A stretch of 39,242 bases of DNA, taken from IMG/VR virus record IMGVR_UViG_2734482547_000015. One strand, 5' to 3'. This document shows, piece by piece, positions 1 through 39,242 of the stretch. Both the position numbers and the translations under genes were made by a program. The stretch is from a virus. Its lineage: Duplodnaviria; Heunggongvirae; Uroviricota; Caudoviricetes. The notes beneath the pieces were generated by a model. The model was given only the letters and a program-made list of their open reading frames with translations. It had not been told where the DNA came from and searched no databases. Every line of letters begins with the position of its first letter. Within the stretch, counting starts at the first letter, position 1.

Positions 1-345
<345 letters not shown>

Positions 346-387
346 TCGGCGCTTTTCTTTTGGGTTTTAGAATGAGTTTTTAAGCGC

Positions 388-1125
388 TCATTCACTCTCT
401 TTCAAACCAGTTTTAACTGTTTGGGGTTTTGGGTAAGGCTGGACTTTGAATAGCTTTATGTTGAGGCGTTTTCTGGCCCTCTTGTTCAGAAACCGGATGT
501 AACGAAACTGTCGGAACTTATGAACACTGGCTCTGTCGATATTAGCCCTCAGATGTTCACCTCGTTGTCCGCCTCGTTTAATGGCATTCCTGCAAATCTC
601 GTGATACCACTCGCCATCAAGTTCATAGAATGTTGATTCATGGCTGCCTACATAATCAAAATTGCTTGCCTGATACACGACACCAAGACAGCCACAACGC
701 TCATCTGCAAACGACTGAACCCACTGTACCTGCGGATAAAGCTGTCTGATAAGTTTGAGTGCGTAACTGATGGCCCTTGATTCGGAGTTTCTCGGCATAC
801 AGTCATGCAGCCATAACCGGTTAAGCTCCATATATTCGCGGTTCTGCGTACCGGTTACGACGCGCGCTCCACTGTTTGGATTAAGGGCATAACCCCATTG
901 CATTACGCCAACCAGCTCTCGTTCTGAAAATATACCCAGATGAAGGTAGGAGTTATTTACGAAACGGTGGCTGTAATGTTTATTGACGATGACCAGTCGG
1001 GCCAGCCAGCAACTTATTGTCTCAACCCGTAACTCACGGGAGCCATAACCGACGATATTGTCGTTATAGAGAATAAGTTCAGGCGTGCTGATGATACGGG
1101 ATGTAACTTGTTTTCTGTTCCCCAC
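388..1125 (-). CDS. mom: Mom-like DNA modification protein (245 aa), apparent GTG start preceded by AGGAA
   Basis: Size and position (last gene before prophage right end, overlapping upstream com by 47 nt) match Mu mom; first codon at 1125 reads GTG with Shine-Dalgarno AGGAA about 9 nt upstream. Confidence 0.7.
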
Positions 1126-1279
1126 GACAGGATTTCCTTGTGTATGTGGGGTGCTCTGTGGCGCTCGGAGATGTGATTTGATTGAGGGTTTTACAGCGCG
1201 GACATTTTACTTCCAGATAACTGAAACTGGCCCGTGCCAGTAACTTGTTGCAGTGTCGGCACCGTATGTTTCGATACAT
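1079..1279 (-). CDS. com: Com-like zinc-finger translational activator of mom (66 aa)
   Basis: [10 protein letters not shown]...[11 protein letters not shown] resembles Mu Com (C4 zinc finger); AGGAGG upstream of ATG; 3' end overlaps mom start as in Mu. Confidence 0.8.
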
Positions 1280-1400
1280 GGCCGCATAACCTCCTGCTTT
1301 GTTGATGATATCTTTCTCGCCTAATCGATCGACAAAAACGATCGATTCGATGTGTTTAATTGATACAACAAATAGATTGAAAAGTCATCAACAATGATTC
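1280..1400 (-). promoter_or_regulatory. Putative mom-operon promoter/regulatory region with two closely spaced GATC (Dam) sites
   Basis: AATCGATCGACAAAAACGATCGATTCGAT at ~1323-1350 contains GATC at ~1327 and ~1340 embedded in short palindromes; the Mu mom promoter is Dam-methylation dependent (established knowledge). Confidence 0.45.
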
Positions 1401-1538
1401 AGGGAGGTGATTATTTACTAAAAGAAAACGAAGACTTAGGGTGTGAAAACGATCATAAAATGATCATTTTATTGACTTTTTATCCAGTGAAGGTAGGATC
1501 GCGCGCATATGTAGTATGTTTCAAATCAACAGGATACT

Positions 1539-1578
1539 ACATAAAAGGGAAACCCAGCATAGCTGGAACTATGCTGGG
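1539..1578 (-). terminator. Intrinsic terminator (10-bp perfect stem CCCAGCATAG/CTATGCTGGG, 6-nt loop, U-rich tail on minus strand)
   Basis: Hairpin at ~1553-1578; minus-strand downstream sequence TTTCCCTTTTATG; would terminate transcripts coming from the cargo genes before the mom promoter. Confidence 0.55.
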
Positions 1579-1685
1579 TCAATCTGTAAAAACTTGCATC
1601 AATGCTTTACTTCGAGCTCGTGGCGTATCCTATGATATTCCCCGGTCTCCTGTAAAGCAGAGATATATCTGTTCAGGCAGGAAAA

Positions 1686-1892
1686 ATGGATAAACTAACC
1701 ACAGACCCAAAGTTACAGGCTGCGCGAATTGCAGCTGATATTACAATTGCAGCAATGACATCCACCAGGGGTAACTTTACCTCTTTTCATACAGCAGGTG
1801 ATTCATCCGCTATGCAGTTATGGAACGCGTGCTTTTCTGATGTAATTCGTGCAATCAGCGAGTCAGTTGACCTTCGCGAACCGCAAAAATAG
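1686..1892 (+). CDS. Hypothetical small protein (68 aa) in AT-rich region; convergent with and overlapping 3' end of 1855..2055
   Basis: ATG preceded by CAGGCAGGAAAA (AGGA Shine-Dalgarno); no recognisable motif. Confidence 0.3.
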   Translation: MDKLTTDPKLQAARIAADITIAAMTSTRGNFTSFHTAGDSSAMQLWNACFSDVIRAISESVDLREPQK

Positions 1893-2055
1893 CGCATCTT
1901 GGGGTACACAGGATCTGCATAGCTATCCACATTGCGGTGGCGAAGTTTCGATCCTGTAATGTATCTTCATCAAGTCCTGAACGTAGCGCATTGATAATTT
2001 CCGCGCTTAATCTTTCTAGGCCTTTGGTATCAGGTTGCTTTTTATTCTTGTCCAT
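1855..2055 (-). CDS. Hypothetical small protein (66 aa, start at internal ATG of track ORF)
   Basis: ATG at 2055 preceded by AGAGGA ~9 nt upstream; MDKNKKQPDTKGLERLSAEIINAL...; no recognisable family. Confidence 0.5.
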   Translation of the reverse strand: MDKNKKQPDTKGLERLSAEIINALRSGLDEDTLQDRNFATAMWIAMQILCTPRCAIFAVREGQLTR

Positions 2056-2130
2056 GATTATTGTCCTCTGATTGGTATATAAAGCGCCCATGAAAATAAA
2101 ACCGACAGGAGAAACTGCCGGTTTGTATTG

Positions 2131-2385
2131 TTACATCATGGTGCTGTCAGTTCCGGGCTGAGCCGGGTCTGGTTGCTCTGGCTGCGCGTCGGTTTTCGGC
2201 TCATTATCAGCATCACTGGCCGCAACTGCTGGCCCAATAAGTTTTGCCAGCACTTCATCAACGTAAGTGTCGATTTGTGCCTCAAAATCCTTGCGGACCT
2301 GCGCTTTCAGCAACTTATTTACTTCACCGGAATACAGTGCCTGTTTTACCAGGTCTTCAGTGACGGTGCCTTTAATTTCTGGCAT
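2131..2385 (-). CDS. Hypothetical small protein (84 aa) with Pro/Glu/Asp/Gln-rich acidic C-terminal tail
   Basis: Near-perfect Shine-Dalgarno AAGGAGGA 6 nt upstream of ATG; C-terminus ...SDADNEPKTDAQPEQPDPAQPGTDSTMM. Confidence 0.65.
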   Translation of the reverse strand: MPEIKGTVTEDLVKQALYSGEVNKLLKAQVRKDFEAQIDTYVDEVLAKLIGPAVAASDADNEPKTDAQPEQPDPAQPGTDSTMM

Positions 2386-2420
2386 GTATATCCTCCTTAT
2401 GCGGGAATAAAGCCCTGCAA

Positions 2421-2603
2421 TCAGGGCTGGGTCGGGTCTTTTGGGAGCGGAGTTACCTGCGCTGTTTTACTGAGTTTTTCAGCTGCTGCGTCCTCAATTT
2501 TGCGGCGAACATAATTTCTGATGGCCTTATAACCACCACTCACCAGATATAACGCACATACTGCCGTGCAGAAATACAATAAAATAAGCTGTAAAAATGT
2601 CAT
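2421..2603 (-). CDS. Hypothetical small membrane protein (61 aa, single N-terminal TM helix)
   Basis: GGGAGGGA Shine-Dalgarno directly upstream of ATG at 2603; hydrophobic segment FLQLILLYFCTAVCALYLV followed by charged tail. Confidence 0.6.
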   Translation of the reverse strand: MTFLQLILLYFCTAVCALYLVSGGYKAIRNYVRRKIEDAAAEKLSKTAQVTPLPKDPTQP

Positions 2604-2699
2604 TATCCCTCCCAATTATTGACATGGTGTTGACACCGGTAATATCTGTTAGGTAAAAAGGTGCACTGCATTTTTTGCTTTGGATATAACGATCTTTTT

Positions 2700-2742
2700 G
2701 CCGCCGGTTTCTTGTTTTCCCTTACCGGCGGCATTTTTTTAT
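2700..2742 (+). terminator. Intrinsic terminator-like hairpin on plus strand (GCCGCCGGT ... ACCGGCGGC followed by ATTTTTTTAT)
   Basis: 9-bp GC-rich stem with ~15-nt loop followed by T-run on plus strand; on minus strand the hairpin is followed by A-rich sequence, so it is not a canonical terminator for the esterase gene. Confidence 0.45.
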
Positions 2743-2747
2743 CCTGC

Positions 2748-4802
2748 TTACGCGTTATTCACTTCCACCACGATACTGTCAATCAGTACCGGGTAAGTCG
2801 CATTTTTAGTGATATCGGTCACGCGCAACTTGTCTGCCGTAAACGTGCCGACCGGAGACTGCGACAGCATGAATGGTGTCCCGTCCTTACCATCAATGAC
2901 CGGCGTCACCTCAATACTGTTGTTACCGGCAAAACGGAAGCCCAGCGTATGCCATTCGTTATTAAATGCGCCGAATGACCCCAGCTTCGTGTTCTGCGCC
3001 GTGTTTCCTTTGTGATACATCACGTTAAGGTCTGTGGCATCGCTCTGTACGTAGAACGATGCCAGCAGGTTATGACCGGCATTTCCTTCCAGAGTAACCC
3101 CTTGCGGCAGGGCAGAAACCGGCCAGTACAGCGCCAGTGCGTACTGATTAGCCGTAAGCGCGCCATCGAGTTTAAAACGACAACTGACAAGACCACCTTT
3201 ACCCAGCAGGTCCGCACCATTACCAGCATCATGCTCAAGGTACCAGGGGGCTCTTCCTGTTTCCTTGGTCAGTTTCATTGCCTTACCCCCGCTGGCTCCG
3301 GCATCATCCACGATTTGAGCCTTGCCACCTCCGGCAGCCCAACCCTGTGGTGTCAACCGTCCTTCAGACTCAGATGCCCGGTAAGCAAATAGCGTACTCA
3401 TCGTCGTGGTGTCTGCGGGTGGCGTGGACGGTTTTGATGGTGTATCAGGTGACGGCTTCTCATCCGGTGGTGTCACGGTCTGCCCGCGCATCAGTTCAGC
3501 CGTGCGCCCTGCATGGAGCATAATAGCTGAGGCCAGACGGTCTGAAATGACGCCCCTGCGTGCCCATGAGCTGAAATGGCTGTCACGCTGTGTCGAAACA
3601 AAACTGCCCTGGGTTCGGGATGCTGCACCGTAATACCCGACAGCCACAATATCCGGGTCTTCCGCCGGAGCATTCGTTGGCGTGCTCTGTCCATTCTCAT
3701 CCGTCAGGAACGGTACAAAGAAAATTTTCTGTGCTTCCTTGCCTTTGTAGCCACCGTATACTGCCTCATATTTATCGGTGCCAGCGTTTTTCCAGTAATA
3801 CGTGGTATCACCGCAAATCCACGGCACCGTGGTGGCATTTCCACTCACGCACTGCGCAGCAAGCGGAGCCAGGTCAGTTCTGAACTGCTGAACCATGGCC
3901 GTGAATAAACTATTATGCTGCTGGCTTCCTGAGGCAAGGTCTGCCTCTCCCTGCATCCAGACCACAGCCAGAAGTTTGTTTTTCGGGTTTTTCGCCAGCG
4001 CGACTTTGGTGCGGCTTACCAGGTCCTGATACAGAGGTTTACCGGCCCCCCAGCGTGAAGAATCAGCGGAAGCACCGCTGGCCTCACTGAATGAGCCGTC
4101 GGCTCCAGTGGTGAATGCTGACCCGCCACGACAACAGGGCACCAGAAGTATCCCGGCATTCTGTGGGATATAGGGAAGCAGTTTTTTGGCAATATGCAAC
4201 CCCTGACCGACAGTCCCGTACTGGCCTTTTGCCAGATCAGCTTTCGGGTGGTTTATCCCGCTCATATCCTGAACATCATGCAGGCAGTGGTCTGCCGGAA
4301 TGATGTCGTTGTATGTACACGACGTACCGTTGGGCGTTACCGTACTGCGGCGTGCCAGTTGCTTAATGCGTGGGTCCGGGCGGTCAAACGAATCCGGTAA
4401 CGGCAGCCCCTCGCCGTAGGCCATGCCATTTGACTGACCCGCGAGAATGACAACAAAGTAATATTCCGGCTCTGAACTGCTGCCATTCGTGCTACCGGAA
4501 GGCCCGGCGTTATCCGGTGCATTCCAGTCGGAGGGCGTGAGCGTTCCGGCCACGTCAGATGTGATTGGAATGATGCCAGTCACGCCTGAACTGGTGATTT
4601 CTGCACTGGGATTACCGGATACCGGCATTACCCATAATGGCTCTTTCGTGCTGAAGCGGATCACGCAGTCTGCGAAAGTGATCCCCCCTTTATTACCCGA
4701 AGGGCGGAAAGGGCTTTCAATAAATGCCACCGTGCCACCGGCAACCTTGACTGAAAACTCTCCGGGCATGGCGGAGAGCATTTTCCACTTGGAGTCTGAC
4801 AT
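2748..4802 (-). CDS. SASA-family (sialate O-acetylesterase-like, SGNH-type) carbohydrate esterase domain protein, 684 aa, with N-terminal domain and C-terminal beta-sandwich-like region
   Basis: Central motifs YFVVILAGQSNGMAYGEG and VVWMQGEADL typical of the SASA esterase family; resembles prophage NanS-p-type esterases; sits at the position that holds only com-mom in Mu. Confidence 0.8.
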   Translation of the reverse strand: MSDSKWKMLSAMPGEFSVKVAGGTVAFIESPFRPSGNKGGITFADCVIRFSTKEPLWVMPVSGNPSAEITSSGVTGIIPITSDVAGTLTPSDWNAPDNAGPSGSTNGSSSEPEYYFVVILAGQSNGMAYGEGLPLPDSFDRPDPRIKQLARRSTVTPNGTSCTYNDIIPADHCLHDVQDMSGINHPKADLAKGQYGTVGQGLHIAKKLLPYIPQNAGILLVPCCRGGSAFTTGADGSFSEASGASADSSRWGAGKPLYQDLVSRTKVALAKNPKNKLLAVVWMQGEADLASGSQQHNSLFTAMVQQFRTDLAPLAAQCVSGNATTVPWICGDTTYYWKNAGTDKYEAVYGGYKGKEAQKIFFVPFLTDENGQSTPTNAPAEDPDIVAVGYYGAASRTQGSFVSTQRDSHFSSWARRGVISDRLASAIMLHAGRTAELMRGQTVTPPDEKPSPDTPSKPSTPPADTTTMSTLFAYRASESEGRLTPQGWAAGGGKAQIVDDAGASGGKAMKLTKETGRAPWYLEHDAGNGADLLGKGGLVSCRFKLDGALTANQYALALYWPVSALPQGVTLEGNAGHNLLASFYVQSDATDLNVMYHKGNTAQNTKLGSFGAFNNEWHTLGFRFAGNNSIEVTPVIDGKDGTPFMLSQSPVGTFTADKLRVTDITKNATYPVLIDSIVVEVNNA

Positions 4803-4887
4803 CGTCTTTTCTGCCTGTTTCTGAATTAAACAGAGTCAGAATAGCGACCGCTGAAAAATATGTGTTTTGCGGAAATTCAAAAAAGCG

Positions 4888-5460
4888 TCACGGTACTTTT
4901 GGTGACGGAGCTGGTGAGGCAGGAAAATAACGATAAAGAGTGGAAAGGCCAATATCAAATATCAGTGCGATTTGTTTACGGGACTCGCCATTAGCCAGCA
5001 AACGGGCGATTTGCTCCCGCTCTTTCTCTGTCAGTTTCTGAGGTCTGCCGCCATGACGCCCCTGAGCACGGGCAGCAGCAAGACCCGCGCGTGTACGTTC
5101 AATAATGAGTTCCCGCTCCATTTCCGCCAGCGCGCCCATTATATGGAAAAAGAAACGTCCCATGGGAGTGGATGTATCAATATTGTCCGTAATGCTGCGG
5201 AAGTTAACGCCGCGTTGCCGGAGTTCTTCTGTTAAAAGGACAAGGTGCTGCATACTGCGTCCAAGGCGATCCAGTTTCCAGACCAGCAGGGTATCCCCTG
5301 GCCGGAGTCGCTTTAATGCGCGTTTAAGTCCGGGACGCTCCCTTGTCTTACCGCTTATTCTGTCTTCGAAAAACAGCTCACATCCTGCACATTCCAGCGC
5401 ATTTCTTTGTAGCGCCGTATTCTGGTCATTTGTTGACACCCTGATATACCCAATCAGCAT
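4888..5460 (-). CDS. gin: Serine recombinase, Gin/Hin/Cin-family DNA invertase (190 aa)
   Basis: N-terminal catalytic region MLIGYIRVSTNDQ with resolvase-like fold and C-terminal HTH (GLSTLYRYF); immediately adjacent to the invertible segment; AAGGAAA Shine-Dalgarno and TATAAT upstream. Confidence 0.9.
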   Translation of the reverse strand: MLIGYIRVSTNDQNTALQRNALECAGCELFFEDRISGKTRERPGLKRALKRLRPGDTLLVWKLDRLGRSMQHLVLLTEELRQRGVNFRSITDNIDTSTPMGRFFFHIMGALAEMERELIIERTRAGLAAARAQGRHGGRPQKLTEKEREQIARLLANGESRKQIALIFDIGLSTLYRYFPASPAPSPKVP

Positions 5461-5537
5461 ACGATTTCCTTATTATAAAAAGCCGGAATTGTCGCATGAG
5501 GAATAAAACAGAGTTAATCCTGGCTTTCCTGAAAACC

Positions 5538-5607
5538 TCGGTTTACGGGAAACGGTAAACAGGGCGGCGAATGCTCTGCCATCGGACGGCACCGCCGTTG
5601 CCGCGAA
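5538..5607. repeat. Left inverted repeat (~70 bp) of the invertible tail-fibre segment
   Basis: Sequence GGTTTACGGGAAACGGTAAACAGGGCGGCGAATGCTCTGCCATCGGACGGCACCGCCGTTGCCGCGAA is the reverse complement of ~6787-6856 with one mismatch. Confidence 0.85.
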
Positions 5608-5899
5608 TAGACTCGCCACCCCAAGAAATATTAATGGGGTTCCCTTTGACGGGACGCAGGACATAAACATCACTTCTGGTATAACACAGCAGGATGCGGA
5701 TTCCCGATATATCCAGGATATCAGGCTGGGAGCAGAGAACAGGCAGGTAATGTACGGTGGGGCATATTACTCTGCGTACGGTAATGTTATGGCAGGCCTG
5801 CAGATTGACAGTAAAGTTGATGCTTCAAACGATTTTATAGCATTCAGACCCCTGCAAAAATTAGTCGGAGGTACATGGATTACGGTATCTCAGTTATAA
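5546..5899 (+). CDS. Silent alternative tail-fibre C-terminal cassette (S'v-like), in frame through the inverted repeat but without its own start codon
   Basis: Plus-strand translation [45 protein letters not shown]... shares the [24 protein letters not shown] junction with the expressed fibre (6504..7385) and then diverges; ends at TAA ~5897. Confidence 0.7.
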   Translation, partial: RETVNRAANALPSDGTAVAANRLATPRNINGVPFDGTQDINITSGITQQDADSRYIQDIRLGAENRQVMYGGAYYSAYGNVMAGLQIDSKVDASNDFIAFRPLQKLVGGTWITVSQL

Positions 5900-5950
5900 A
5901 TAGTCAGTAAATAATATATTTTAAAACAGATTTATTTCCAGGAGGATTTT

Positions 5951-6472
5951 ATGGAACTAAAAAATATAACCCGTTATTATCCTGAAAATATGCCATATGG
6001 TAATAATGTTCAGTATTTCCAGAGTGAAGATGGTAAGGATTTCTACGAATCCCTGCCATTATTCACCAAAAAATATAAACTTTGCATAACACCTGACAGC
6101 GGCGTTATCTGCTCAATATCACAGGACGCCTCGGCGCTGTATCCTGCGGGGTTTTCTGTGGTTGAGGTCGATGAACTCCCTGAAGGCACGGATATTTCAG
6201 GAAACTGGAAGTTTGATAATGGCATAATCTCCCGTATTCCGGTTAACTACGCAAGAAAACTGGAAGCAATGCGCCAGTCATATCTTAATCAGGCATATGA
6301 AAAAATTAATGACTGGAGAACGGAGCTACAACTGGGCACCATCAGCGATGAAGACAGAGCAGCACTTACCCAATGGATGGCATACATCAGTCAGGTGAAG
6401 AAAATGGAACTACCCGCCATTAAAACAGAAGCTGAATTTAACGCCATTAAATGGCCTGAGCAGCCACAGTAA
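5951..6472 (+). CDS. Tail fibre assembly protein (Tfa/U-like chaperone), 173 aa
   Basis: CAGGAGGA Shine-Dalgarno; position immediately downstream of the alternative fibre cassette; sequence resembles phage tail-fibre assembly chaperones. Confidence 0.75.
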   Translation: MELKNITRYYPENMPYGNNVQYFQSEDGKDFYESLPLFTKKYKLCITPDSGVICSISQDASALYPAGFSVVEVDELPEGTDISGNWKFDNGIISRIPVNYARKLEAMRQSYLNQAYEKINDWRTELQLGTISDEDRAALTQWMAYISQVKKMELPAIKTEAEFNAIKWPEQPQ

Positions 6473-6475
6473 TAA

Positions 6476-6500
6476 AGAAGGCCGGAAGGCCTTCTGAATA
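6476..6500. terminator. Hairpin between convergent tfa and fibre cassette (GAAGGCC GGAA GGCCTTC), possible bidirectional terminator
   Basis: 7-bp stem with tetraloop between the two convergent reading frames; U-rich on the minus-strand side. Confidence 0.4.
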
Positions 6501-6503
6501 TCA

Positions 6504-7385
6504 TTATATACTTGCAGCCGTCACCCATGCTCCATTTAACAGATACTGCAACGGCCGGTAATACACGCCGCCGACGTTATCTGCCGTATTCTTACCGACA
6601 TCCTGTACTTTAATTCCGGTAAGAACATTGCCGCCCCCCAGATTCAGATCCCAGCTTTCCCATGTTCCGGGCATATGTGCGGTCACCGACCCCAGTCTTA
6701 TGGCGGTTACTGTTCCTGATGAGATAGTGATATCCTGCGTCCCGTCAAAGGGAACACCATTAATTGTGTGGGCATTTGCCAGCCTGTTCGCGGCAACGGC
6801 GGTGCCGTCCGATGGCAGGGCATTCGCCGCCCTGTTTACCGTTTCCCGTAAACCGACGTTATCGATAAAAGCCCCTTTATCCGGAATGTCTGCGCCGTTC
6901 TGCTCCCTGCGCAGGTAACGGTTATCACCTTCGCTTTTGCTGTAAACATCCAGATTATTACGGGCGGTTCCCTTATTCTCCAGGTCGGCGAGATTCTGAT
7001 CCTTCGCCAGGGCATTAACGTCAGCGGGACCAAGACTGTTTTTTGTGGCAAGCGTCCCCAGACCAAGATAACCACGGGCCAGACGCTGGGCCTCCGCACC
7101 GGCATCAGCAATTTCTTTCAGGTTATTTTTCCGGGAAAAAGCATTCGCAGCGATAATGGCTTTAATGGACAGCGTAAGCTGGTTTAACTGCGCCTTATCC
7201 GGCTGAATACTGGCTTCAGCCAGAATATTCAGCAGTTCGGCCTGGAGAATATTCAGCCAGTCCTGACCAATCCAGCTGATACCTTTTTGTCCGTCACCTT
7301 CAGTAAACCAGGTGGTGGTATTACTCTGCGCCGGTGCCAGCGCAGGCATATTCGCCACGCCGGAATTATTATCAACATGAAACAT
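6504..7385 (-). CDS. Tail fibre protein (Mu S-like), constant N-terminal part fused to the currently expressed variable C-terminal cassette
   Basis: 293-aa ORF crossing the right inverted repeat; C-terminal ~95 aa lie inside the invertible segment. Confidence 0.85.
6787..6856. repeat. Right inverted repeat (~70 bp) of the invertible segment, inside the tail-fibre gene
   Basis: Reverse complement of ~5538-5607 with one mismatch. Confidence 0.85.
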
Positions 7386-7945
7386 TAAATAGTCTCCTCT
7401 TCATGGCTGTTTGCATACACGTAAATAAACGTCTGCCATGCAGGCTTATAACGGTTCAGAATACATTCCAGCGCACCGCCTTCATAAATACGCAGCGGCG
7501 TGAGAATATCATCCAGCACATTCATATTCCGGTAGCCGGTTTCACTGTTAATCGTGACAATACTGACCCACTGTGAATCCGGTGATGGCTGAATATCTAT
7601 TTCATAACCAAACTCTGCCGCAAACCGGATATAAAATTCACGGTTAAGAGAGGGTTTCATCCGGTATTTATTCCCGGCATAACGCTGACGCTCCTGAATG
7701 GTTGCGCCGGTCATATCACATTCCGGTAACCCCAGATAACGCTCCCAGTCTTCCAGCAGCAGACGGGATGAATCAGGAAAACGTTCTGCCAGCATCTGGT
7801 TACCGGTCCAGGAAACACGCTCCGTGGAATGACTGAGGCCCAGGCACAAAGCCGCAAGAACGGATGACGGCCGCTTATCCCATGCCAGCCCGTCAGGCAG
7901 CAACTGCAACAGGGCGCGCTGATGCGGGGTCAGGGTTACAGCCAT
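7385..7945 (-). CDS. Tail/baseplate protein (Mu gp48-like)
   Basis: 186-aa ORF in conserved position between baseplate J-like gene and tail fibre; overlaps upstream gene end. Confidence 0.7.
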
Positions 7946-9018
7946 GTGATTTCTCCTACCGTCAGCAGCTCACTGTCTCCCGCCTGAACTGACGTCAGCG
8001 GACTGCGCACTTCAAAATCCTCCAGATTTTTCACCCCTGCCACCGCCCGCCAGAAAGACGACGGCAGAACCAGACCGCCGGGCCGGGATTCGTTATACAA
8101 CAGGTCGGTCAGCGCCTGTTTTACGGCCGCCTGATTCTCCGGTGTTTTCGGGATGATCCTGATGCTGAAGGGCACCGGCTTATTGGTCAGTTTAAACACG
8201 GTCACCGTCGGCCCCAGAGGCTGTCCGACAGGCTGGCCGGTCGCCGGATCATCATGACTGCGGATATAATCCGCCACCCGCTGAACATCACCGTCACCGG
8301 GGAAAATGTCCGGGTTATTATCCTGAACAAACGTTACCCCCACGCTGCCCGCCTGCGGCCATTCCGGGCGGCACCATGCCCGCGTCACGCCCGGCACTTC
8401 ACGCGCCCAGCGTTCAAAATCATACTGCGTGCCGCCGGACGGTGGATTCTGCACCCGGAAAACCAGACGGGAAAGCAGCTCCGGCACGGTTTCCACATCT
8501 GCACCACCGGTGATCCCCGTTCCGGTCACCGTGGCCGTCTGGTTGATCCCCGCCTGCGGTGTGATAAATGTCAGTTTTGTCCCTGCCGGGGCATTCCCCG
8601 CACGACCGGCACTTTCGGCTTCCACACTGACATTCAGCGTACCGGCCTTACCGGTCAGGGAGGTGGTGATACGGTAAACCACGCCATCACTTCGCTGGAG
8701 AAGCACACCTTCCTTGATCCCCGCATCCGTGGTCAGCATCAGCTGAACCGGCCCGTCCCCCCGAGAGGCAGGCTTACGCATGACGCCCCAGAATGCACAG
8801 TGTTTCAGCAGTTCGGCTTCATCGGCTTCGGTCGGGATGATCTGACGCGCAATCCAGGCCAGATGCTCATGCTCCTGAGCAGATAACCCTGCCTGAGCGT
8901 AAGCAATGGCATTCAGGGTGGTTTCATTCACACCCGGCTGCGAGCCGGGCAGGCGCTGGCTGATATCCTGCTGTGTCTGCGTGATTAACTGTGCCAGCGG
9001 TAAAGGCTGATAAGGCAT
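7936..9018 (-). CDS. Baseplate J-like protein (Mu gp47-like)
   Basis: 360-aa ORF, size and position typical of baseplate J family. Confidence 0.8.
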   Translation of the reverse strand: MPYQPLPLAQLITQTQQDISQRLPGSQPGVNETTLNAIAYAQAGLSAQEHEHLAWIARQIIPTEADEAELLKHCAFWGVMRKPASRGDGPVQLMLTTDAGIKEGVLLQRSDGVVYRITTSLTGKAGTLNVSVEAESAGRAGNAPAGTKLTFITPQAGINQTATVTGTGITGGADVETVPELLSRLVFRVQNPPSGGTQYDFERWAREVPGVTRAWCRPEWPQAGSVGVTFVQDNNPDIFPGDGDVQRVADYIRSHDDPATGQPVGQPLGPTVTVFKLTNKPVPFSIRIIPKTPENQAAVKQALTDLLYNESRPGGLVLPSSFWRAVAGVKNLEDFEVRSPLTSVQAGDSELLTVGEITWL

Positions 9019-9455
9019 TACTCCCCCTTAAGATCAGCATAAAAAATCATGGGCCTCACTGAACCATCAGGCAGGGTTATGCGCACCGAAAGCGCCAGCC
9101 GCGCGTGTCCCACACGTTCTGCATGACAGACCACGGATGACGCCACGCCATCCTGACTGAGCCAGCCCAGCGCCTCATCCGCGTAAGCACGGGCACGGCT
9201 TATCACCGAGGCCAGCGTTTTTTCCCGGCGGAGAAGCCACAGACGGGAGCCAATGGGACGCGGGCGAAAACTGTCTCCCCACCATCCCCGGCGGTCACGC
9301 GTACCGTCAGGGATTTCATCCGATGCCAGCGCCCGGCGGTCAGTAAACAGCGAAATCAGAACGGCCGTCAGCAGACTGTCATCCGTCAGCAGGTCGGCAC
9401 CGTTCAGTTGCAGCGAACCGCACCCCTGATCCCATACAATTGCAATATCAGCCAT
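9018..9455 (-). CDS. Baseplate protein (Mu gp46-like), start at internal ATG overlapping upstream stop by 8 nt
   Basis: MADIAIVWDQ... ; conserved position after spike gene. Confidence 0.65.
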   Translation of the reverse strand: MADIAIVWDQGCGSLQLNGADLLTDDSLLTAVLISLFTDRRALASDEIPDGTRDRRGWWGDSFRPRPIGSRLWLLRREKTLASVISRARAYADEALGWLSQDGVASSVVCHAERVGHARLALSVRITLPDGSVRPMIFYADLKGE

Positions 9456-10062
9456 TCTCCGGCGCTCCTGTCTTACTGCCTTTGCCGTTATCCTGATGCA
9501 CATGGCCGGAATAGGTGATCCCGGCAATAACGGCATCAGACATCGTGAACAGCCCGTCTGATTTACCTGTACCATCAAGCACGAAATTACCCTTAACATG
9601 CAGGTTTTTATCCACCGTCACATTGCCCGTAAAGGTGGCCTCCGGCGTATCCACCCGCATCCCCTCATCGGCGTAAATCTCCAGCATTTTGCATGTCACA
9701 ATAATGCGACCATCCTTTGTTAACCGTATCCGGTGCCCCTCATGGTGATACACCCCCGTATCTCCGGCTGTGAGTCCGGTCGGGCGGCTGCGCCGGTCTT
9801 CCACCACAAGCACCACAGTCTGATCCCGCTGTCCGCCCAGACAGGCAAAAAAGGTTTCCGCACCCGGCAGGGGAACGCTGATCTGCCCGTACTGCTGGGG
9901 ACGCTCCACATCATCAAAGGTTTCGCCGTCCATGCCGGTGAGCTGCACATTCTGCATTTTCAGTTCGTCATGTGTGCCGGTCAGAACGCCCCGGCCAAAC
10001 AACAGGCGAATACCGCGCGTTACCGGGGCAATCAGGCGGCTGAACACTTCATCATTCATCAA
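9448..10062 (-). CDS. Baseplate assembly/spike protein V-like (Mu gp45-like)
   Basis: 204-aa ORF with beta-rich C-terminus; conserved position. Confidence 0.75.
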   Translation of the reverse strand: MMNDEVFSRLIAPVTRGIRLLFGRGVLTGTHDELKMQNVQLTGMDGETFDDVERPQQYGQISVPLPGAETFFACLGGQRDQTVVLVVEDRRSRPTGLTAGDTGVYHHEGHRIRLTKDGRIIVTCKMLEIYADEGMRVDTPEATFTGNVTVDKNLHVKGNFVLDGTGKSDGLFTMSDAVIAGITYSGHVHQDNGKGSKTGAPENG

Positions 10063-11176
10063 AGCTGATCCCCTGTTTTTTCATCTGCTGGCGAATAAAG
10101 GCATCAACATCGTCACCGGAACCACCCCGGCCCTTACTGTCCGGCTCTGCCGGAACGATAAAGCCGTCACGCGGTGCCAGTACCAGCCGGGTGACTTCCC
10201 CGTTATGTTCATCAAGTAAAAACTCCACCTGACAGACCAGCAGTTCAGTCTGTTCTATACCGAAACGCAGGGCTGAAACACCGGTCAGCAGATTGACATC
10301 CCATAACCGGCCATCATCCCGGAACCAGCCACGCACGGTGGCAGAAAACCGTTCTGAACGGGCAATCGCACGGCGCATTTCACGCAGGGCACGCTGCCGT
10401 GCACCGGTGGTGTCTGTCTGTTGATCGGCGAGGATGATTTTCGGCCGGTAGCGGCCGATCTGCTCATCACTGATGACGCCCACAGGTGCTGCCAGACGGG
10501 CGGCGGATTCGCTGTCTCCCCGTTTGCCACCACCGCGCCCGTGTCCCCGGACACGGTATTCGCTGTATCGTCCTCGCCAGTCCGTGTTGTAATCGGCATC
10601 AAGCAGGTTATCTCCCAGCACCAGTCTGTCCGTCTGCTGGCTTCCTGCCTGGGTGAACACCAGATCGCCGTCAGCATTACTGGTCACCAGCACCCCGCGA
10701 TGCCGGGCAGCACGGGTCAGCGCATCCGCCACGGTTTCTGAGTTTTCCAGCGTAAAAGAGCTGAAGGGGCGTGCAGCCGTGTCGTCGTTAACCTGCCAGC
10801 GCACGGCTATCCCGAAGGGCGCACATAAATCTGCGGCAATCTGTGCCAGCGTCCGGTTGCGCCACTGGCTGCCGGGATGGATGGCGGCACAGTCCACCAG
10901 GTCGCCGGTTTTATCCCGACCGCTGATGCTGATCTGATGACGGGTTGCACTGATCCGCTGACTGACCTGATCCAGCCAGCCACTGATGACCGTCTGCCCG
11001 TTAATTCTGAGCGTCAGGGACTGACCGGTTCGCAGGGCTGAGGGGATGCGCTCACCGGGCAGCATCAGCCCCAGTTCAAACGACCCGGCCAGATGCTCCA
11101 GCGAGCGACGGACGCTGACCGTCAGCCAGCCGGAAAAAATACTGCCACCGATATACAGTTCAATCCTGCTGCTCAC
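10052..11176 (-). CDS. Tail protein P (baseplate hub, late-control-D-like)
   Basis: 374-aa ORF following N gene as in Mu. Confidence 0.8.
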   Translation of the reverse strand: MSSRIELYIGGSIFSGWLTVSVRRSLEHLAGSFELGLMLPGERIPSALRTGQSLTLRINGQTVISGWLDQVSQRISATRHQISISGRDKTGDLVDCAAIHPGSQWRNRTLAQIAADLCAPFGIAVRWQVNDDTAARPFSSFTLENSETVADALTRAARHRGVLVTSNADGDLVFTQAGSQQTDRLVLGDNLLDADYNTDWRGRYSEYRVRGHGRGGGKRGDSESAARLAAPVGVISDEQIGRYRPKIILADQQTDTTGARQRALREMRRAIARSERFSATVRGWFRDDGRLWDVNLLTGVSALRFGIEQTELLVCQVEFLLDEHNGEVTRLVLAPRDGFIVPAEPDSKGRGGSGDDVDAFIRQQMKKQGISFDE

Positions 11177-12518
11177 TGATCACCTCCACGCTGCGGCCAC
11201 CCGGAACAAAAACCGGATCGGGGATATTGTTTCTGCGGACAAAATACTGCCAGCGACTGCTGTTGCCGGTGGCACGGTACAGCGTGACCAGTGCCGGTTC
11301 GGTGGTGCGAACCATGACCTGAAAAGCACCGGGAAGATGCACGCTCCGTGTGGTTAAATCTTCTGTCAGCGCAAGCCCTGCATCACGTAATGCAAGGGCA
11401 GTCCCGGTATAGCCCTGTGCGGACAGATCCAGCACCTGTTGTTCCATGGCATCGCTCAAATCCCGGTTGATACGCTGCACATCAGCAGAACTTTCCAGCC
11501 AGGCCAGTCCGCCCGAACGGTCAGTATCCTGAACGTGCGTCGTATTCTGCCGGATGACCTGATCCAGCAGTTTTCCGAGCGTCTGTGCCTGCGACACCAG
11601 GGTTGCACTCTGCATCACGCTCCGCAGCAGACGGATATTTTTCTGTGCCGCAGGCGTCAGGCCAATCAGGCGCTGTGGATCATCCTGTTCGCTGAGGGTG
11701 TAACGCAGGGAGGAAAGTGTGCGGTACAGCTGCGGCATGGCCTGCTCTGCCATGCTGTCACGGTTTGTGGTCAGGCTGCCGGACGGCGTTCCGGCTTTTC
11801 CGGTCAGAGACAGGGAAGGATCGCCGGGCAGCCCGGTCAGCACGGCAAACATTCCGGCCAGCGATTCAGCCATGCGACGGGGCGCATTAATCAGGGCGGC
11901 GGCATTGCCTTTCAGGGCAGTAAAACTGGCCGTAAAGGCACTGATATCCTGCACAATCCCCATCCCCGAAACGGCATTCTCCAGTGCATCAATCTTATCG
12001 CTGATGGTGTCGGTCATGGCCTGTACATCATGCAGACCGTCTGAAATCACCGTCCAGCCGTCTGAAAGCGTGTTAAACAGCTGATTCATTGCTGAGCCGC
12101 TTTTCTGCTCCAGCGCAGCTGCCGTATCTTCTGCCACCGCAGGGGCGGTATCGTCACTGGCGGGGATCACGTTGATCGTGAACTCAACCGTTCCCTGCTC
12201 GCTGGCGTTATAACGGCTTTCAAAGCTGTTTATCAGCACGTTTAACGTGCCGTAATCCGGGTGCATCAGTTCACCGGCACCGGGTGCACGCAGCGCATCA
12301 CGCAGGCGGCTTCGCTGTGTCTGAAGATCGTCTCCGGTAACCAGAACCGTGAATGTGAACTCCGGGAGTTTTGGCCCCAGATCATCCGCACCGCCGCTTT
12401 CACGCAGTGGGTATTCACGGCGCACAATGTTACGTCCGCCCCGTTCCCGCTGCTCCTGATAAACCAGGAACGGTACGCCACGAAAGGAGCCACGCCCCGG
12501 CGTGTCAGTAGAGGCCAT
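11160..12518 (-). CDS. DNA circularisation protein N-like tail protein
   Basis: 452-aa ORF downstream of tape measure, Mu N position. Confidence 0.8.
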   Translation of the reverse strand: MASTDTPGRGSFRGVPFLVYQEQRERGGRNIVRREYPLRESGGADDLGPKLPEFTFTVLVTGDDLQTQRSRLRDALRAPGAGELMHPDYGTLNVLINSFESRYNASEQGTVEFTINVIPASDDTAPAVAEDTAAALEQKSGSAMNQLFNTLSDGWTVISDGLHDVQAMTDTISDKIDALENAVSGMGIVQDISAFTASFTALKGNAAALINAPRRMAESLAGMFAVLTGLPGDPSLSLTGKAGTPSGSLTTNRDSMAEQAMPQLYRTLSSLRYTLSEQDDPQRLIGLTPAAQKNIRLLRSVMQSATLVSQAQTLGKLLDQVIRQNTTHVQDTDRSGGLAWLESSADVQRINRDLSDAMEQQVLDLSAQGYTGTALALRDAGLALTEDLTTRSVHLPGAFQVMVRTTEPALVTLYRATGNSSRWQYFVRRNNIPDPVFVPGGRSVEVISEQQD

Positions 12519-14562
12519 AGTTCCCTCCGTTCCAGACGTTCACATCCAGGCCATGCTGTGCGGTATCATCCACATCAATACTGCGCGCCCGCCAGCCTTC
12601 AGGGGCCACAAGCTCCACCCGTGCGGCGGTTTTCGCGGTGGCCTGTCCGCCGTTTTCGTCACTGCCGCCACGCAGTTTCTGCCAGGCCTGCGTCAGCCAG
12701 CCCCCCAGATAATCACCGAGATAGCTGCCCACCGTGGAACCAATGGCAACCCCGACCGGACCAGCAGCCGCCCCCAGCGCGCCACCGGCGATACTTCCGG
12801 CAAGGGAACCCACGGCACCGGCTTTATCGGCTGCACTGGCGCTGCTGTCCAGCAGTACAGGAGCCGCCATGGCACCGGCCCACAGGGCACCACCACCCAG
12901 CCGACCGGCACCACGGAACAGCCCGGCAAAACGCCCCAGCCCCATGCGGTTTCCGGCCGCCGTTAGCAGACCACCGGCACGGCTCATCATACGACCGAAG
13001 AAGCCCTGTTTACCGGCACTCTCCGCCAGTTGCTCACCGGCAGTCACGACGGTCGTGACACCCCGTCCACGTCCGGGGCCGCGTTTTTTACGGCCGCGCA
13101 CGGTTTTGCCGTCACCGCTGACCACCACATCCCCGCCACCTGAGGCCAGGCCACCCGCAGGCCAGTTGGTGACCAGCACGGGCTGAACGGCAGCCGGATT
13201 TACCCCGGTAAGGAAATTCAGGAACCGGCCAGCGCGTCCGGGCTGCGTTCCCGGTACAGTGGTCTGCGGTTTGCGGAAGGGCGACGTCAGCACGGAGGTC
13301 ATCGCCATGCCATAGCGTAAGGGGGTTGCGCCGAGACGTAATGCCCCCGTCCCCGCAAACCTGAGCACCTTCAGCGCACGGGAGGCGAGATACATATACA
13401 TCAGGTACTTTGCGGCGGTCTGCGCACCCTGACCAATGCGATCCAGCGCATCGCCATAACCGGCGTCGCGCAGTGCCTGAAGCGTTTCCCTGACTTTCTG
13501 AATGACCCGGTAAAAGCCGGTCGCAGCGTCTCTGGCATACTCAAATCCCTGATTCAGAGCTGAGGCCGTCTGTGTGGCCAGCTTATCCTGTAAGCCGCTT
13601 TTCTGTGCCGCATCGGCATAATCCAGGAAGCCTTTCAGGCTCTTTTTCAGGCTGTCAAACGGTCCCTTTGCCATCACCTCGCGGGCAAATCCGTCCCAGA
13701 CGTCGCCCATCATGGACGTCATTCCCGTCCAGGAATTCATGGCGTTTTTCTGGGCACCTTTTGCCTGTTCGGCCATCACCTGAAATAACAGGCGAATGCT
13801 GTCCGGCCCCAGTTTTCCTTTTTCGCCTTTCTCACGGATGATCTTCTGGTTTACGCCCAGCTTATCGGCCAGTAACTGGTAAACGTTAATCCCGTATCCG
13901 GTCAGAATATTGGCGTCCGCTGCCTGGATACTCTGGCGGGCAAACATCTGTTTGAGTTGCAGGGACGCACCCTGTGCATCTGACAGTGACCAGCCGTGAT
14001 AGCCGCCCTGATCCTGAAGCATGGTAATAAAGCGACGGGCTTCCCTGTCACTCATGCCAAACCCGCGACTGGAGGCGTATTCCTGCATAACCCCCGCCAG
14101 CCCCCAGGTGGTGTCTTTGGCGTTCTGTACTGCCCAGGCTTTCACTGCTTCCGTTTTTGCCGTATCGCCATGATTAATGGCGTTGAGACGCAGAATATAG
14201 TTCTCCATCTCTGCGGCCGGGCGGATAAAGGCTTTATTAAAACCGTAGACCGCAGCCCCTCCCGCCAGCATCCCGTAAAGGTTGCTTATCCGCCCGATGG
14301 TGCCGGTAATGCTGCCCTGCAGGCGGTCAAAATCTGACGTTACCGTGCGGATGCTGCCACGAACACCGGCAAGCGTTCGCTGCATACGGGAGCCGACAAG
14401 TTCTGTTTCCTGACCGGCCCGGCGGGCTGCATTTCCAAGACCACCCAGGCCTGTCCTGCCGGAACGGGAGAACGCCCCCAGCTCCTGTGACCACTGGCGG
14501 GATTTGGCGGAAATATTGCCGAGTAAATCGACAATCAGGGAGGCTTTCAGGTTTTTTGCCAT
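12505..14562 (-). CDS. Tail tape measure protein (685 aa)
   Basis: Large Gly/Ala-rich ORF following tail chaperone genes. Confidence 0.85.
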   Translation of the reverse strand: MAKNLKASLIVDLLGNISAKSRQWSQELGAFSRSGRTGLGGLGNAARRAGQETELVGSRMQRTLAGVRGSIRTVTSDFDRLQGSITGTIGRISNLYGMLAGGAAVYGFNKAFIRPAAEMENYILRLNAINHGDTAKTEAVKAWAVQNAKDTTWGLAGVMQEYASSRGFGMSDREARRFITMLQDQGGYHGWSLSDAQGASLQLKQMFARQSIQAADANILTGYGINVYQLLADKLGVNQKIIREKGEKGKLGPDSIRLLFQVMAEQAKGAQKNAMNSWTGMTSMMGDVWDGFAREVMAKGPFDSLKKSLKGFLDYADAAQKSGLQDKLATQTASALNQGFEYARDAATGFYRVIQKVRETLQALRDAGYGDALDRIGQGAQTAAKYLMYMYLASRALKVLRFAGTGALRLGATPLRYGMAMTSVLTSPFRKPQTTVPGTQPGRAGRFLNFLTGVNPAAVQPVLVTNWPAGGLASGGGDVVVSGDGKTVRGRKKRGPGRGRGVTTVVTAGEQLAESAGKQGFFGRMMSRAGGLLTAAGNRMGLGRFAGLFRGAGRLGGGALWAGAMAAPVLLDSSASAADKAGAVGSLAGSIAGGALGAAAGPVGVAIGSTVGSYLGDYLGGWLTQAWQKLRGGSDENGGQATAKTAARVELVAPEGWRARSIDVDDTAQHGLDVNVWNGGNYGLY

Positions 14563-14565
14563 GGG

Positions 14566-14760
14566 TTACTGCTTCGTTCTGAGAATTTTTTCGGTCTGTC
14601 GGCAGTGCCGGTAAAGCTGCGATAAAGGGAGGTTAAGCGCCCACTCCGGGCCGCTTTTTGTCACCATCCCCAGCACAATTGCGGCTTCTTCAATCTGATC
14701 CCGGCACTGCATCTGGTCGCCCCCGTTCAGCGACCAGCTTTCCTGCCATCGCGGAATCAA
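14566..14760 (-). other. Overlapping out-of-frame ORF at 3' end of tail assembly chaperone; candidate programmed-frameshift extension
   Basis: Overlaps 14690..15169 by ~70 nt in the +1 (equivalently -2) frame, begins with TTG, ends 4 nt before tape measure start. Confidence 0.4.
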
Positions 14761-15169
14761 GCAGGCTTACCGCCGCCATCAGACGGGAGAGATCGCGCTC
14801 GCTGAGCTGTCCGATCTGACGCGGAGACAATGGCCCCTCAATCTGGCCAACAGCGGCAATCTGACGGCGCAGCAGTGCAATGCCGCGCAGTGCCGGCGAG
14901 GCTATCAGAACCGGGCCGCCATTTCGGGTTTCCATAAGACGCTCGGCCTCGGTTTCCGCGTCAATGCTGTCTTTCGCCGTCAGTTCGCGGAAGGTGACGC
15001 GGTATTCACGGGATTCCCCGAACGGCAGACCGTCGAGCAGATCCACATAGCCGTTCGCCAGCTGTTCAGCCAGCCCGGCGGTGCGGGGATCGCCGTCTTC
15101 AAGTGCATCCCGGATAGCCTCCATCACGGCCTCGTCAGAAACCGCCGTTTTTTTCTTACGTGTGGTCAT
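14690..15169 (-). CDS. Tail assembly chaperone (159 aa)
   Basis: Position between tail tube and tape measure; AGGAA Shine-Dalgarno. Confidence 0.7.
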   Translation of the reverse strand: MTTRKKKTAVSDEAVMEAIRDALEDGDPRTAGLAEQLANGYVDLLDGLPFGESREYRVTFRELTAKDSIDAETEAERLMETRNGGPVLIASPALRGIALLRRQIAAVGQIEGPLSPRQIGQLSERDLSRLMAAVSLLDSAMAGKLVAERGRPDAVPGSD

Positions 15170-15183
15170 TGCATTTTTCCTGA

Positions 15184-15549
15184 TTACTGGACACGGGTAC
15201 TGGTGGCGCTGGCGAACTTCGCGGAGATATCACCGCCACCGTCAAGCGAGGCCGGTTCACTGCTCCAGGCCTTCGTCATCATGTGGACTTCACCGGTATC
15301 GGCCACGAACTCAATCGTGACCGCAGTCCAGGTGTTGATTTCATCGGCAGCCGGTGAACCTTCTCCGCCAGCCGGAAATTTACAGTCCAGCGTCGCCTCA
15401 CGGGGTTTCTCGCGATAGCCGTAGACTTTCGCGCCTTTCACCACTTCACGCTCAAAGCCGGACGGGGAGAACGTGGCTCCCTCAAGGGTGGCGTACTCCT
15501 GTCCGTTCACACGGATGGTGGCCGTGCCCTGATACTGTTTTCCGCTCAT
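15184..15549 (-). CDS. Tail tube protein (121 aa)
   Basis: Immediately downstream of sheath gene. Confidence 0.8.
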   Translation of the reverse strand: MSGKQYQGTATIRVNGQEYATLEGATFSPSGFEREVVKGAKVYGYREKPREATLDCKFPAGGEGSPAADEINTWTAVTIEFVADTGEVHMMTKAWSSEPASLDGGGDISAKFASATSTRVQ

Positions 15550-15557
15550 GCCTTACC

Positions 15558-17060
15558 TCACAAAATGAAACGGATCTGCGCGGCCATGAAGCGGAACTGG
15601 TTAACCAGATCCGGTGTACACATCACATCCAGACGGTTACGGTCTTTTGTGTTGCGCTCCACGAGCAGATTCTTTTTAAAGGTGTCCAGATTTTCGACCA
15701 GCCCGAGTTCCACCCATTCTTCCCCCAGTGCAATCAGCTGGAGCGTCATAATCTCCGGCGTCACGATATTCTGACCGGGCCGGACGGGAGTACCGTTATC
15801 GGCCAGTTTGTGGCGCGGGAAACGCTGCGTGATAAAGGTGCGCAGGGAATAACGCAGATATGACAGGGTGTAGATGGTTTCTACATCCAGATAGCTGGGA
15901 TCGCTTTCGCCGTATGCATTCTGACGGTACATCGTCACCTGACGTTCAATCTGCACCACATCAGCGGCCGCAACGGTCACCGTGGACATGCCGGTATAAA
16001 GCAGGCTGTTTCGCTCTTCCCGCGTCAGACGATCCGGTGCTTCAGGTGCCATACGGGCAGGCAGCGCCAGTGTCTGTAATGGTCGGGCCGGATCCGTTGA
16101 CAGGGAGGGCGCACAGACCGCACAAATGGAGGCAGCCCAGACATAATCCGGCTCTGGTGCTTTAGGAATAGAAGTGCAGGTAAACAGGAAGTCATTACGG
16201 GATTCACCAAAACTGGTTGCCGTACCGAAGGTGCCGGTATGCGCCATCCAGACCATACCGTCCGACATTTTTACCGGTCCCCAGCGTTTCAGCAGTTCAT
16301 CCGCCAGAATTTTGAGATTTGCCGCATCCTTATAGGGCATGACGATGTAGTTGTACTGACGATTCCCCATCCCTGAGACGCTACGGGTGATATCGGGGTT
16401 TGTTGCCTTCTGTGTTGGCGCGACGAGCTCCAGCGTAAGACCGGCCGGTGTAGTTTCACCGTCATAATAGTTCACCCGTAAATCATGAGCTGAGCATTCA
16501 CCGATAAAGCGGGCGTTAACCCCCATGCTGCCTTTAAGTCCTTCAGCATTATCACCACTGACTTCAGCTGCGATAGCAGTGAATGGCGCATCAGTGTCAG
16601 CGTTAATGACCTTAGCCAGCTCTTCCACAAGCTCTTTACCTTTTTTCCCCTTACTGACGGGCAGGAGGTAACGGCGACCGCCGATGTAAACACTTAACAC
16701 CCCGTCTGCCAATGCTGTTCCAATGATATTCATCACGCATGCCCTGGACTGACCTGTTCCAGCCCCCTGTGCAATGGCATATAACTCTGTGTCAGGGTTA
16801 ATGGCGATAAATTCCTCTACCATCAGTGCAATCATGGAACCTCGCCCCCAGAGTTCTCTTGCTTGTGAAGCTCGGGTAATACGTACTGGTACATCAAGCT
16901 GACCGCGCCCCTGAATGGTGGTGTCTTTCATTGCAGCCTGACCAAACAACAGTACCGCCTGACGCTGTGGTGGAGTGCCGGTCACGGCCATTGAATTATT
17001 GATTTCAATCTGTACCAGCGGAATGCGATTGTTATCGCCGATATAATCAAAGTTAATCAT
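15558..17060 (-). CDS. Contractile tail sheath protein (500 aa)
   Basis: Size and position typical of myovirus sheath (Mu L-like). Confidence 0.9.
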   Translation of the reverse strand: MINFDYIGDNNRIPLVQIEINNSMAVTGTPPQRQAVLLFGQAAMKDTTIQGRGQLDVPVRITRASQARELWGRGSMIALMVEEFIAINPDTELYAIAQGAGTGQSRACVMNIIGTALADGVLSVYIGGRRYLLPVSKGKKGKELVEELAKVINADTDAPFTAIAAEVSGDNAEGLKGSMGVNARFIGECSAHDLRVNYYDGETTPAGLTLELVAPTQKATNPDITRSVSGMGNRQYNYIVMPYKDAANLKILADELLKRWGPVKMSDGMVWMAHTGTFGTATSFGESRNDFLFTCTSIPKAPEPDYVWAASICAVCAPSLSTDPARPLQTLALPARMAPEAPDRLTREERNSLLYTGMSTVTVAAADVVQIERQVTMYRQNAYGESDPSYLDVETIYTLSYLRYSLRTFITQRFPRHKLADNGTPVRPGQNIVTPEIMTLQLIALGEEWVELGLVENLDTFKKNLLVERNTKDRNRLDVMCTPDLVNQFRFMAAQIRFIL

Positions 17061-17338
17061 CAGGACGTCCCCTTATCTGATGCTGCGGTTTTTTCAGCCA
17101 CCGCCGCAGTTTTTTCTGCTGCCGCTCCCGCTGGTTTTGCCGCCGCGCCGGTATTACCTGTTGTGGCAGCCGGGGCAGGCTCCTCCGTTTTATCCACCAC
17201 AATGACGTCACCATCATTAAGACGGCGGCACCAGAACGGAGTGAAGGGTTTCTCTTCACCGTCCTGTGAGAGCGGAGTCATCGTGTCGGGATCGCGAATC
17301 AGGCATCCCGGCGCAGGTTTAATAAAAATGGTTGTCAT
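17060..17338 (-). CDS. Mu gp38-like small protein with Ala/Thr/Lys-rich C-terminus
   Basis: 92-aa ORF, conserved position before sheath. Confidence 0.55.
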   Translation of the reverse strand: MTTIFIKPAPGCLIRDPDTMTPLSQDGEEKPFTPFWCRRLNDGDVIVVDKTEEPAPAATTGNTGAAAKPAGAAAEKTAAVAEKTAASDKGTS

Positions 17339-17341
17339 CTG

Positions 17342-17905
17342 TTATTCCTCTGACGGTCCGGCGTTTTCACCGGCGGCAGTTGCACCAGGCAGACGGATGT
17401 GTGCCTTAAACTCCGGCGTGCCTTCCGGTTCGGTAAAGGTTTCGTAATGGCGCAGGAAATCATCCAGCGAGCTGATATCCGTCAGCGGGTCGATCATTTC
17501 CTCGCATGAGAAATACAGGGCGTACATCACGGCACCGCTGCCTGCCTGCGTTTCGGTGTAACCGTTGACCGCCTTTTCAAAGTAAAGCGGTGAGGTTTTT
17601 TCTGCTCTGAAGCCGTCCAGCAAGGTAATCAGGCGGGCCACAATCTGATAAAGCCCGGGACGGCTGACCTCACGGCCATTGAGCATGTCGCCGATGACGT
17701 AGAACACCCAGTGACTGACCAGACGCCCACGGGTACGCCCTTCACCGGCACCCAGCCAGGCAACATAGATAGCCGGGGCGTTAATCAGCATGGTACGCAG
17801 TACGCTGTCGCTCCAGTCGCCGGGATGTGTGTCAACAGACACCAGTTCATTCCCGAAATACTCACGGATACGGGCGATGTACGCTTGCTCGGTTTCCGTA
17901 ATCAT
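17342..17905 (-). CDS. Mu gp37-like head-tail joining/tail completion protein
   Basis: 187-aa ORF, conserved position. Confidence 0.65.
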   Translation of the reverse strand: MITETEQAYIARIREYFGNELVSVDTHPGDWSDSVLRTMLINAPAIYVAWLGAGEGRTRGRLVSHWVFYVIGDMLNGREVSRPGLYQIVARLITLLDGFRAEKTSPLYFEKAVNGYTETQAGSGAVMYALYFSCEEMIDPLTDISSLDDFLRHYETFTEPEGTPEFKAHIRLPGATAAGENAGPSEE

Positions 17906-18321
17906 ATAAAGCCCTTCTGGTTGCGCCCGAACACCGCCGCATCAGACTGCACCTGCGGTAAATCCCCGGATTCAGGGGCCGCACCGTCTGTATCCACGCC
18001 GACCGGCACGTTACCGTTCATGACATCTTTCAGCCAGGCCAGCGCCTCACGGTAACGGTCACGCGCCTGATCGGATGCCCGCTGATCGCACAGGTAATAA
18101 AAGGCAATCGTGCAGCAATGCTGAACAAGGACCGCCGGAACCACCGCCAGCGGCAGCGTGTAACGGGCAGACAGGTAACTGTCGATAAGGGCAGACGCGT
18201 CCGTCAGTGCCCGGTTCAGCTTGCGTGTGTCCGGCTCATCCGAACGGGGCACGGCCAGTAATGGCCTGAGCAAATCCTCGCGGTAACGTGCCCGCATATC
18301 GGTTTCGGTGGCGTAATTCAT
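17902..18321 (-). CDS. Mu gp36-like head completion protein
   Basis: 139-aa ORF, conserved position. Confidence 0.65.
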   Translation of the reverse strand: MNYATETDMRARYREDLLRPLLAVPRSDEPDTRKLNRALTDASALIDSYLSARYTLPLAVVPAVLVQHCCTIAFYYLCDQRASDQARDRYREALAWLKDVMNGNVPVGVDTDGAAPESGDLPQVQSDAAVFGRNQKGFI

Positions 18322-18671
18322 GCGCGAGCCTTTTTCGCCTGTCTGGCGTTATTGCCGGTCTTTTTCCGGGGAGCATCCTGTCCGGCTTCGGCTAAATCTG
18401 CACCGGTCTCTGCATGAACCACACCCGCCACGGCTCCCGCATCATCACCAGGCGTCTGTAGTATTCGTACAGTGAGGCATGGCTCCGCTTCCAGTCGGGC
18501 AAGCTGCTCCGGGGTGACGTCAACCTGCTGGCGTCCCCGCATGAACAGGAACCCCGCACGACGAAACTGCGCACGACTGCAACGCACTTCTGCCAGTACC
18601 GTGACAGGACTGTCACCACTGACCTGAAGGCCTGAATCATCTGTTGCTGCCACAGTGTGATGTTCATTCAT
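18318..18671 (-). CDS. Hypothetical protein downstream of major capsid gene (Mu gp35 position)
   Basis: 117-aa ORF preceded by GGAGGG Shine-Dalgarno. Confidence 0.5.
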   Translation of the reverse strand: MNEHHTVAATDDSGLQVSGDSPVTVLAEVRCSRAQFRRAGFLFMRGRQQVDVTPEQLARLEAEPCLTVRILQTPGDDAGAVAGVVHAETGADLAEAGQDAPRKKTGNNARQAKKARA

Positions 18672-18714
18672 ATTTGCCCTCCGCAGGGGCCGGGCCGTAA
18701 GCCCGGCTCACCGT

Positions 18715-19662
18715 TTACAGATAATCCGCGACAACCAGCTCCAGCTTGCCCTTCATCTCGTTAGAGACGGTGGTGTTACCGTCCGCGAACAGCTCGCGCT
18801 CCAGCAGCTGCACCGCCTGTTTTTCCAGCGAGGTGGGGACAACAATATGGGTGGGTTTGATGCCGAGTTTGCGGCCACCGTCAGCCTTAAAGTCACGCAT
18901 GGCTGACCAGCCGTGCCACAGCGCATCCAGCGTCAGCGGTGACTGCATCATGTAGGCCATCTGCCAGAAGCCGTAGCCCACATTGCGACGGGCGGAAGCA
19001 CCGAACACAAACTCGTTATCAGTAAACGCACGGCCTTCATCGACTTTTGTCTGGGCAACCAGTTCGGCCTTGCGGCGATCCTGATAAATCAGCGGTTTTA
19101 CCGCGCGGGAGCAGTCAAGCAGATACCAGGCCGGGCCGCTGTAATCCGCCTGTGCACCGACAGAGCCGGTTTTTGCCACAAACATATTGCTGACCATCTG
19201 TGCATCACCGGAGCCATCCACTTTGGGGTAAACAGGGTGTTCGGTATCAAAGAAGTTCTGGCCGTCATAGCAGGCCGCATTCAGACCATCACGCAGTGCA
19301 GCAAAGACCAGTTCATCCGGTTGTGCCGCCGCAGCGCGCCCCATCTCCTGGAACAACGGGGAGTAGATGCCAAGATTGTCGTCTTCAAAGTCATCGCGGC
19401 TAATGGCAACGGTGCCTTCAAAGGTTTTGTTCACGATGGCGTAGCCATAGGCTTTCATCTTCTCGATGACGCGGGAGCCGATCCACTCACGGAACTGCGG
19501 GAACTGCCCCAGCCAGCCGTAGGTGTTGGATTTCGACGTGGACGGTACGGTCATCGCAATTTTCTGGTACTGAGACGGAGCCATGGACATCCCGGCCTGA
19601 AAATCAGAACGGTAGCCCGTCATCAGGGCGGTGATCATCGCCGGTGTGATCGGGGTAGGCAT
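18715..19662 (-). CDS. Major head subunit (Mu T-like), 315 aa
   Basis: Size, composition and position after protease/scaffold gene; start overlaps I stop (TAATG). Confidence 0.9.
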   Translation of the reverse strand: MPTPITPAMITALMTGYRSDFQAGMSMAPSQYQKIAMTVPSTSKSNTYGWLGQFPQFREWIGSRVIEKMKAYGYAIVNKTFEGTVAISRDDFEDDNLGIYSPLFQEMGRAAAAQPDELVFAALRDGLNAACYDGQNFFDTEHPVYPKVDGSGDAQMVSNMFVAKTGSVGAQADYSGPAWYLLDCSRAVKPLIYQDRRKAELVAQTKVDEGRAFTDNEFVFGASARRNVGYGFWQMAYMMQSPLTLDALWHGWSAMRDFKADGGRKLGIKPTHIVVPTSLEKQAVQLLERELFADGNTTVSNEMKGKLELVVADYL

Positions 19663-20786
19663 TATTGCATTTCCTCTTTCATTTTCAGGAACTCGGCTTC
19701 GGTTTTACCCAGCAGATGGGCGGCGGCGATATCTTCAGCCGACAGCGCAGCGGTGGCGGTCTTTTTATCCGGCACGGTTACGGTGTCGGTCTGAAGAGTG
19801 GTCAGAGCCGCAACCGGCTGGCGGGCGTCAAGCTGTGCAGAAAGTGCCGCAACACCAATCTGTTGTCCGAGTCCTTCCATGTATCCGCGTTCGCTTTTGA
19901 AAATGCGTCCTTCGGACTCGGCCTTATCCAGCAACTGCTCCAGCGTGGTGCTGCCGTGTTGTGCCGACAACGCGACATATTCGGTACGCAGGGCGTTATA
20001 CGTCTCAACGGGCACGTATTTCGTCAGATCAATAGTGCCGCCAGTTGGTGTGCCTTTTGCGGTTTCCAGCTCTGCCGACAGGCTGGCAACCTGCGTTTTC
20101 AGGGTGTCGTGCGCATCCGCACGGGTTTTGATCCCGGTAAGGGCAGACAGCGCCGCCGTGCCCAGTTCCGGTGTAAATTCGTCACCGTCGGCCACGGTCA
20201 GACCGAGCGCCGTCAGCAACTGGCGTAATTGCTCATTCATGGAGGTGTCCTTTAAAGGAGGGTTTAAGGCGTTATAAAGGTCATCCGCCGACAGTGCGGC
20301 GACAGGATTCATGCCAGTCAGACCGGGGTCACCGGTAATAGCCAGCATCCGAAGCTCAACAGGTTCACCGGTGATTTCGTCATAACCAATCACCGGGGAA
20401 AACCAGGGAAATTCGTTATTGCGCAGGTGTTCAATGGCCGGAGGGTTCCAGTCCGGACGCACTTCAAAACCCCGCTCTTCACTGAAGCGGAAGTTTTCCG
20501 GTGAGGCCATGACAAAACCGGCAGCCGGTGCCGGATGCCCCTTAATCAGGGTCTGGTGGTTGTAGTCAATTTTTACCGGCTGATTGAGCGCCACAACCCG
20601 GGATACCATGCGCTCAACGGCCGCATGGTTAATCAGCCAGCCTTCCGCCGGTTTTTCCGGGCGACCGTCACGGGCCTTTACCCGACCGGCTGGCATGATC
20701 TGACACCAGTCACCGTCCCCGTCTGCGGACAGGCTGATGGCATTCAGAATGGCATAAGCAAGTTTGGGCGTGTTTTTCGTCTTCAT
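19662..20786 (-). CDS. Head protease/scaffold protein (Mu I/Z-like), 374 aa
   Basis: N-terminal protease-like region and Ala/Leu-rich coiled-coil C-terminal half typical of scaffold. Confidence 0.8.
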   Translation of the reverse strand: MKTKNTPKLAYAILNAISLSADGDGDWCQIMPAGRVKARDGRPEKPAEGWLINHAAVERMVSRVVALNQPVKIDYNHQTLIKGHPAPAAGFVMASPENFRFSEERGFEVRPDWNPPAIEHLRNNEFPWFSPVIGYDEITGEPVELRMLAITGDPGLTGMNPVAALSADDLYNALNPPLKDTSMNEQLRQLLTALGLTVADGDEFTPELGTAALSALTGIKTRADAHDTLKTQVASLSAELETAKGTPTGGTIDLTKYVPVETYNALRTEYVALSAQHGSTTLEQLLDKAESEGRIFKSERGYMEGLGQQIGVAALSAQLDARQPVAALTTLQTDTVTVPDKKTATAALSAEDIAAAHLLGKTEAEFLKMKEEMQ

Positions 20787-20963
20787 TCCGGCAGCATAAG
20801 CCGGTGTTTTTCGGGGCCGGTTTTGCGGGACTTCAGAAAGTGCTGACAGGGGAAAAATGAGAAAGGCGCTTCACGCAGATTTTAAAGCCCGTTAAATACA
20901 GGTTAGAAAATCACGACACGCGCCTGAAGAGGGTAAGGCAATGCGTTTGTATACCTTAAACCA
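20787..20963 (-). promoter_or_regulatory. Intergenic region between G and I; candidate late promoter (Mu P_I position)
   Basis: 177-bp gap in an otherwise tightly packed operon; contains TTTTTCCCC-type motif also seen upstream of lys. Confidence 0.3.
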
Positions 20964-21437
20964 TTACGGCGTTTCTGTGGCCTTTTTAAAGCGTTTTCTG
21001 ATTTCGTCCATGATCTCCTGTTCTGCCACCTGATCAAAGCCCATATACGGACGTGCGCCAATGGCCGCCGGTCCCGGTGGCATACCAGGCAGGCCACCCC
21101 ACTGATGAATGGCCGCATAAGGTTCATTTGATCCAATCAGCGCCCAGGTATCGCCATAATCCGTGGTCAGGCGGCGGGCCAGATCGCCGTTCAGTGTCAG
21201 GATTTTGCCGGGCGTGTATCCCTTACGGGTACGCCACTTGCGGTAAGGATCTGACCAGTCATGCCAGCGTTCGCCGTCCGGCTCTTTTTCCTGTTCAAAC
21301 GCCATTTCTGACGATGACAGAAGACTCTCCGCCACACTGCGGGCCAGGTCTTTTCCGCCGCCCACAAACTGAAGCCGGGCAAACACCCGCTGGAGACGCG
21401 TAACGTCAACAACGACAGCGGCATCAATGGATGACAT
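20964..21437 (-). CDS. Virion morphogenesis protein (Mu G-like), 157 aa
   Basis: GGAGG Shine-Dalgarno; conserved position between F and I. Confidence 0.75.
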   Translation of the reverse strand: MSSIDAAVVVDVTRLQRVFARLQFVGGGKDLARSVAESLLSSSEMAFEQEKEPDGERWHDWSDPYRKWRTRKGYTPGKILTLNGDLARRLTTDYGDTWALIGSNEPYAAIHQWGGLPGMPPGPAAIGARPYMGFDQVAEQEIMDEIRKRFKKATETP

Positions 21438-21477
21438 ATTGCCTCCGCATAAAGGATGAATATAAAATAAACAGGCG

Positions 21478-21558
21478 GTCAGTGTACGCTTAACTGGTAA
21501 AGTCGGTGCCTGCCTCCGGGTGGATCATGTATGCGGGTTCGACCCCCGCCACTGACCG
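21478..21558 (+). other. tRNA-like element (8-bp acceptor-like stem plus canonical T-arm GCGGG-TTCGACC-CCCGC) in F-G intergenic region; not a complete tRNA
   Basis: GGTCAGTG at ~21477-21484 pairs with CACTGACC at ~21550-21557; T-arm-like hairpin at ~21533-21549; no convincing anticodon arm. Confidence 0.3.
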
Positions 21559-22890
21559 TTAATCAATTTGTCCTTCCAGCACCTCAAGCATTCCGCCCCG
21601 GATATCCGATTTCAGCTTATCCATATTGATAACCCGGTAAGCATTCACAATCACATCCAGTTTGTCGGGCTGACGTTTCAGACTGTACGGTGCATTAACG
21701 GCAATCTGCACACTGCCATCCTTATTTTCCACGATATACATCAGATTTTTGTGCCGTTTGTCCCACAGCACCGCTTTTGGCTTTGCCAGCATTGCCGGTA
21801 AGCGCCCGAAGTCCTCTGGCATCAGGGCGATGCCGTCATTCTGATGTTTCACACTGTCTGCATGGAGCACATTTTTACCGCTCATCGCCAGCAGGCGGGC
21901 CGGTGGCGTTCCCGTCCGGCTTTCCACTGCCTGCGCAATGCTTTCAGTCATAAAGCCCAGCGTGCGGATATCGTTACCACCTCGCCGGGTCTGCATGATG
22001 TTTTTTGCCCAGATGCGGAACGCCAGCTGCCGCTCCGGGCTGTTGTTCATCTCCTGAACCACCATTTCCCGTAACGCCGGGCTTTTCACCTCGATCAGTT
22101 TGCGGATCAGCGCCTGGTCTGTGCCGAACGCTGCCGAGCCGGGGTTATATGACCAGCCCACATCCGGTGTCATGGTTCTGGTGCCATCTGAATATGTGGT
22201 CACCGGCATTTCTCTGACTTCTCCGGTCTGTTTATCCACGCCAGCCTCAACATTGCGGGTGGAGAGATGATCCTCACCGGATGAAACGGATAACCCCATT
22301 GCATCCAGACGAGCCTGAGACAATGGCCGCACACGGCAGCGGCAGTTCCAGCCATTAGGTGGGTAGTGTGTTTTCCAGAACGGATCGTCATAGCGGAATA
22401 CCAGACCGTTAAGGGCGGAATGCGACGGGCGGGTACGGCTGTCCATGACCGCCACATACTGCCAGAACGGATGCGTGTCCGTGTTGTTCATCATCTGCGT
22501 GTAACGCCCGGCATTGTAAGCCACCCGGGTGTTCACGTTGTAAATCAGCGCCAGACGACGGGGACTGCCCAGTTGCACTTCTTCCGCGTTACCGTCGCTG
22601 TCCACCACAATCTGCTTTCCCCACCATCCCAGCTTTTGCAGGCGTGGCGTCAGCGTGCGGATAAATGCTTTCTGTGAAATTCCCTCATCAATGGCCCGCT
22701 GCACTTCGGCCTGTAACGTGGTCACCACATCCAGGCGTGCCGCTTTTGCTGCCGTGAATGAGCGGGCATGAACATCCGCGGCTGTTTCGAACCAGTTCCA
22801 GCTGATATGCGCCCCTTTGACACGGAAGTATGCTACCGCCTCTTTTGAGGGAAGCGTGGCGGCATAACCTAAATCAATCCCCTGTGTCAT
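21559..22890 (-). CDS. Head morphogenesis protein (Mu F-like), 443 aa
   Basis: Conserved position after portal. Confidence 0.8.
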   Translation of the reverse strand: MTQGIDLGYAATLPSKEAVAYFRVKGAHISWNWFETAADVHARSFTAAKAARLDVVTTLQAEVQRAIDEGISQKAFIRTLTPRLQKLGWWGKQIVVDSDGNAEEVQLGSPRRLALIYNVNTRVAYNAGRYTQMMNNTDTHPFWQYVAVMDSRTRPSHSALNGLVFRYDDPFWKTHYPPNGWNCRCRVRPLSQARLDAMGLSVSSGEDHLSTRNVEAGVDKQTGEVREMPVTTYSDGTRTMTPDVGWSYNPGSAAFGTDQALIRKLIEVKSPALREMVVQEMNNSPERQLAFRIWAKNIMQTRRGGNDIRTLGFMTESIAQAVESRTGTPPARLLAMSGKNVLHADSVKHQNDGIALMPEDFGRLPAMLAKPKAVLWDKRHKNLMYIVENKDGSVQIAVNAPYSLKRQPDKLDVIVNAYRVINMDKLKSDIRGGMLEVLEGQID

Positions 22891-24472
22891 CCAGCATCCC
22901 CTTCATTTCCGCAGCAAACATGGCATCACTGAGCAGCGTCATCAGGCGGGAATCATCCATTTCACGATAAAGGGCAGGCAGGTCTGCCAGCGCATCCGCC
23001 AGCCCCCGCGTTCTGATGGCATCAATGACCGGCTCCAGTACCGGGTCGATGGCCTCCTGTAAGCGGCGGGCAGGCACCGCGTCCCCCATATCATCCAGTT
23101 CATCACGCGGCGTGCTTTTCGCTTCCGGCAGTCTGGCTGACAGCGCCGTCTGCTCTGTTTTTTCCTGTTTTTCCGGTGGTGTTTCCCTGTCGGTCTGAGC
23201 CGGTTCATTGCCACTCTGACGGACACGGAATATGGCTTCACCGGGCGTGGGCTGCGGAATACCGGTCTGCTCACGTATCCAGGGATCAGAAATATCCATC
23301 CCCGTACTGAGCTGCATCACCGCACTGGTGATTTTGGTGATATCACCTGGTTCTTTTGTCTGGAAGCAGATACGTGGCAGACGGCGGATATCAATAGTGT
23401 GCGTGGTGTTCAGGGCGTACAGCGGATACACCAGATCGCGGTTCAGGGTTGCAGCCAGCTGGCGTAAATCAGAATCCCTGATTTCCCGGCGCACCTCGTT
23501 ATGCACCTCACCCAGCGAGCGCGCGCCTTTGTCTCCGGCTTCTGTGGTCAGCGTGCCGCCGAGTATTGCTTTGGAGATGGAACGCTCACCCCACGAAATC
23601 ATGGTTTCAAACGGATCGGCCTGACCGTTCGCTGCCGCCTGAAACTCCAGCGACATCCCGGCCGGGATGATCCCGCCTGTACGTCGCCCGATATCCATCA
23701 CCGCCCGCATCAGGGCACTTTTCTGCTCCGGTGTTGCCCCGGACGGGTATTTCCCGACCTTCATTGGCAGGCCGTACACCTCCAGAAATTCCGCCAGATC
23801 GCGCACGGAATAGTTTTTGAAAATGAACGGCCAGATAAGCGTTCTGACAAGCCCCGTCGCACCACCGTAGCCGGTGCGTGAACGCGACTGATGCACTATC
23901 CAGCCAAAGGGCTGAAACGCCACCCCGGCATGGCTGCCGTCACGCAGCCGCAGTTCGCTCAAATCATCCGGGTTAAGGCAGAAATGCCCGCTGTCACGCC
24001 ATCGGATGGCGCGGATGATGTGCATCTTACCGAGCATCCCGTGCTCAATCTCCATGCAGGAATAGCCCTTCAGGATGGCATCGGTGGCATCAAATAACAT
24101 GGCATCAAACCAGTCGGCGGAATGCAGATATTCGTCGAGCATTTCCGCGTCCTTTTTCTCATTCGCGCTGGCGTTCGGTGGCGGCTCAATGCTCCATGGC
24201 ACCCCCTGAATGGCAAGACGTCGCTTGCCCAGCTCCGCAAAAAGGTGGGTGTCCTTTTCTTCAATGTCAGCCGCCAGATCGGACTGGGCAATCAGATCGC
24301 CACGTTCAGCCCCGCGAAGGCACTGCGCCGCCCGGTTCGGGGTGATACCCGAGGCGGGATGCTCAACATAACGGCTGGCAATCTGCGGAATATCCAGCGC
24401 GGTACTTTGCATCTCCGGGTCAAAGGAGAAAGGTTTTCCGTCAAGATCAATTATGCGTCCCACTACCAGCAC
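22874..24472 (-). CDS. Portal protein (Mu gp29-like), 532 aa; track start is GTG, first ATG at 24412
   Basis: Conserved position after terminase large subunit; start codon uncertain. Confidence 0.8.
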   Translation of the reverse strand: MLVVGRIIDLDGKPFSFDPEMQSTALDIPQIASRYVEHPASGITPNRAAQCLRGAERGDLIAQSDLAADIEEKDTHLFAELGKRRLAIQGVPWSIEPPPNASANEKKDAEMLDEYLHSADWFDAMLFDATDAILKGYSCMEIEHGMLGKMHIIRAIRWRDSGHFCLNPDDLSELRLRDGSHAGVAFQPFGWIVHQSRSRTGYGGATGLVRTLIWPFIFKNYSVRDLAEFLEVYGLPMKVGKYPSGATPEQKSALMRAVMDIGRRTGGIIPAGMSLEFQAAANGQADPFETMISWGERSISKAILGGTLTTEAGDKGARSLGEVHNEVRREIRDSDLRQLAATLNRDLVYPLYALNTTHTIDIRRLPRICFQTKEPGDITKITSAVMQLSTGMDISDPWIREQTGIPQPTPGEAIFRVRQSGNEPAQTDRETPPEKQEKTEQTALSARLPEAKSTPRDELDDMGDAVPARRLQEAIDPVLEPVIDAIRTRGLADALADLPALYREMDDSRLMTLLSDAMFAAEMKGMLDDTGD

Positions 24473-26127
24473 CCCCGATCAAATTCATGATATGCCTCAT
24501 CGTCATCACGATAACCGCCCTCCATTGCCCGCGACCGCTCCGGCAGCGCCTGACAGGCTGATTCATCCAGGATGAAACCCTCCATGTATGACGCCCGGTT
24601 TGCCATACAGAGTGCCACGGCAAAATCACCATGGCGGCGGGCGTTCGCAGCCGTTGCGTTCTGGTCCTTCGTGCGCCCCTTGTCGATTTGCGGGATACCA
24701 TTCACCACCTTCACATGGCGCAAATCATCAAGCGTGGTCTGATGGCGGGCGACGAGGATATTCTGATCTTCAAACTCGGCTTTCAGTTTTGGCATCCACT
24801 CGCCGTACCACTTCGGCGACAACATCACGCAGTCGATGATGTCCGGGCCAAAGGCCAGCAGTGCGGCCTCTGCCAGATAGCCGCCGTTACCGGTGGCGTC
24901 GAACGCCGCACCGACCAGCGCCGGAACGCGGGTCAGGATGTACATCATCACCTGTTCCTGCTGGGCATACGGCAGGTTGCGCAGCTCCACGCGAAACACC
25001 TCGCGCTTTGCCAGGAGTTCGGTGATTTCCAGCAGCACAAAGCAGGACAGGTCACCGGTGCGGGCAAAGTCTTCCCCGAAGCTGAAGCGGGAACGGGGAT
25101 TTAATTTCTCTGTAAGCGGTTTTAAATGTTCTTCACACCAGGTTAAAACTTCCGATTCACGCAGCCATGCGGCACGGCTGATGAAGTCGTCCGGGGCTTC
25201 AAACGTCAGAATCGGGATGTCACGAATCATCGCCATTTCAATAAGCGCGTGAGGAATATAGGCACCGCCGGATTTTTTCGGGATACAGCCGTATTCCTCG
25301 TCGGCATCCTCACGGGTCGGGGCGTTTTTGTAGAGATCATCACGCCATTTCTGCTCGCTTTCCGGTGACCATTCCTGATCGGTGACGTAACAGATACGAC
25401 GGTACAGCCCGTCCGCAATGGCATCATCCAGGGTTATGCGGTGGACGCTGTAATCCTTGCGCCCCTCGCGGGCTTCCTGAATGTACTGATTAAACAGATT
25501 ATCGACGCCGTTATGCGTGGAAATAATGCGCACGCGTGCGCCCCACATGGTAAGCGCCATTGCCGCCTTGAGAAGCTCATCCAGTGACTCGTGGAACGCG
25601 GCTTCATCAATCACCACATCCCCCTGAAGACCGCGCAGGTTTGACGGACGGGAAGACAATGCCTGAATTTTGAATCCACTGTTCGGAAAGCGGATCATGT
25701 AGGTCAGAATTTCTTCTTTTTTATCCCGATCCCAGAATGTCTGCTCATACACATCAGCATCTGCCAGCTGGTTAAAGGCACGGGAGAACAGCGCGCAGGC
25801 AGAAATATATTCCAGCGCCATCTCCTGTTTTGACCCCACATAAAACACATTACGGCCACCACGACGCTTAGGCTTTGCGGCGGTAATGACGTTACGCCCG
25901 GCTTCCGCCCAGGTAAGCCCGGTGCGTCGGGATTTCTCCGCGATGCAGACCTGACTTTCATCTGCAAACCAGCGGGCCTGATAATCCAGAAACACCGGCA
26001 TATCACCGGGCAAATCAAGGCTGTCCGGCACATCCACGCCCAGCAGGGCTTTTTCACCGGACAGATCAATTTTGCGGGGAGGTGTCATTTGTATCAGTGA
26101 AGGAGACTTTTCTTTGGCTTTGTTCAT
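24463..26127 (-). CDS. Terminase large subunit (554 aa)
   Basis: Size and position before portal; start overlaps upstream stop (TGATG). Confidence 0.85.
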   Translation of the reverse strand: MNKAKEKSPSLIQMTPPRKIDLSGEKALLGVDVPDSLDLPGDMPVFLDYQARWFADESQVCIAEKSRRTGLTWAEAGRNVITAAKPKRRGGRNVFYVGSKQEMALEYISACALFSRAFNQLADADVYEQTFWDRDKKEEILTYMIRFPNSGFKIQALSSRPSNLRGLQGDVVIDEAAFHESLDELLKAAMALTMWGARVRIISTHNGVDNLFNQYIQEAREGRKDYSVHRITLDDAIADGLYRRICYVTDQEWSPESEQKWRDDLYKNAPTREDADEEYGCIPKKSGGAYIPHALIEMAMIRDIPILTFEAPDDFISRAAWLRESEVLTWCEEHLKPLTEKLNPRSRFSFGEDFARTGDLSCFVLLEITELLAKREVFRVELRNLPYAQQEQVMMYILTRVPALVGAAFDATGNGGYLAEAALLAFGPDIIDCVMLSPKWYGEWMPKLKAEFEDQNILVARHQTTLDDLRHVKVVNGIPQIDKGRTKDQNATAANARRHGDFAVALCMANRASYMEGFILDESACQALPERSRAMEGGYRDDDEAYHEFDRGCW

Positions 26128-26375
26128 CAGGCTTTACCTGTCAGAATGCTTTTGATTCGGAACTCAAGCTCTTCAGTCATCACGTCCACGCCACTCAACT
26201 CATCAGTGACAGCCCCTGCCAGCAGCGAATGCAGTTGTTCCAGGGATATTTCCCCGGCAATGCTGAGTTCAGTCAACTCACGACACGCTTTTATGGTTTC
26301 AGGAGGTAACTGTGTTGCAAGACTGAATGCCTTCTGATGAGCACTGCTCATCAGTGAGCGGTTATCTGTTACCAC
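26127..26375 (-). CDS. Small protein (82 aa) whose C-terminus is paralogous to the C-terminus of the upstream gp27-like protein
   Basis: AVTDELSGVDVMTEELEFRIKSILTGKA versus AVTDELRGVDGMSEQIEFRIRQMLLGKA in 26386..26967. Confidence 0.55.
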   Translation of the reverse strand: MVTDNRSLMSSAHQKAFSLATQLPPETIKACRELTELSIAGEISLEQLHSLLAGAVTDELSGVDVMTEELEFRIKSILTGKA

Positions 26376-26385
26376 GATTCACCTC

Positions 26386-26967
26386 CTACGCCTTACCAAG
26401 CAGCATCTGCCTGATACGGAATTCTATCTGCTCGCTCATGCCATCCACGCCGCGCAACTCGTCGGTGACGGCGTTCGCCATCTCTTCAGCAAATGCGGCC
26501 CGGATTTCTTTTTCACGCTTAATGCTGCGCTCGGCGGCACTTTCCGCACGCTGTGCCGACAGGAGGATGTCCTTAATAAGGCGCATATCCACATCGCTGT
26601 CGCTGTTCAGGGATTCGGTGGCGGCACGCAGACGGCGGTACATCAGGGCACGGGACATCTCCAGAATCAGTGCCGTGGTTTCACCGGTCGGCTTATCCCC
26701 CAGTTCGGCCATCATGGCTTTTGTCTGCTCGCGTAAATCACGCAGATTACGGGCAATCAGCTCATTACGGGAGGCTTCCCGGCTGATGGCCGCCGGTGAA
26801 AGCTGCTGCTCTTCCGGCAGGCCTGCCTCACGGATCAGACGGTTGATTTCCTCGCGGATCTGGACCTGCGTCAGGCGTTTTTCACGCAGCATTTCCAGCA
26901 GCGGCTTACGGATGCTGTCGGGGAGCAAATCCACCTTGCGTACACGGCCACGCGTCGGCTTATCCAT
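26386..26967 (-). CDS. Mu gp27-like protein (putative terminase small subunit), 193 aa
   Basis: Position directly upstream of terminase large subunit; charged coiled-coil-like sequence. Confidence 0.65.
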   Translation of the reverse strand: MDKPTRGRVRKVDLLPDSIRKPLLEMLREKRLTQVQIREEINRLIREAGLPEEQQLSPAAISREASRNELIARNLRDLREQTKAMMAELGDKPTGETTALILEMSRALMYRRLRAATESLNSDSDVDMRLIKDILLSAQRAESAAERSIKREKEIRAAFAEEMANAVTDELRGVDGMSEQIEFRIRQMLLGKA

Positions 26968-26969
26968 CG

Positions 26970-27260
26970 TTACCCCCTTGCGCGTGGTTTCTTCACACCC
27001 GGAACAGTGGCACGACCTTCCGCCACATCCTGACCCCGGCCGGTCAGTTCAGCGATGAAATAACCGTTAACAAGCGTGCGCTTACGCACCAGTCCCTGCT
27101 CAGCAAGCCAGGCAATGTGGGTGTGAACGGTGTCGCGGGACACGCGGTGGCCGTAATCATCCAGGCAGTCCTGAAGCACGGATTCGCCCAGTTCGCCGTT
27201 GTAATCCGCCAGCGACCGCAGAATGACAAGACGCTGATCTTCAGTAATGAAATCACTCAT
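26970..27260 (-). CDS. Putative winged-helix DNA-binding protein (Mu gp26 position)
   Basis: 96-aa ORF with HTH-like segment ...HTHIAWLAEQGLVRKR... Confidence 0.5.
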   Translation of the reverse strand: MSDFITEDQRLVILRSLADYNGELGESVLQDCLDDYGHRVSRDTVHTHIAWLAEQGLVRKRTLVNGYFIAELTGRGQDVAEGRATVPGVKKPRARG

Positions 27261-27564
27261 TGTGTTTTTTCCTTACAGCCTGCTCCAGCAGCAGTTCGTT
27301 CTGATGAGAGACGGATTTCAGGGTGGCGTTGGTGGCCTTTAGCTCACCGCGCAGGGTGGTGATTTCGATATTGAGTCTGTTCACCTCCTGCTGCGTGGGC
27401 AGGCCGGAAATCCGGCTCTCCACCCGCTCAACCCGATCGGAGAGTTTTTCAAAGGCCTCGCGGGGGACGAAGGTTTTGCGCATCAGCGCCATGAAGATCC
27501 CCCCGGCCGTGGCCGTTGCCGACAGGATCGGCACAACATAATCTTTAACGATGCTGACCCACAT
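27253..27564 (-). CDS. Membrane-anchored coiled-coil protein, possible lysis accessory (holin/releasin-like)
   Basis: N-terminal hydrophobic segment VVPILSATATAGGIFMALM followed by charged coiled-coil. Confidence 0.5.
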   Translation of the reverse strand: MWVSIVKDYVVPILSATATAGGIFMALMRKTFVPREAFEKLSDRVERVESRISGLPTQQEVNRLNIEITTLRGELKATNATLKSVSHQNELLLEQAVRKKHNE

Positions 27565-27772
27565 GACCGGCCTCCATGATGTTCTGGCAGTTCACACAAC
27601 GGATGGCATCCGGCACGGCAACCAGACGGGCAGCCGGAATATCACCCCCGCAGTCCGCGCATACACGCCTGCCCGGTGTCTCCGCCACCCGGCGCTTACG
27701 TGTCAGCCGGTCACAAAGGGCGCGTTCTGTTGCCCGCTCCATGACAGCCTGAGCACAATCTGAATCATCCAT
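27545..27772 (-). CDS. TraR/DksA-family C4 zinc-finger protein (about 75 aa from internal ATG)
   Basis: CADCGGDIPAARLVAVPDAIRCVNCQ; AAGGAAAAAGG upstream of the internal ATG. Confidence 0.65.
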   Translation of the reverse strand: MDDSDCAQAVMERATERALCDRLTRKRRVAETPGRRVCADCGGDIPAARLVAVPDAIRCVNCQNIMEAGHVGQHR

Positions 27773-27782
27773 ACCTTTTTCC

Positions 27783-28154
27783 TTACTTCGTCTTTCCTGC
27801 CGGAACAGCAGGCGTTCCGGCCATATCAGTAAATTCATGTTGTCGCCGCGCCTCCAGACGACGAATACTGGCCTTGTCCACGTTGCAGTTCTTGATCACC
27901 GCCAGCAGTTGCAGGTTGTAAGTGACCGATGCCCCAAACGTGAACGGCTCCGGCGCAGGAGGGACCAGGCAGTCAGCCAGCCATTCAGCGGGGATCGGAA
28001 CCGGCTGCACAGGCACGTATTTCACAGACGGCCCGGCGCACCCGCTCAGCCACATCATCAGGCACAGGAACAGAGGCCGCAGGCACTGTTGCCAGCGACC
28101 GGCGGACAACGCTCTGCTGCTCCTCGCTGTGCTGAATGTTCTGTTGCTTTTCAT
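27783..28154 (-). CDS. Putative o-spanin (outer-membrane lipoprotein), overlapped with i-spanin in a different frame
   Basis: Lipobox-like LSGC followed by Pro-rich PVQPVPIPAEWLADCLVPPAPEP; start codon uncertain. Confidence 0.45.
   Translation of the reverse strand: MKSNRTFSTARSSRALSAGRWQQCLRPLFLCLMMWLSGCAGPSVKYVPVQPVPIPAEWLADCLVPPAPEPFTFGASVTYNLQLLAVIKNCNVDKASIRRLEARRQHEFTDMAGTPAVPAGKTK

Positions 28155-39242: not shown

What the first reader, a model, noticed from the sequence alone, without database searches (positions are those of the whole stretch)
1280..1900. AT-rich segment upstream of com with convergent small ORFs and a terminator facing the cargo genes
The region is clearly more AT-rich than the prophage body. 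It contains a minus-strand intrinsic terminator (~1539-1578) that would insulate the mom promoter from upstream readthrough, and a plus-strand 68-aa ORF with its own Shine-Dalgarno that converges on and overlaps the 3' end of the 66-aa minus-strand gene. A convergent overlapping small-gene pair could be an antisense-regulated module.
Basis: seen in the sequence. Interest (0 to 1): 0.45.

Follow-up and report, generated by a model that had tools for sequence, protein, structure and literature searches.

The report
Conserved convergent gene pair beside mom
The AT-rich stretch upstream of com in this Mu-like E. coli prophage holds a conserved non-coding control/insulator block with a structure-conserved hairpin, followed by a swapped-in cassette of two real small genes that face each other and overlap at their ends, a pairing that recurs in distantly related Mu-like prophages but has no known function.

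Summary
GC is 0.41 over 1280-1900 against 0.54 for the window. There is a strong minus-strand hairpin (1551-1580) with a U-containing tail. A 68-aa plus-strand ORF (1686-1892) overlaps by 38 nt the 3' end of a 66-aa minus-strand gene (1855-2055).

The segment has three parts.
1. 1280-1393 is the com/mom control region, with a GATC palindrome.
2. 1394-1665 is a conserved block that some genomes annotate as a (pseudo)gene. Its reading frame breaks in many different ways among 22 variants, so I read it as non-coding. It carries conserved promoter-like hexamers on both strands. Its hairpin exists in five sequence versions that all keep a strong stem, which fits a leftward terminator shielding mom.
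3. 1666-~2095 is an alternative cargo cassette carrying ORF68 and ORF66.

Both ORFs show coding-type substitution patterns. Both have distant homologues (phrog_25148, phrog_21398, function unknown). In 10 further distinct loci from Enterobacterales Mu-like prophages the two families sit convergently with a 26, 29 or 38 nt 3' overlap, in two different genomic slots. ORF68 relatives were never found alone; ORF66 relatives sometimes were.

Antisense coupling is plausible but untested. Protein function is unknown.

The parts
388..1125 (-). mom (DNA modification gene)
   Evidence: Pfam PF25680 Mom, E = 2e-77; phrog_1384.
1079..1279 (-). com (zinc-ribbon translational activator of mom); overlaps the start of mom
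   Evidence: Pfam PF10122 Zn_ribbon_Com, E = 2e-12. PGAP names it 'Com family'.
1280..1393 (.). com/mom control region. It contains the 25-bp palindrome AATCGATCG-N7-CGATCGATT (1323-1347), with GATC at 1327 and 1340.
   Evidence: Nearly invariant in all E. coli variants (A1); the palindrome core is invariant even in Salmonella-type relatives (A9). It aligns with the GATC cluster upstream of Pmom in phage Mu (A2). The GATC density here is the highest in the window, 5 sites in 200 bp.
1394..1665 (.). Conserved leader/insulator block, probably non-coding. It underlies a 99-codon ORF (1394-1693, +) that PGAP calls a truncated pseudogene.
   Evidence: Matches phrog_26524 and PGAP calls it a pseudogene. 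Against coding: the frame ends after 14, 15, 17, 56, 82, 99, 106, 135, 137 or 154 codons in 22 variants. The block is 67-83% identical in Salmonella-type loci that lack the ORF.
1472..1499 (+). Rightward sigma-70-like promoter: TTGACT, 16-nt spacer, TAGGAT. GATC at 1497 overlaps the -10 hexamer.
   Evidence: Found by the scan, and by the same scan in Sakai. The hexamers are conserved and the spacer varies in M18, L065 and L066. The count of promoter-like sites is not above chance (3 found, 3.7 expected), so support comes from conservation only.
1508..1543 (.). Inverted repeat TATGTAGTAT-N16-ATACTACATA (stem-loop 1 of the leader)
   Evidence: It is absent in M18.
1541..1580 (-). Structure-conserved hairpin (stem 1580->1551) plus tail UUUCCCUUUUAU; terminator-like for leftward transcription
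   Evidence: Five sequence versions have z-scores of -3.0 to -4.8, and each is followed by the conserved CC(C)TTTATGTAGTA.
1596..1605 (.). Nearly invariant block GCATCAATGC. It lies inside the repeated hairpin unit and in stem-loop 3 (1598-1664).
1627..1656 (-). Leftward sigma-70-like promoter: TTTACA, 18-nt spacer, TAGGAT. It points at the hairpin.
   Evidence: Found by the scans. The -35 hexamer is 6/6 invariant and the -10 is 5/6 invariant across six diverged leaders, while the spacer varies (A9).
1666..2095 (.). Alternative cargo cassette carrying ORF68 and ORF66
   Evidence: The left breakpoint is at ~1666 and the right breakpoint lies just before the DUF826 terminator (A1). O157-type prophages carry a 57-64-aa zinc-ribbon ORF here instead.
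1686..1892 (+). ORF68, a small acidic helical protein (phrog_25148-like family)
   Evidence: Intact in all 9 distinct spacer variants that carry it. In the part that does not overlap ORF66, 13 of 20 variable sites are at third codon positions (binomial p = 0.004). Distant homologues are 27-42% identical.
1855..1892 (.). 38-nt antisense overlap of the two 3' coding ends
   Evidence: Within the overlap, changes are mostly synonymous in ORF66 (4 of 5) and non-synonymous in ORF68 (4 of 5). Homologous overlaps of 26 or 29 nt occur in remote pairs; all lengths are 2 mod 3.
1855..2055 (-). ORF66, a small helical protein with motif AMW(I/L)AMQxLC(G/T)P (phrog_21398-like family)
   Evidence: pN/pS = 0.019/0.275 against the 92%-identical allele. 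One relative has an in-frame 30-bp deletion. Remote homologues are 36-42% identical.
2099..2124 (.). Terminator hairpin after DUF826 (minus strand). It is T-rich on both sides, so it could also stop rightward transcripts.
   Evidence: conserved in all variants (A1).
2131..2385 (-). DUF826 gene, the last gene of the lambdoid-type cargo run
   Evidence: Pfam PF05696, E = 6e-16.

Best explanation
The segment is the junction of the variable cargo slot at the right end of an Sp18-type Mu-like prophage of E. coli. It has three parts.

(1) 1280-1393 is the Dam-site-rich com/mom control region.

(2) 1394-1665 is a conserved block that I read as non-coding. It holds a rightward promoter (1472-1499) that would drive whatever gene sits in the slot. 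It holds a hairpin (1551-1580) kept for its structure, which most likely terminates leftward transcripts from ORF66 or from read-through of the gin/esterase/DUF1378/DUF826 run before they reach the mom promoter. It also holds a second, leftward promoter-like element (1656-1627).

(3) 1666-~2095 is a mobile two-gene cassette. ORF68 (+) and ORF66 (-) are both real protein-coding genes for small soluble helical proteins. They belong to two uncharacterised families that travel together in Mu-like prophages as a convergent pair whose 3' coding ends overlap in a fixed phase.

Inferred working. ORF68 is made from the rightward promoter, as a lysogen-expressed 'moron'. ORF66 is made in the same direction as the phage late and cargo genes. 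Each transcript must run antisense through the other's 3' end. In this window, given the terminators at 1551-1580 and 2099-2124, each transcript could run through the whole partner gene. Expression would then be mutually antagonistic through transcriptional interference or RNA duplex cleavage. The two proteins probably act on each other or in one pathway.

Shown: the anatomy, coding status, mosaic boundaries, hairpin structure conservation and recurrence of the pair. Inferred: promoter use, termination, antisense coupling and any protein function.
For: Prophage identity and gene order.

Mosaic structure: about 171 E. coli genomes match only 1280-1664 at 95-99% identity, and 15 match the whole of 1280-1900. 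Breakpoints were read from A1.

Non-coding reading of 1394-1665:
- The frame is broken in many different ways.
- Of about 8 nucleotide differences from O157, 5 change the amino acid.
- Salmonella-type leaders keep the DNA at 67-83% identity without the ORF, although their ORF68 homologues are only ~38% identical.
- The conserved positions coincide with the promoter hexamers, and the spacers vary.

Hairpin:
- z = -4.7.
- Versions A-E have different stems but all are strong, including A-U->G-C and C-G->U-A double changes and a pair deleted on both sides.
- When the unit is duplicated, only the com-proximal copy keeps a strong stem.

ORF66: pN/pS ~0.07.

ORF68: third-position bias, p = 0.004.

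Recurrence of the pair: besides the window, the convergent overlapping arrangement occurs in 10 distinct loci (L003, L024, L038, L051, L059, L060, L061/62, L063, L065, L066/67). It occupies two slots, com-proximal and between the DUF1804 gene and the large terminase.

Asymmetry: ORF68-family genes were never found without an ORF66-family partner, whereas ORF66-family genes occur alone in L039, L040, L050, L052 and L053.
Against: - No expression, 5'-end or 3'-end data were found for this locus.
- The count of promoter-like matches is no higher than in shuffled sequence.
- The U-tract after the hairpin is interrupted (UUUCCCUUUU) and weaker in other versions (CCCUUUAUG), so termination may be inefficient.
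- One relative (M18) has no strong hairpin. Two relatives (L008, L035) have deleted the hairpin and most of ORF68 yet keep ORF66.
- No ORF66 promoter was recognised between 2056 and 2098.
- The structure models are of low confidence (pLDDT 63-64). Nothing informative came from the fold, PDB, Pfam, NCBIfam or PADLOC searches.
- A 3' overlap can arise from genome compaction alone.
Confidence: 0.55

Rival explanations
1. The hairpin is the terminator of a small cis-antisense RNA of about 75-80 nt on the minus strand. It would start near 1620 from the TTTACA-18-TAGGAT element and end near 1543. It would be complementary to the 5' leader of the plus-strand cargo mRNA and would control ORF68, or the zinc-ribbon gene in O157.
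For: - The leftward promoter hexamers are the most conserved positions of the block, and the 18-nt spacer varies.
- The layout is a conserved 5' part (GCATTGATGC), then a hairpin whose sequence varies with compensated changes, then a U-containing tail. This is the usual conservation pattern of sRNA genes.
- The plus-strand leader it would pair with is unusually structured (z = -4.5).
- Convergent sRNA genes at moron sites are documented in EHEC lambdoid prophages (PMC4104026).
Against: - Hfq crosslinking in O157 Sakai lists only one orphan site in Sp18 (EcOnc37), and it maps elsewhere; nothing is listed near this locus.
- No Rfam family matches.
- The U-tail is poor for an Hfq-type sRNA.
- The count of promoter-like sites is at chance level.
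- The duplicated units lack the promoter.
Confidence: 0.2
2. 1394-1693 is simply a decaying protein-coding gene, a relative of O157 ECs_4996 (phrog_26524) that was truncated when the ORF68/ORF66 cassette recombined in. On this view the hairpin and the promoter-like motifs inside it have no function of their own.
For: - Match to phrog_26524 with E = 1e-43 over residues 1-92.
- PGAP calls it a pseudogene lacking its C-terminus.
- An intact 154-aa ORF exists in O157.
- There is weak peptide-level resemblance in the short ORF of the Salmonella-type leader.
Against: - The frame is interrupted at many different places in otherwise 90-97% identical DNA.
- The O157 154-aa ORF is a one-base fusion of this frame with the separately conserved zinc-ribbon ORF.
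- There is no excess of synonymous change.
- The hairpin keeps its structure while the encoded peptide changes completely (type C).
- The conserved positions are the promoter hexamers, not codons.
Confidence: 0.12
3. ORF68 and ORF66 form a toxin-antitoxin-like or exclusion module. One protein would neutralise the other. For example, ORF68 made in the lysogen could bind ORF66-type proteins of the resident or a superinfecting Mu-like phage. The overlap would serve mainly to keep the two genes linked.
For: - Dependence is one-sided: ORF68-family genes never occur alone, whereas ORF66-family genes do.
- The pair moves as a unit between two slots.
- Both are small, soluble, mostly acidic helical proteins.
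- The pair sits in a cargo slot whose content varies between relatives.
Against: - The genes are convergent rather than in one operon, unlike type II systems.
- There is no membrane segment, unlike type I toxins.
- There are no PADLOC, Pfam or NCBIfam matches.
- No interaction or toxicity data exist.
- Natural deletions remove ORF68 and leave ORF66, and ORF66 relatives occur alone. If either protein is toxic, it would therefore have to be ORF68.
Confidence: 0.13

Closest known systems
gin-com-mom right end of phage Mu, with Dam/OxyR- and C-controlled Pmom
   Same: com overlaps mom. There is a cluster of GATC sites just upstream, and it aligns with Mu's. The gene direction is the same as gin. 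From established Mu biology (my knowledge): mom expression is harmful if mistimed, so shielding it from upstream transcription makes sense.
   Different: In Mu, gin ends 94 bp before com. Here about 3.5 kb of cargo plus the 1394-1665 block lie between them. The last GATC is ~30 nt closer to the com ATG than in Mu, and Mu's TTAT-N6-ATAA site is not visible (the identity of that motif as the C site is from memory).
Phage 'morons': accessory genes with their own promoter and terminator inserted between conserved phage genes. This includes the convergent sRNA genes at moron sites of EHEC lambdoid prophages (Tree et al. 2014, PMC4104026).
   Same: The segment has low GC and its content varies between close relatives. 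It has its own promoter-like and terminator-like signals and is oriented against the phage late genes.
   Different: The cargo here is a pair of protein genes locked in a phase-conserved 3' overlap, and it recurs as a unit in two different slots of Mu-like prophages. No expression data exist.
Lambda OOP antisense RNA versus the 3' end of cII mRNA, and other convergent-transcription switches (from my knowledge, not tested here)
   Same: Two convergent transcription units have complementary 3' ends, so each transcript can pair with or collide with the other.
   Different: In lambda one partner is a non-coding 77-nt RNA. Here both partners encode conserved proteins, and the overlap is within both coding regions.
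Type I and type II toxin-antitoxin modules
   Same: A small two-gene, mobile, prophage-borne module with one-sided dependence of one family on the other. Antisense overlap is a feature of type I systems.
   Different: There is no hydrophobic toxin, no operon arrangement and no match to known TA or defence families.
PHROG families phrog_25148 and phrog_21398 (function unknown)
   Same: ORF68 relatives match phrog_25148 (E down to 9e-9). ORF66 relatives match phrog_21398 (E = 4e-7). ORF68 itself matches phrog_25148 weakly (E = 0.003).
   Different: ORF66 itself gave no PHROG match. The PHROG entries carry no function and no statement about pairing. No deposited phage genome matched the two distant relatives tried, P0020 (ORF68-like) and P0010 (ORF66-like), by tblastn.

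Membership tests
Intrinsic (Rho-independent) terminator | Stable G+C-containing stem-loop in the transcript | tested here: met
   13-bp stem, -25.3 kcal/mol, z = -4.7. Five sequence versions all form strong stems.
Intrinsic (Rho-independent) terminator | Uninterrupted U-rich tract directly after the stem | tested here: inconclusive
   The tail is UUUCCCUUUUAU in the window. It passes the scan rule of 5 T in 8 but is interrupted by CCC. Other versions have CCCUUUAUG or AUCCUUAUAU.
Intrinsic (Rho-independent) terminator | Lies downstream of a transcription unit in the same orientation and stops transcription | not testable with these tools
   The position fits: it is 275 nt after the ORF66 stop and ~270 nt before com. 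No 3'-end mapping data were found.
Mu-type mom operon control region | com and mom genes overlapping, at the prophage right end | tested here: met
   PF10122 and PF25680 hits; the genes overlap over 1079-1125.
Mu-type mom operon control region | Cluster of Dam (GATC) sites upstream of the promoter | tested here: met
   GATC at 1327, 1340, 1451, 1462 and 1497, the densest 200 bp in the window. The sites align with Mu's cluster.
Mu-type mom operon control region | OxyR binding to the unmethylated sites and activation by the phage C protein | not testable with these tools
   No Mu-like TTAT-N6-ATAA motif was seen between the GATC palindrome and com. Binding cannot be assessed from sequence alone.
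Protein-coding gene (ORF68) | Open frame kept, with a codon-position bias of substitutions, among relatives | tested here: met
   Intact in all 9 distinct spacer variants that carry it. 13 of 20 variable sites are at third positions outside the overlap, p = 0.004. Homologues are 27-42% identical. pN/pS against one allele is only 0.38.
Protein-coding gene (ORF66) | Open frame kept, with purifying selection | tested here: met
   12 synonymous and 3 non-synonymous changes, pN/pS ~0.07. In-frame deletion allele. Remote homologues share the AMWxAMQxxC core.
Protein-coding gene (ORF99, 1394-1693) | Open frame kept among relatives | tested here: not met
   The frame ends after 14 to 154 codons in different variants of near-identical DNA. 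It is absent in Salmonella-type leaders.
Type I toxin-antitoxin | Small hydrophobic membrane toxin | tested here: not met
   The highest 19-residue Kyte-Doolittle mean is 0.3-1.5 in both families; the proteins are mostly acidic and soluble.
Type II toxin-antitoxin | Two co-directional genes in one operon, with recognisable toxin or antitoxin domains | tested here: not met
   The genes are convergent. No Pfam, NCBIfam or PADLOC domain was found.
Hfq-type small RNA gene (minus strand, ~1620->1543) | Own promoter, conserved 5' part and terminator hairpin | tested here: inconclusive
   The pattern is present and conserved. There is no Rfam match and no Hfq site is reported here in Sakai.
Phage moron | Variable presence between close relatives, deviant base composition, own transcription signals | tested here: met
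   At least four alternative contents occupy the slot. GC is 0.44 for the cassette against 0.54 for the window. Promoter-like and terminator-like signals flank it; their activity was not tested.

The most novel reading that the evidence does not exclude
ORF68 and ORF66 represent an undescribed kind of two-gene phage module. Its parts would be held together and cross-regulated by a phase-conserved antisense overlap of their 3' coding ends. ORF68 would be expressed in the lysogen and ORF66 with the late or cargo genes, so that transcription of one silences the other, and the two proteins would antagonise each other. This would make a lysogeny/lytic toggle or an exclusion device, carried between slots of Mu-like prophages. 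In this prophage it sits behind a conserved regulatory leader that may itself encode a cis-antisense RNA.
Probability: 0.25. Interest if true: 0.65.

Novelty: new variant of a known kind. Interest (0 to 1): 0.45.

Why it matters
Three things would follow if the reading holds.

- Annotation. It shows that a region annotated as a hypothetical gene or pseudogene in hundreds of E. coli genomes, including ECs_4996 of O157 Sakai, is more likely a regulatory block. That block would comprise a promoter, a terminator or insulator ahead of mom, and possibly a small antisense RNA.
- A new module. It defines a recurrent pair of uncharacterised small phage proteins whose convergent, overlapping arrangement is kept across deep divergence. 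Such arrangements are rare, and this one offers a testable case of antisense-coupled gene expression in a temperate phage.
- Prophage accessory content. It documents a cargo hotspot in Mu-like prophages of pathogenic E. coli that also carries a lambdoid-type sialate-esterase cassette.

The practical stakes are modest unless the pair turns out to affect phage exclusion, induction or host fitness.

Tried and rejected
**Function searches that gave nothing**
- Pfam, NCBIfam and PADLOC scans of ORF68, ORF66 and ORF99 returned nothing meaningful.
- tblastn of ORF68, ORF66 and two distant relatives against 50,697 deposited phage genomes gave no match.
- The word-indexed search of 5.8 billion proteins found only near-identical relatives. 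Distant ones appeared only with the exhaustive HMMER search and with the family profile.
- AlphaFold2 models of both proteins were helical but of low confidence (pLDDT 63-64).
- Foldseek against viral structures gave no hit with E < 4.
- The PDB sequence search gave none for the ORF66 family and only chance-level Skp1 hits (E >= 0.013) for the ORF68 family.
- Rfam found no family in 1000-2800 except a sub-threshold Esr41 hit outside the finding.

**Collection scans and alignment problems**
- The genome-contig scan with the ORF66-family motif confirmed no locus.
- A MAFFT alignment of the hairpin versions (A7) was not structurally consistent. I therefore read compensatory changes directly and folded each version separately, rather than using the pair-counting tool.

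**Literature**
- The only Sp18 sRNA reported (EcOnc37) maps to the esterase/DUF1378 spacer, not here.
- No paper mentions ECs4996.
- Supplements with transcription start or termination maps were not held.

**Readings I rejected**
- ORF99 as a live gene.
- ORF68 as a chance ORF.
- The hairpin as a REP-type repeat: there is only one copy of its conserved flank in the window and no Rfam match.
Full report
**Where we are.** The window is the right end and body of a Mu-like prophage of E. coli, of the type called Sp18 in O157 Sakai.
- mom (388-1125) and com (1079-1279) lie on the minus strand (Pfam Mom E = 2e-77, Zn_ribbon_Com E = 2e-12).
- Further along the minus strand lie DUF826 (2131-2385), DUF1378 (2421-2615), a 684-aa SASA/DUF6645 esterase (2748-4802) and the gin-type invertase.
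- Seven E. coli genomes carry 1200-2750 at >=99% identity. In all, 460 genomes match some part of it.
- In phage Mu, gin stops 94 bp before com. In this prophage family about 3.5 kb of cargo has been placed between them.

**Check of the observation.**
- GC is 0.409 over 1280-1900 against a window mean of 0.538. Only 1.6% of windows of that size are as low.
- The scan found a minus-strand stem 1580->1551 of 13 pairs, followed by TCCCTTTTAT. As RNA it folds at -25.3 kcal/mol, z = -4.7, and 0 of 200 shuffles do as well.
- ORF68 (1686-1892, +) has AGGA three bases before its ATG.
- ORF66 (1855-2055, -) has GAGGA eight bases before its ATG, and PGAP annotates it in a 99.5%-identical prophage.
- The two ORFs overlap by 38 nt.

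**The segment is a mosaic of three parts.** About 171 E. coli genomes, mostly O157 and other STEC, match only 1280-1664 at 95-99% identity. Only 15 match the whole of 1280-1900. An alignment of seven variants (A1) puts a sharp breakpoint at ~1666 and a second just before the DUF826 terminator (2099-2124). Between these points the content differs:
- O157-type prophages carry a 57-64-aa zinc-ribbon ORF.
- The window type and the STEC299 type carry ORF68 plus ORF66.
- JE86-ST05 and M18 carry other plus-strand genes.

This is therefore a cargo slot with exchangeable content, and ORF68/ORF66 is one cassette.

**Part 1, 1280-1393.** This is nearly invariant among E. coli variants. It contains the perfect palindrome AATCGATCG-N7-CGATCGATT (1323-1347), whose core stays invariant even in Salmonella-type relatives. 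It aligns with the GATC cluster upstream of Pmom in Mu, but the distance to the com ATG is ~30 nt shorter. Counting three more sites at 1451, 1462 and 1497, this is the densest GATC cluster in the 39-kb window. I take it as the com/mom control region. Which proteins bind it cannot be told from sequence.

**Part 2, 1394-1665.** A 99-codon ORF starts at 1394. It matches phrog_26524 (E = 1e-43), and PGAP calls it a pseudogene lacking its C-terminus. In O157 it reads on for 154 codons (ECs_4996).

I collected 22 distinct versions of the com-DUF826 spacer from genomes, viral contigs and metagenomes. The evidence against a coding role is as follows.
- The frame from this ATG ends after 14, 15, 17, 56, 82, 99, 106, 135, 137 or 154 codons, in DNA that is otherwise 90-97% identical.
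- The O157 154-aa frame exists only because one extra base fuses it to the separately conserved zinc-ribbon ORF.
- Five of about eight differences between the window and O157 change the amino acid.
- In Salmonella-type and other relatives (L060, L065, L066) the DNA downstream of ~1448 is still 67-83% identical. Yet there is no long ORF, and the ORF68 homologues that follow are only ~38% identical in protein.

The block is thus conserved as DNA or RNA, not as protein.

The best-conserved positions are two pairs of promoter-like hexamers with variable spacers of fixed length:
- TTGACT-16-TAGGAT pointing right (1472-1499).
- TTTACA-18-TAGGAT pointing left (1656-1627).

The raw count of promoter-like sites is at chance level (3 found, 3.7 expected), so the argument rests on conservation. 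The plus-strand RNA from ~1506 to the ORF68 start is unusually structured, with three stem-loops and z = -4.5.

**The hairpin.** Between nearly invariant flanks (GGATACTACATA... and ...GCATCAATGC) the hairpin is the most variable stretch in sequence, yet it is constant in structure. I found five versions:
- A: ACCCAGCATAG/CTATGCTGGGT
- B: GCCCAGAATAG/CTATCTGGGTC, with one bulge
- C: GGTCCAGATAG/CTATCTGGACC
- D: GACCCAGTAG/CTACTGGGTC
- E: GCCCGGCAG/CTGCCGGGC

Their z-scores are -4.4, -3.0, -4.5, -4.8 and -4.6. Going from A to C, two pairs change on both sides (A-U to G-C, C-G to U-A) and one pair is deleted on both sides. The encoded peptide of the 1394 frame changes completely at the same time.

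Some lineages carry a tandem duplication of the ~77-81-bp unit. In those, only the copy nearer com keeps a strong stem.

Every version is followed on the minus strand by CC(C)TTT(T)ATGTAGTA. This is only a moderate U-tract.

It belongs to the conserved block, not to the cassette. In O157-type prophages it sits antisense in the leader of the zinc-ribbon gene. Efficiency is unknown. M18 lacks a strong stem, and two variants have lost the hairpin by a deletion between GGTGATT repeats at 1406 and 1797.

**Part 3, the cassette.**

*ORF66.* It differs from its 92%-identical allele by 12 synonymous and 3 non-synonymous changes (pN/pS ~0.07). One relative has an in-frame 30-bp deletion.

*ORF68.* It is intact in all nine distinct spacer variants that carry it. 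Outside the overlap, 13 of 20 variable sites fall on third codon positions (p = 0.004).

*The overlap.* Inside the 38-nt overlap, four of the five changes are synonymous for ORF66 and four of five are non-synonymous for ORF68. ORF66 therefore sets the constraint there.

*Protein character.* Both proteins are small, soluble and mostly helical.

**The pair recurs.** An exhaustive HMMER search with ORF66 found three 64-78-aa proteins, 36-42% identical, that share the core NFxxAMW(I/L)AMQxLCGP.

The locus of the first of these (L038) has, on the opposite strand and overlapping its 3' end by 26 nt, an 88-aa gene. That gene's N-terminus (LTTDQRIQVARIAADL) and C-terminus match ORF68 (LTTDPKLQAARIAADI).

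A profile of the ORF68 family then found 17 proteins. Every locus I looked up has an ORF66-family gene convergent to it and overlapping its 3' end.

A scan with HMMs of both families over six-frame ORFs gives the table:
- Pairs occur in the window (38 nt overlap), L003 (38), L024 (38), L038 (26), L051 (29), L059 (26), L060 (26), L061/62 (26), L063 (29), L065 (26) and L066/67 (26).
- All overlap lengths are 2 mod 3, so the relative phase is kept.
- The overlap carries conserved motifs of both proteins..GESD.. in the ORF68 family, antisense to ..SQIH.. in the ORF66 family.
- ORF66-family genes occur alone in L039, L040, L050, L052 and L053. ORF68-family genes never occur alone.

The pair sits in two places. 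One is the com-proximal slot behind the conserved leader (window, L003, L024, L060, L065, L066). The other is between the DUF1804 gene and the large terminase of other Mu-like prophages in Dickeya and Enterobacter (L051, L061) and in two contigs of unnamed origin (L038, L063). The leader is not found at the second place. The pair therefore moves as a unit.

Relatives match phrog_25148 and phrog_21398, both of unknown function. No deposited phage genome matched by tblastn.

**How it most likely works.**

Shown: the anatomy, the coding status, the mosaic boundaries, the structural conservation of the hairpin and the recurrence of the pair.

Inferred:
- The rightward promoter at 1472-1499 drives ORF68, as it would the zinc-ribbon gene in O157. 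Its transcript can run to the T-rich hairpin at 2099-2124, which would make it antisense to all of ORF66.
- ORF66 is read in the direction of the late and cargo genes. No promoter was recognised for it, so it may depend on read-through of the DUF826 terminator.
- The ORF66 transcript would end at 1551-1580. That makes it antisense to all of ORF68 and keeps it out of the mom control region.
- Such convergent units interfere with each other by polymerase collision or duplex cleavage. I know this from lambda OOP/cII and similar cases; it was not tested here.
- The one-sided dependence suggests that the proteins also act on each other.

I put the structural and evolutionary account at about 0.8 and the antisense-coupled mechanism at about 0.35-0.4.

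**Rivals.**
- *A small antisense RNA.* A cis-antisense RNA of ~75-80 nt from the leftward promoter to the hairpin fits the conservation pattern. However, Hfq crosslinking in Sakai reports nothing at this locus; its only Sp18 site, EcOnc37, maps to the esterase/DUF1378 spacer. Rfam has no match. Confidence 0.2.
- *A decaying gene.* A decaying protein gene with incidental motifs: 0.12, for the reasons given under Part 2.
- *A toxin-antitoxin-like or exclusion pair.* 0.13. It lacks the defining layouts and domains but is not excluded as a working analogy.

**Verdict.** Most of what is here is ordinary prophage mosaicism around a known operon. What is not ordinary is the deeply conserved, phase-locked convergent overlap of two uncharacterised small genes, together with a regulatory block that genome annotation treats as a gene. 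Interest 0.45; a new variant of a known kind.

Noticed in passing
window 2629-2747 (+), between DUF1378 and the DUF6645 esterase: There are two TTGACA motifs (from ~2624 and ~2635), followed by a strong plus-strand terminator (GCCGCCGG...CCGGCGGC + T7, ~2701-2742) that abuts the esterase stop codon. Rfam gives a sub-threshold Esr41 hit at 2660-2742 (22 bits, E = 0.23). The Hfq-bound orphan sRNA EcOnc37 of Sakai Sp18 (old coordinates 5,077,340-5,077,410, minus strand; PMC4104026 Table S2) probably corresponds to this spot, assuming the newer Sakai record is ~128 bp longer than the one used in the paper (that older length is recalled, not looked up). Sakai has a matching terminator there.
   Followed up: partly
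window 2131-4802 (-): A run of genes typical of lambdoid/Stx prophages sits inside a Mu-like prophage between gin and com: a SASA/DUF6645 sialate-esterase-like 684-aa protein, DUF1378 and DUF826.
   Followed up: partly
L002 3874-4926; L060 1346-2398; L065 1329-2381; L066 1355-2407: In several relatives com is followed by a 350-aa C5 DNA methyltransferase (PF00145) in place of mom.
   Followed up: no
L005 4113-4577 (O157 strain 7409); L068 4627-5091 (Sakai ECs_4996): The annotated 154-aa hypothetical protein of O157 looks like an annotation artefact. One extra base fuses the non-conserved leader frame to a separately conserved 57-64-aa zinc-ribbon ORF, which has its own AAGGAG and ATG in other variants.
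   Followed up: partly
L003/L006 about 4322-4480 / 3242-3400; L065 2770-2920; L066, L067: The ~77-81-bp hairpin unit (ACTACATA...hairpin...GCATCAATGCTTTACT) is tandemly duplicated in several lineages. The com-distal copy has a degenerate stem.
   Followed up: partly
window 1406-1412 and 1797-1803; L008, L035: Two metagenome/viral variants carry a 384-bp deletion between direct GGTGATT repeats. It removes the rightward promoter, the hairpin and most of ORF68 but leaves ORF66.
   Followed up: yes
window 1280-1350 compared with Mu (L010 2190-2270): The com/mom control region is compressed relative to Mu. The GATC palindrome lies only ~45-68 nt before the com ATG, and Mu's TTAT-N6-ATAA motif is not seen. 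The promoter and activator site must therefore be arranged differently.
   Followed up: partly
window 26127-26375 (-): An 82-aa ORF lies between the 193-aa ORF (26386-26967) and the 554-aa ORF at 24463-26127 that occupies the large-terminase position (not scanned against any family library here). Its C-terminus (AVTDELSGVDVMTEELEFRIKSILTGKA) repeats the C-terminus of the 193-aa protein, which suggests a partial duplication.
   Followed up: no
window 1446-1481: The palindrome GATCATAAAATGATC carries two Dam sites and lies immediately before the TTGACT of the rightward promoter. A third GATC (1497) overlaps the promoter's TAGGAT. Dam methylation might therefore affect the rightward promoter as well as mom.
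   Followed up: no
window 1-300 compared with L001 4507-5061, L003, L005, L006, L007: Near-identical copies of this prophage are inserted in different host genes (elfC-like usher, bcsA, a GH25 gene, a torZ-like gene, hsdR), as expected for Mu-type transposition. This window's own host flank differs from that of the 99.5%-identical NCCP15648 copy.
   Followed up: no

Follow-up and report, generated by a model that had tools for sequence, protein, structure and literature searches.

The interval between gin and com-mom in this Mu-like prophage holds three small genes that are real and all under purifying selection but do not form one operon, and the first-pass annotation, which had presented them as a single unexplained cargo operon, in our estimate (a probability of roughly 60%) merged two unrelated accessory units. 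Within the window, by which we mean the whole 39,242-nucleotide stretch of DNA analyzed, Unit A would span ~2099-4802 on the minus strand and comprise an esterase gene, an oppositely oriented small-RNA gene within a spacer of ~145 nt, and genes of the DUF1378 and DUF826 families; it is predicted to be a lambdoid late-region module inserted into the Mu-like prophage. Unit B (1686-2055) is a rare, separate cassette of two convergent small genes, ORF3 and ORF68p, in a hypervariable slot that adjoins the control region of mom. We are highly confident of the anatomy of the locus and of the family assignments given below. The locus is mostly ordinary phage mosaicism, and the result is a correction of annotation, not a new system.

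The three minus-strand ORFs and their ribosome-binding sites hold as first described, except that gene 1 encodes 60 residues instead of 61. The single transmembrane helix of gene 1 (residues 3-24) and the acidic, Pro-rich tail of gene 2 (pI 4.2; disordered in an AlphaFold2 model) were likewise borne out. Where no family had been recognized for any of the three proteins, profile searches place gene 1 in DUF1378 and gene 2 in DUF826, while gene 3 (ORF3) has no family in Pfam, PHROG, PADLOC or NCBIfam. The proposal that the three make up one unit conflicts with a terminator-like hairpin between genes 2 and 3 (2124-2099) and with their distribution, gene 3 being present in 17 of 5426 complete Escherichia coli genomes versus ~460 for the Mu-type genes 1 and 2. 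The esterase, taken at first for a mere boundary of the interval, is the true partner of genes 1 and 2, and the original list of contents, correct for the three genes, omitted two plus-strand ORFs (1394-1693 and 1686-1892) as well as the putative small-RNA gene on the plus strand. Across related Mu-like prophages, genes 1 and 2 keep their place behind the esterase, and the contents of the slot between DUF826 and com vary.

The surrounding prophage has a Mu-like backbone, with GemA, Mor, Gp27 and Portal_Mu-type neighbors, Com and Mom recognized by Pfam. The right-end genes com (1079-1279; Zn_ribbon_Com) and mom (388-1125; Mom) lie on the minus strand, as does the Gin-type DNA invertase gene (4888-5460; Resolvase and HTH_7), which is the upstream neighbor of the esterase. 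To our knowledge, phage Mu itself has essentially nothing between gin and com-mom. The corresponding interval in the window is filled by horizontally exchanged material, and the view that it is accessory DNA outside the Mu core stands.

Distribution counts cover the 5426 complete E. coli genomes and loci from IMG/VR, and dN/dS was computed against diverged copies of each ORF. The divergence between the Mu-type genes and their lambdoid counterparts is too great to be bridged by DNA or single-sequence tblastn searches, so that profiles and queries from 933W had to be used. In the phage collection, megablast and blastn with this region matched only two Mu-like inserts, and scans of genome contigs for DUF1378 and for ORF3 gave no confirmed loci.

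Genes of the esterase module

At the head of the module is a predicted NanS-p-type sialate O-acetylesterase (2748-4802, minus strand; Pfam SASA and DUF6645; phrog_143). Its residues 94-683 are 66% identical to residues 57-640 of 933W L0105 (BLASTP) and, unlike the 933W esterase, it lacks the N-terminal DUF1737 and begins with an unrelated stretch (residues 1-93) that matches no family. A phi24B preprint identifies DUF1737 as the capsid-binding part of the esterase, and this domain is predicted to have been swapped for the unrelated 93 residues. The gin-esterase spacer holds no terminator or hairpin, either in a terminator scan or by direct reading; the nearest match of the scan, at 4745-4726, falls inside the esterase ORF.

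Gene 1 (2421-2603, minus strand) starts with an ATG at 2603, preceded at 4 nt by GGGAGGG, and stops at 2421. It encodes a DUF1378 family protein of 60 residues (PF07125, E = 9e-32, 109.4 bits, cut-off 25, covering positions 1-58 of the 59 in the profile; phrog_494, E = 1e-32), and an identical ORF is annotated as such in RefSeq. The protein fits the DUF1378 type, an enterobacterial prophage protein of ~59 residues with a hydrophobic N-terminal helix (19-residue Kyte-Doolittle maximum of 2.27 at residue 3; pI 9.3), and the N-terminal transmembrane helix followed by a basic C-terminal part makes an N-out/C-in topology probable. It is 51-53% identical to the DUF1378 protein of 933W, with which it has the invariant LYFC and SGGY motifs in common, and its dN/dS is 0.14-0.30.

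Gene 2 (2131-2385, minus strand), with the ribosome-binding site AAGGAGGA 5 nt before its ATG, encodes a DUF826 protein of 84 residues. Residues 1-57 align to positions 1-58 of the 75 in PF05696 (E = 6e-16, 58.7 bits, cut-off 25), phrog_311 matches over the full length (E = 5e-28), and RefSeq likewise annotates an identical ORF as DUF826. The AlphaFold2 model contains helices at residues 10-17 and 20-50, with pLDDT below 50 over most of the tail, which runs from residue 56 and ends in TMM. The protein is 42% identical to the 933W copy, with a dN/dS of 0.08-0.18, and a search of PDB sequences returned nothing. DUF826 is labeled a "head completion protein" in some GenBank records, which we treat as unverified pipeline text; a study of the phi24B virion does not mention the DUF1378 or DUF826 proteins.

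Directly after the DUF826 stop codon, an intrinsic-terminator-like hairpin (2099-2124, minus strand) consists of a 10-pair stem followed by TTTTATTTT. It folds at -14 kcal/mol (z = -3.45), with none of 200 shuffles folding as well, and probably marks where the esterase/DUF1378/DUF826 transcript ends.

Synteny and exchange of the module

Eighty IMG/VR loci were gathered through DUF1378. The esterase lies ~150 nt upstream of DUF1378 in every testable locus (76 of 76) and DUF826 follows 23-77 nt downstream, again without exception (77 of 77); because the loci were sampled through DUF1378, the linkage to the esterase holds in one direction only. Fifty-one of the loci are lambdoid, with a holin next, 27 are Mu-like, with gin, com or mom nearby, one is a hybrid and one is unclassified. 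In 933W the order is L0105 (the esterase), DUF1378, DUF826 and S, and in Mu-like prophages gin precedes the module and com-mom follows it. The order esterase-DUF1378-DUF826, common to lambdoid/Stx and Mu-like loci, points to the insertion of a lambdoid module. The window resembles the nanS-p-S segment of 933W in order, orientation, spacing and the presence of an opposite-strand terminator in a ~150-nt spacer, and differs from it in having a Mu-like host phage, gin upstream instead of stx or Q, and a terminator and com-mom downstream instead of holin and endolysin. Behind gin, the module would thus have had its esterase N-terminus swapped and its lambdoid holin replaced by the terminator.

Lambdoid-type DUF1378 and DUF826 occur in 1052 of the 5426 complete E. 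coli genomes, with at most seven copies each. Relative to locus L035, the window esterase is 90%, DUF1378 70% and DUF826 56% identical, which is a pattern of shuffled alleles, and together with the hybrid locus L070 these alleles make recombination at the esterase homology evident. Despite the shuffling, all of the module ORFs are intact, with dN/dS below 0.33. Prophages of strain E2348/69 carry the esterase, PasA/PasC and the holin without DUF1378/DUF826, and the pair is therefore dispensable for both the esterase and the holin. DUF1378 is also kept at loci in which the catalytic domain of the esterase is deleted, L045 among them. A natural fusion of DUF826 to an esterase domain in L045-type loci was considered and rejected, since the two pieces lie in different frames.

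A candidate small-RNA gene in the esterase-DUF1378 spacer

The spacer between esterase and DUF1378 is likely to hold a small-RNA gene of the PasA/PasC type on the plus strand (2630-2740) that was previously missed. A TTGACA -35 element (2630-2635) is followed at 18 nt by a TAAAAA -10 element (2654-2659). Overall, promoter-like matches are no commoner than in shuffled sequence. The predicted RNA of ~75 nt (~2666-2740) would end in a terminator with a stem at 2700-2708/2724-2732 and a U7 run at 2734-2740, which adjoins the esterase stop codon at 2748, and the hairpin folds on the plus strand at -20 kcal/mol (z = -5.2). A -35-like element could be aligned in all 31 variants of the spacer, including the validated PasA and PasC of E2348/69 (TTTAC in L067), and each variant has a covarying hairpin and a U-run terminator. 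The -10 element is TAAAAA-like in most of them and A-rich (CAGAAAA) in PasA/PasC.

PasA and PasC (EcOnc51/52) are Hfq-dependent small RNAs of EPEC/EHEC, and the candidate is like them in lying on the opposite strand immediately 3' of the esterase stop, in its TTGAC-type -35, in a hairpin and U7 run that abut the stop codon, and in a length of ~75-85 nt; the arrangement of PasC in E2348/69 is identical. PasA itself is encoded on the opposite strand, in the gap that separates the esterase from the gene after it ('> < >' orientation; PMC8550237, Table S6), and RIL-seq detected contacts of PasA with the 3' end of the esterase mRNA (PMC8550237). The likeness does not extend to the body of the RNA, which gave no convincing alignment with PasA/PasC, its 5' portion with the seed region being unalignable with theirs; moreover, the next gene in the window is DUF1378 and not a holin. 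No Rfam family was found at threshold in a copy of the database that lacked PasA/PasC models. The only likeness in Rfam was to Esr41, which at 22 bits falls far short of the gathering score of 102 and was rejected as the identity of the spacer RNA; the genuine Esr41 gene lies on SpLE1, and none of the lambdoid loci has Esr41 at threshold.

Possible roles of DUF1378 and DUF826

The Mu-type and 933W copies of DUF1378 and DUF826 are 42-53% identical at the amino-acid level, and their intact ORFs and dN/dS of 0.08-0.33 at this divergence indicate that both are functional genes. In the sense direction neither gin nor the esterase is followed by a terminator, and the three genes for esterase, DUF1378 and DUF826 would be co-transcribed. 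DUF1378 may sit in the inner membrane, its basic C-terminal helix facing the cytoplasm, where the acidic, helical DUF826 could be its partner, and the two might act as an optional lytic-phase accessory at the membrane. Our best guess, offered tentatively from composition and position, is that the pair may modulate envelope permeabilization or the release of the esterase, which has no signal peptide. The small RNA, being complementary to the esterase-DUF1378 junction of the transcript, could uncouple the expression of the two genes.

A role in lysis timing, in which DUF1378 would behave like a class III holin or antiholin and, with DUF826, tune depolarization and thereby the release of SAR-type endolysins (which we infer for both phage types), is rather unlikely. 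In lambdoid phages the pair belongs to the late operon, and in each of the 51 loci of this type it immediately precedes the 933W/P21-type pinholin S; the Mu-like prophage encodes a Phage_lysozyme-family endolysin (28448-28948) with no holin family among the ten ORFs scanned nearby. DUF1378 also resembles small holins and antiholins (class III; T4 RI/RIII type) in its size, its lone transmembrane helix and its charged, basic C-terminal tail, and likewise has a small cytoplasmic candidate partner and, in lambdoid phages, an adjoining holin. However, DUF1378 has neither sequence nor profile similarity to any holin family, Pfam included, the pair in Mu-like prophages is ~25 kb away from the lysis genes and still under purifying selection, and the E2348/69 prophages lack the pair but share the holin at 91.5% identity.

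DUF1378 and DUF826 might instead be passive hitch-hikers, functionally unconnected with the esterase and simply placed inside a recombining segment, as the occurrence of the esterase without the pair, the retention of DUF1378 beside a catalytically deleted esterase and the recombination seen in L070 and in the shuffled alleles could suggest. The selection on both ORFs described above argues against this reading, as does the invariance of order and spacing despite allele shuffling, and we regard it, too, as rather improbable.

The original view of these genes as lysogen-expressed conversion, superinfection-exclusion or anti-defence cargo is distinctly unlikely. Superinfection exclusion often takes the form of small inner-membrane proteins, and the genes here are small, have strong ribosome-binding sites and lie at a prophage end by gin and mom, adjacent to a hypervariable slot. 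In one relative, L087, the slot beside an ORF3 homologue contains a DUF4145 protein. Yet none of the five small proteins has a significant match in PADLOC (DUF826 to PbeC being sub-threshold, E = 0.0076, 12.9 bits) or any match in NCBIfam, and DUF1378/DUF826 go with the esterase rather than with prophage ends. Additionally, the pair in lambdoid phages belongs to a Q-dependent late operon, which is not a position for expression in the lysogen, and nanS-p of lambdoid phages is induced by 1-2.4 logs with mitomycin C. In our opinion, DUF1378/DUF826 are not an anti-defence device. Also distinctly doubtful is a combined scheme in which the esterase, small RNA, DUF1378 and DUF826 would be one device, the protein pair governing the timing or manner in which the mucin-sugar esterase or the phage itself exits and the small RNA setting the ratio of esterase to pair through their common transcript, and ORF3/ORF68p would separately be an antisense-coupled pair. 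We prefer, tentatively, the role in permeabilization or esterase release.

The ORF3-ORF68p cassette beside com-mom

ORF3 is outside the esterase module. It encodes a predicted soluble, helical protein of 66 residues (1855-2055, minus strand) that belongs to a tiny family confined to Mu-like phages, with AGAGGA 8 nt before the ATG and a dN/dS of 0.06-0.11. A 78-residue version beginning at an ATG at 2091 is unlikely: no ribosome-binding site precedes that start, which falls within the U-run of the terminator, and close copies differ at 3 of the 12 residues that it would add. Among 5.8 billion proteins ORF3 has five near-identical clusters, and an exhaustive search found three remote homologues at borderline E values of 1e-4 to 8e-4; the homologues have the motif NF..AMW[IL]AMQ.[IL]C.P in common, with 13 invariant columns in alignment A3. 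A tblastn search against phages gave no match, the ORF3 profile found nothing among PDB sequences, and a fold search with the AlphaFold2 model (four helices, pLDDT 82) against the PDB and BFVD returned only noise (E > 1). The loci of the homologues carry GemA, Mor, DUF1804, Portal_Mu and Mu F, and in L086-L088 and L096-L099 the homologue lies between a DUF1804/gp27-like gene and the large terminase gene.

ORF68p (1686-1892, plus strand; 68 residues), which is unannotated in the closest RefSeq record (L001), converges on ORF3, the 3' ends of the two overlapping by 38 nt. The start of ORF68p, with AGGA 4 nt ahead of the ATG, overlaps the stop of the preceding ORF, and diverged copies of the gene are intact (dN/dS 0.10-0.36). 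The N-terminus of ORF68p is homologous (E = 4e-6) to ORFs that converge on the ORF3 homologues in L086 and L097, a homology that consists of an 18-residue match and synteny. In one E. coli lineage ORF68p has a premature stop, with ORF3 intact, and PGAP calls a 45-residue remnant. The cassette, like ORF3, is found in 17 of the 5426 genomes.

The ORF upstream of ORF68p (1394-1693, plus strand; 99 residues) is a truncated member of phrog_26524 (E = 1e-43, profile positions 1-90 of 135) that is transcribed away from the com-mom control region. It has 137 residues in other Mu-like prophages, is full length in L018, and is called by PGAP as a pseudogene without its C-terminus. A strong hairpin with a U-rich tail (1551-1580, minus strand; 13-pair stem, -21.5 kcal/mol, z = -6.2) lies upstream of the mom control region. 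The DUF826-com slot has at least three alternative contents in related prophages; in one relative, mom is replaced by a C5 cytosine methyltransferase. Unit B appears to have been copied from the terminase-adjacent region of other Mu-like phages. In its variable, horizontally exchanged contents the slot is like the right-end morons and accessory slots of Mu-like phages; the relatives of ORF3 and ORF68p, however, are found close to terminase genes in other Mu-like phages and not at right ends.

A miniature toxin-antitoxin or antisense-controlled pair made up of ORF3 and ORF68p, with mutual control at the RNA level through their overlapping 3' ends, is very improbable: the tail-to-tail overlap is kept (38 nt in the window, 26-29 nt in L086 and L097) at ~35-40% protein identity and both genes are under purifying selection, but PADLOC and NCBIfam give no toxin-antitoxin or defence family match, ORF3 has no fold match, its homologues in L088, L096, L098 and L099 have no partner, and ORF68p is interrupted in the lineage with an intact ORF3.

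Implications for prophages of pathogenic E. coli

Few uncharacterised prophage genes of pathogenic E. coli are as common as DUF1378 and DUF826, the lambdoid type alone being present in about one-fifth of complete genomes. The lambdoid pair sits between the NanS-p esterase, which aids the use of mucin sialic acids by EHEC and decorates the capsids of Stx phages, and the lysis genes, through which Shiga toxin is released. Even after the move into an unrelated Mu-like phage, the pair stays behind the esterase, which provides a lead that DUF1378 and DUF826 may take part in the release or processing of the esterase, or in lysis.

Results

Gene content and prophage setting

The region from the NanS-p-type esterase gene (2748-4802, minus strand) to com-mom is a mosaic of three parts: a well-known lambdoid esterase module, a convergent mini-cassette and a decayed plus-strand gene. 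The first-pass annotation had read three small minus-strand ORFs here as a single unexplained cargo operon of no recognized family. The ORFs lie where it placed them and have the ribosome-binding sites it described, although gene 1 (2421-2603) encodes 60 amino acids, not 61. All three are real genes. Synonymous changes prevail relative to copies 5-40% apart in DNA (dN/dS against diverged copies of 0.14-0.30 for gene 1, 0.08-0.18 for gene 2 at 2131-2385, and 0.06-0.11 for gene 3 at 1855-2055). They are not one unit, however: genes 1 and 2 go with the esterase module and gene 3 stands separately. Likewise, only gene 3 is without a curated family in family database searches, whereas gene 1 is a member of Pfam DUF1378 (109 bits, cut-off 25; also phrog_494), gene 2 one of Pfam DUF826 (58.7 bits, cut-off 25; also phrog_311), and RefSeq uses these names for near-identical ORFs (96-98% at the amino-acid level).

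The window runs inward from the right end of a Mu-like prophage, with a host GH1-type glycosidase fragment (1-294), mom (388-1125), com (1079-1279), a GATC-rich control region (1280-1393) and gin (4888-5460), followed further inward by tail-fibre genes, the large terminase gene, Mu Gp27, endolysin, Mor and GemA. Close relatives occupy unrelated chromosomal sites (inside a fimbrial usher gene, beside rhsC and inside bcsA), as expected from a transposing phage. In a Mu-like insert within an Stx2c phage (LC727881; L005 4205-5257), com is followed by a 350-aa C5 cytosine DNA methyltransferase-like ORF carrying a GTPCQAFS motif, with no mom, as though the DNA-modification gene under com control had been exchanged.

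An esterase module shared with lambdoid phages

The esterase is a sialate O-acetylesterase with SASA and DUF6645 domains (phrog_143). Phage 933W has the same order, L0105 (NanS-p), DUF1378, DUF826 and then holin S, with its two DUF genes masked by the mis-called ORF L0106; a published survey of Stx2a phages also records DUF826 and DUF1378 ORFs between nanS-p and S. Among 80 IMG/VR loci gathered via DUF1378, the esterase ends about 150 nt before DUF1378 in all 76 with enough upstream DNA, and DUF826 follows DUF1378 by 23-77 nt in 77 of 77. By backbone, a 933W-type holin comes next in 51, and the presence of gin, com or mom marks 27 as Mu-like; the remaining two are a hybrid and an unclassified locus. 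Gene content stays constant while alleles are shuffled (in one lambdoid locus the esterase is 90% but DUF826 only 56% identical to that of the window). On gene order, then, the apparent partner of DUF1378 and DUF826 is the esterase, a linkage shown in one direction only because the loci were sampled via DUF1378. Prophages of the EPEC strain E2348/69 have esterase, small RNA and holin with neither DUF gene, and some loci retain DUF1378 beside an esterase that lacks its catalytic domain; the pair is therefore optional. Among 5426 complete E. coli genomes, lambdoid-type DUF1378/DUF826 occur in 1052 (up to seven copies) and the Mu type in about 460.

In two loci without the pair, L103 (E2348/69 PP2, 2560-2600) and L104, the space from the PasA/PasC promoter to the holin is taken instead by a GGGGAGG ribosome-binding site, a mini-ORF of nine codons and a terminator, perhaps left behind by a deletion or serving as an alternative leader. 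On the single contig of the hybrid-looking locus L070 (IMGVR_UViG_2617270951_000022, 96-3734), gin and an esterase of the Mu type, 99% identical to that of the window, are joined to DUF1378, DUF826 and holin S of the lambdoid type. The contig is either a true recombinant between Mu-like and lambdoid phages that arose via esterase homology or an assembly chimera.

From residue 94 to its end, the window esterase aligns to residue 57-end of 933W L0105 (66% identity), and the 933W segment it lacks is the DUF1737 domain, which a 2026 preprint shows to bind the capsid in the phi24B esterase and to be removed by cleavage near residue 57. The Mu-like N-terminus (residues 1-93; 4524-4802, minus strand) is unrelated to lambdoid NanS-p and matched no family. 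The swap point coincides with the cleavage and domain boundary reported for phi24B gp84, and the new N-terminus may adapt the enzyme to a Mu-type virion. A lambdoid esterase module, together with its small RNA and two DUF genes, has moved into a Mu-like phage with its virion-binding domain swapped. A hairpin and U-run (2124-2099) directly follow the DUF826 stop codon; since the sequence of the gin-esterase spacer contains no hairpin, co-transcription of the module from gin, or from a promoter near the gin end, is plausible.

A probable small-RNA gene opposite the module

The first-pass annotation overlooked a further, probable gene in the esterase-DUF1378 spacer. On the minus strand, A7 precedes a 10-bp GC-rich stem, so that the plus strand reads as a hairpin followed by U7. 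Of 30 distinct spacer variants, taken from lambdoid as well as Mu-like loci, 29 have this element, and the stem sequences vary while complementarity is kept, as in a covarying hairpin. Table S6 of Pearl Mizrahi et al. (PMC8550237) maps the Hfq-dependent small RNA PasA to the gap separating the esterase gene from the next one, in opposite orientation ('> < >'), and the esterase mRNA 3' end is among its RIL-seq contacts. The sequence of E2348/69 shows that PasC ends in exactly this hairpin, which abuts the esterase stop codon. Aligned plus-strand spacers and PasA/PasC regions have in common a TTGAC-type -35 (weakened in one locus, L067), an A-rich -10 about 18 nt further on and the terminator, whereas the RNA bodies differ. 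In the window these elements are TTGACA (2630-2635), TAAAAA 18 nt later (2654-2659) and a stem with U7 abutting the esterase stop codon (2700-2740). Because position, promoter elements and terminator agree, 2630-2740 (plus strand) is probably a small-RNA gene of the PasA/PasC type; it has the position and architecture of the validated EPEC RNAs but a different body and seed. The predicted RNA, of about 75 nt, would be fully complementary (antisense) to any esterase-DUF1378 read-through transcript, and 17 nt separate its promoter from the DUF1378 ribosome-binding site. Identity with Esr41 was rejected, as the Rfam match (22 bits versus 102) reflects terminator likeness only.

A convergent cassette in a variable slot

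Gene 3 is a unit apart from the esterase module. It forms only five near-identical clusters among 5.8 billion proteins and occurs in 17 of the 5426 E. coli genomes. An exhaustive profile-free search recovered three remote homologues (E 1e-4 to 8e-4) with the common motif NF..AMW[IL]AMQ.[IL]C.P, all in other Mu-like phages between a DUF1804/gp27-like gene and the large terminase gene; IMG/VR supplied four further loci with homologues in that position. AlphaFold2 gives the gene 3 product four helices (pLDDT 82), and fold searches with this small model found no structural neighbour. The 3' end of gene 3 shares 38 nt with that of a 68-aa ORF on the plus strand (ORF68p, 1686-1892), which has an AGGA ribosome-binding site of its own and remains uninterrupted in diverged copies. 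Two remotely related loci, L086 and L097, carry an ORF with an ORF68p-like N-terminus (LTTDQRIQVARIAADL versus LTTDPKLQAARIAADI, E 4e-6) that converges on and overlaps the gene 3 homologue, as in the window. The partner is absent beside the homologue in other relatives and has a stop codon in one E. coli lineage. Judged by these neighbourhoods, gene 3 and ORF68p form a rare convergent mini-cassette, apparently from elsewhere in the Mu-like gene pool. In L087, a distantly related Mu-like prophage, the gene that converges on the gene 3 homologue (5259-6116) encodes a 285-aa DUF4145 protein. This points to the position after gene 3-like genes as a general site of insertion for cargo in the opposite orientation.

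Between DUF826 and com the sequence is hypervariable, with at least three versions among related prophages: a 137-aa phrog_26524 ORF with a 64-aa zinc-ribbon ORF on the opposite strand; an 86-97-aa opposite-strand ORF; and, in the window, 467 bp of replacement DNA, which cuts the phrog_26524 ORF short and introduces gene 3. The truncated ORF (1394-1693, plus strand), its stop overlapping the ORF68p start, is a decayed gene. All three versions have ORFs transcribed away from the com-mom control region, and a divergent promoter there may drive them; phage Mu has a second promoter, momP2, in its mom regulatory region. Inside the truncated ORF, about 275 nt downstream of gene 3, lies a very stable minus-strand hairpin (1551-1580; 13-bp stem, U-rich tail, -21.5 kcal/mol, z = -6.2), which probably shields the mom promoter from transcription arriving from upstream on that strand.

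Discussion

DUF1378 (pI 9.3) opens with a hydrophobic helix (residues 3-24) and continues through an amphipathic segment of basic character into a Pro-rich tail; by the positive-inside rule, this fits a predicted N-out/C-in inner-membrane anchor. DUF826 is acidic (pI 4.2); in its AlphaFold2 model a short helix precedes a long one (20-50), and the acidic tail beyond is disordered, with an end that is always hydrophobic (TMM here, VMML in 933W). GenBank records PQ600365, ON416862 and PV340551 call it a 'head completion protein', a label for which we found no supporting evidence and which may spread via annotation pipelines.

Given their constant adjacency, opposite charges and predicted membrane and cytoplasmic locations, the two proteins may work together at the inner membrane. 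Their genes are late genes in lambdoid phages, where nanS-p rises 1-2.4 logs with mitomycin C, and the pair sits between a cytoplasmic enzyme that must exit the cell and the lysis genes. We tentatively propose, at a probability of about one in four, that they are an optional lytic-phase accessory affecting envelope permeabilization or esterase release. That location would also suit an accessory in lysis timing, a doubtful reading; profile and database searches matched neither protein to defence, holin, toxin or solved-structure families. Passive hitch-hiking, for a pair that is optional and in which synonymous changes prevail, seems comparably unlikely. The earlier cargo idea survives in the general sense of accessory DNA, but its leaning toward anti-defence is not supported, as neither protein matches a defence family, and a conversion, superinfection-exclusion or anti-defence role is improbable. 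This analysis yields a corrected anatomy of the region and the focused hypothesis of an optional lytic-phase role for two very common DUF families.

Follow-up and report, generated by a model that had tools for sequence, protein, structure and literature searches.

How did a large esterase gene come to lie between gin and com at the right end of a Mu-like prophage, and what might its product do there? The window, meaning the whole 39,242-nucleotide stretch of viral DNA in IMG/VR record IMGVR_UViG_2734482547_000015, contains an intact open reading frame on the minus strand (2748..4802, stop codon included), the strand that also holds the neighboring genes, protein domains, promoter-like elements and terminator-like hairpin for which coordinates are given below. 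It begins with ATG and encodes 684 amino acids, exactly as stated in a preliminary description of the sequence. We consider it probable that the product is a NanS-p-family esterase, encoded by a module that this Mu-like prophage shares with lambdoid phages, expressed late, released by lysis, and distinguished by a phage-specific N-terminus.

The family assignment draws on profile, structure and translated nucleotide matches. The preliminary description had recognized a SASA-type SGNH esterase from GQSN and QGEAD motifs, which are found at aa 122-125 and aa 284-288, and had expected an additional N-terminal domain and a C-terminal beta-sandwich around it. These expectations are borne out. The Pfam SASA profile (PF03629) matches aa 117-312 (E 1.5e-13; 51.3 bits, above the cutoff of 24.8), the E. 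coli esterase NanS/YjhS (PDB 3PT5) matches aa 110-428 (E 1.8e-117), and the C-terminal part matches both Pfam DUF6645 (aa 533-650, E 7e-68) and the lectin-like jelly-roll of the NanS-p C-terminal domain (PDB 6YP6; aa 469-683, E 7e-98). PHROG 143 spans aa 71-684 (E 1.7e-296), and tblastn with the esterase retrieves 349 phage records, mostly of Stx-converting phages, in which the product is annotated as 9-O-acetyl-N-acetylneuraminic acid deacetylase. By homology the protein is thus a three-domain NanS-p-family sialate 9-O-acetylesterase; this characterized family, to which 3PT5, 6YP6 and PHROG 143 all point, had gone unnamed in the preliminary description. An NCBIfam search gave no match for the esterase or its neighbors, and the RefSeq label is just "DUF6645 domain-containing protein". 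PADLOC returned no meaningful match for the esterase, its DUF1378 and DUF826 partners or the small accessory open reading frames, and a defense-system reading of the module was rejected. The NanS-p family is well studied; what differs here is the Mu-type carrier, the previously undescribed N-terminal domain and the promoter-like element upstream.

The catalytic SGNH/SASA domain comprises aa 112-434 (3501..4469), with catalytic-residue positions and block definitions taken from two open reviews (PMC9487903, PMC10792757). Block I (GQSNG, aa 122-126) aligns with 17-GQSNA-21 of 3PT5, block II (RGGSAF, aa 225-230) with 120-RGGSAF-125, block III (MQGEAD, aa 283-288) with 178-MQGEFD-183, and block V (R406-D-S-H409-F-S) with R-x-SHFS-303; blocks II and V are invariant across all three esterases aligned. 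Both catalytic residues on which the preliminary description had staked its reading are present on alignment, Ser124 (nt 4431-4433) in block I and His409 (nt 3576-3578) in block V. In SASA/CE6 enzymes block I supplies the nucleophilic serine and an adjacent glutamine that forms an inverted oxyanion hole (PMC9487903). Judged by these alignments the Ser124-His409 dyad is intact, and the Q284-G-E286 network sets the oxyanion hole of Gln123. Blocks I, II, III and V, together with the profile score, place the protein among the SASA/CE6-type SGNH hydrolases. It shares with NanS homology along the full catalytic domain, identical residues in blocks I, III and V, and a Ser-His pair without Asp, as is typical of the NanS SASA subgroup. 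NanS, however, is a single-domain protein of ~330 aa belonging to the nan regulon, whereas the window protein is phage-borne and has added N- and C-terminal domains. These are joined to the catalytic domain by linker 1 (aa 83-111; 4470..4556), which is rich in Ser, Gly, Thr and Asp and predicted to be disordered (pLDDT below 50 at aa 83-108), and by linker 2 (aa 435-468; 3399..3500), which was delimited by alignment and composition and is rich in Pro and Thr. The lectin-like jelly-roll domain (DUF6645) follows at aa 469-684 (2751..3398). Experiments have shown that NanS-p enzymes remove acetyl groups from Neu5,9Ac2 and from the O-glycans of mucin (PMC8065619, PMC8319020). From the 63-70% identity to these characterized homologs we infer that the present esterase acts on Neu5,9Ac2 and on O-acetylated sialic acids of mucins.

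The carrier, as read from its gene content, is a complete Mu-like transposable prophage. Pfam families for MuA, MuB, the Mu portal, MuF, gpI, gpT (18715-19662), the sheath and Mor/C are all present, so that the window holds transposition genes, portal, F, I and T head genes, Mor/C regulators and a gin-com-mom right end. Related prophages occupy differing insertion sites, with up to three copies per genome, and the annotation of a relative in O157 records a target duplication of 4 bp. Upstream of the esterase lies a gin-type serine invertase gene (4888..5460; Resolvase E 1.6e-51, plus HTH_7) with 70% DNA identity to Mu gin, and downstream are com (1079-1279; Zn_ribbon_Com E 2e-12) and mom (388-1125; Pfam Mom E 2.4e-77). 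The gin-com interval of canonical Mu is just 94 bp long and holds nothing but Pmom; here a 3.6-kb gap is filled by additional genes, which agrees with the earlier view that the esterase is not part of the Mu core. The esterase gene has the same surroundings in 34 IMG/VR loci and in genomes from RefSeq. Inverted repeats at 5531-5616 and 6778-6863 bound the invertible segment, and the esterase gene lies outside them; a role as a tail-fiber component was rejected on this ground.

The preliminary description was right to locate the esterase between gin and mom, but the gene does not stand alone there: it heads a module of ~3.6 kb in which DUF1378, DUF826 and a variable block of small open reading frames follow in that order. 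The DUF1378 gene (2421..2603; Pfam E 1e-31) encodes a small single-pass membrane protein of 60 aa, with a Kyte-Doolittle 19-residue window value of 2.27 at aa 3-21; its start was taken as the ATG at 2603, the mechanical reading frame beginning at a TTG at 2615. It shows 53% identity to its counterpart behind nanS-p in Stx phages, with matches in 309 phage records. The DUF826 gene (2131..2385; Pfam E 6e-16) encodes a small acidic protein of 84 aa with 34% identity to its lambdoid counterpart, and 7 nt past its stop codon stands an intrinsic-terminator-like hairpin with a T-run (2099..2124), the probable end of the unit. In lambdoid phages the order is stx2AB, nanS-p, DUF1378, DUF826, holin, and the window keeps the nanS-p/DUF1378/DUF826 order. 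The gene order and family matches mark the esterase, DUF1378 and DUF826 as a module common to lambdoid Stx phages, and its arrival as such a three-gene unit had been overlooked.

Comparison with lambdoid NanS-p proteins places the difference at the N-terminus. The two share the SASA domain (~70% identity), the DUF6645 domain (~76%) and the overall plan of N-terminal domain, linker, esterase, linker and C-terminal domain; both are prophage-borne, are followed by DUF1378 and DUF826 genes, and are apparently late-expressed. They differ in carrier and locus (a Mu-like transposable myovirus and the gin-com interval here, the Q/stx-holin region in lambdoid phages), in the presumed mode of expression (a C-type activator box here, Q antitermination from pR' there), in the low identity of the two partner genes, and in the N-terminal domain itself, where the lambdoid DUF1737 is replaced by a different domain of ~80 aa (aa 1-82; 4557..4802). 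Homology to lambdoid NanS-p starts at the end of linker 1 (SSSEPEYYF). Pfam gave no match to aa 1-115 at E<=10, whereas a lambdoid control protein scores DUF1737 at E 1.6e-11. Aligned by hhalign with the DUF1737 profile, the N-terminal profile reached a probability of 0.07%, and the possibility that the domain is a diverged DUF1737 was rejected. AF2 predicts an all-beta core of six strands (aa 7-80, pLDDT 70-86), as against the one helix and three strands of DUF1737. From these comparisons an all-beta domain unrelated to DUF1737 stands in its place.

This domain is narrowly distributed. Among 1.84 billion representatives, searched exhaustively with phmmer, the only matches were self fragments and a single Mu-like homolog from Salmonella; a word-indexed homolog search with the N-terminal 100 aa returned just fragments of the same protein, a profile search gave nothing beyond fusions in E. 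coli, Shigella and Salmonella, and a search of genome contigs with the N-terminal profile confirmed no locus. The domain was found solely on this esterase and solely in Mu-like prophages of the three genera, the prophage form that carries it being present in 32 of 5,426 complete E. coli genomes. Every other homolog listed has PF08410 (DUF1737), and its alignment begins only at ~aa 95. Identity within the domain is 58% among Mu-borne alleles and 15-18% against lambdoid alleles, while across the C-terminal half the Mu-borne allele of O157 is 84-98% identical to a lambdoid allele. The pattern of identities indicates that the gene body recombines with lambdoid alleles and that the N-terminal domain stays with Mu-like phages. 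Since the domain keeps so strictly to Mu-like phages while the remainder of the gene recombines, its role is most likely specific to phage type; attachment to the Mu-type virion is, by analogy, a plausible leading candidate.

The adjacency of the tail-fiber switch had been taken as a hint of function but is no evidence for it; the position is that of Mu's mom late promoter, and a late-promoter-like box lies upstream of the esterase. This putative late-activator (C-type) box, TGAATTTCCGCAAAA, occupies 4865..4879, 9 nt past the gin stop codon, and is followed after 21 nt by a -10-like hexamer, TATTCT (4838..4843). The pattern TGAWNTYCCGCAAAW has exactly three zero-mismatch matches in the 39 kb, all on the minus strand: the present one, one at 29008-29022, upstream of lys and directly after a Mor/C-family gene (29020-29442), and one at 20821-20835, upstream of I. 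Shuffled sequences give an expectation of 0.15 matches with one mismatch allowed. At lys and I the spacing is 22 nt (hexamers TACGCT and TATGCT); the esterase gene of the O157 relative has 21 nt and TATGAT. The form TAnnnT is shared by lys, I and the esterase, and none has a -35 element. The box is kept at 13 of 15 positions in the divergent allele group, where the spacer sequence is different, and box and hexamer are also kept in loci that lack gin. Searches on the correct strand found no late box with two or fewer mismatches where PP is expected, within the N gene, or upstream of com, the Mu C-box (CCATAAcCCC) was not found upstream of the esterase, and a generic sigma-70 scan of the interval from gin to the esterase gave nothing convincing. 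Box, 21-22 nt spacer and hexamer together are promoter-like and form a putative, C-dependent late promoter. Its likeness to the Mu late promoters (Plys, PI, PP and Pmom) lies in its place right after gin, where Mu has Pmom, and in the combination of an activator box matching those of this phage's Plys and PI with a -10 and no -35. Unlike the promoters of Mu it has the box TGAWnTYCCGCAAAW rather than CCATAAcCCC. In contrast to the Mu mom operon, it precedes a foreign three-gene module and not com-mom; the latter is 3.6 kb away here, past terminator-like hairpins, and no recognizable box stands before it.

From the box shared with the lys and I operons, transcription of the module would come late in lytic growth, depend on the phage's C-type activator and end at the hairpin that follows DUF826. 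The esterase has neither a signal peptide nor a transmembrane segment and would therefore leave the cell at lysis. Outside, it would remove O-acetyl groups from Neu5,9Ac2 and from the O-acetylated sialic acids of mucin glycans, and the resulting Neu5Ac would become available to sialidase release and then to E. coli catabolism. A different timing is implied by classical lysogenic conversion, in which constitutive expression, such as read-through of transcripts begun at the gin promoter, would open O-acetylated sialic acids to the lysogen. The esterase gene is indeed on the gin strand, 85 bp downstream and with no terminator-like hairpin between, and nanS-p supports growth of EHEC on Neu5,9Ac2 (PMC8065619). 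However, without a signal peptide a cytoplasmic enzyme would require lysis or import of its substrate, lambdoid nanS-p is induced along with late genes (PMC10462455), and the box directly upstream is retained where gin is absent. The box and its location at the Mu mom-promoter position argue for expression in lytic growth, and we regard constitutive expression in the lysogen as rather unlikely.

Of the two roles proposed in the preliminary description, action on mucosal glycans fits the experimental data on NanS-p enzymes; a tail-associated esterase that modifies the receptor, removing O-acetyl groups from the O-antigen or capsule of the bacterium when the phage adsorbs, in the manner of phage G7C and the Vi phages, appears highly improbable. 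The G7C gp63.1 tailspike and the Vi-phage acetyl esterases likewise are phage-encoded O-acetylesterases of the SGNH fold with surface carbohydrates as substrates (as cited in PMC8065619), the present gene adjoins the tail-fiber and invertase region, and there is a weak match to a PHROG "tail protein" (phrog_25867, E 1.2e-6) limited to the SGNH core at aa 211-312. Yet those enzymes are tailspikes with tail-adaptor domains directed against bacterial polysaccharide, and no homology to tail-fiber or tailspike adaptor domains is seen here. The gene, moreover, lies past gin and outside the invertible segment, the catalytic domain is ~65% identical to the sialate-specific NanS, and in lambdoid phages the same enzyme body is encoded far from the tail genes.

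What the N-terminal domain contributes to an esterase that would be expressed late and released at lysis admits two further readings. The enzyme may be displayed on the virion, with the domain as capsid or tail anchor and the catalytic body acting, on a flexible linker, upon mucus sialoglycans near the particle; we hold this as a tentative possibility. The NanS-p homolog gp84 of phi24B decorates the capsid, where its N-terminal DUF1737 binds hexon centers as a hexamer (bioRxiv 10.64898/2026.04.10.717836), and it is precisely DUF1737 that is swapped out here, with the junction within a linker predicted to be disordered and tether-like. The confinement of the replacement domain to Mu-like phages of three genera and its fidelity to phage type during recombination of the gene body are consistent with such an anchor, and the resemblance to late promoters would give a timing that fits structural genes. 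Against it, no known decoration or anchoring protein resembled the domain in structural comparison, Mu virions are not known to carry a decoration protein, and the two E. coli allele groups are 58% identical in the N-terminal domain as against 89-93% DNA identity in the rest of the phage, head genes included, where a tight capsid binder would be expected to be co-conserved. Proteolytic self-processing at the linkers goes with the gp84 type; the SSP-type linker motifs reported for gp84 are not obvious in linker 1 or 2. Association with the virion is plausible purely by analogy with gp84, whose capsid-binding anchor is absent here. Alternatively, the domain may be a second carbohydrate-binding or substrate-targeting module unconnected to the virion. 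Its nearest folds as a small all-beta barrel are cupins and jelly-rolls, several from sugar-handling proteins, and the family already has a lectin-like C-terminal domain (6YP6); we nevertheless think this doubtful. Virion display extends the explanation by late expression and release at lysis and does not exclude it.

In a broader and equally speculative formulation, these esterases may be "enzyme on a tether" decorations in which the anchor is exchanged according to the particle, DUF1737 for the T=9 capsids of lambdoid podoviruses and the new beta domain for Mu-type myovirus particles, while the catalytic and lectin body moves freely by recombination. If the tethered-decoration reading is true, the esterase would be the first protein found to decorate a Mu-like virion, and selection for virion display of an enzyme that modifies host glycans would have acted in phage lineages unrelated to each other. 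The phage-type-specific part of the protein is probably its N-terminal domain, and this makes the idea of a swappable virion anchor readily testable.

The literature searched, in which few subscription journals are represented, contained no earlier account of a Mu-like phage with NanS-p or DUF6645 or of a Mu-like sialate esterase, which is no proof of novelty. NanS-p esterases have been regarded as fitness or virulence accessories of Stx phages and were recently placed on the phi24B capsid; the present locus implies that the esterase module is selected across phages of very different lifestyle and not just beside stx. Mu-borne alleles and the lambdoid alleles of the same genome are linked by gene conversion, a point of relevance to nanS-p allele typing in STEC. 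As the RefSeq label names DUF6645 only, ~0.6% of complete E. coli genomes carry a sialate esterase gene that has gone unrecognized.

An open reading frame of 684 aa, annotated in the preliminary description at 2748..4802, is present there on the minus strand with an ATG start, and the two motifs attributed to it, GQSN and QGEAD, are found at aa 122-125 and aa 284-288. Chance occurrence of the frame and motifs is excluded by Pfam matches to SASA (E 1.5e-13, exceeding the curated threshold) and DUF6645 (E 7e-68), by the match of aa 71-684 to PHROG 143 (E 1.7e-296), and by tblastn matches to 349 phage records. In a sequence search of the PDB the esterase divides into two solved homologues. Residues 110-428 match 3PT5 (E 1.8e-117). 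Residues 469-683 match 6YP6 (E 7e-98), the C-terminal part of the NanS-p encoded by Stx phage phi24B, described as a lectin-like jelly-roll for which a carbohydrate-binding role has been proposed (PMC8065619). The SASA-branch SGNH blocks are complete and can be aligned to the tabulated blocks of 3PT5, the solved E. coli NanS/YjhS: GQSN in block I, where Ser124 and the oxyanion Gln123 lie, RGGSAF in block II, QGE in block III, and R-x-S-H409-F-S, without Asp, in block V. With a profile match, the catalytic Ser124 and His409, and all four defining blocks present, the original SASA/SGNH assignment is upheld. By homology the esterase is placed in the NanS-p group of prophage esterases, for which the literature reports deacetylation of Neu5,9Ac2 and mucin O-glycans, a contribution to growth on Neu5,9Ac2, and induction alongside the phage late genes (PMC8065619, PMC8319020, PMC10462455). 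Sequence and structural homology shows it to be a Ser-His esterase of the SGNH type that has the oxyanion arrangement of SASA and carries a lectin-like domain; as in characterised family members, the substrate would be O-acetylated sialic acids, free or on mucins, and the product, Neu5Ac, would be usable by E. coli.

Judged by gene content, the window is essentially an entire Mu-like prophage, with Pfam families for MuA, MuB, the Mu portal, MuF, gpI, the gpT major head protein, sheath, tape measure, Mor/C, gin, com, and mom. The gin-com interval is only 94 bp in canonical Mu, where it contains the Pmom promoter, and 3.6 kb here; around this gap, homology to Mu DNA is confined to gin (70%) and mom (72%). 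The minus strand of the extra DNA encodes the esterase, a single-pass membrane protein with DUF1378, and an acidic DUF826 protein, followed by a terminator-like hairpin (2099-2124, minus strand) and a variable block of small ORFs. The esterase had been described as inserted between gin and mom; the extra DNA is real, but since the order esterase, DUF1378, DUF826 is identical to that of the module between stx2AB and holin in Stx phages, the insert is a lambdoid-type three-gene module and not the esterase alone.

In mode of action, in catalytic and C-terminal domains, and in partner genes the enzyme resembles NanS-p, and in itself it is ordinary. Unlike described NanS-p, it does not start with DUF1737 and is not located in the lambdoid Q-S interval, and its new part is the N-terminal domain. 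Lambdoid NanS-p proteins begin with DUF1737; that of phi24B binds as a hexamer at the capsid hexon centre, the esterase being a capsid decoration protein that is self-processed later (bioRxiv 10.64898/2026.04.10.717836). DUF1737 is absent from the esterase, the N-terminus of which has no Pfam match even at E<=10 and gives a probability of 0.07% in profile-profile comparison with DUF1737; in a lambdoid control protein DUF1737 scored at E 1.6e-11. Homology between Mu-borne and lambdoid forms starts exactly in the linker, at '...SSEPEYYF..AGQSN'. When aa 1-200 were used to retrieve homologues, the N-terminus was covered by Mu-borne forms alone, the others listed all carrying PF08410 and aligning from about aa 95 only. 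An exhaustive phmmer search across 1.84 billion representative proteins gave no other occurrence of the domain, save for one spurious-looking match.

The prophage shares 89-93% DNA identity genome-wide with a Mu-like phage of O157 (inside Stx2c phage LC727881), except at about 1.7-6.7 kb of the window, where identity is 67-78%. Amino acid identities of the N-terminal, catalytic, and C-terminal parts are 58, 69, and 74% between the window and O157 Mu-borne esterases, 15, 70, and 76% between the window and lambdoid forms, and 18, 81, and 95% between the O157 Mu-borne and lambdoid forms. In sliding DNA windows the C-terminal half of the O157 Mu-borne allele is 84-98% identical to the lambdoid allele, and O157 DUF1378 and DUF826 return to the Mu lineage (78-88% to the window versus 36-58% to the lambdoid phage). 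These identities indicate that the esterase body has been swapped by recombination between Mu-borne and lambdoid copies, the N-terminal domain never crossing, which is the main argument that the N-terminus has a phage-type-specific function. Conceivably, it tethers the enzyme to the Mu-type particle. In the searchable literature, coverage of which is incomplete, no description of a Mu-borne NanS-p form or of this alternative N-terminal domain was found. The system is moderately interesting for two features combined, a domain swap that tracks phage type and a late promoter apparently recruited from the phage itself, and the phi24B capsid-decoration result adds weight because the swap makes the hypothesis of a 'swappable virion anchor' directly testable.

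The interval between gin and the esterase contains no convincing sigma-70 promoter and no terminator, and the esterase may be expressed by read-through from gin. Directly 3' of gin, at the position of Pmom in Mu, lies TGAATTTCCGCAAAA, a putative C-type activator box (4865..4879, minus strand). In the 39-kb window, the pattern TGAWNTYCCGCAAAW is matched without mismatch at exactly three places, each on the transcribed strand: upstream of lys, immediately following the Mor/C-family gene (the Plys position; hexamer TACGCT), upstream of I (the PI position; TATGCT), and upstream of the esterase (TATTCT). Spacing to the TAnnnT hexamer is 21-22 nt at all three, and 0.15 matches are expected in shuffles even with one mismatch permitted, for a motif derived by eye from the same three regions. 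At the PP and Pmom sites, where it was expected, the box was not found. All three sites recur in the O157 relative, the copy at its esterase matching at 13/15 positions with 21-nt spacing, a TATGAT hexamer, and an unrelated spacer sequence; the box is also kept in loci without gin. We infer a late, C-type-activated promoter from which the esterase, DUF1378, and DUF826 would be transcribed as far as the 2099-2124 hairpin. This promoter-like element predicts that the esterase is expressed late and released when the cell lyses; because the esterase has no signal peptide or membrane segment, it would reach extracellular substrate via phage lysis, as assumed for lambdoid NanS-p. A one-mismatch box copy, TGGTATCCCGCAAAT, within the terminase large subunit gene (24686-24700, minus strand) is conserved in the O157 relative and could be an internal promoter or chance. 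The esterase stop codon is immediately followed by a GC-rich hairpin of 9 bp (GCCGCCGGT...ACCGGCGGC; about 2700-2745), which has a T-run on the plus strand only and is thus oriented to keep antisense transcripts from entering the esterase gene.

About 24 complete E. coli genomes contain the same arrangement at >=99% identity, and in them RefSeq names the esterase only 'DUF6645 domain-containing protein'. The N-terminal coding segment is found in 32 of 5,426 complete genomes, inserted at differing places in the chromosome, with as many as three copies per genome; in strain NCCP15648 the same prophage disrupts a fimbrial usher gene. The segment also occurs in 34 IMG/VR contigs, in two allele groups (N-terminal identity 97-100% and about 60%) and a constant context: gp48, fibre, tfa, (gin), esterase, DUF1378, DUF826, ..., com, mom. 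Some Mu-borne alleles (IMG/VR loci L032, L034, L036, and L037) have C-terminal domains just 40-46% identical to that of the window, which suggests that their lectin domain is of another type, much as C-terminal variants have been reported for lambdoid NanS-p. In a Salmonella enterica Mu-like prophage, a third, distant version (30% identity) lies 3' of the invertase and runs off the contig end. Two small ORFs separate invertase and esterase there (L003 9426-9910): one encodes a probable membrane protein of 58 aa and has a terminator-like hairpin after it, and the other encodes 87 aa with a weak Xre-like HTH match.

The prophage right end is at about 260 (within 1-350), repeated TTTGATAC(C) motifs at 275-345 resemble transposase binding sites, and the host flank beyond about 260 holds a fragment of a glycosyl-hydrolase-1 (6-phospho-beta-glucosidase) gene. 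Inverted repeats of 86 nt (5531-5616 and 6778-6863; 93% complementary) bound an invertible segment of about 1.3 kb containing the fibre C-terminus and tfa; among related loci tfa occurs in either orientation, and several lack gin. The accessory block between DUF826 and com (1280-2130) is variable across loci and includes a strong minus-strand hairpin terminator (1551-1580). Its orf78 (1855-2091, minus strand) and the overlapping orf99 (1394-1693) and orf68 (1686-1892), both on the plus strand, have no match in Pfam, PHROG, or PADLOC, and are present in some related loci and missing or truncated in others. A palindrome (AATCGATCG-N7-CGATCGATT; 1323-1347) with two GATC (Dam) sites, which precedes the com start codon by about 45 nt, recalls Dam/OxyR control of Mu Pmom; the late-activator box was not found there. 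Where the window has Mom, the O157 relative encodes a C-5 cytosine DNA methylase 3' of com (L001 9420-10472; PF00145, E 2e-42), and the DNA-modification enzyme under com control looks to have been swapped.

Follow-up and report, generated by a model that had tools for sequence, protein, structure and literature searches.

Invertible fibre segments are a textbook means of phage host-range switching, and Tfa proteins are usually regarded as the cognate partner of one fibre. The C segment of P1 with its invertase Cin is, like the G segment of Mu, a serine-invertase switch of tail-fibre 3' ends. The P segment of the E. coli prophage e14 with Pin (stfP, tfaP, tfaE, stfE) resembles the locus described here in being a serine-invertase switch of fibre 3' ends in an E. 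coli prophage and in having baseplate neighbours of the YmfQ / Mu gp48 type, but it measures 1,797 bp and carries two tfa genes, one per tip. Published work already mentions the invertible region of the Sp18-type prophage family; our source on Sp18 is Asadulghani et al. A literature search that included the Sp18 family found no discussion of an invertible segment with a single chaperone.

The window, by which we mean the whole stretch of DNA that was analysed (39,242 nucleotides), contains a complete transposable prophage of the Mu-like type from E. coli. The prophage of JE86-ST05 is 99.9% identical to it, and in that prophage PGAP annotated a Mu transposase, a MuB-like AAA ATPase, Gam and Mor, together with head, tail and baseplate genes and then com and mom at the end. 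Pfam Baseplate_J and Phage_Mu_Gp48 were matched in the window itself, ARAGORN found no tRNA in its 39 kb, and copies of the prophage family occupy differing chromosomal sites.

The invertible segment and its two orientations

The following elements of a Gin-type switch lie at the left of the fibre gene and within it:

5540-6854: invertible segment, 1.3 kb, Gin-type, flanked by two 26-bp gix-like sites
4888..5460, minus strand: serine DNA invertase, Gin orthologue, 190 aa, adjoining the segment (Pfam Resolvase 1.6e-51, HTH_7 4.9e-15)
5526..5551, plus strand: gix-like site adjoining the invertase gene, TTCCTGAAAACC-TC-GGTTTACGGGAA, central TC at 5538-5539
6843..6868, minus strand: gix-like site within the fibre gene, TTATCGATAACG-TC-GGTTTACGGGAA, central TC at 6856-6855
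5531..5679, plus strand: invertase-proximal arm of the inverted repeat, partner at 6715-6863

The two gix-like sites are the only ones in the window. They lie in inverted relative orientation and have in common the central TC and the half-site GGTTTACGGGAA, and the two central dinucleotides are exactly where the preliminary description of this locus had placed the ends of the segment (5538 and 6856). The crossover in the fibre gene falls at the same codon as in Mu gixL (NVGLRETVN here vs NLGLQETVN). The same description had reported inverted repeats of about 70 bp lying in frame, and had counted imperfect repeats among the findings that would speak against it. The frame was as described, in that both repeat arms are in frame and both cassettes carry on the frame from GLRETV, but the repeats are imperfect overall. 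They consist of a first block of 86 nt that is 93% complementary (5531-5616 / 6778-6863) and a second of 50 nt at 84% (5630-5679 / 6715-6764), and identity is complete only over the first 37 nt from the crossover.

Comparison of sequenced genomes revealed that the segment is truly found both ways round, with the exchange at the sites. In FORC_043 the segment is inverted relative to the window. FORC_029 and NCCP 13983 are assemblies of one clone, and after an in-silico flip between the TC cores there were 0 differences between them over 18,521 bp. Among complete E. coli genomes, about 20 copies had the orientation of the window and about 6 the opposite one, and 11 IMG/VR contigs end inside the repeat. 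Flipped genomes encode a fibre of 296 aa; in FORC_043 and NCCP 13983, tip B is fused to the constant part of the fibre gene (Sc) and tfa is next. The gix-like sites, the Gin orthologue and the flipped genomes together bear out the original proposal of a Mu G-type invertible tail-fibre segment with two alternative tips. By this mechanism, the Gin-like invertase recombines the gix-like sites, one in S and one beside the invertase gene, and inversion yields two receptor-binding tips, presumably with two host ranges. Switches of this class also use a Fis-dependent recombinational enhancer (sis) located in the 5' part of the invertase gene, but the degeneracy of Fis sites precludes their recognition by sequence.

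One tfa gene for two fibre tips

The fibre gene and the contents of the segment are laid out as follows:

6504..7385, minus strand: tail fibre gene S as now assembled, an ORF of 293 aa, Sc plus tip A
6857..7385, minus strand: Sc, constant region at the 5' end of the fibre gene, about 176 aa, not part of the segment and staying with the flank in flipped assemblies
6504..6854, minus strand: tip A cassette, 116 aa, currently expressed, of the tfa-less type, fused to Sc
6476..6495, no strand: GC-rich palindromic hairpin with an 8-bp stem between the tip A and tfa stops (-23.5 kcal/mol, z = -3.8), terminator-like in the scan
5951..6472, plus strand: tfa, tail fibre assembly gene, 173 aa, preceded by an AGGAGG ribosome-binding site of its own (Pfam PF02413 Caudo_TAP 4.8e-19, above cut-off)
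5900..5950, plus strand: AT-rich spacer of 51 nt from the tip B stop to the tfa start, with weak promoter-like matches (8/12)
5540..5899, plus strand: tip B cassette, now silent, 119 aa and of type B1, own start codon absent, becoming the fibre 3' end on inversion

Over residues 1-191 the fibre shows homology to Mu S (PDB 5yvq_A, E 9e-46; 47% identity). Inversion exchanges the last 116-119 codons of the fibre, of which about 70 are unique to each tip. The tfa product matched Mu U (PDB 5yvq_B, 4e-16); aligned with U' it is 32% identical, and with U 28%. In the present orientation tfa is convergent with, and antisense to, the fibre operon, and 31 bp separate the stops of tfa and tip A. The hairpin within this gap is probably the terminator of the fibre operon in both orientations.

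The preliminary description had held that the silent cassette is followed by a Tfa gene on the same strand, that no chaperone gene stands behind the cassette now fused to Sc, and that the locus consequently has a single Tfa gene where Mu has U and U'. It had also named a second chaperone gene, to be sought by careful re-annotation, as a finding that would overturn this picture. The picture held. Tfa begins 51 nt downstream of tip B on the plus strand, and the six-frame ORF listing contained no same-strand ORF of more than 32 aa starting within 200 nt downstream of tip A. A search of all six frames of the 39-kb window with the Tfa-family HMM (E<=10) gave a sole match, at 5915-6472, and thus no second Tfa. 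Based on the 31-bp gap between the stops, the lack of an ORF after tip A and the one HMM match, the asymmetry of two tips and one tfa is real. A further chaperone gene, concealed within the segment or in another part of the prophage, is scarcely credible, given the same three observations, and for Tfa-like proteins the idea is contradicted by the HMM result; a chaperone unrelated to Tfa might escape recognition by sequence.

The asymmetry extends well beyond this prophage. Of the 5,426 complete genomes of E. coli, more than 230 carried the layout, O157:H7 prophages included. A scan with one genome per species yielded only 8 loci, 2 of them useful, and the IMG/VR scan was much more productive. 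Every locus examined among the short-fibre relatives had exactly one tfa, the tfa-less tip was always of type A (116 or 126 aa), and the tfa-linked tip was B1, B2 or B3, so that the family as a whole has five different tips alongside one Tfa per locus. Judging from these loci, the single tfa is a family trait and the layout a conserved one. The Tfa sequence is also uncoupled from the tip sequence: tips B1 and B3 are 31% identical distally, yet their Tfas are 90-92% identical, and near-identical B3 tips are paired with Tfas whose two halves are only 75% and 48% identical. By this comparison, Tfa is not tip-specific in the family.

The type A tips themselves are under strong purifying selection: dN/dS was 0.08-0.15 for the A116 alleles and 0.04-0.12 for the A126 alleles, with dS above 1. 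Tip A is homologous to the end of Mu S', and the fibres P2 H and SfMu S' also gave matches to it. Of its closest relatives outside the family whose annotation was examined, two Vequintavirinae fibres have an annotated tfa directly downstream, and a third relative has an unnamed ORF in the tfa position.

One lineage of the family is locked: tip B, a gix site and the invertase have been deleted, leaving only tip A and an intact, convergent tfa. Prophages of this invertase-less form occur in E. coli M3, CI5 and JE86-ST02. Its members are integrated at three distinct chromosomal sites and their tail genes are annotated as intact, which argues that virions with tip A only are infectious and that tfa has nonetheless been kept. 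The dN/dS of tfa in this lineage was 0.10-0.23 at dS up to 0.43. These low values could in part stem from alleles recombined in from invertible relatives, as tfa among locked members is about 90% identical compared with about 96% in the adjacent junction region. A promoter match of 10/12 lies at the deletion junction of the locked lineage, and it need not be present in invertible members.

How tip A might obtain its chaperone

The preliminary description had concluded that a fibre produced in the present orientation would lack a cognate chaperone. The antisense position of tfa in this orientation is as it had implied, but a chaperone-less fibre is not supported, given that Tfa is not tip-specific in this family, that relatives of tip A have a tfa and that the locked lineage keeps its own. 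These same observations (the uncoupling of Tfa from tip, the tfa genes behind relatives of tip A and the retention of tfa in the locked lineage) led us to favor the reading that Tfa is probably shared. We therefore lean towards one generalist Tfa that serves both tips, with tfa expressed in the present orientation too, and on the comparative sequence evidence we regard this as somewhat better than an even prospect. In the flipped orientation, tfa would share a transcript with tip B, which precedes it. As the segment now lies, tfa is convergent to the fibre gene and so must have a transcript of its own, presumably started by a weak promoter in or upstream of the AT-rich spacer. The standard scan found no tfa promoter on the plus strand of the window, and a relaxed scan gave only matches of 8-9/12, which are indistinguishable from chance. 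The pattern TTAT-N6-ATAA, which we take to be the C-protein site of the Mu late promoters, occurred once in the window, at 2397-2410 and well away from the segment; 25% of shuffled sequences equaled this.

Several other explanations have to be set against a shared Tfa. The most serious is that tip A folds and trimerises without Tfa and that the single Tfa is for B-type tips only, which we consider possible, although doubtful. It would fit with the type A cassette never having a tfa of its own anywhere in the family, despite being strongly conserved, and with no good promoter having been found for tfa in the present orientation. Among sequenced lysogens, moreover, it is the tfa-less tip that is more often joined to Sc, which a chaperone-independent tip explains equally well. 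Against it, the homologous ends of Mu S', P2 H and the Vequintavirinae fibres come with a tfa where checked, in Citrobacter braakii a tfa stands behind a type-A-like tip, the locked lineage with tip A only keeps tfa under apparent purifying selection, and Tfa in the family is not tip-specific. A corollary, to which we give slightly less credence still, is that inversion toggles the use of the chaperone as well as the tip, and with it the very production of a chaperone or cap protein. Type A tips would then be naturally able to dispense with a chaperone, although they belong to a class of fibres that depends on one. The Tfa of Mu reportedly remains on the fibre tip and contacts lipopolysaccharide.

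Alternatively, tip A may need Tfa and receive it in trans, either from a minority of flipped copies during lytic replication or from the tfa genes of other prophages. DLI.5a, TOE17, AST46 and CI5 each hold two family copies in opposite orientations or forms, and Tfa proteins are promiscuous, in that lambda Tfa can replace T4 gp38. We nevertheless judge supply in trans to be improbable, since the locked lineage is unable to flip and yet is intact at its three sites with its own tfa retained, and since a phage moving into new hosts could hardly count on finding other prophages there. The last explanation is decay, with accidental loss of one of the chaperone genes and an OFF or non-productive state in the present orientation, giving fibreless or misfolded particles. 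Frameshifts do occur now and then in silent cassettes (tip A in FORC_043, tip B in L044), but the same layout is conserved throughout a family in which divergence between tip A alleles has reached saturation at synonymous sites. A decaying cassette was rejected as highly improbable based on the low dN/dS of tip A (0.04-0.15 over both allele groups) and on the three chromosomal sites at which phages with tip A only are integrated.

A conserved natural system with two tips and one Tfa offers a direct test of chaperone specificity and of the need for co-transcription with the fibre. Both questions bear on the engineering of phage and tailocin host range by tip swaps.

Comparison with the Mu G segment and other invertible fibre loci

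The segment is a functional miniature of the G segment of phage Mu. The two have in common 26-bp sites with the half-site GGTTTAC(A/G)GGAA and a central TC, an invertase gene beside the segment (the invertase here is 74% identical to Mu Gin), a homologous S gene with the same crossover codon, and com/mom downstream in a Mu-type backbone. The segment is 1.3 kb here compared with 3 kb in Mu, and its variable tips measure about 116-119 aa, those of Mu about 320-335 aa. A lone tfa takes the place of Mu's two, one per tip, and it is set 51 nt behind its tip with its own ribosome-binding site, whereas the gap in Mu is 2 nt. The repeat homology reaches about 150 bp into the segment, as opposed to 34 bp in Mu, and, also unlike Mu, cargo genes (DUF6645/SASA esterase, DUF1378, DUF826) lie between the invertase and com.

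The same prophage family includes Sp18, the Mu-like prophage in the Sakai strain of E. coli O157:H7, along with relatives of Sp18. The copies in O157:H7 and other STEC have the invertase, the tfa-less type A tip, tfa and the tfa-linked tip, at 80-90% DNA identity. Sp18 and its relatives differ in their tips, which are A126 with B2 or B3 compared with A116 with B1 here. A Mu-like prophage of C. braakii (L011 / L064) is similar in its Sc (74% identity), its gix-like sites and invertase, and in having fewer tfa genes than tips within the invertible region. It differs in having three candidate crossover sites and three tips (197, 203 and 116 aa), in that its lone internal tfa stands behind the type-A-like tip, and in an extra fibre-like gene and tfa downstream of the invertase. 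The system described here is not a new kind; it is a variant of the known invertible fibre switch.

Layout of the fibre region and its chaperone gene

The genes and sites around the fibre are as follows (gix, Gin-type crossover site; tfa, tail fibre assembly chaperone gene, Pfam family Caudo_TAP).

7936-9018, minus strand: Baseplate_J gene (Pfam)
7385-7945, minus strand: Mu gp48/YmfQ baseplate gene (Pfam)
6504-7385, minus strand: fibre gene, 293 aa (ORF)
6868-6843, minus strand: gix-like site, TTATCGATAACG-TC-GGTTTACGGGAA, 26 bp, outer end of repeat
5951-6472, plus strand: Caudo_TAP protein (tfa), 173 aa (Pfam)
5540-5899, plus strand: in-frame fibre 3' end, lacking a start codon
5526-5551, plus strand: gix-like site, TTCCTGAAAACC-TC-GGTTTACGGGAA, 26 bp, outer end of repeat
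4888-5460, minus strand: resolvase-type recombinase (Pfam)
2748-4802, minus strand: 684-aa protein, SASA sialate-O-acetylesterase domain and DUF6645
2128-4802, minus strand: cargo between invertase and com/mom (DUF6645/SASA, then small DUF1378 and DUF826 genes)

Escherichia coli JE86-ST05 holds the same prophage (99.9% identical), annotated as a complete Mu-like transposable phage with Mu transposase, MuB-like AAA ATPase, Gam, Mor, lysozyme, head, tail and baseplate genes. Its order after the baseplate genes is fibre, invertible region, recombinase, DUF6645/SASA esterase, DUF1378, DUF826, com and mom. Mu has no counterpart of the esterase/DUF1378/DUF826 cargo between invertase and com/mom; the set is similar to that in the Stx phage late region. 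The PGAP annotation of an identical prophage (L006) places a "tRNA-OTHER" at 23495-23574 (window position about 21,500), between virion morphogenesis and minor head genes, and ARAGORN identified no tRNA anywhere in the window.

The fibre currently ends in tip A (6504-6854, minus strand), and the silent cassette, tip B, is of type B1. The preliminary description had recognized a single chaperone gene in the segment, and spacing, ORF and HMM analyses all upheld this. The convergent stop codons of tip A and tfa are 31 bp apart, with an 8-bp-stem hairpin in between, and the 200 nt downstream of tip A contain no start of a same-strand ORF of more than 32 aa. In addition, a Tfa HMM built from the window family's Tfas and Mu U and U' was run against all six frames of the window and matched a single ORF at E ≤ 10.

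Inversion of the segment

The segment boundaries originally proposed (5538 and 6856) coincide with the central dinucleotides of the two gix-like sites, the only such 26-bp sites in the whole 39 kb. A repeat finder identified inverted arms of 86 nt at 93% identity (5531-5616 and 6778-6863) and a second inverted block of 50 nt at 84% (5630-5679 and 6715-6764). The perfect repeats on which the preliminary description had made its reading depend were not found on alignment, as only 37 bp is perfect, but this is irrelevant to the switch because inversion demonstrably occurs. In E. coli FORC_043, the prophage has 5522-6873 inverted with collinear flanks; the inner repeat differences move with the segment, while those beyond the TC core remain with the flank. 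FORC_029 and NCCP 13983 share an insertion site and have genome lengths 1 bp apart; across 18,521 bp the segment is their sole difference, and an in silico flip between the cores leaves none. Among 5,426 complete E. coli genomes, about 20 copies had the orientation of the window and about six the opposite, and four strains carried two family copies in opposite orientations or forms. A published long-read survey (PMC9881135) also includes a confirmed inversion in a fibre that is a Mu S homologue.

Eleven IMG/VR contigs (L041-L043, L047-L050, L052, L053, L057 and L067) stop at fibre codons 169-224, inside the inverted repeat. The perfect repeat is just 37 bp long, from which we infer that these ends are the expected effect of mixed orientation on short-read assembly, from cultures containing both orientations.

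Two tips and one chaperone gene in the relatives

Comparison with E. coli relatives that are 80-90% identical, O157:H7 among them, and with 77 IMG/VR loci established that the asymmetry of two tips and one tfa is a family trait. Every short-fibre locus examined (~290-305 aa) had exactly one tfa; the tfa-less cassette was always type A (116 or 126 aa, motif ADN[IV]xGVY[YF]R), and the tfa-linked cassette was B1, B2 or B3, three unrelated-looking types. Type A alleles have dN/dS of 0.04-0.15 despite saturated synonymous sites, so that the tfa-less tip is a functional protein under selection; values for B tips are higher, mostly 0.1-0.3. Two-tfa, true Mu-like loci are also present (L058 and L059), and a prophage of Citrobacter braakii combines three tips with only one internal tfa.

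That arrangement (ATCC 51113, L011 6819-9223; also L064) has three gix-like sites and tips of 197, 203 and 116 aa, with a collagen-repeat fibre-like gene and another tfa downstream of the invertase, and looks like a multi-site, shufflon-like version. Silent cassettes sometimes have a frameshift, as in tip A of FORC_043 (L001 3661-3978), at a G run matching window ~6636-6641, and in tip B of the related locus L044 (around 1533). These frameshifts could be true decay of an unexpressed copy or homopolymer sequencing errors. In O157:H7 ECP19-198 (L003 4127-5029), the annotation of the fibre gene consists solely of a 204-nt fragment and a small opposite-strand ORF, and the constant part may be disrupted in this copy; the Sakai Sp18 prophage was called intact in the paper on Sp18.

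The preliminary description had held that the fibre would be made without a cognate chaperone in the present orientation, and three results argue against this. Tip A falls within a Tfa-associated fibre class: its alignments are to the fibre ends of Mu S', SfMu S', P2 H and Vequintavirinae phages, and in two of three Vequintavirinae loci examined an annotated tfa comes immediately after the fibre (in the third, an unnamed 194-aa ORF occupies this position). Tfa itself is not tip-specific in the window family: B1 and B3 distal parts are 31% identical and their Tfas 90-92%, 95%-identical B3 tips are paired with Tfas only 75% (residues 1-100) and 48% (rest) identical, and type A is as close to B2/B3 (41-45%) as the B types are among themselves. 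The third result is a locked lineage (L024, L025, L027-L031 and E. coli M1, M3 (L098), M18, CI5 (L099) and JE86-ST02 (L100)), in which a deletion equivalent to window 4956-5947, with a common junction, has removed most of the invertase gene together with tip B and a gix site. The lineage can make only a fibre with an A116 or A126 tip (type A, by length), and its tfa is still convergent and intact in all copies, with dN/dS of 0.10-0.23 at dS up to 0.43; this low ratio may be partly imported by recombination. Locked prophages in three strains lie in flgL, in xdhA and beside citF, three different chromosomal sites, with tail genes annotated intact. For a Mu-type phage, three sites mean independent integrations, and we infer that these followed infection by virions able to carry tip A only.

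Across the family's Tfas (5951-6472 and relatives), the N-terminal 100 residues are more conserved (70-97% identity) than the C-terminal part (45-100%); the passage of PMC9608196 citing North et al. 2019 gives the reverse as the general Tfa pattern.

We therefore consider it moderately probable that one Tfa would serve both tips. Tip A acting independently of a chaperone is rather unlikely, given its Tfa-associated class, the lack of tip specificity in Tfa and the retention of intact tfa in a lineage with tip A only. In the window orientation, tfa is on the antisense strand of the late fibre operon, and promoter scans of the window revealed no convincing promoter for it in that orientation; a 10/12 promoter match is present in the locked lineage, but at the deletion junction. 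AT-rich spacers of 51-108 nt with their own ribosome-binding sites fit independent tfa expression, without proving it. Supply of Tfa in trans is improbable. Decay of the system has very little probability, and so has a hidden chaperone gene, which the spacing, ORF and HMM analyses did not reveal.

Comparison with the Mu G segment

Mu S (PDB 5yvq_A) matches fibre residues 1-191 (E 9e-46), the recombinase shares 74% identity with Gin, and Tfa matches PDB 5yvq_B (E 4e-16), with 32% identity to U' and 28% to U. The Mu sites, TTATCCAAAACC-TC-GGTTTACAGGAA, share a half-site and the central TC with those of the window, and the crossover codon is the same in both (NLGLQETVN in Mu, NVGLRETVN here). These matches make the segment a true, much smaller G segment homologue, and the mechanism is a Gin/G-type switch, the defining features tested all being present. 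The G segment of Mu spans 3 kb, with tips of 318-334 aa and two tfa genes, whereas that of the window spans 1.3 kb, its tips are 116 and 119 aa long and it has one tfa; tip and tfa are coupled at 2 nt in Mu rather than separated by the spacers of the window family. That these prophages contain an invertible region is already on record in the literature; our search found no paper remarking on the single chaperone. Unlike Mu, the window segment does not provide each tip with an assembly gene of its own, and as a natural system it allows both the specificity and the expression of Tfa to be tested directly.
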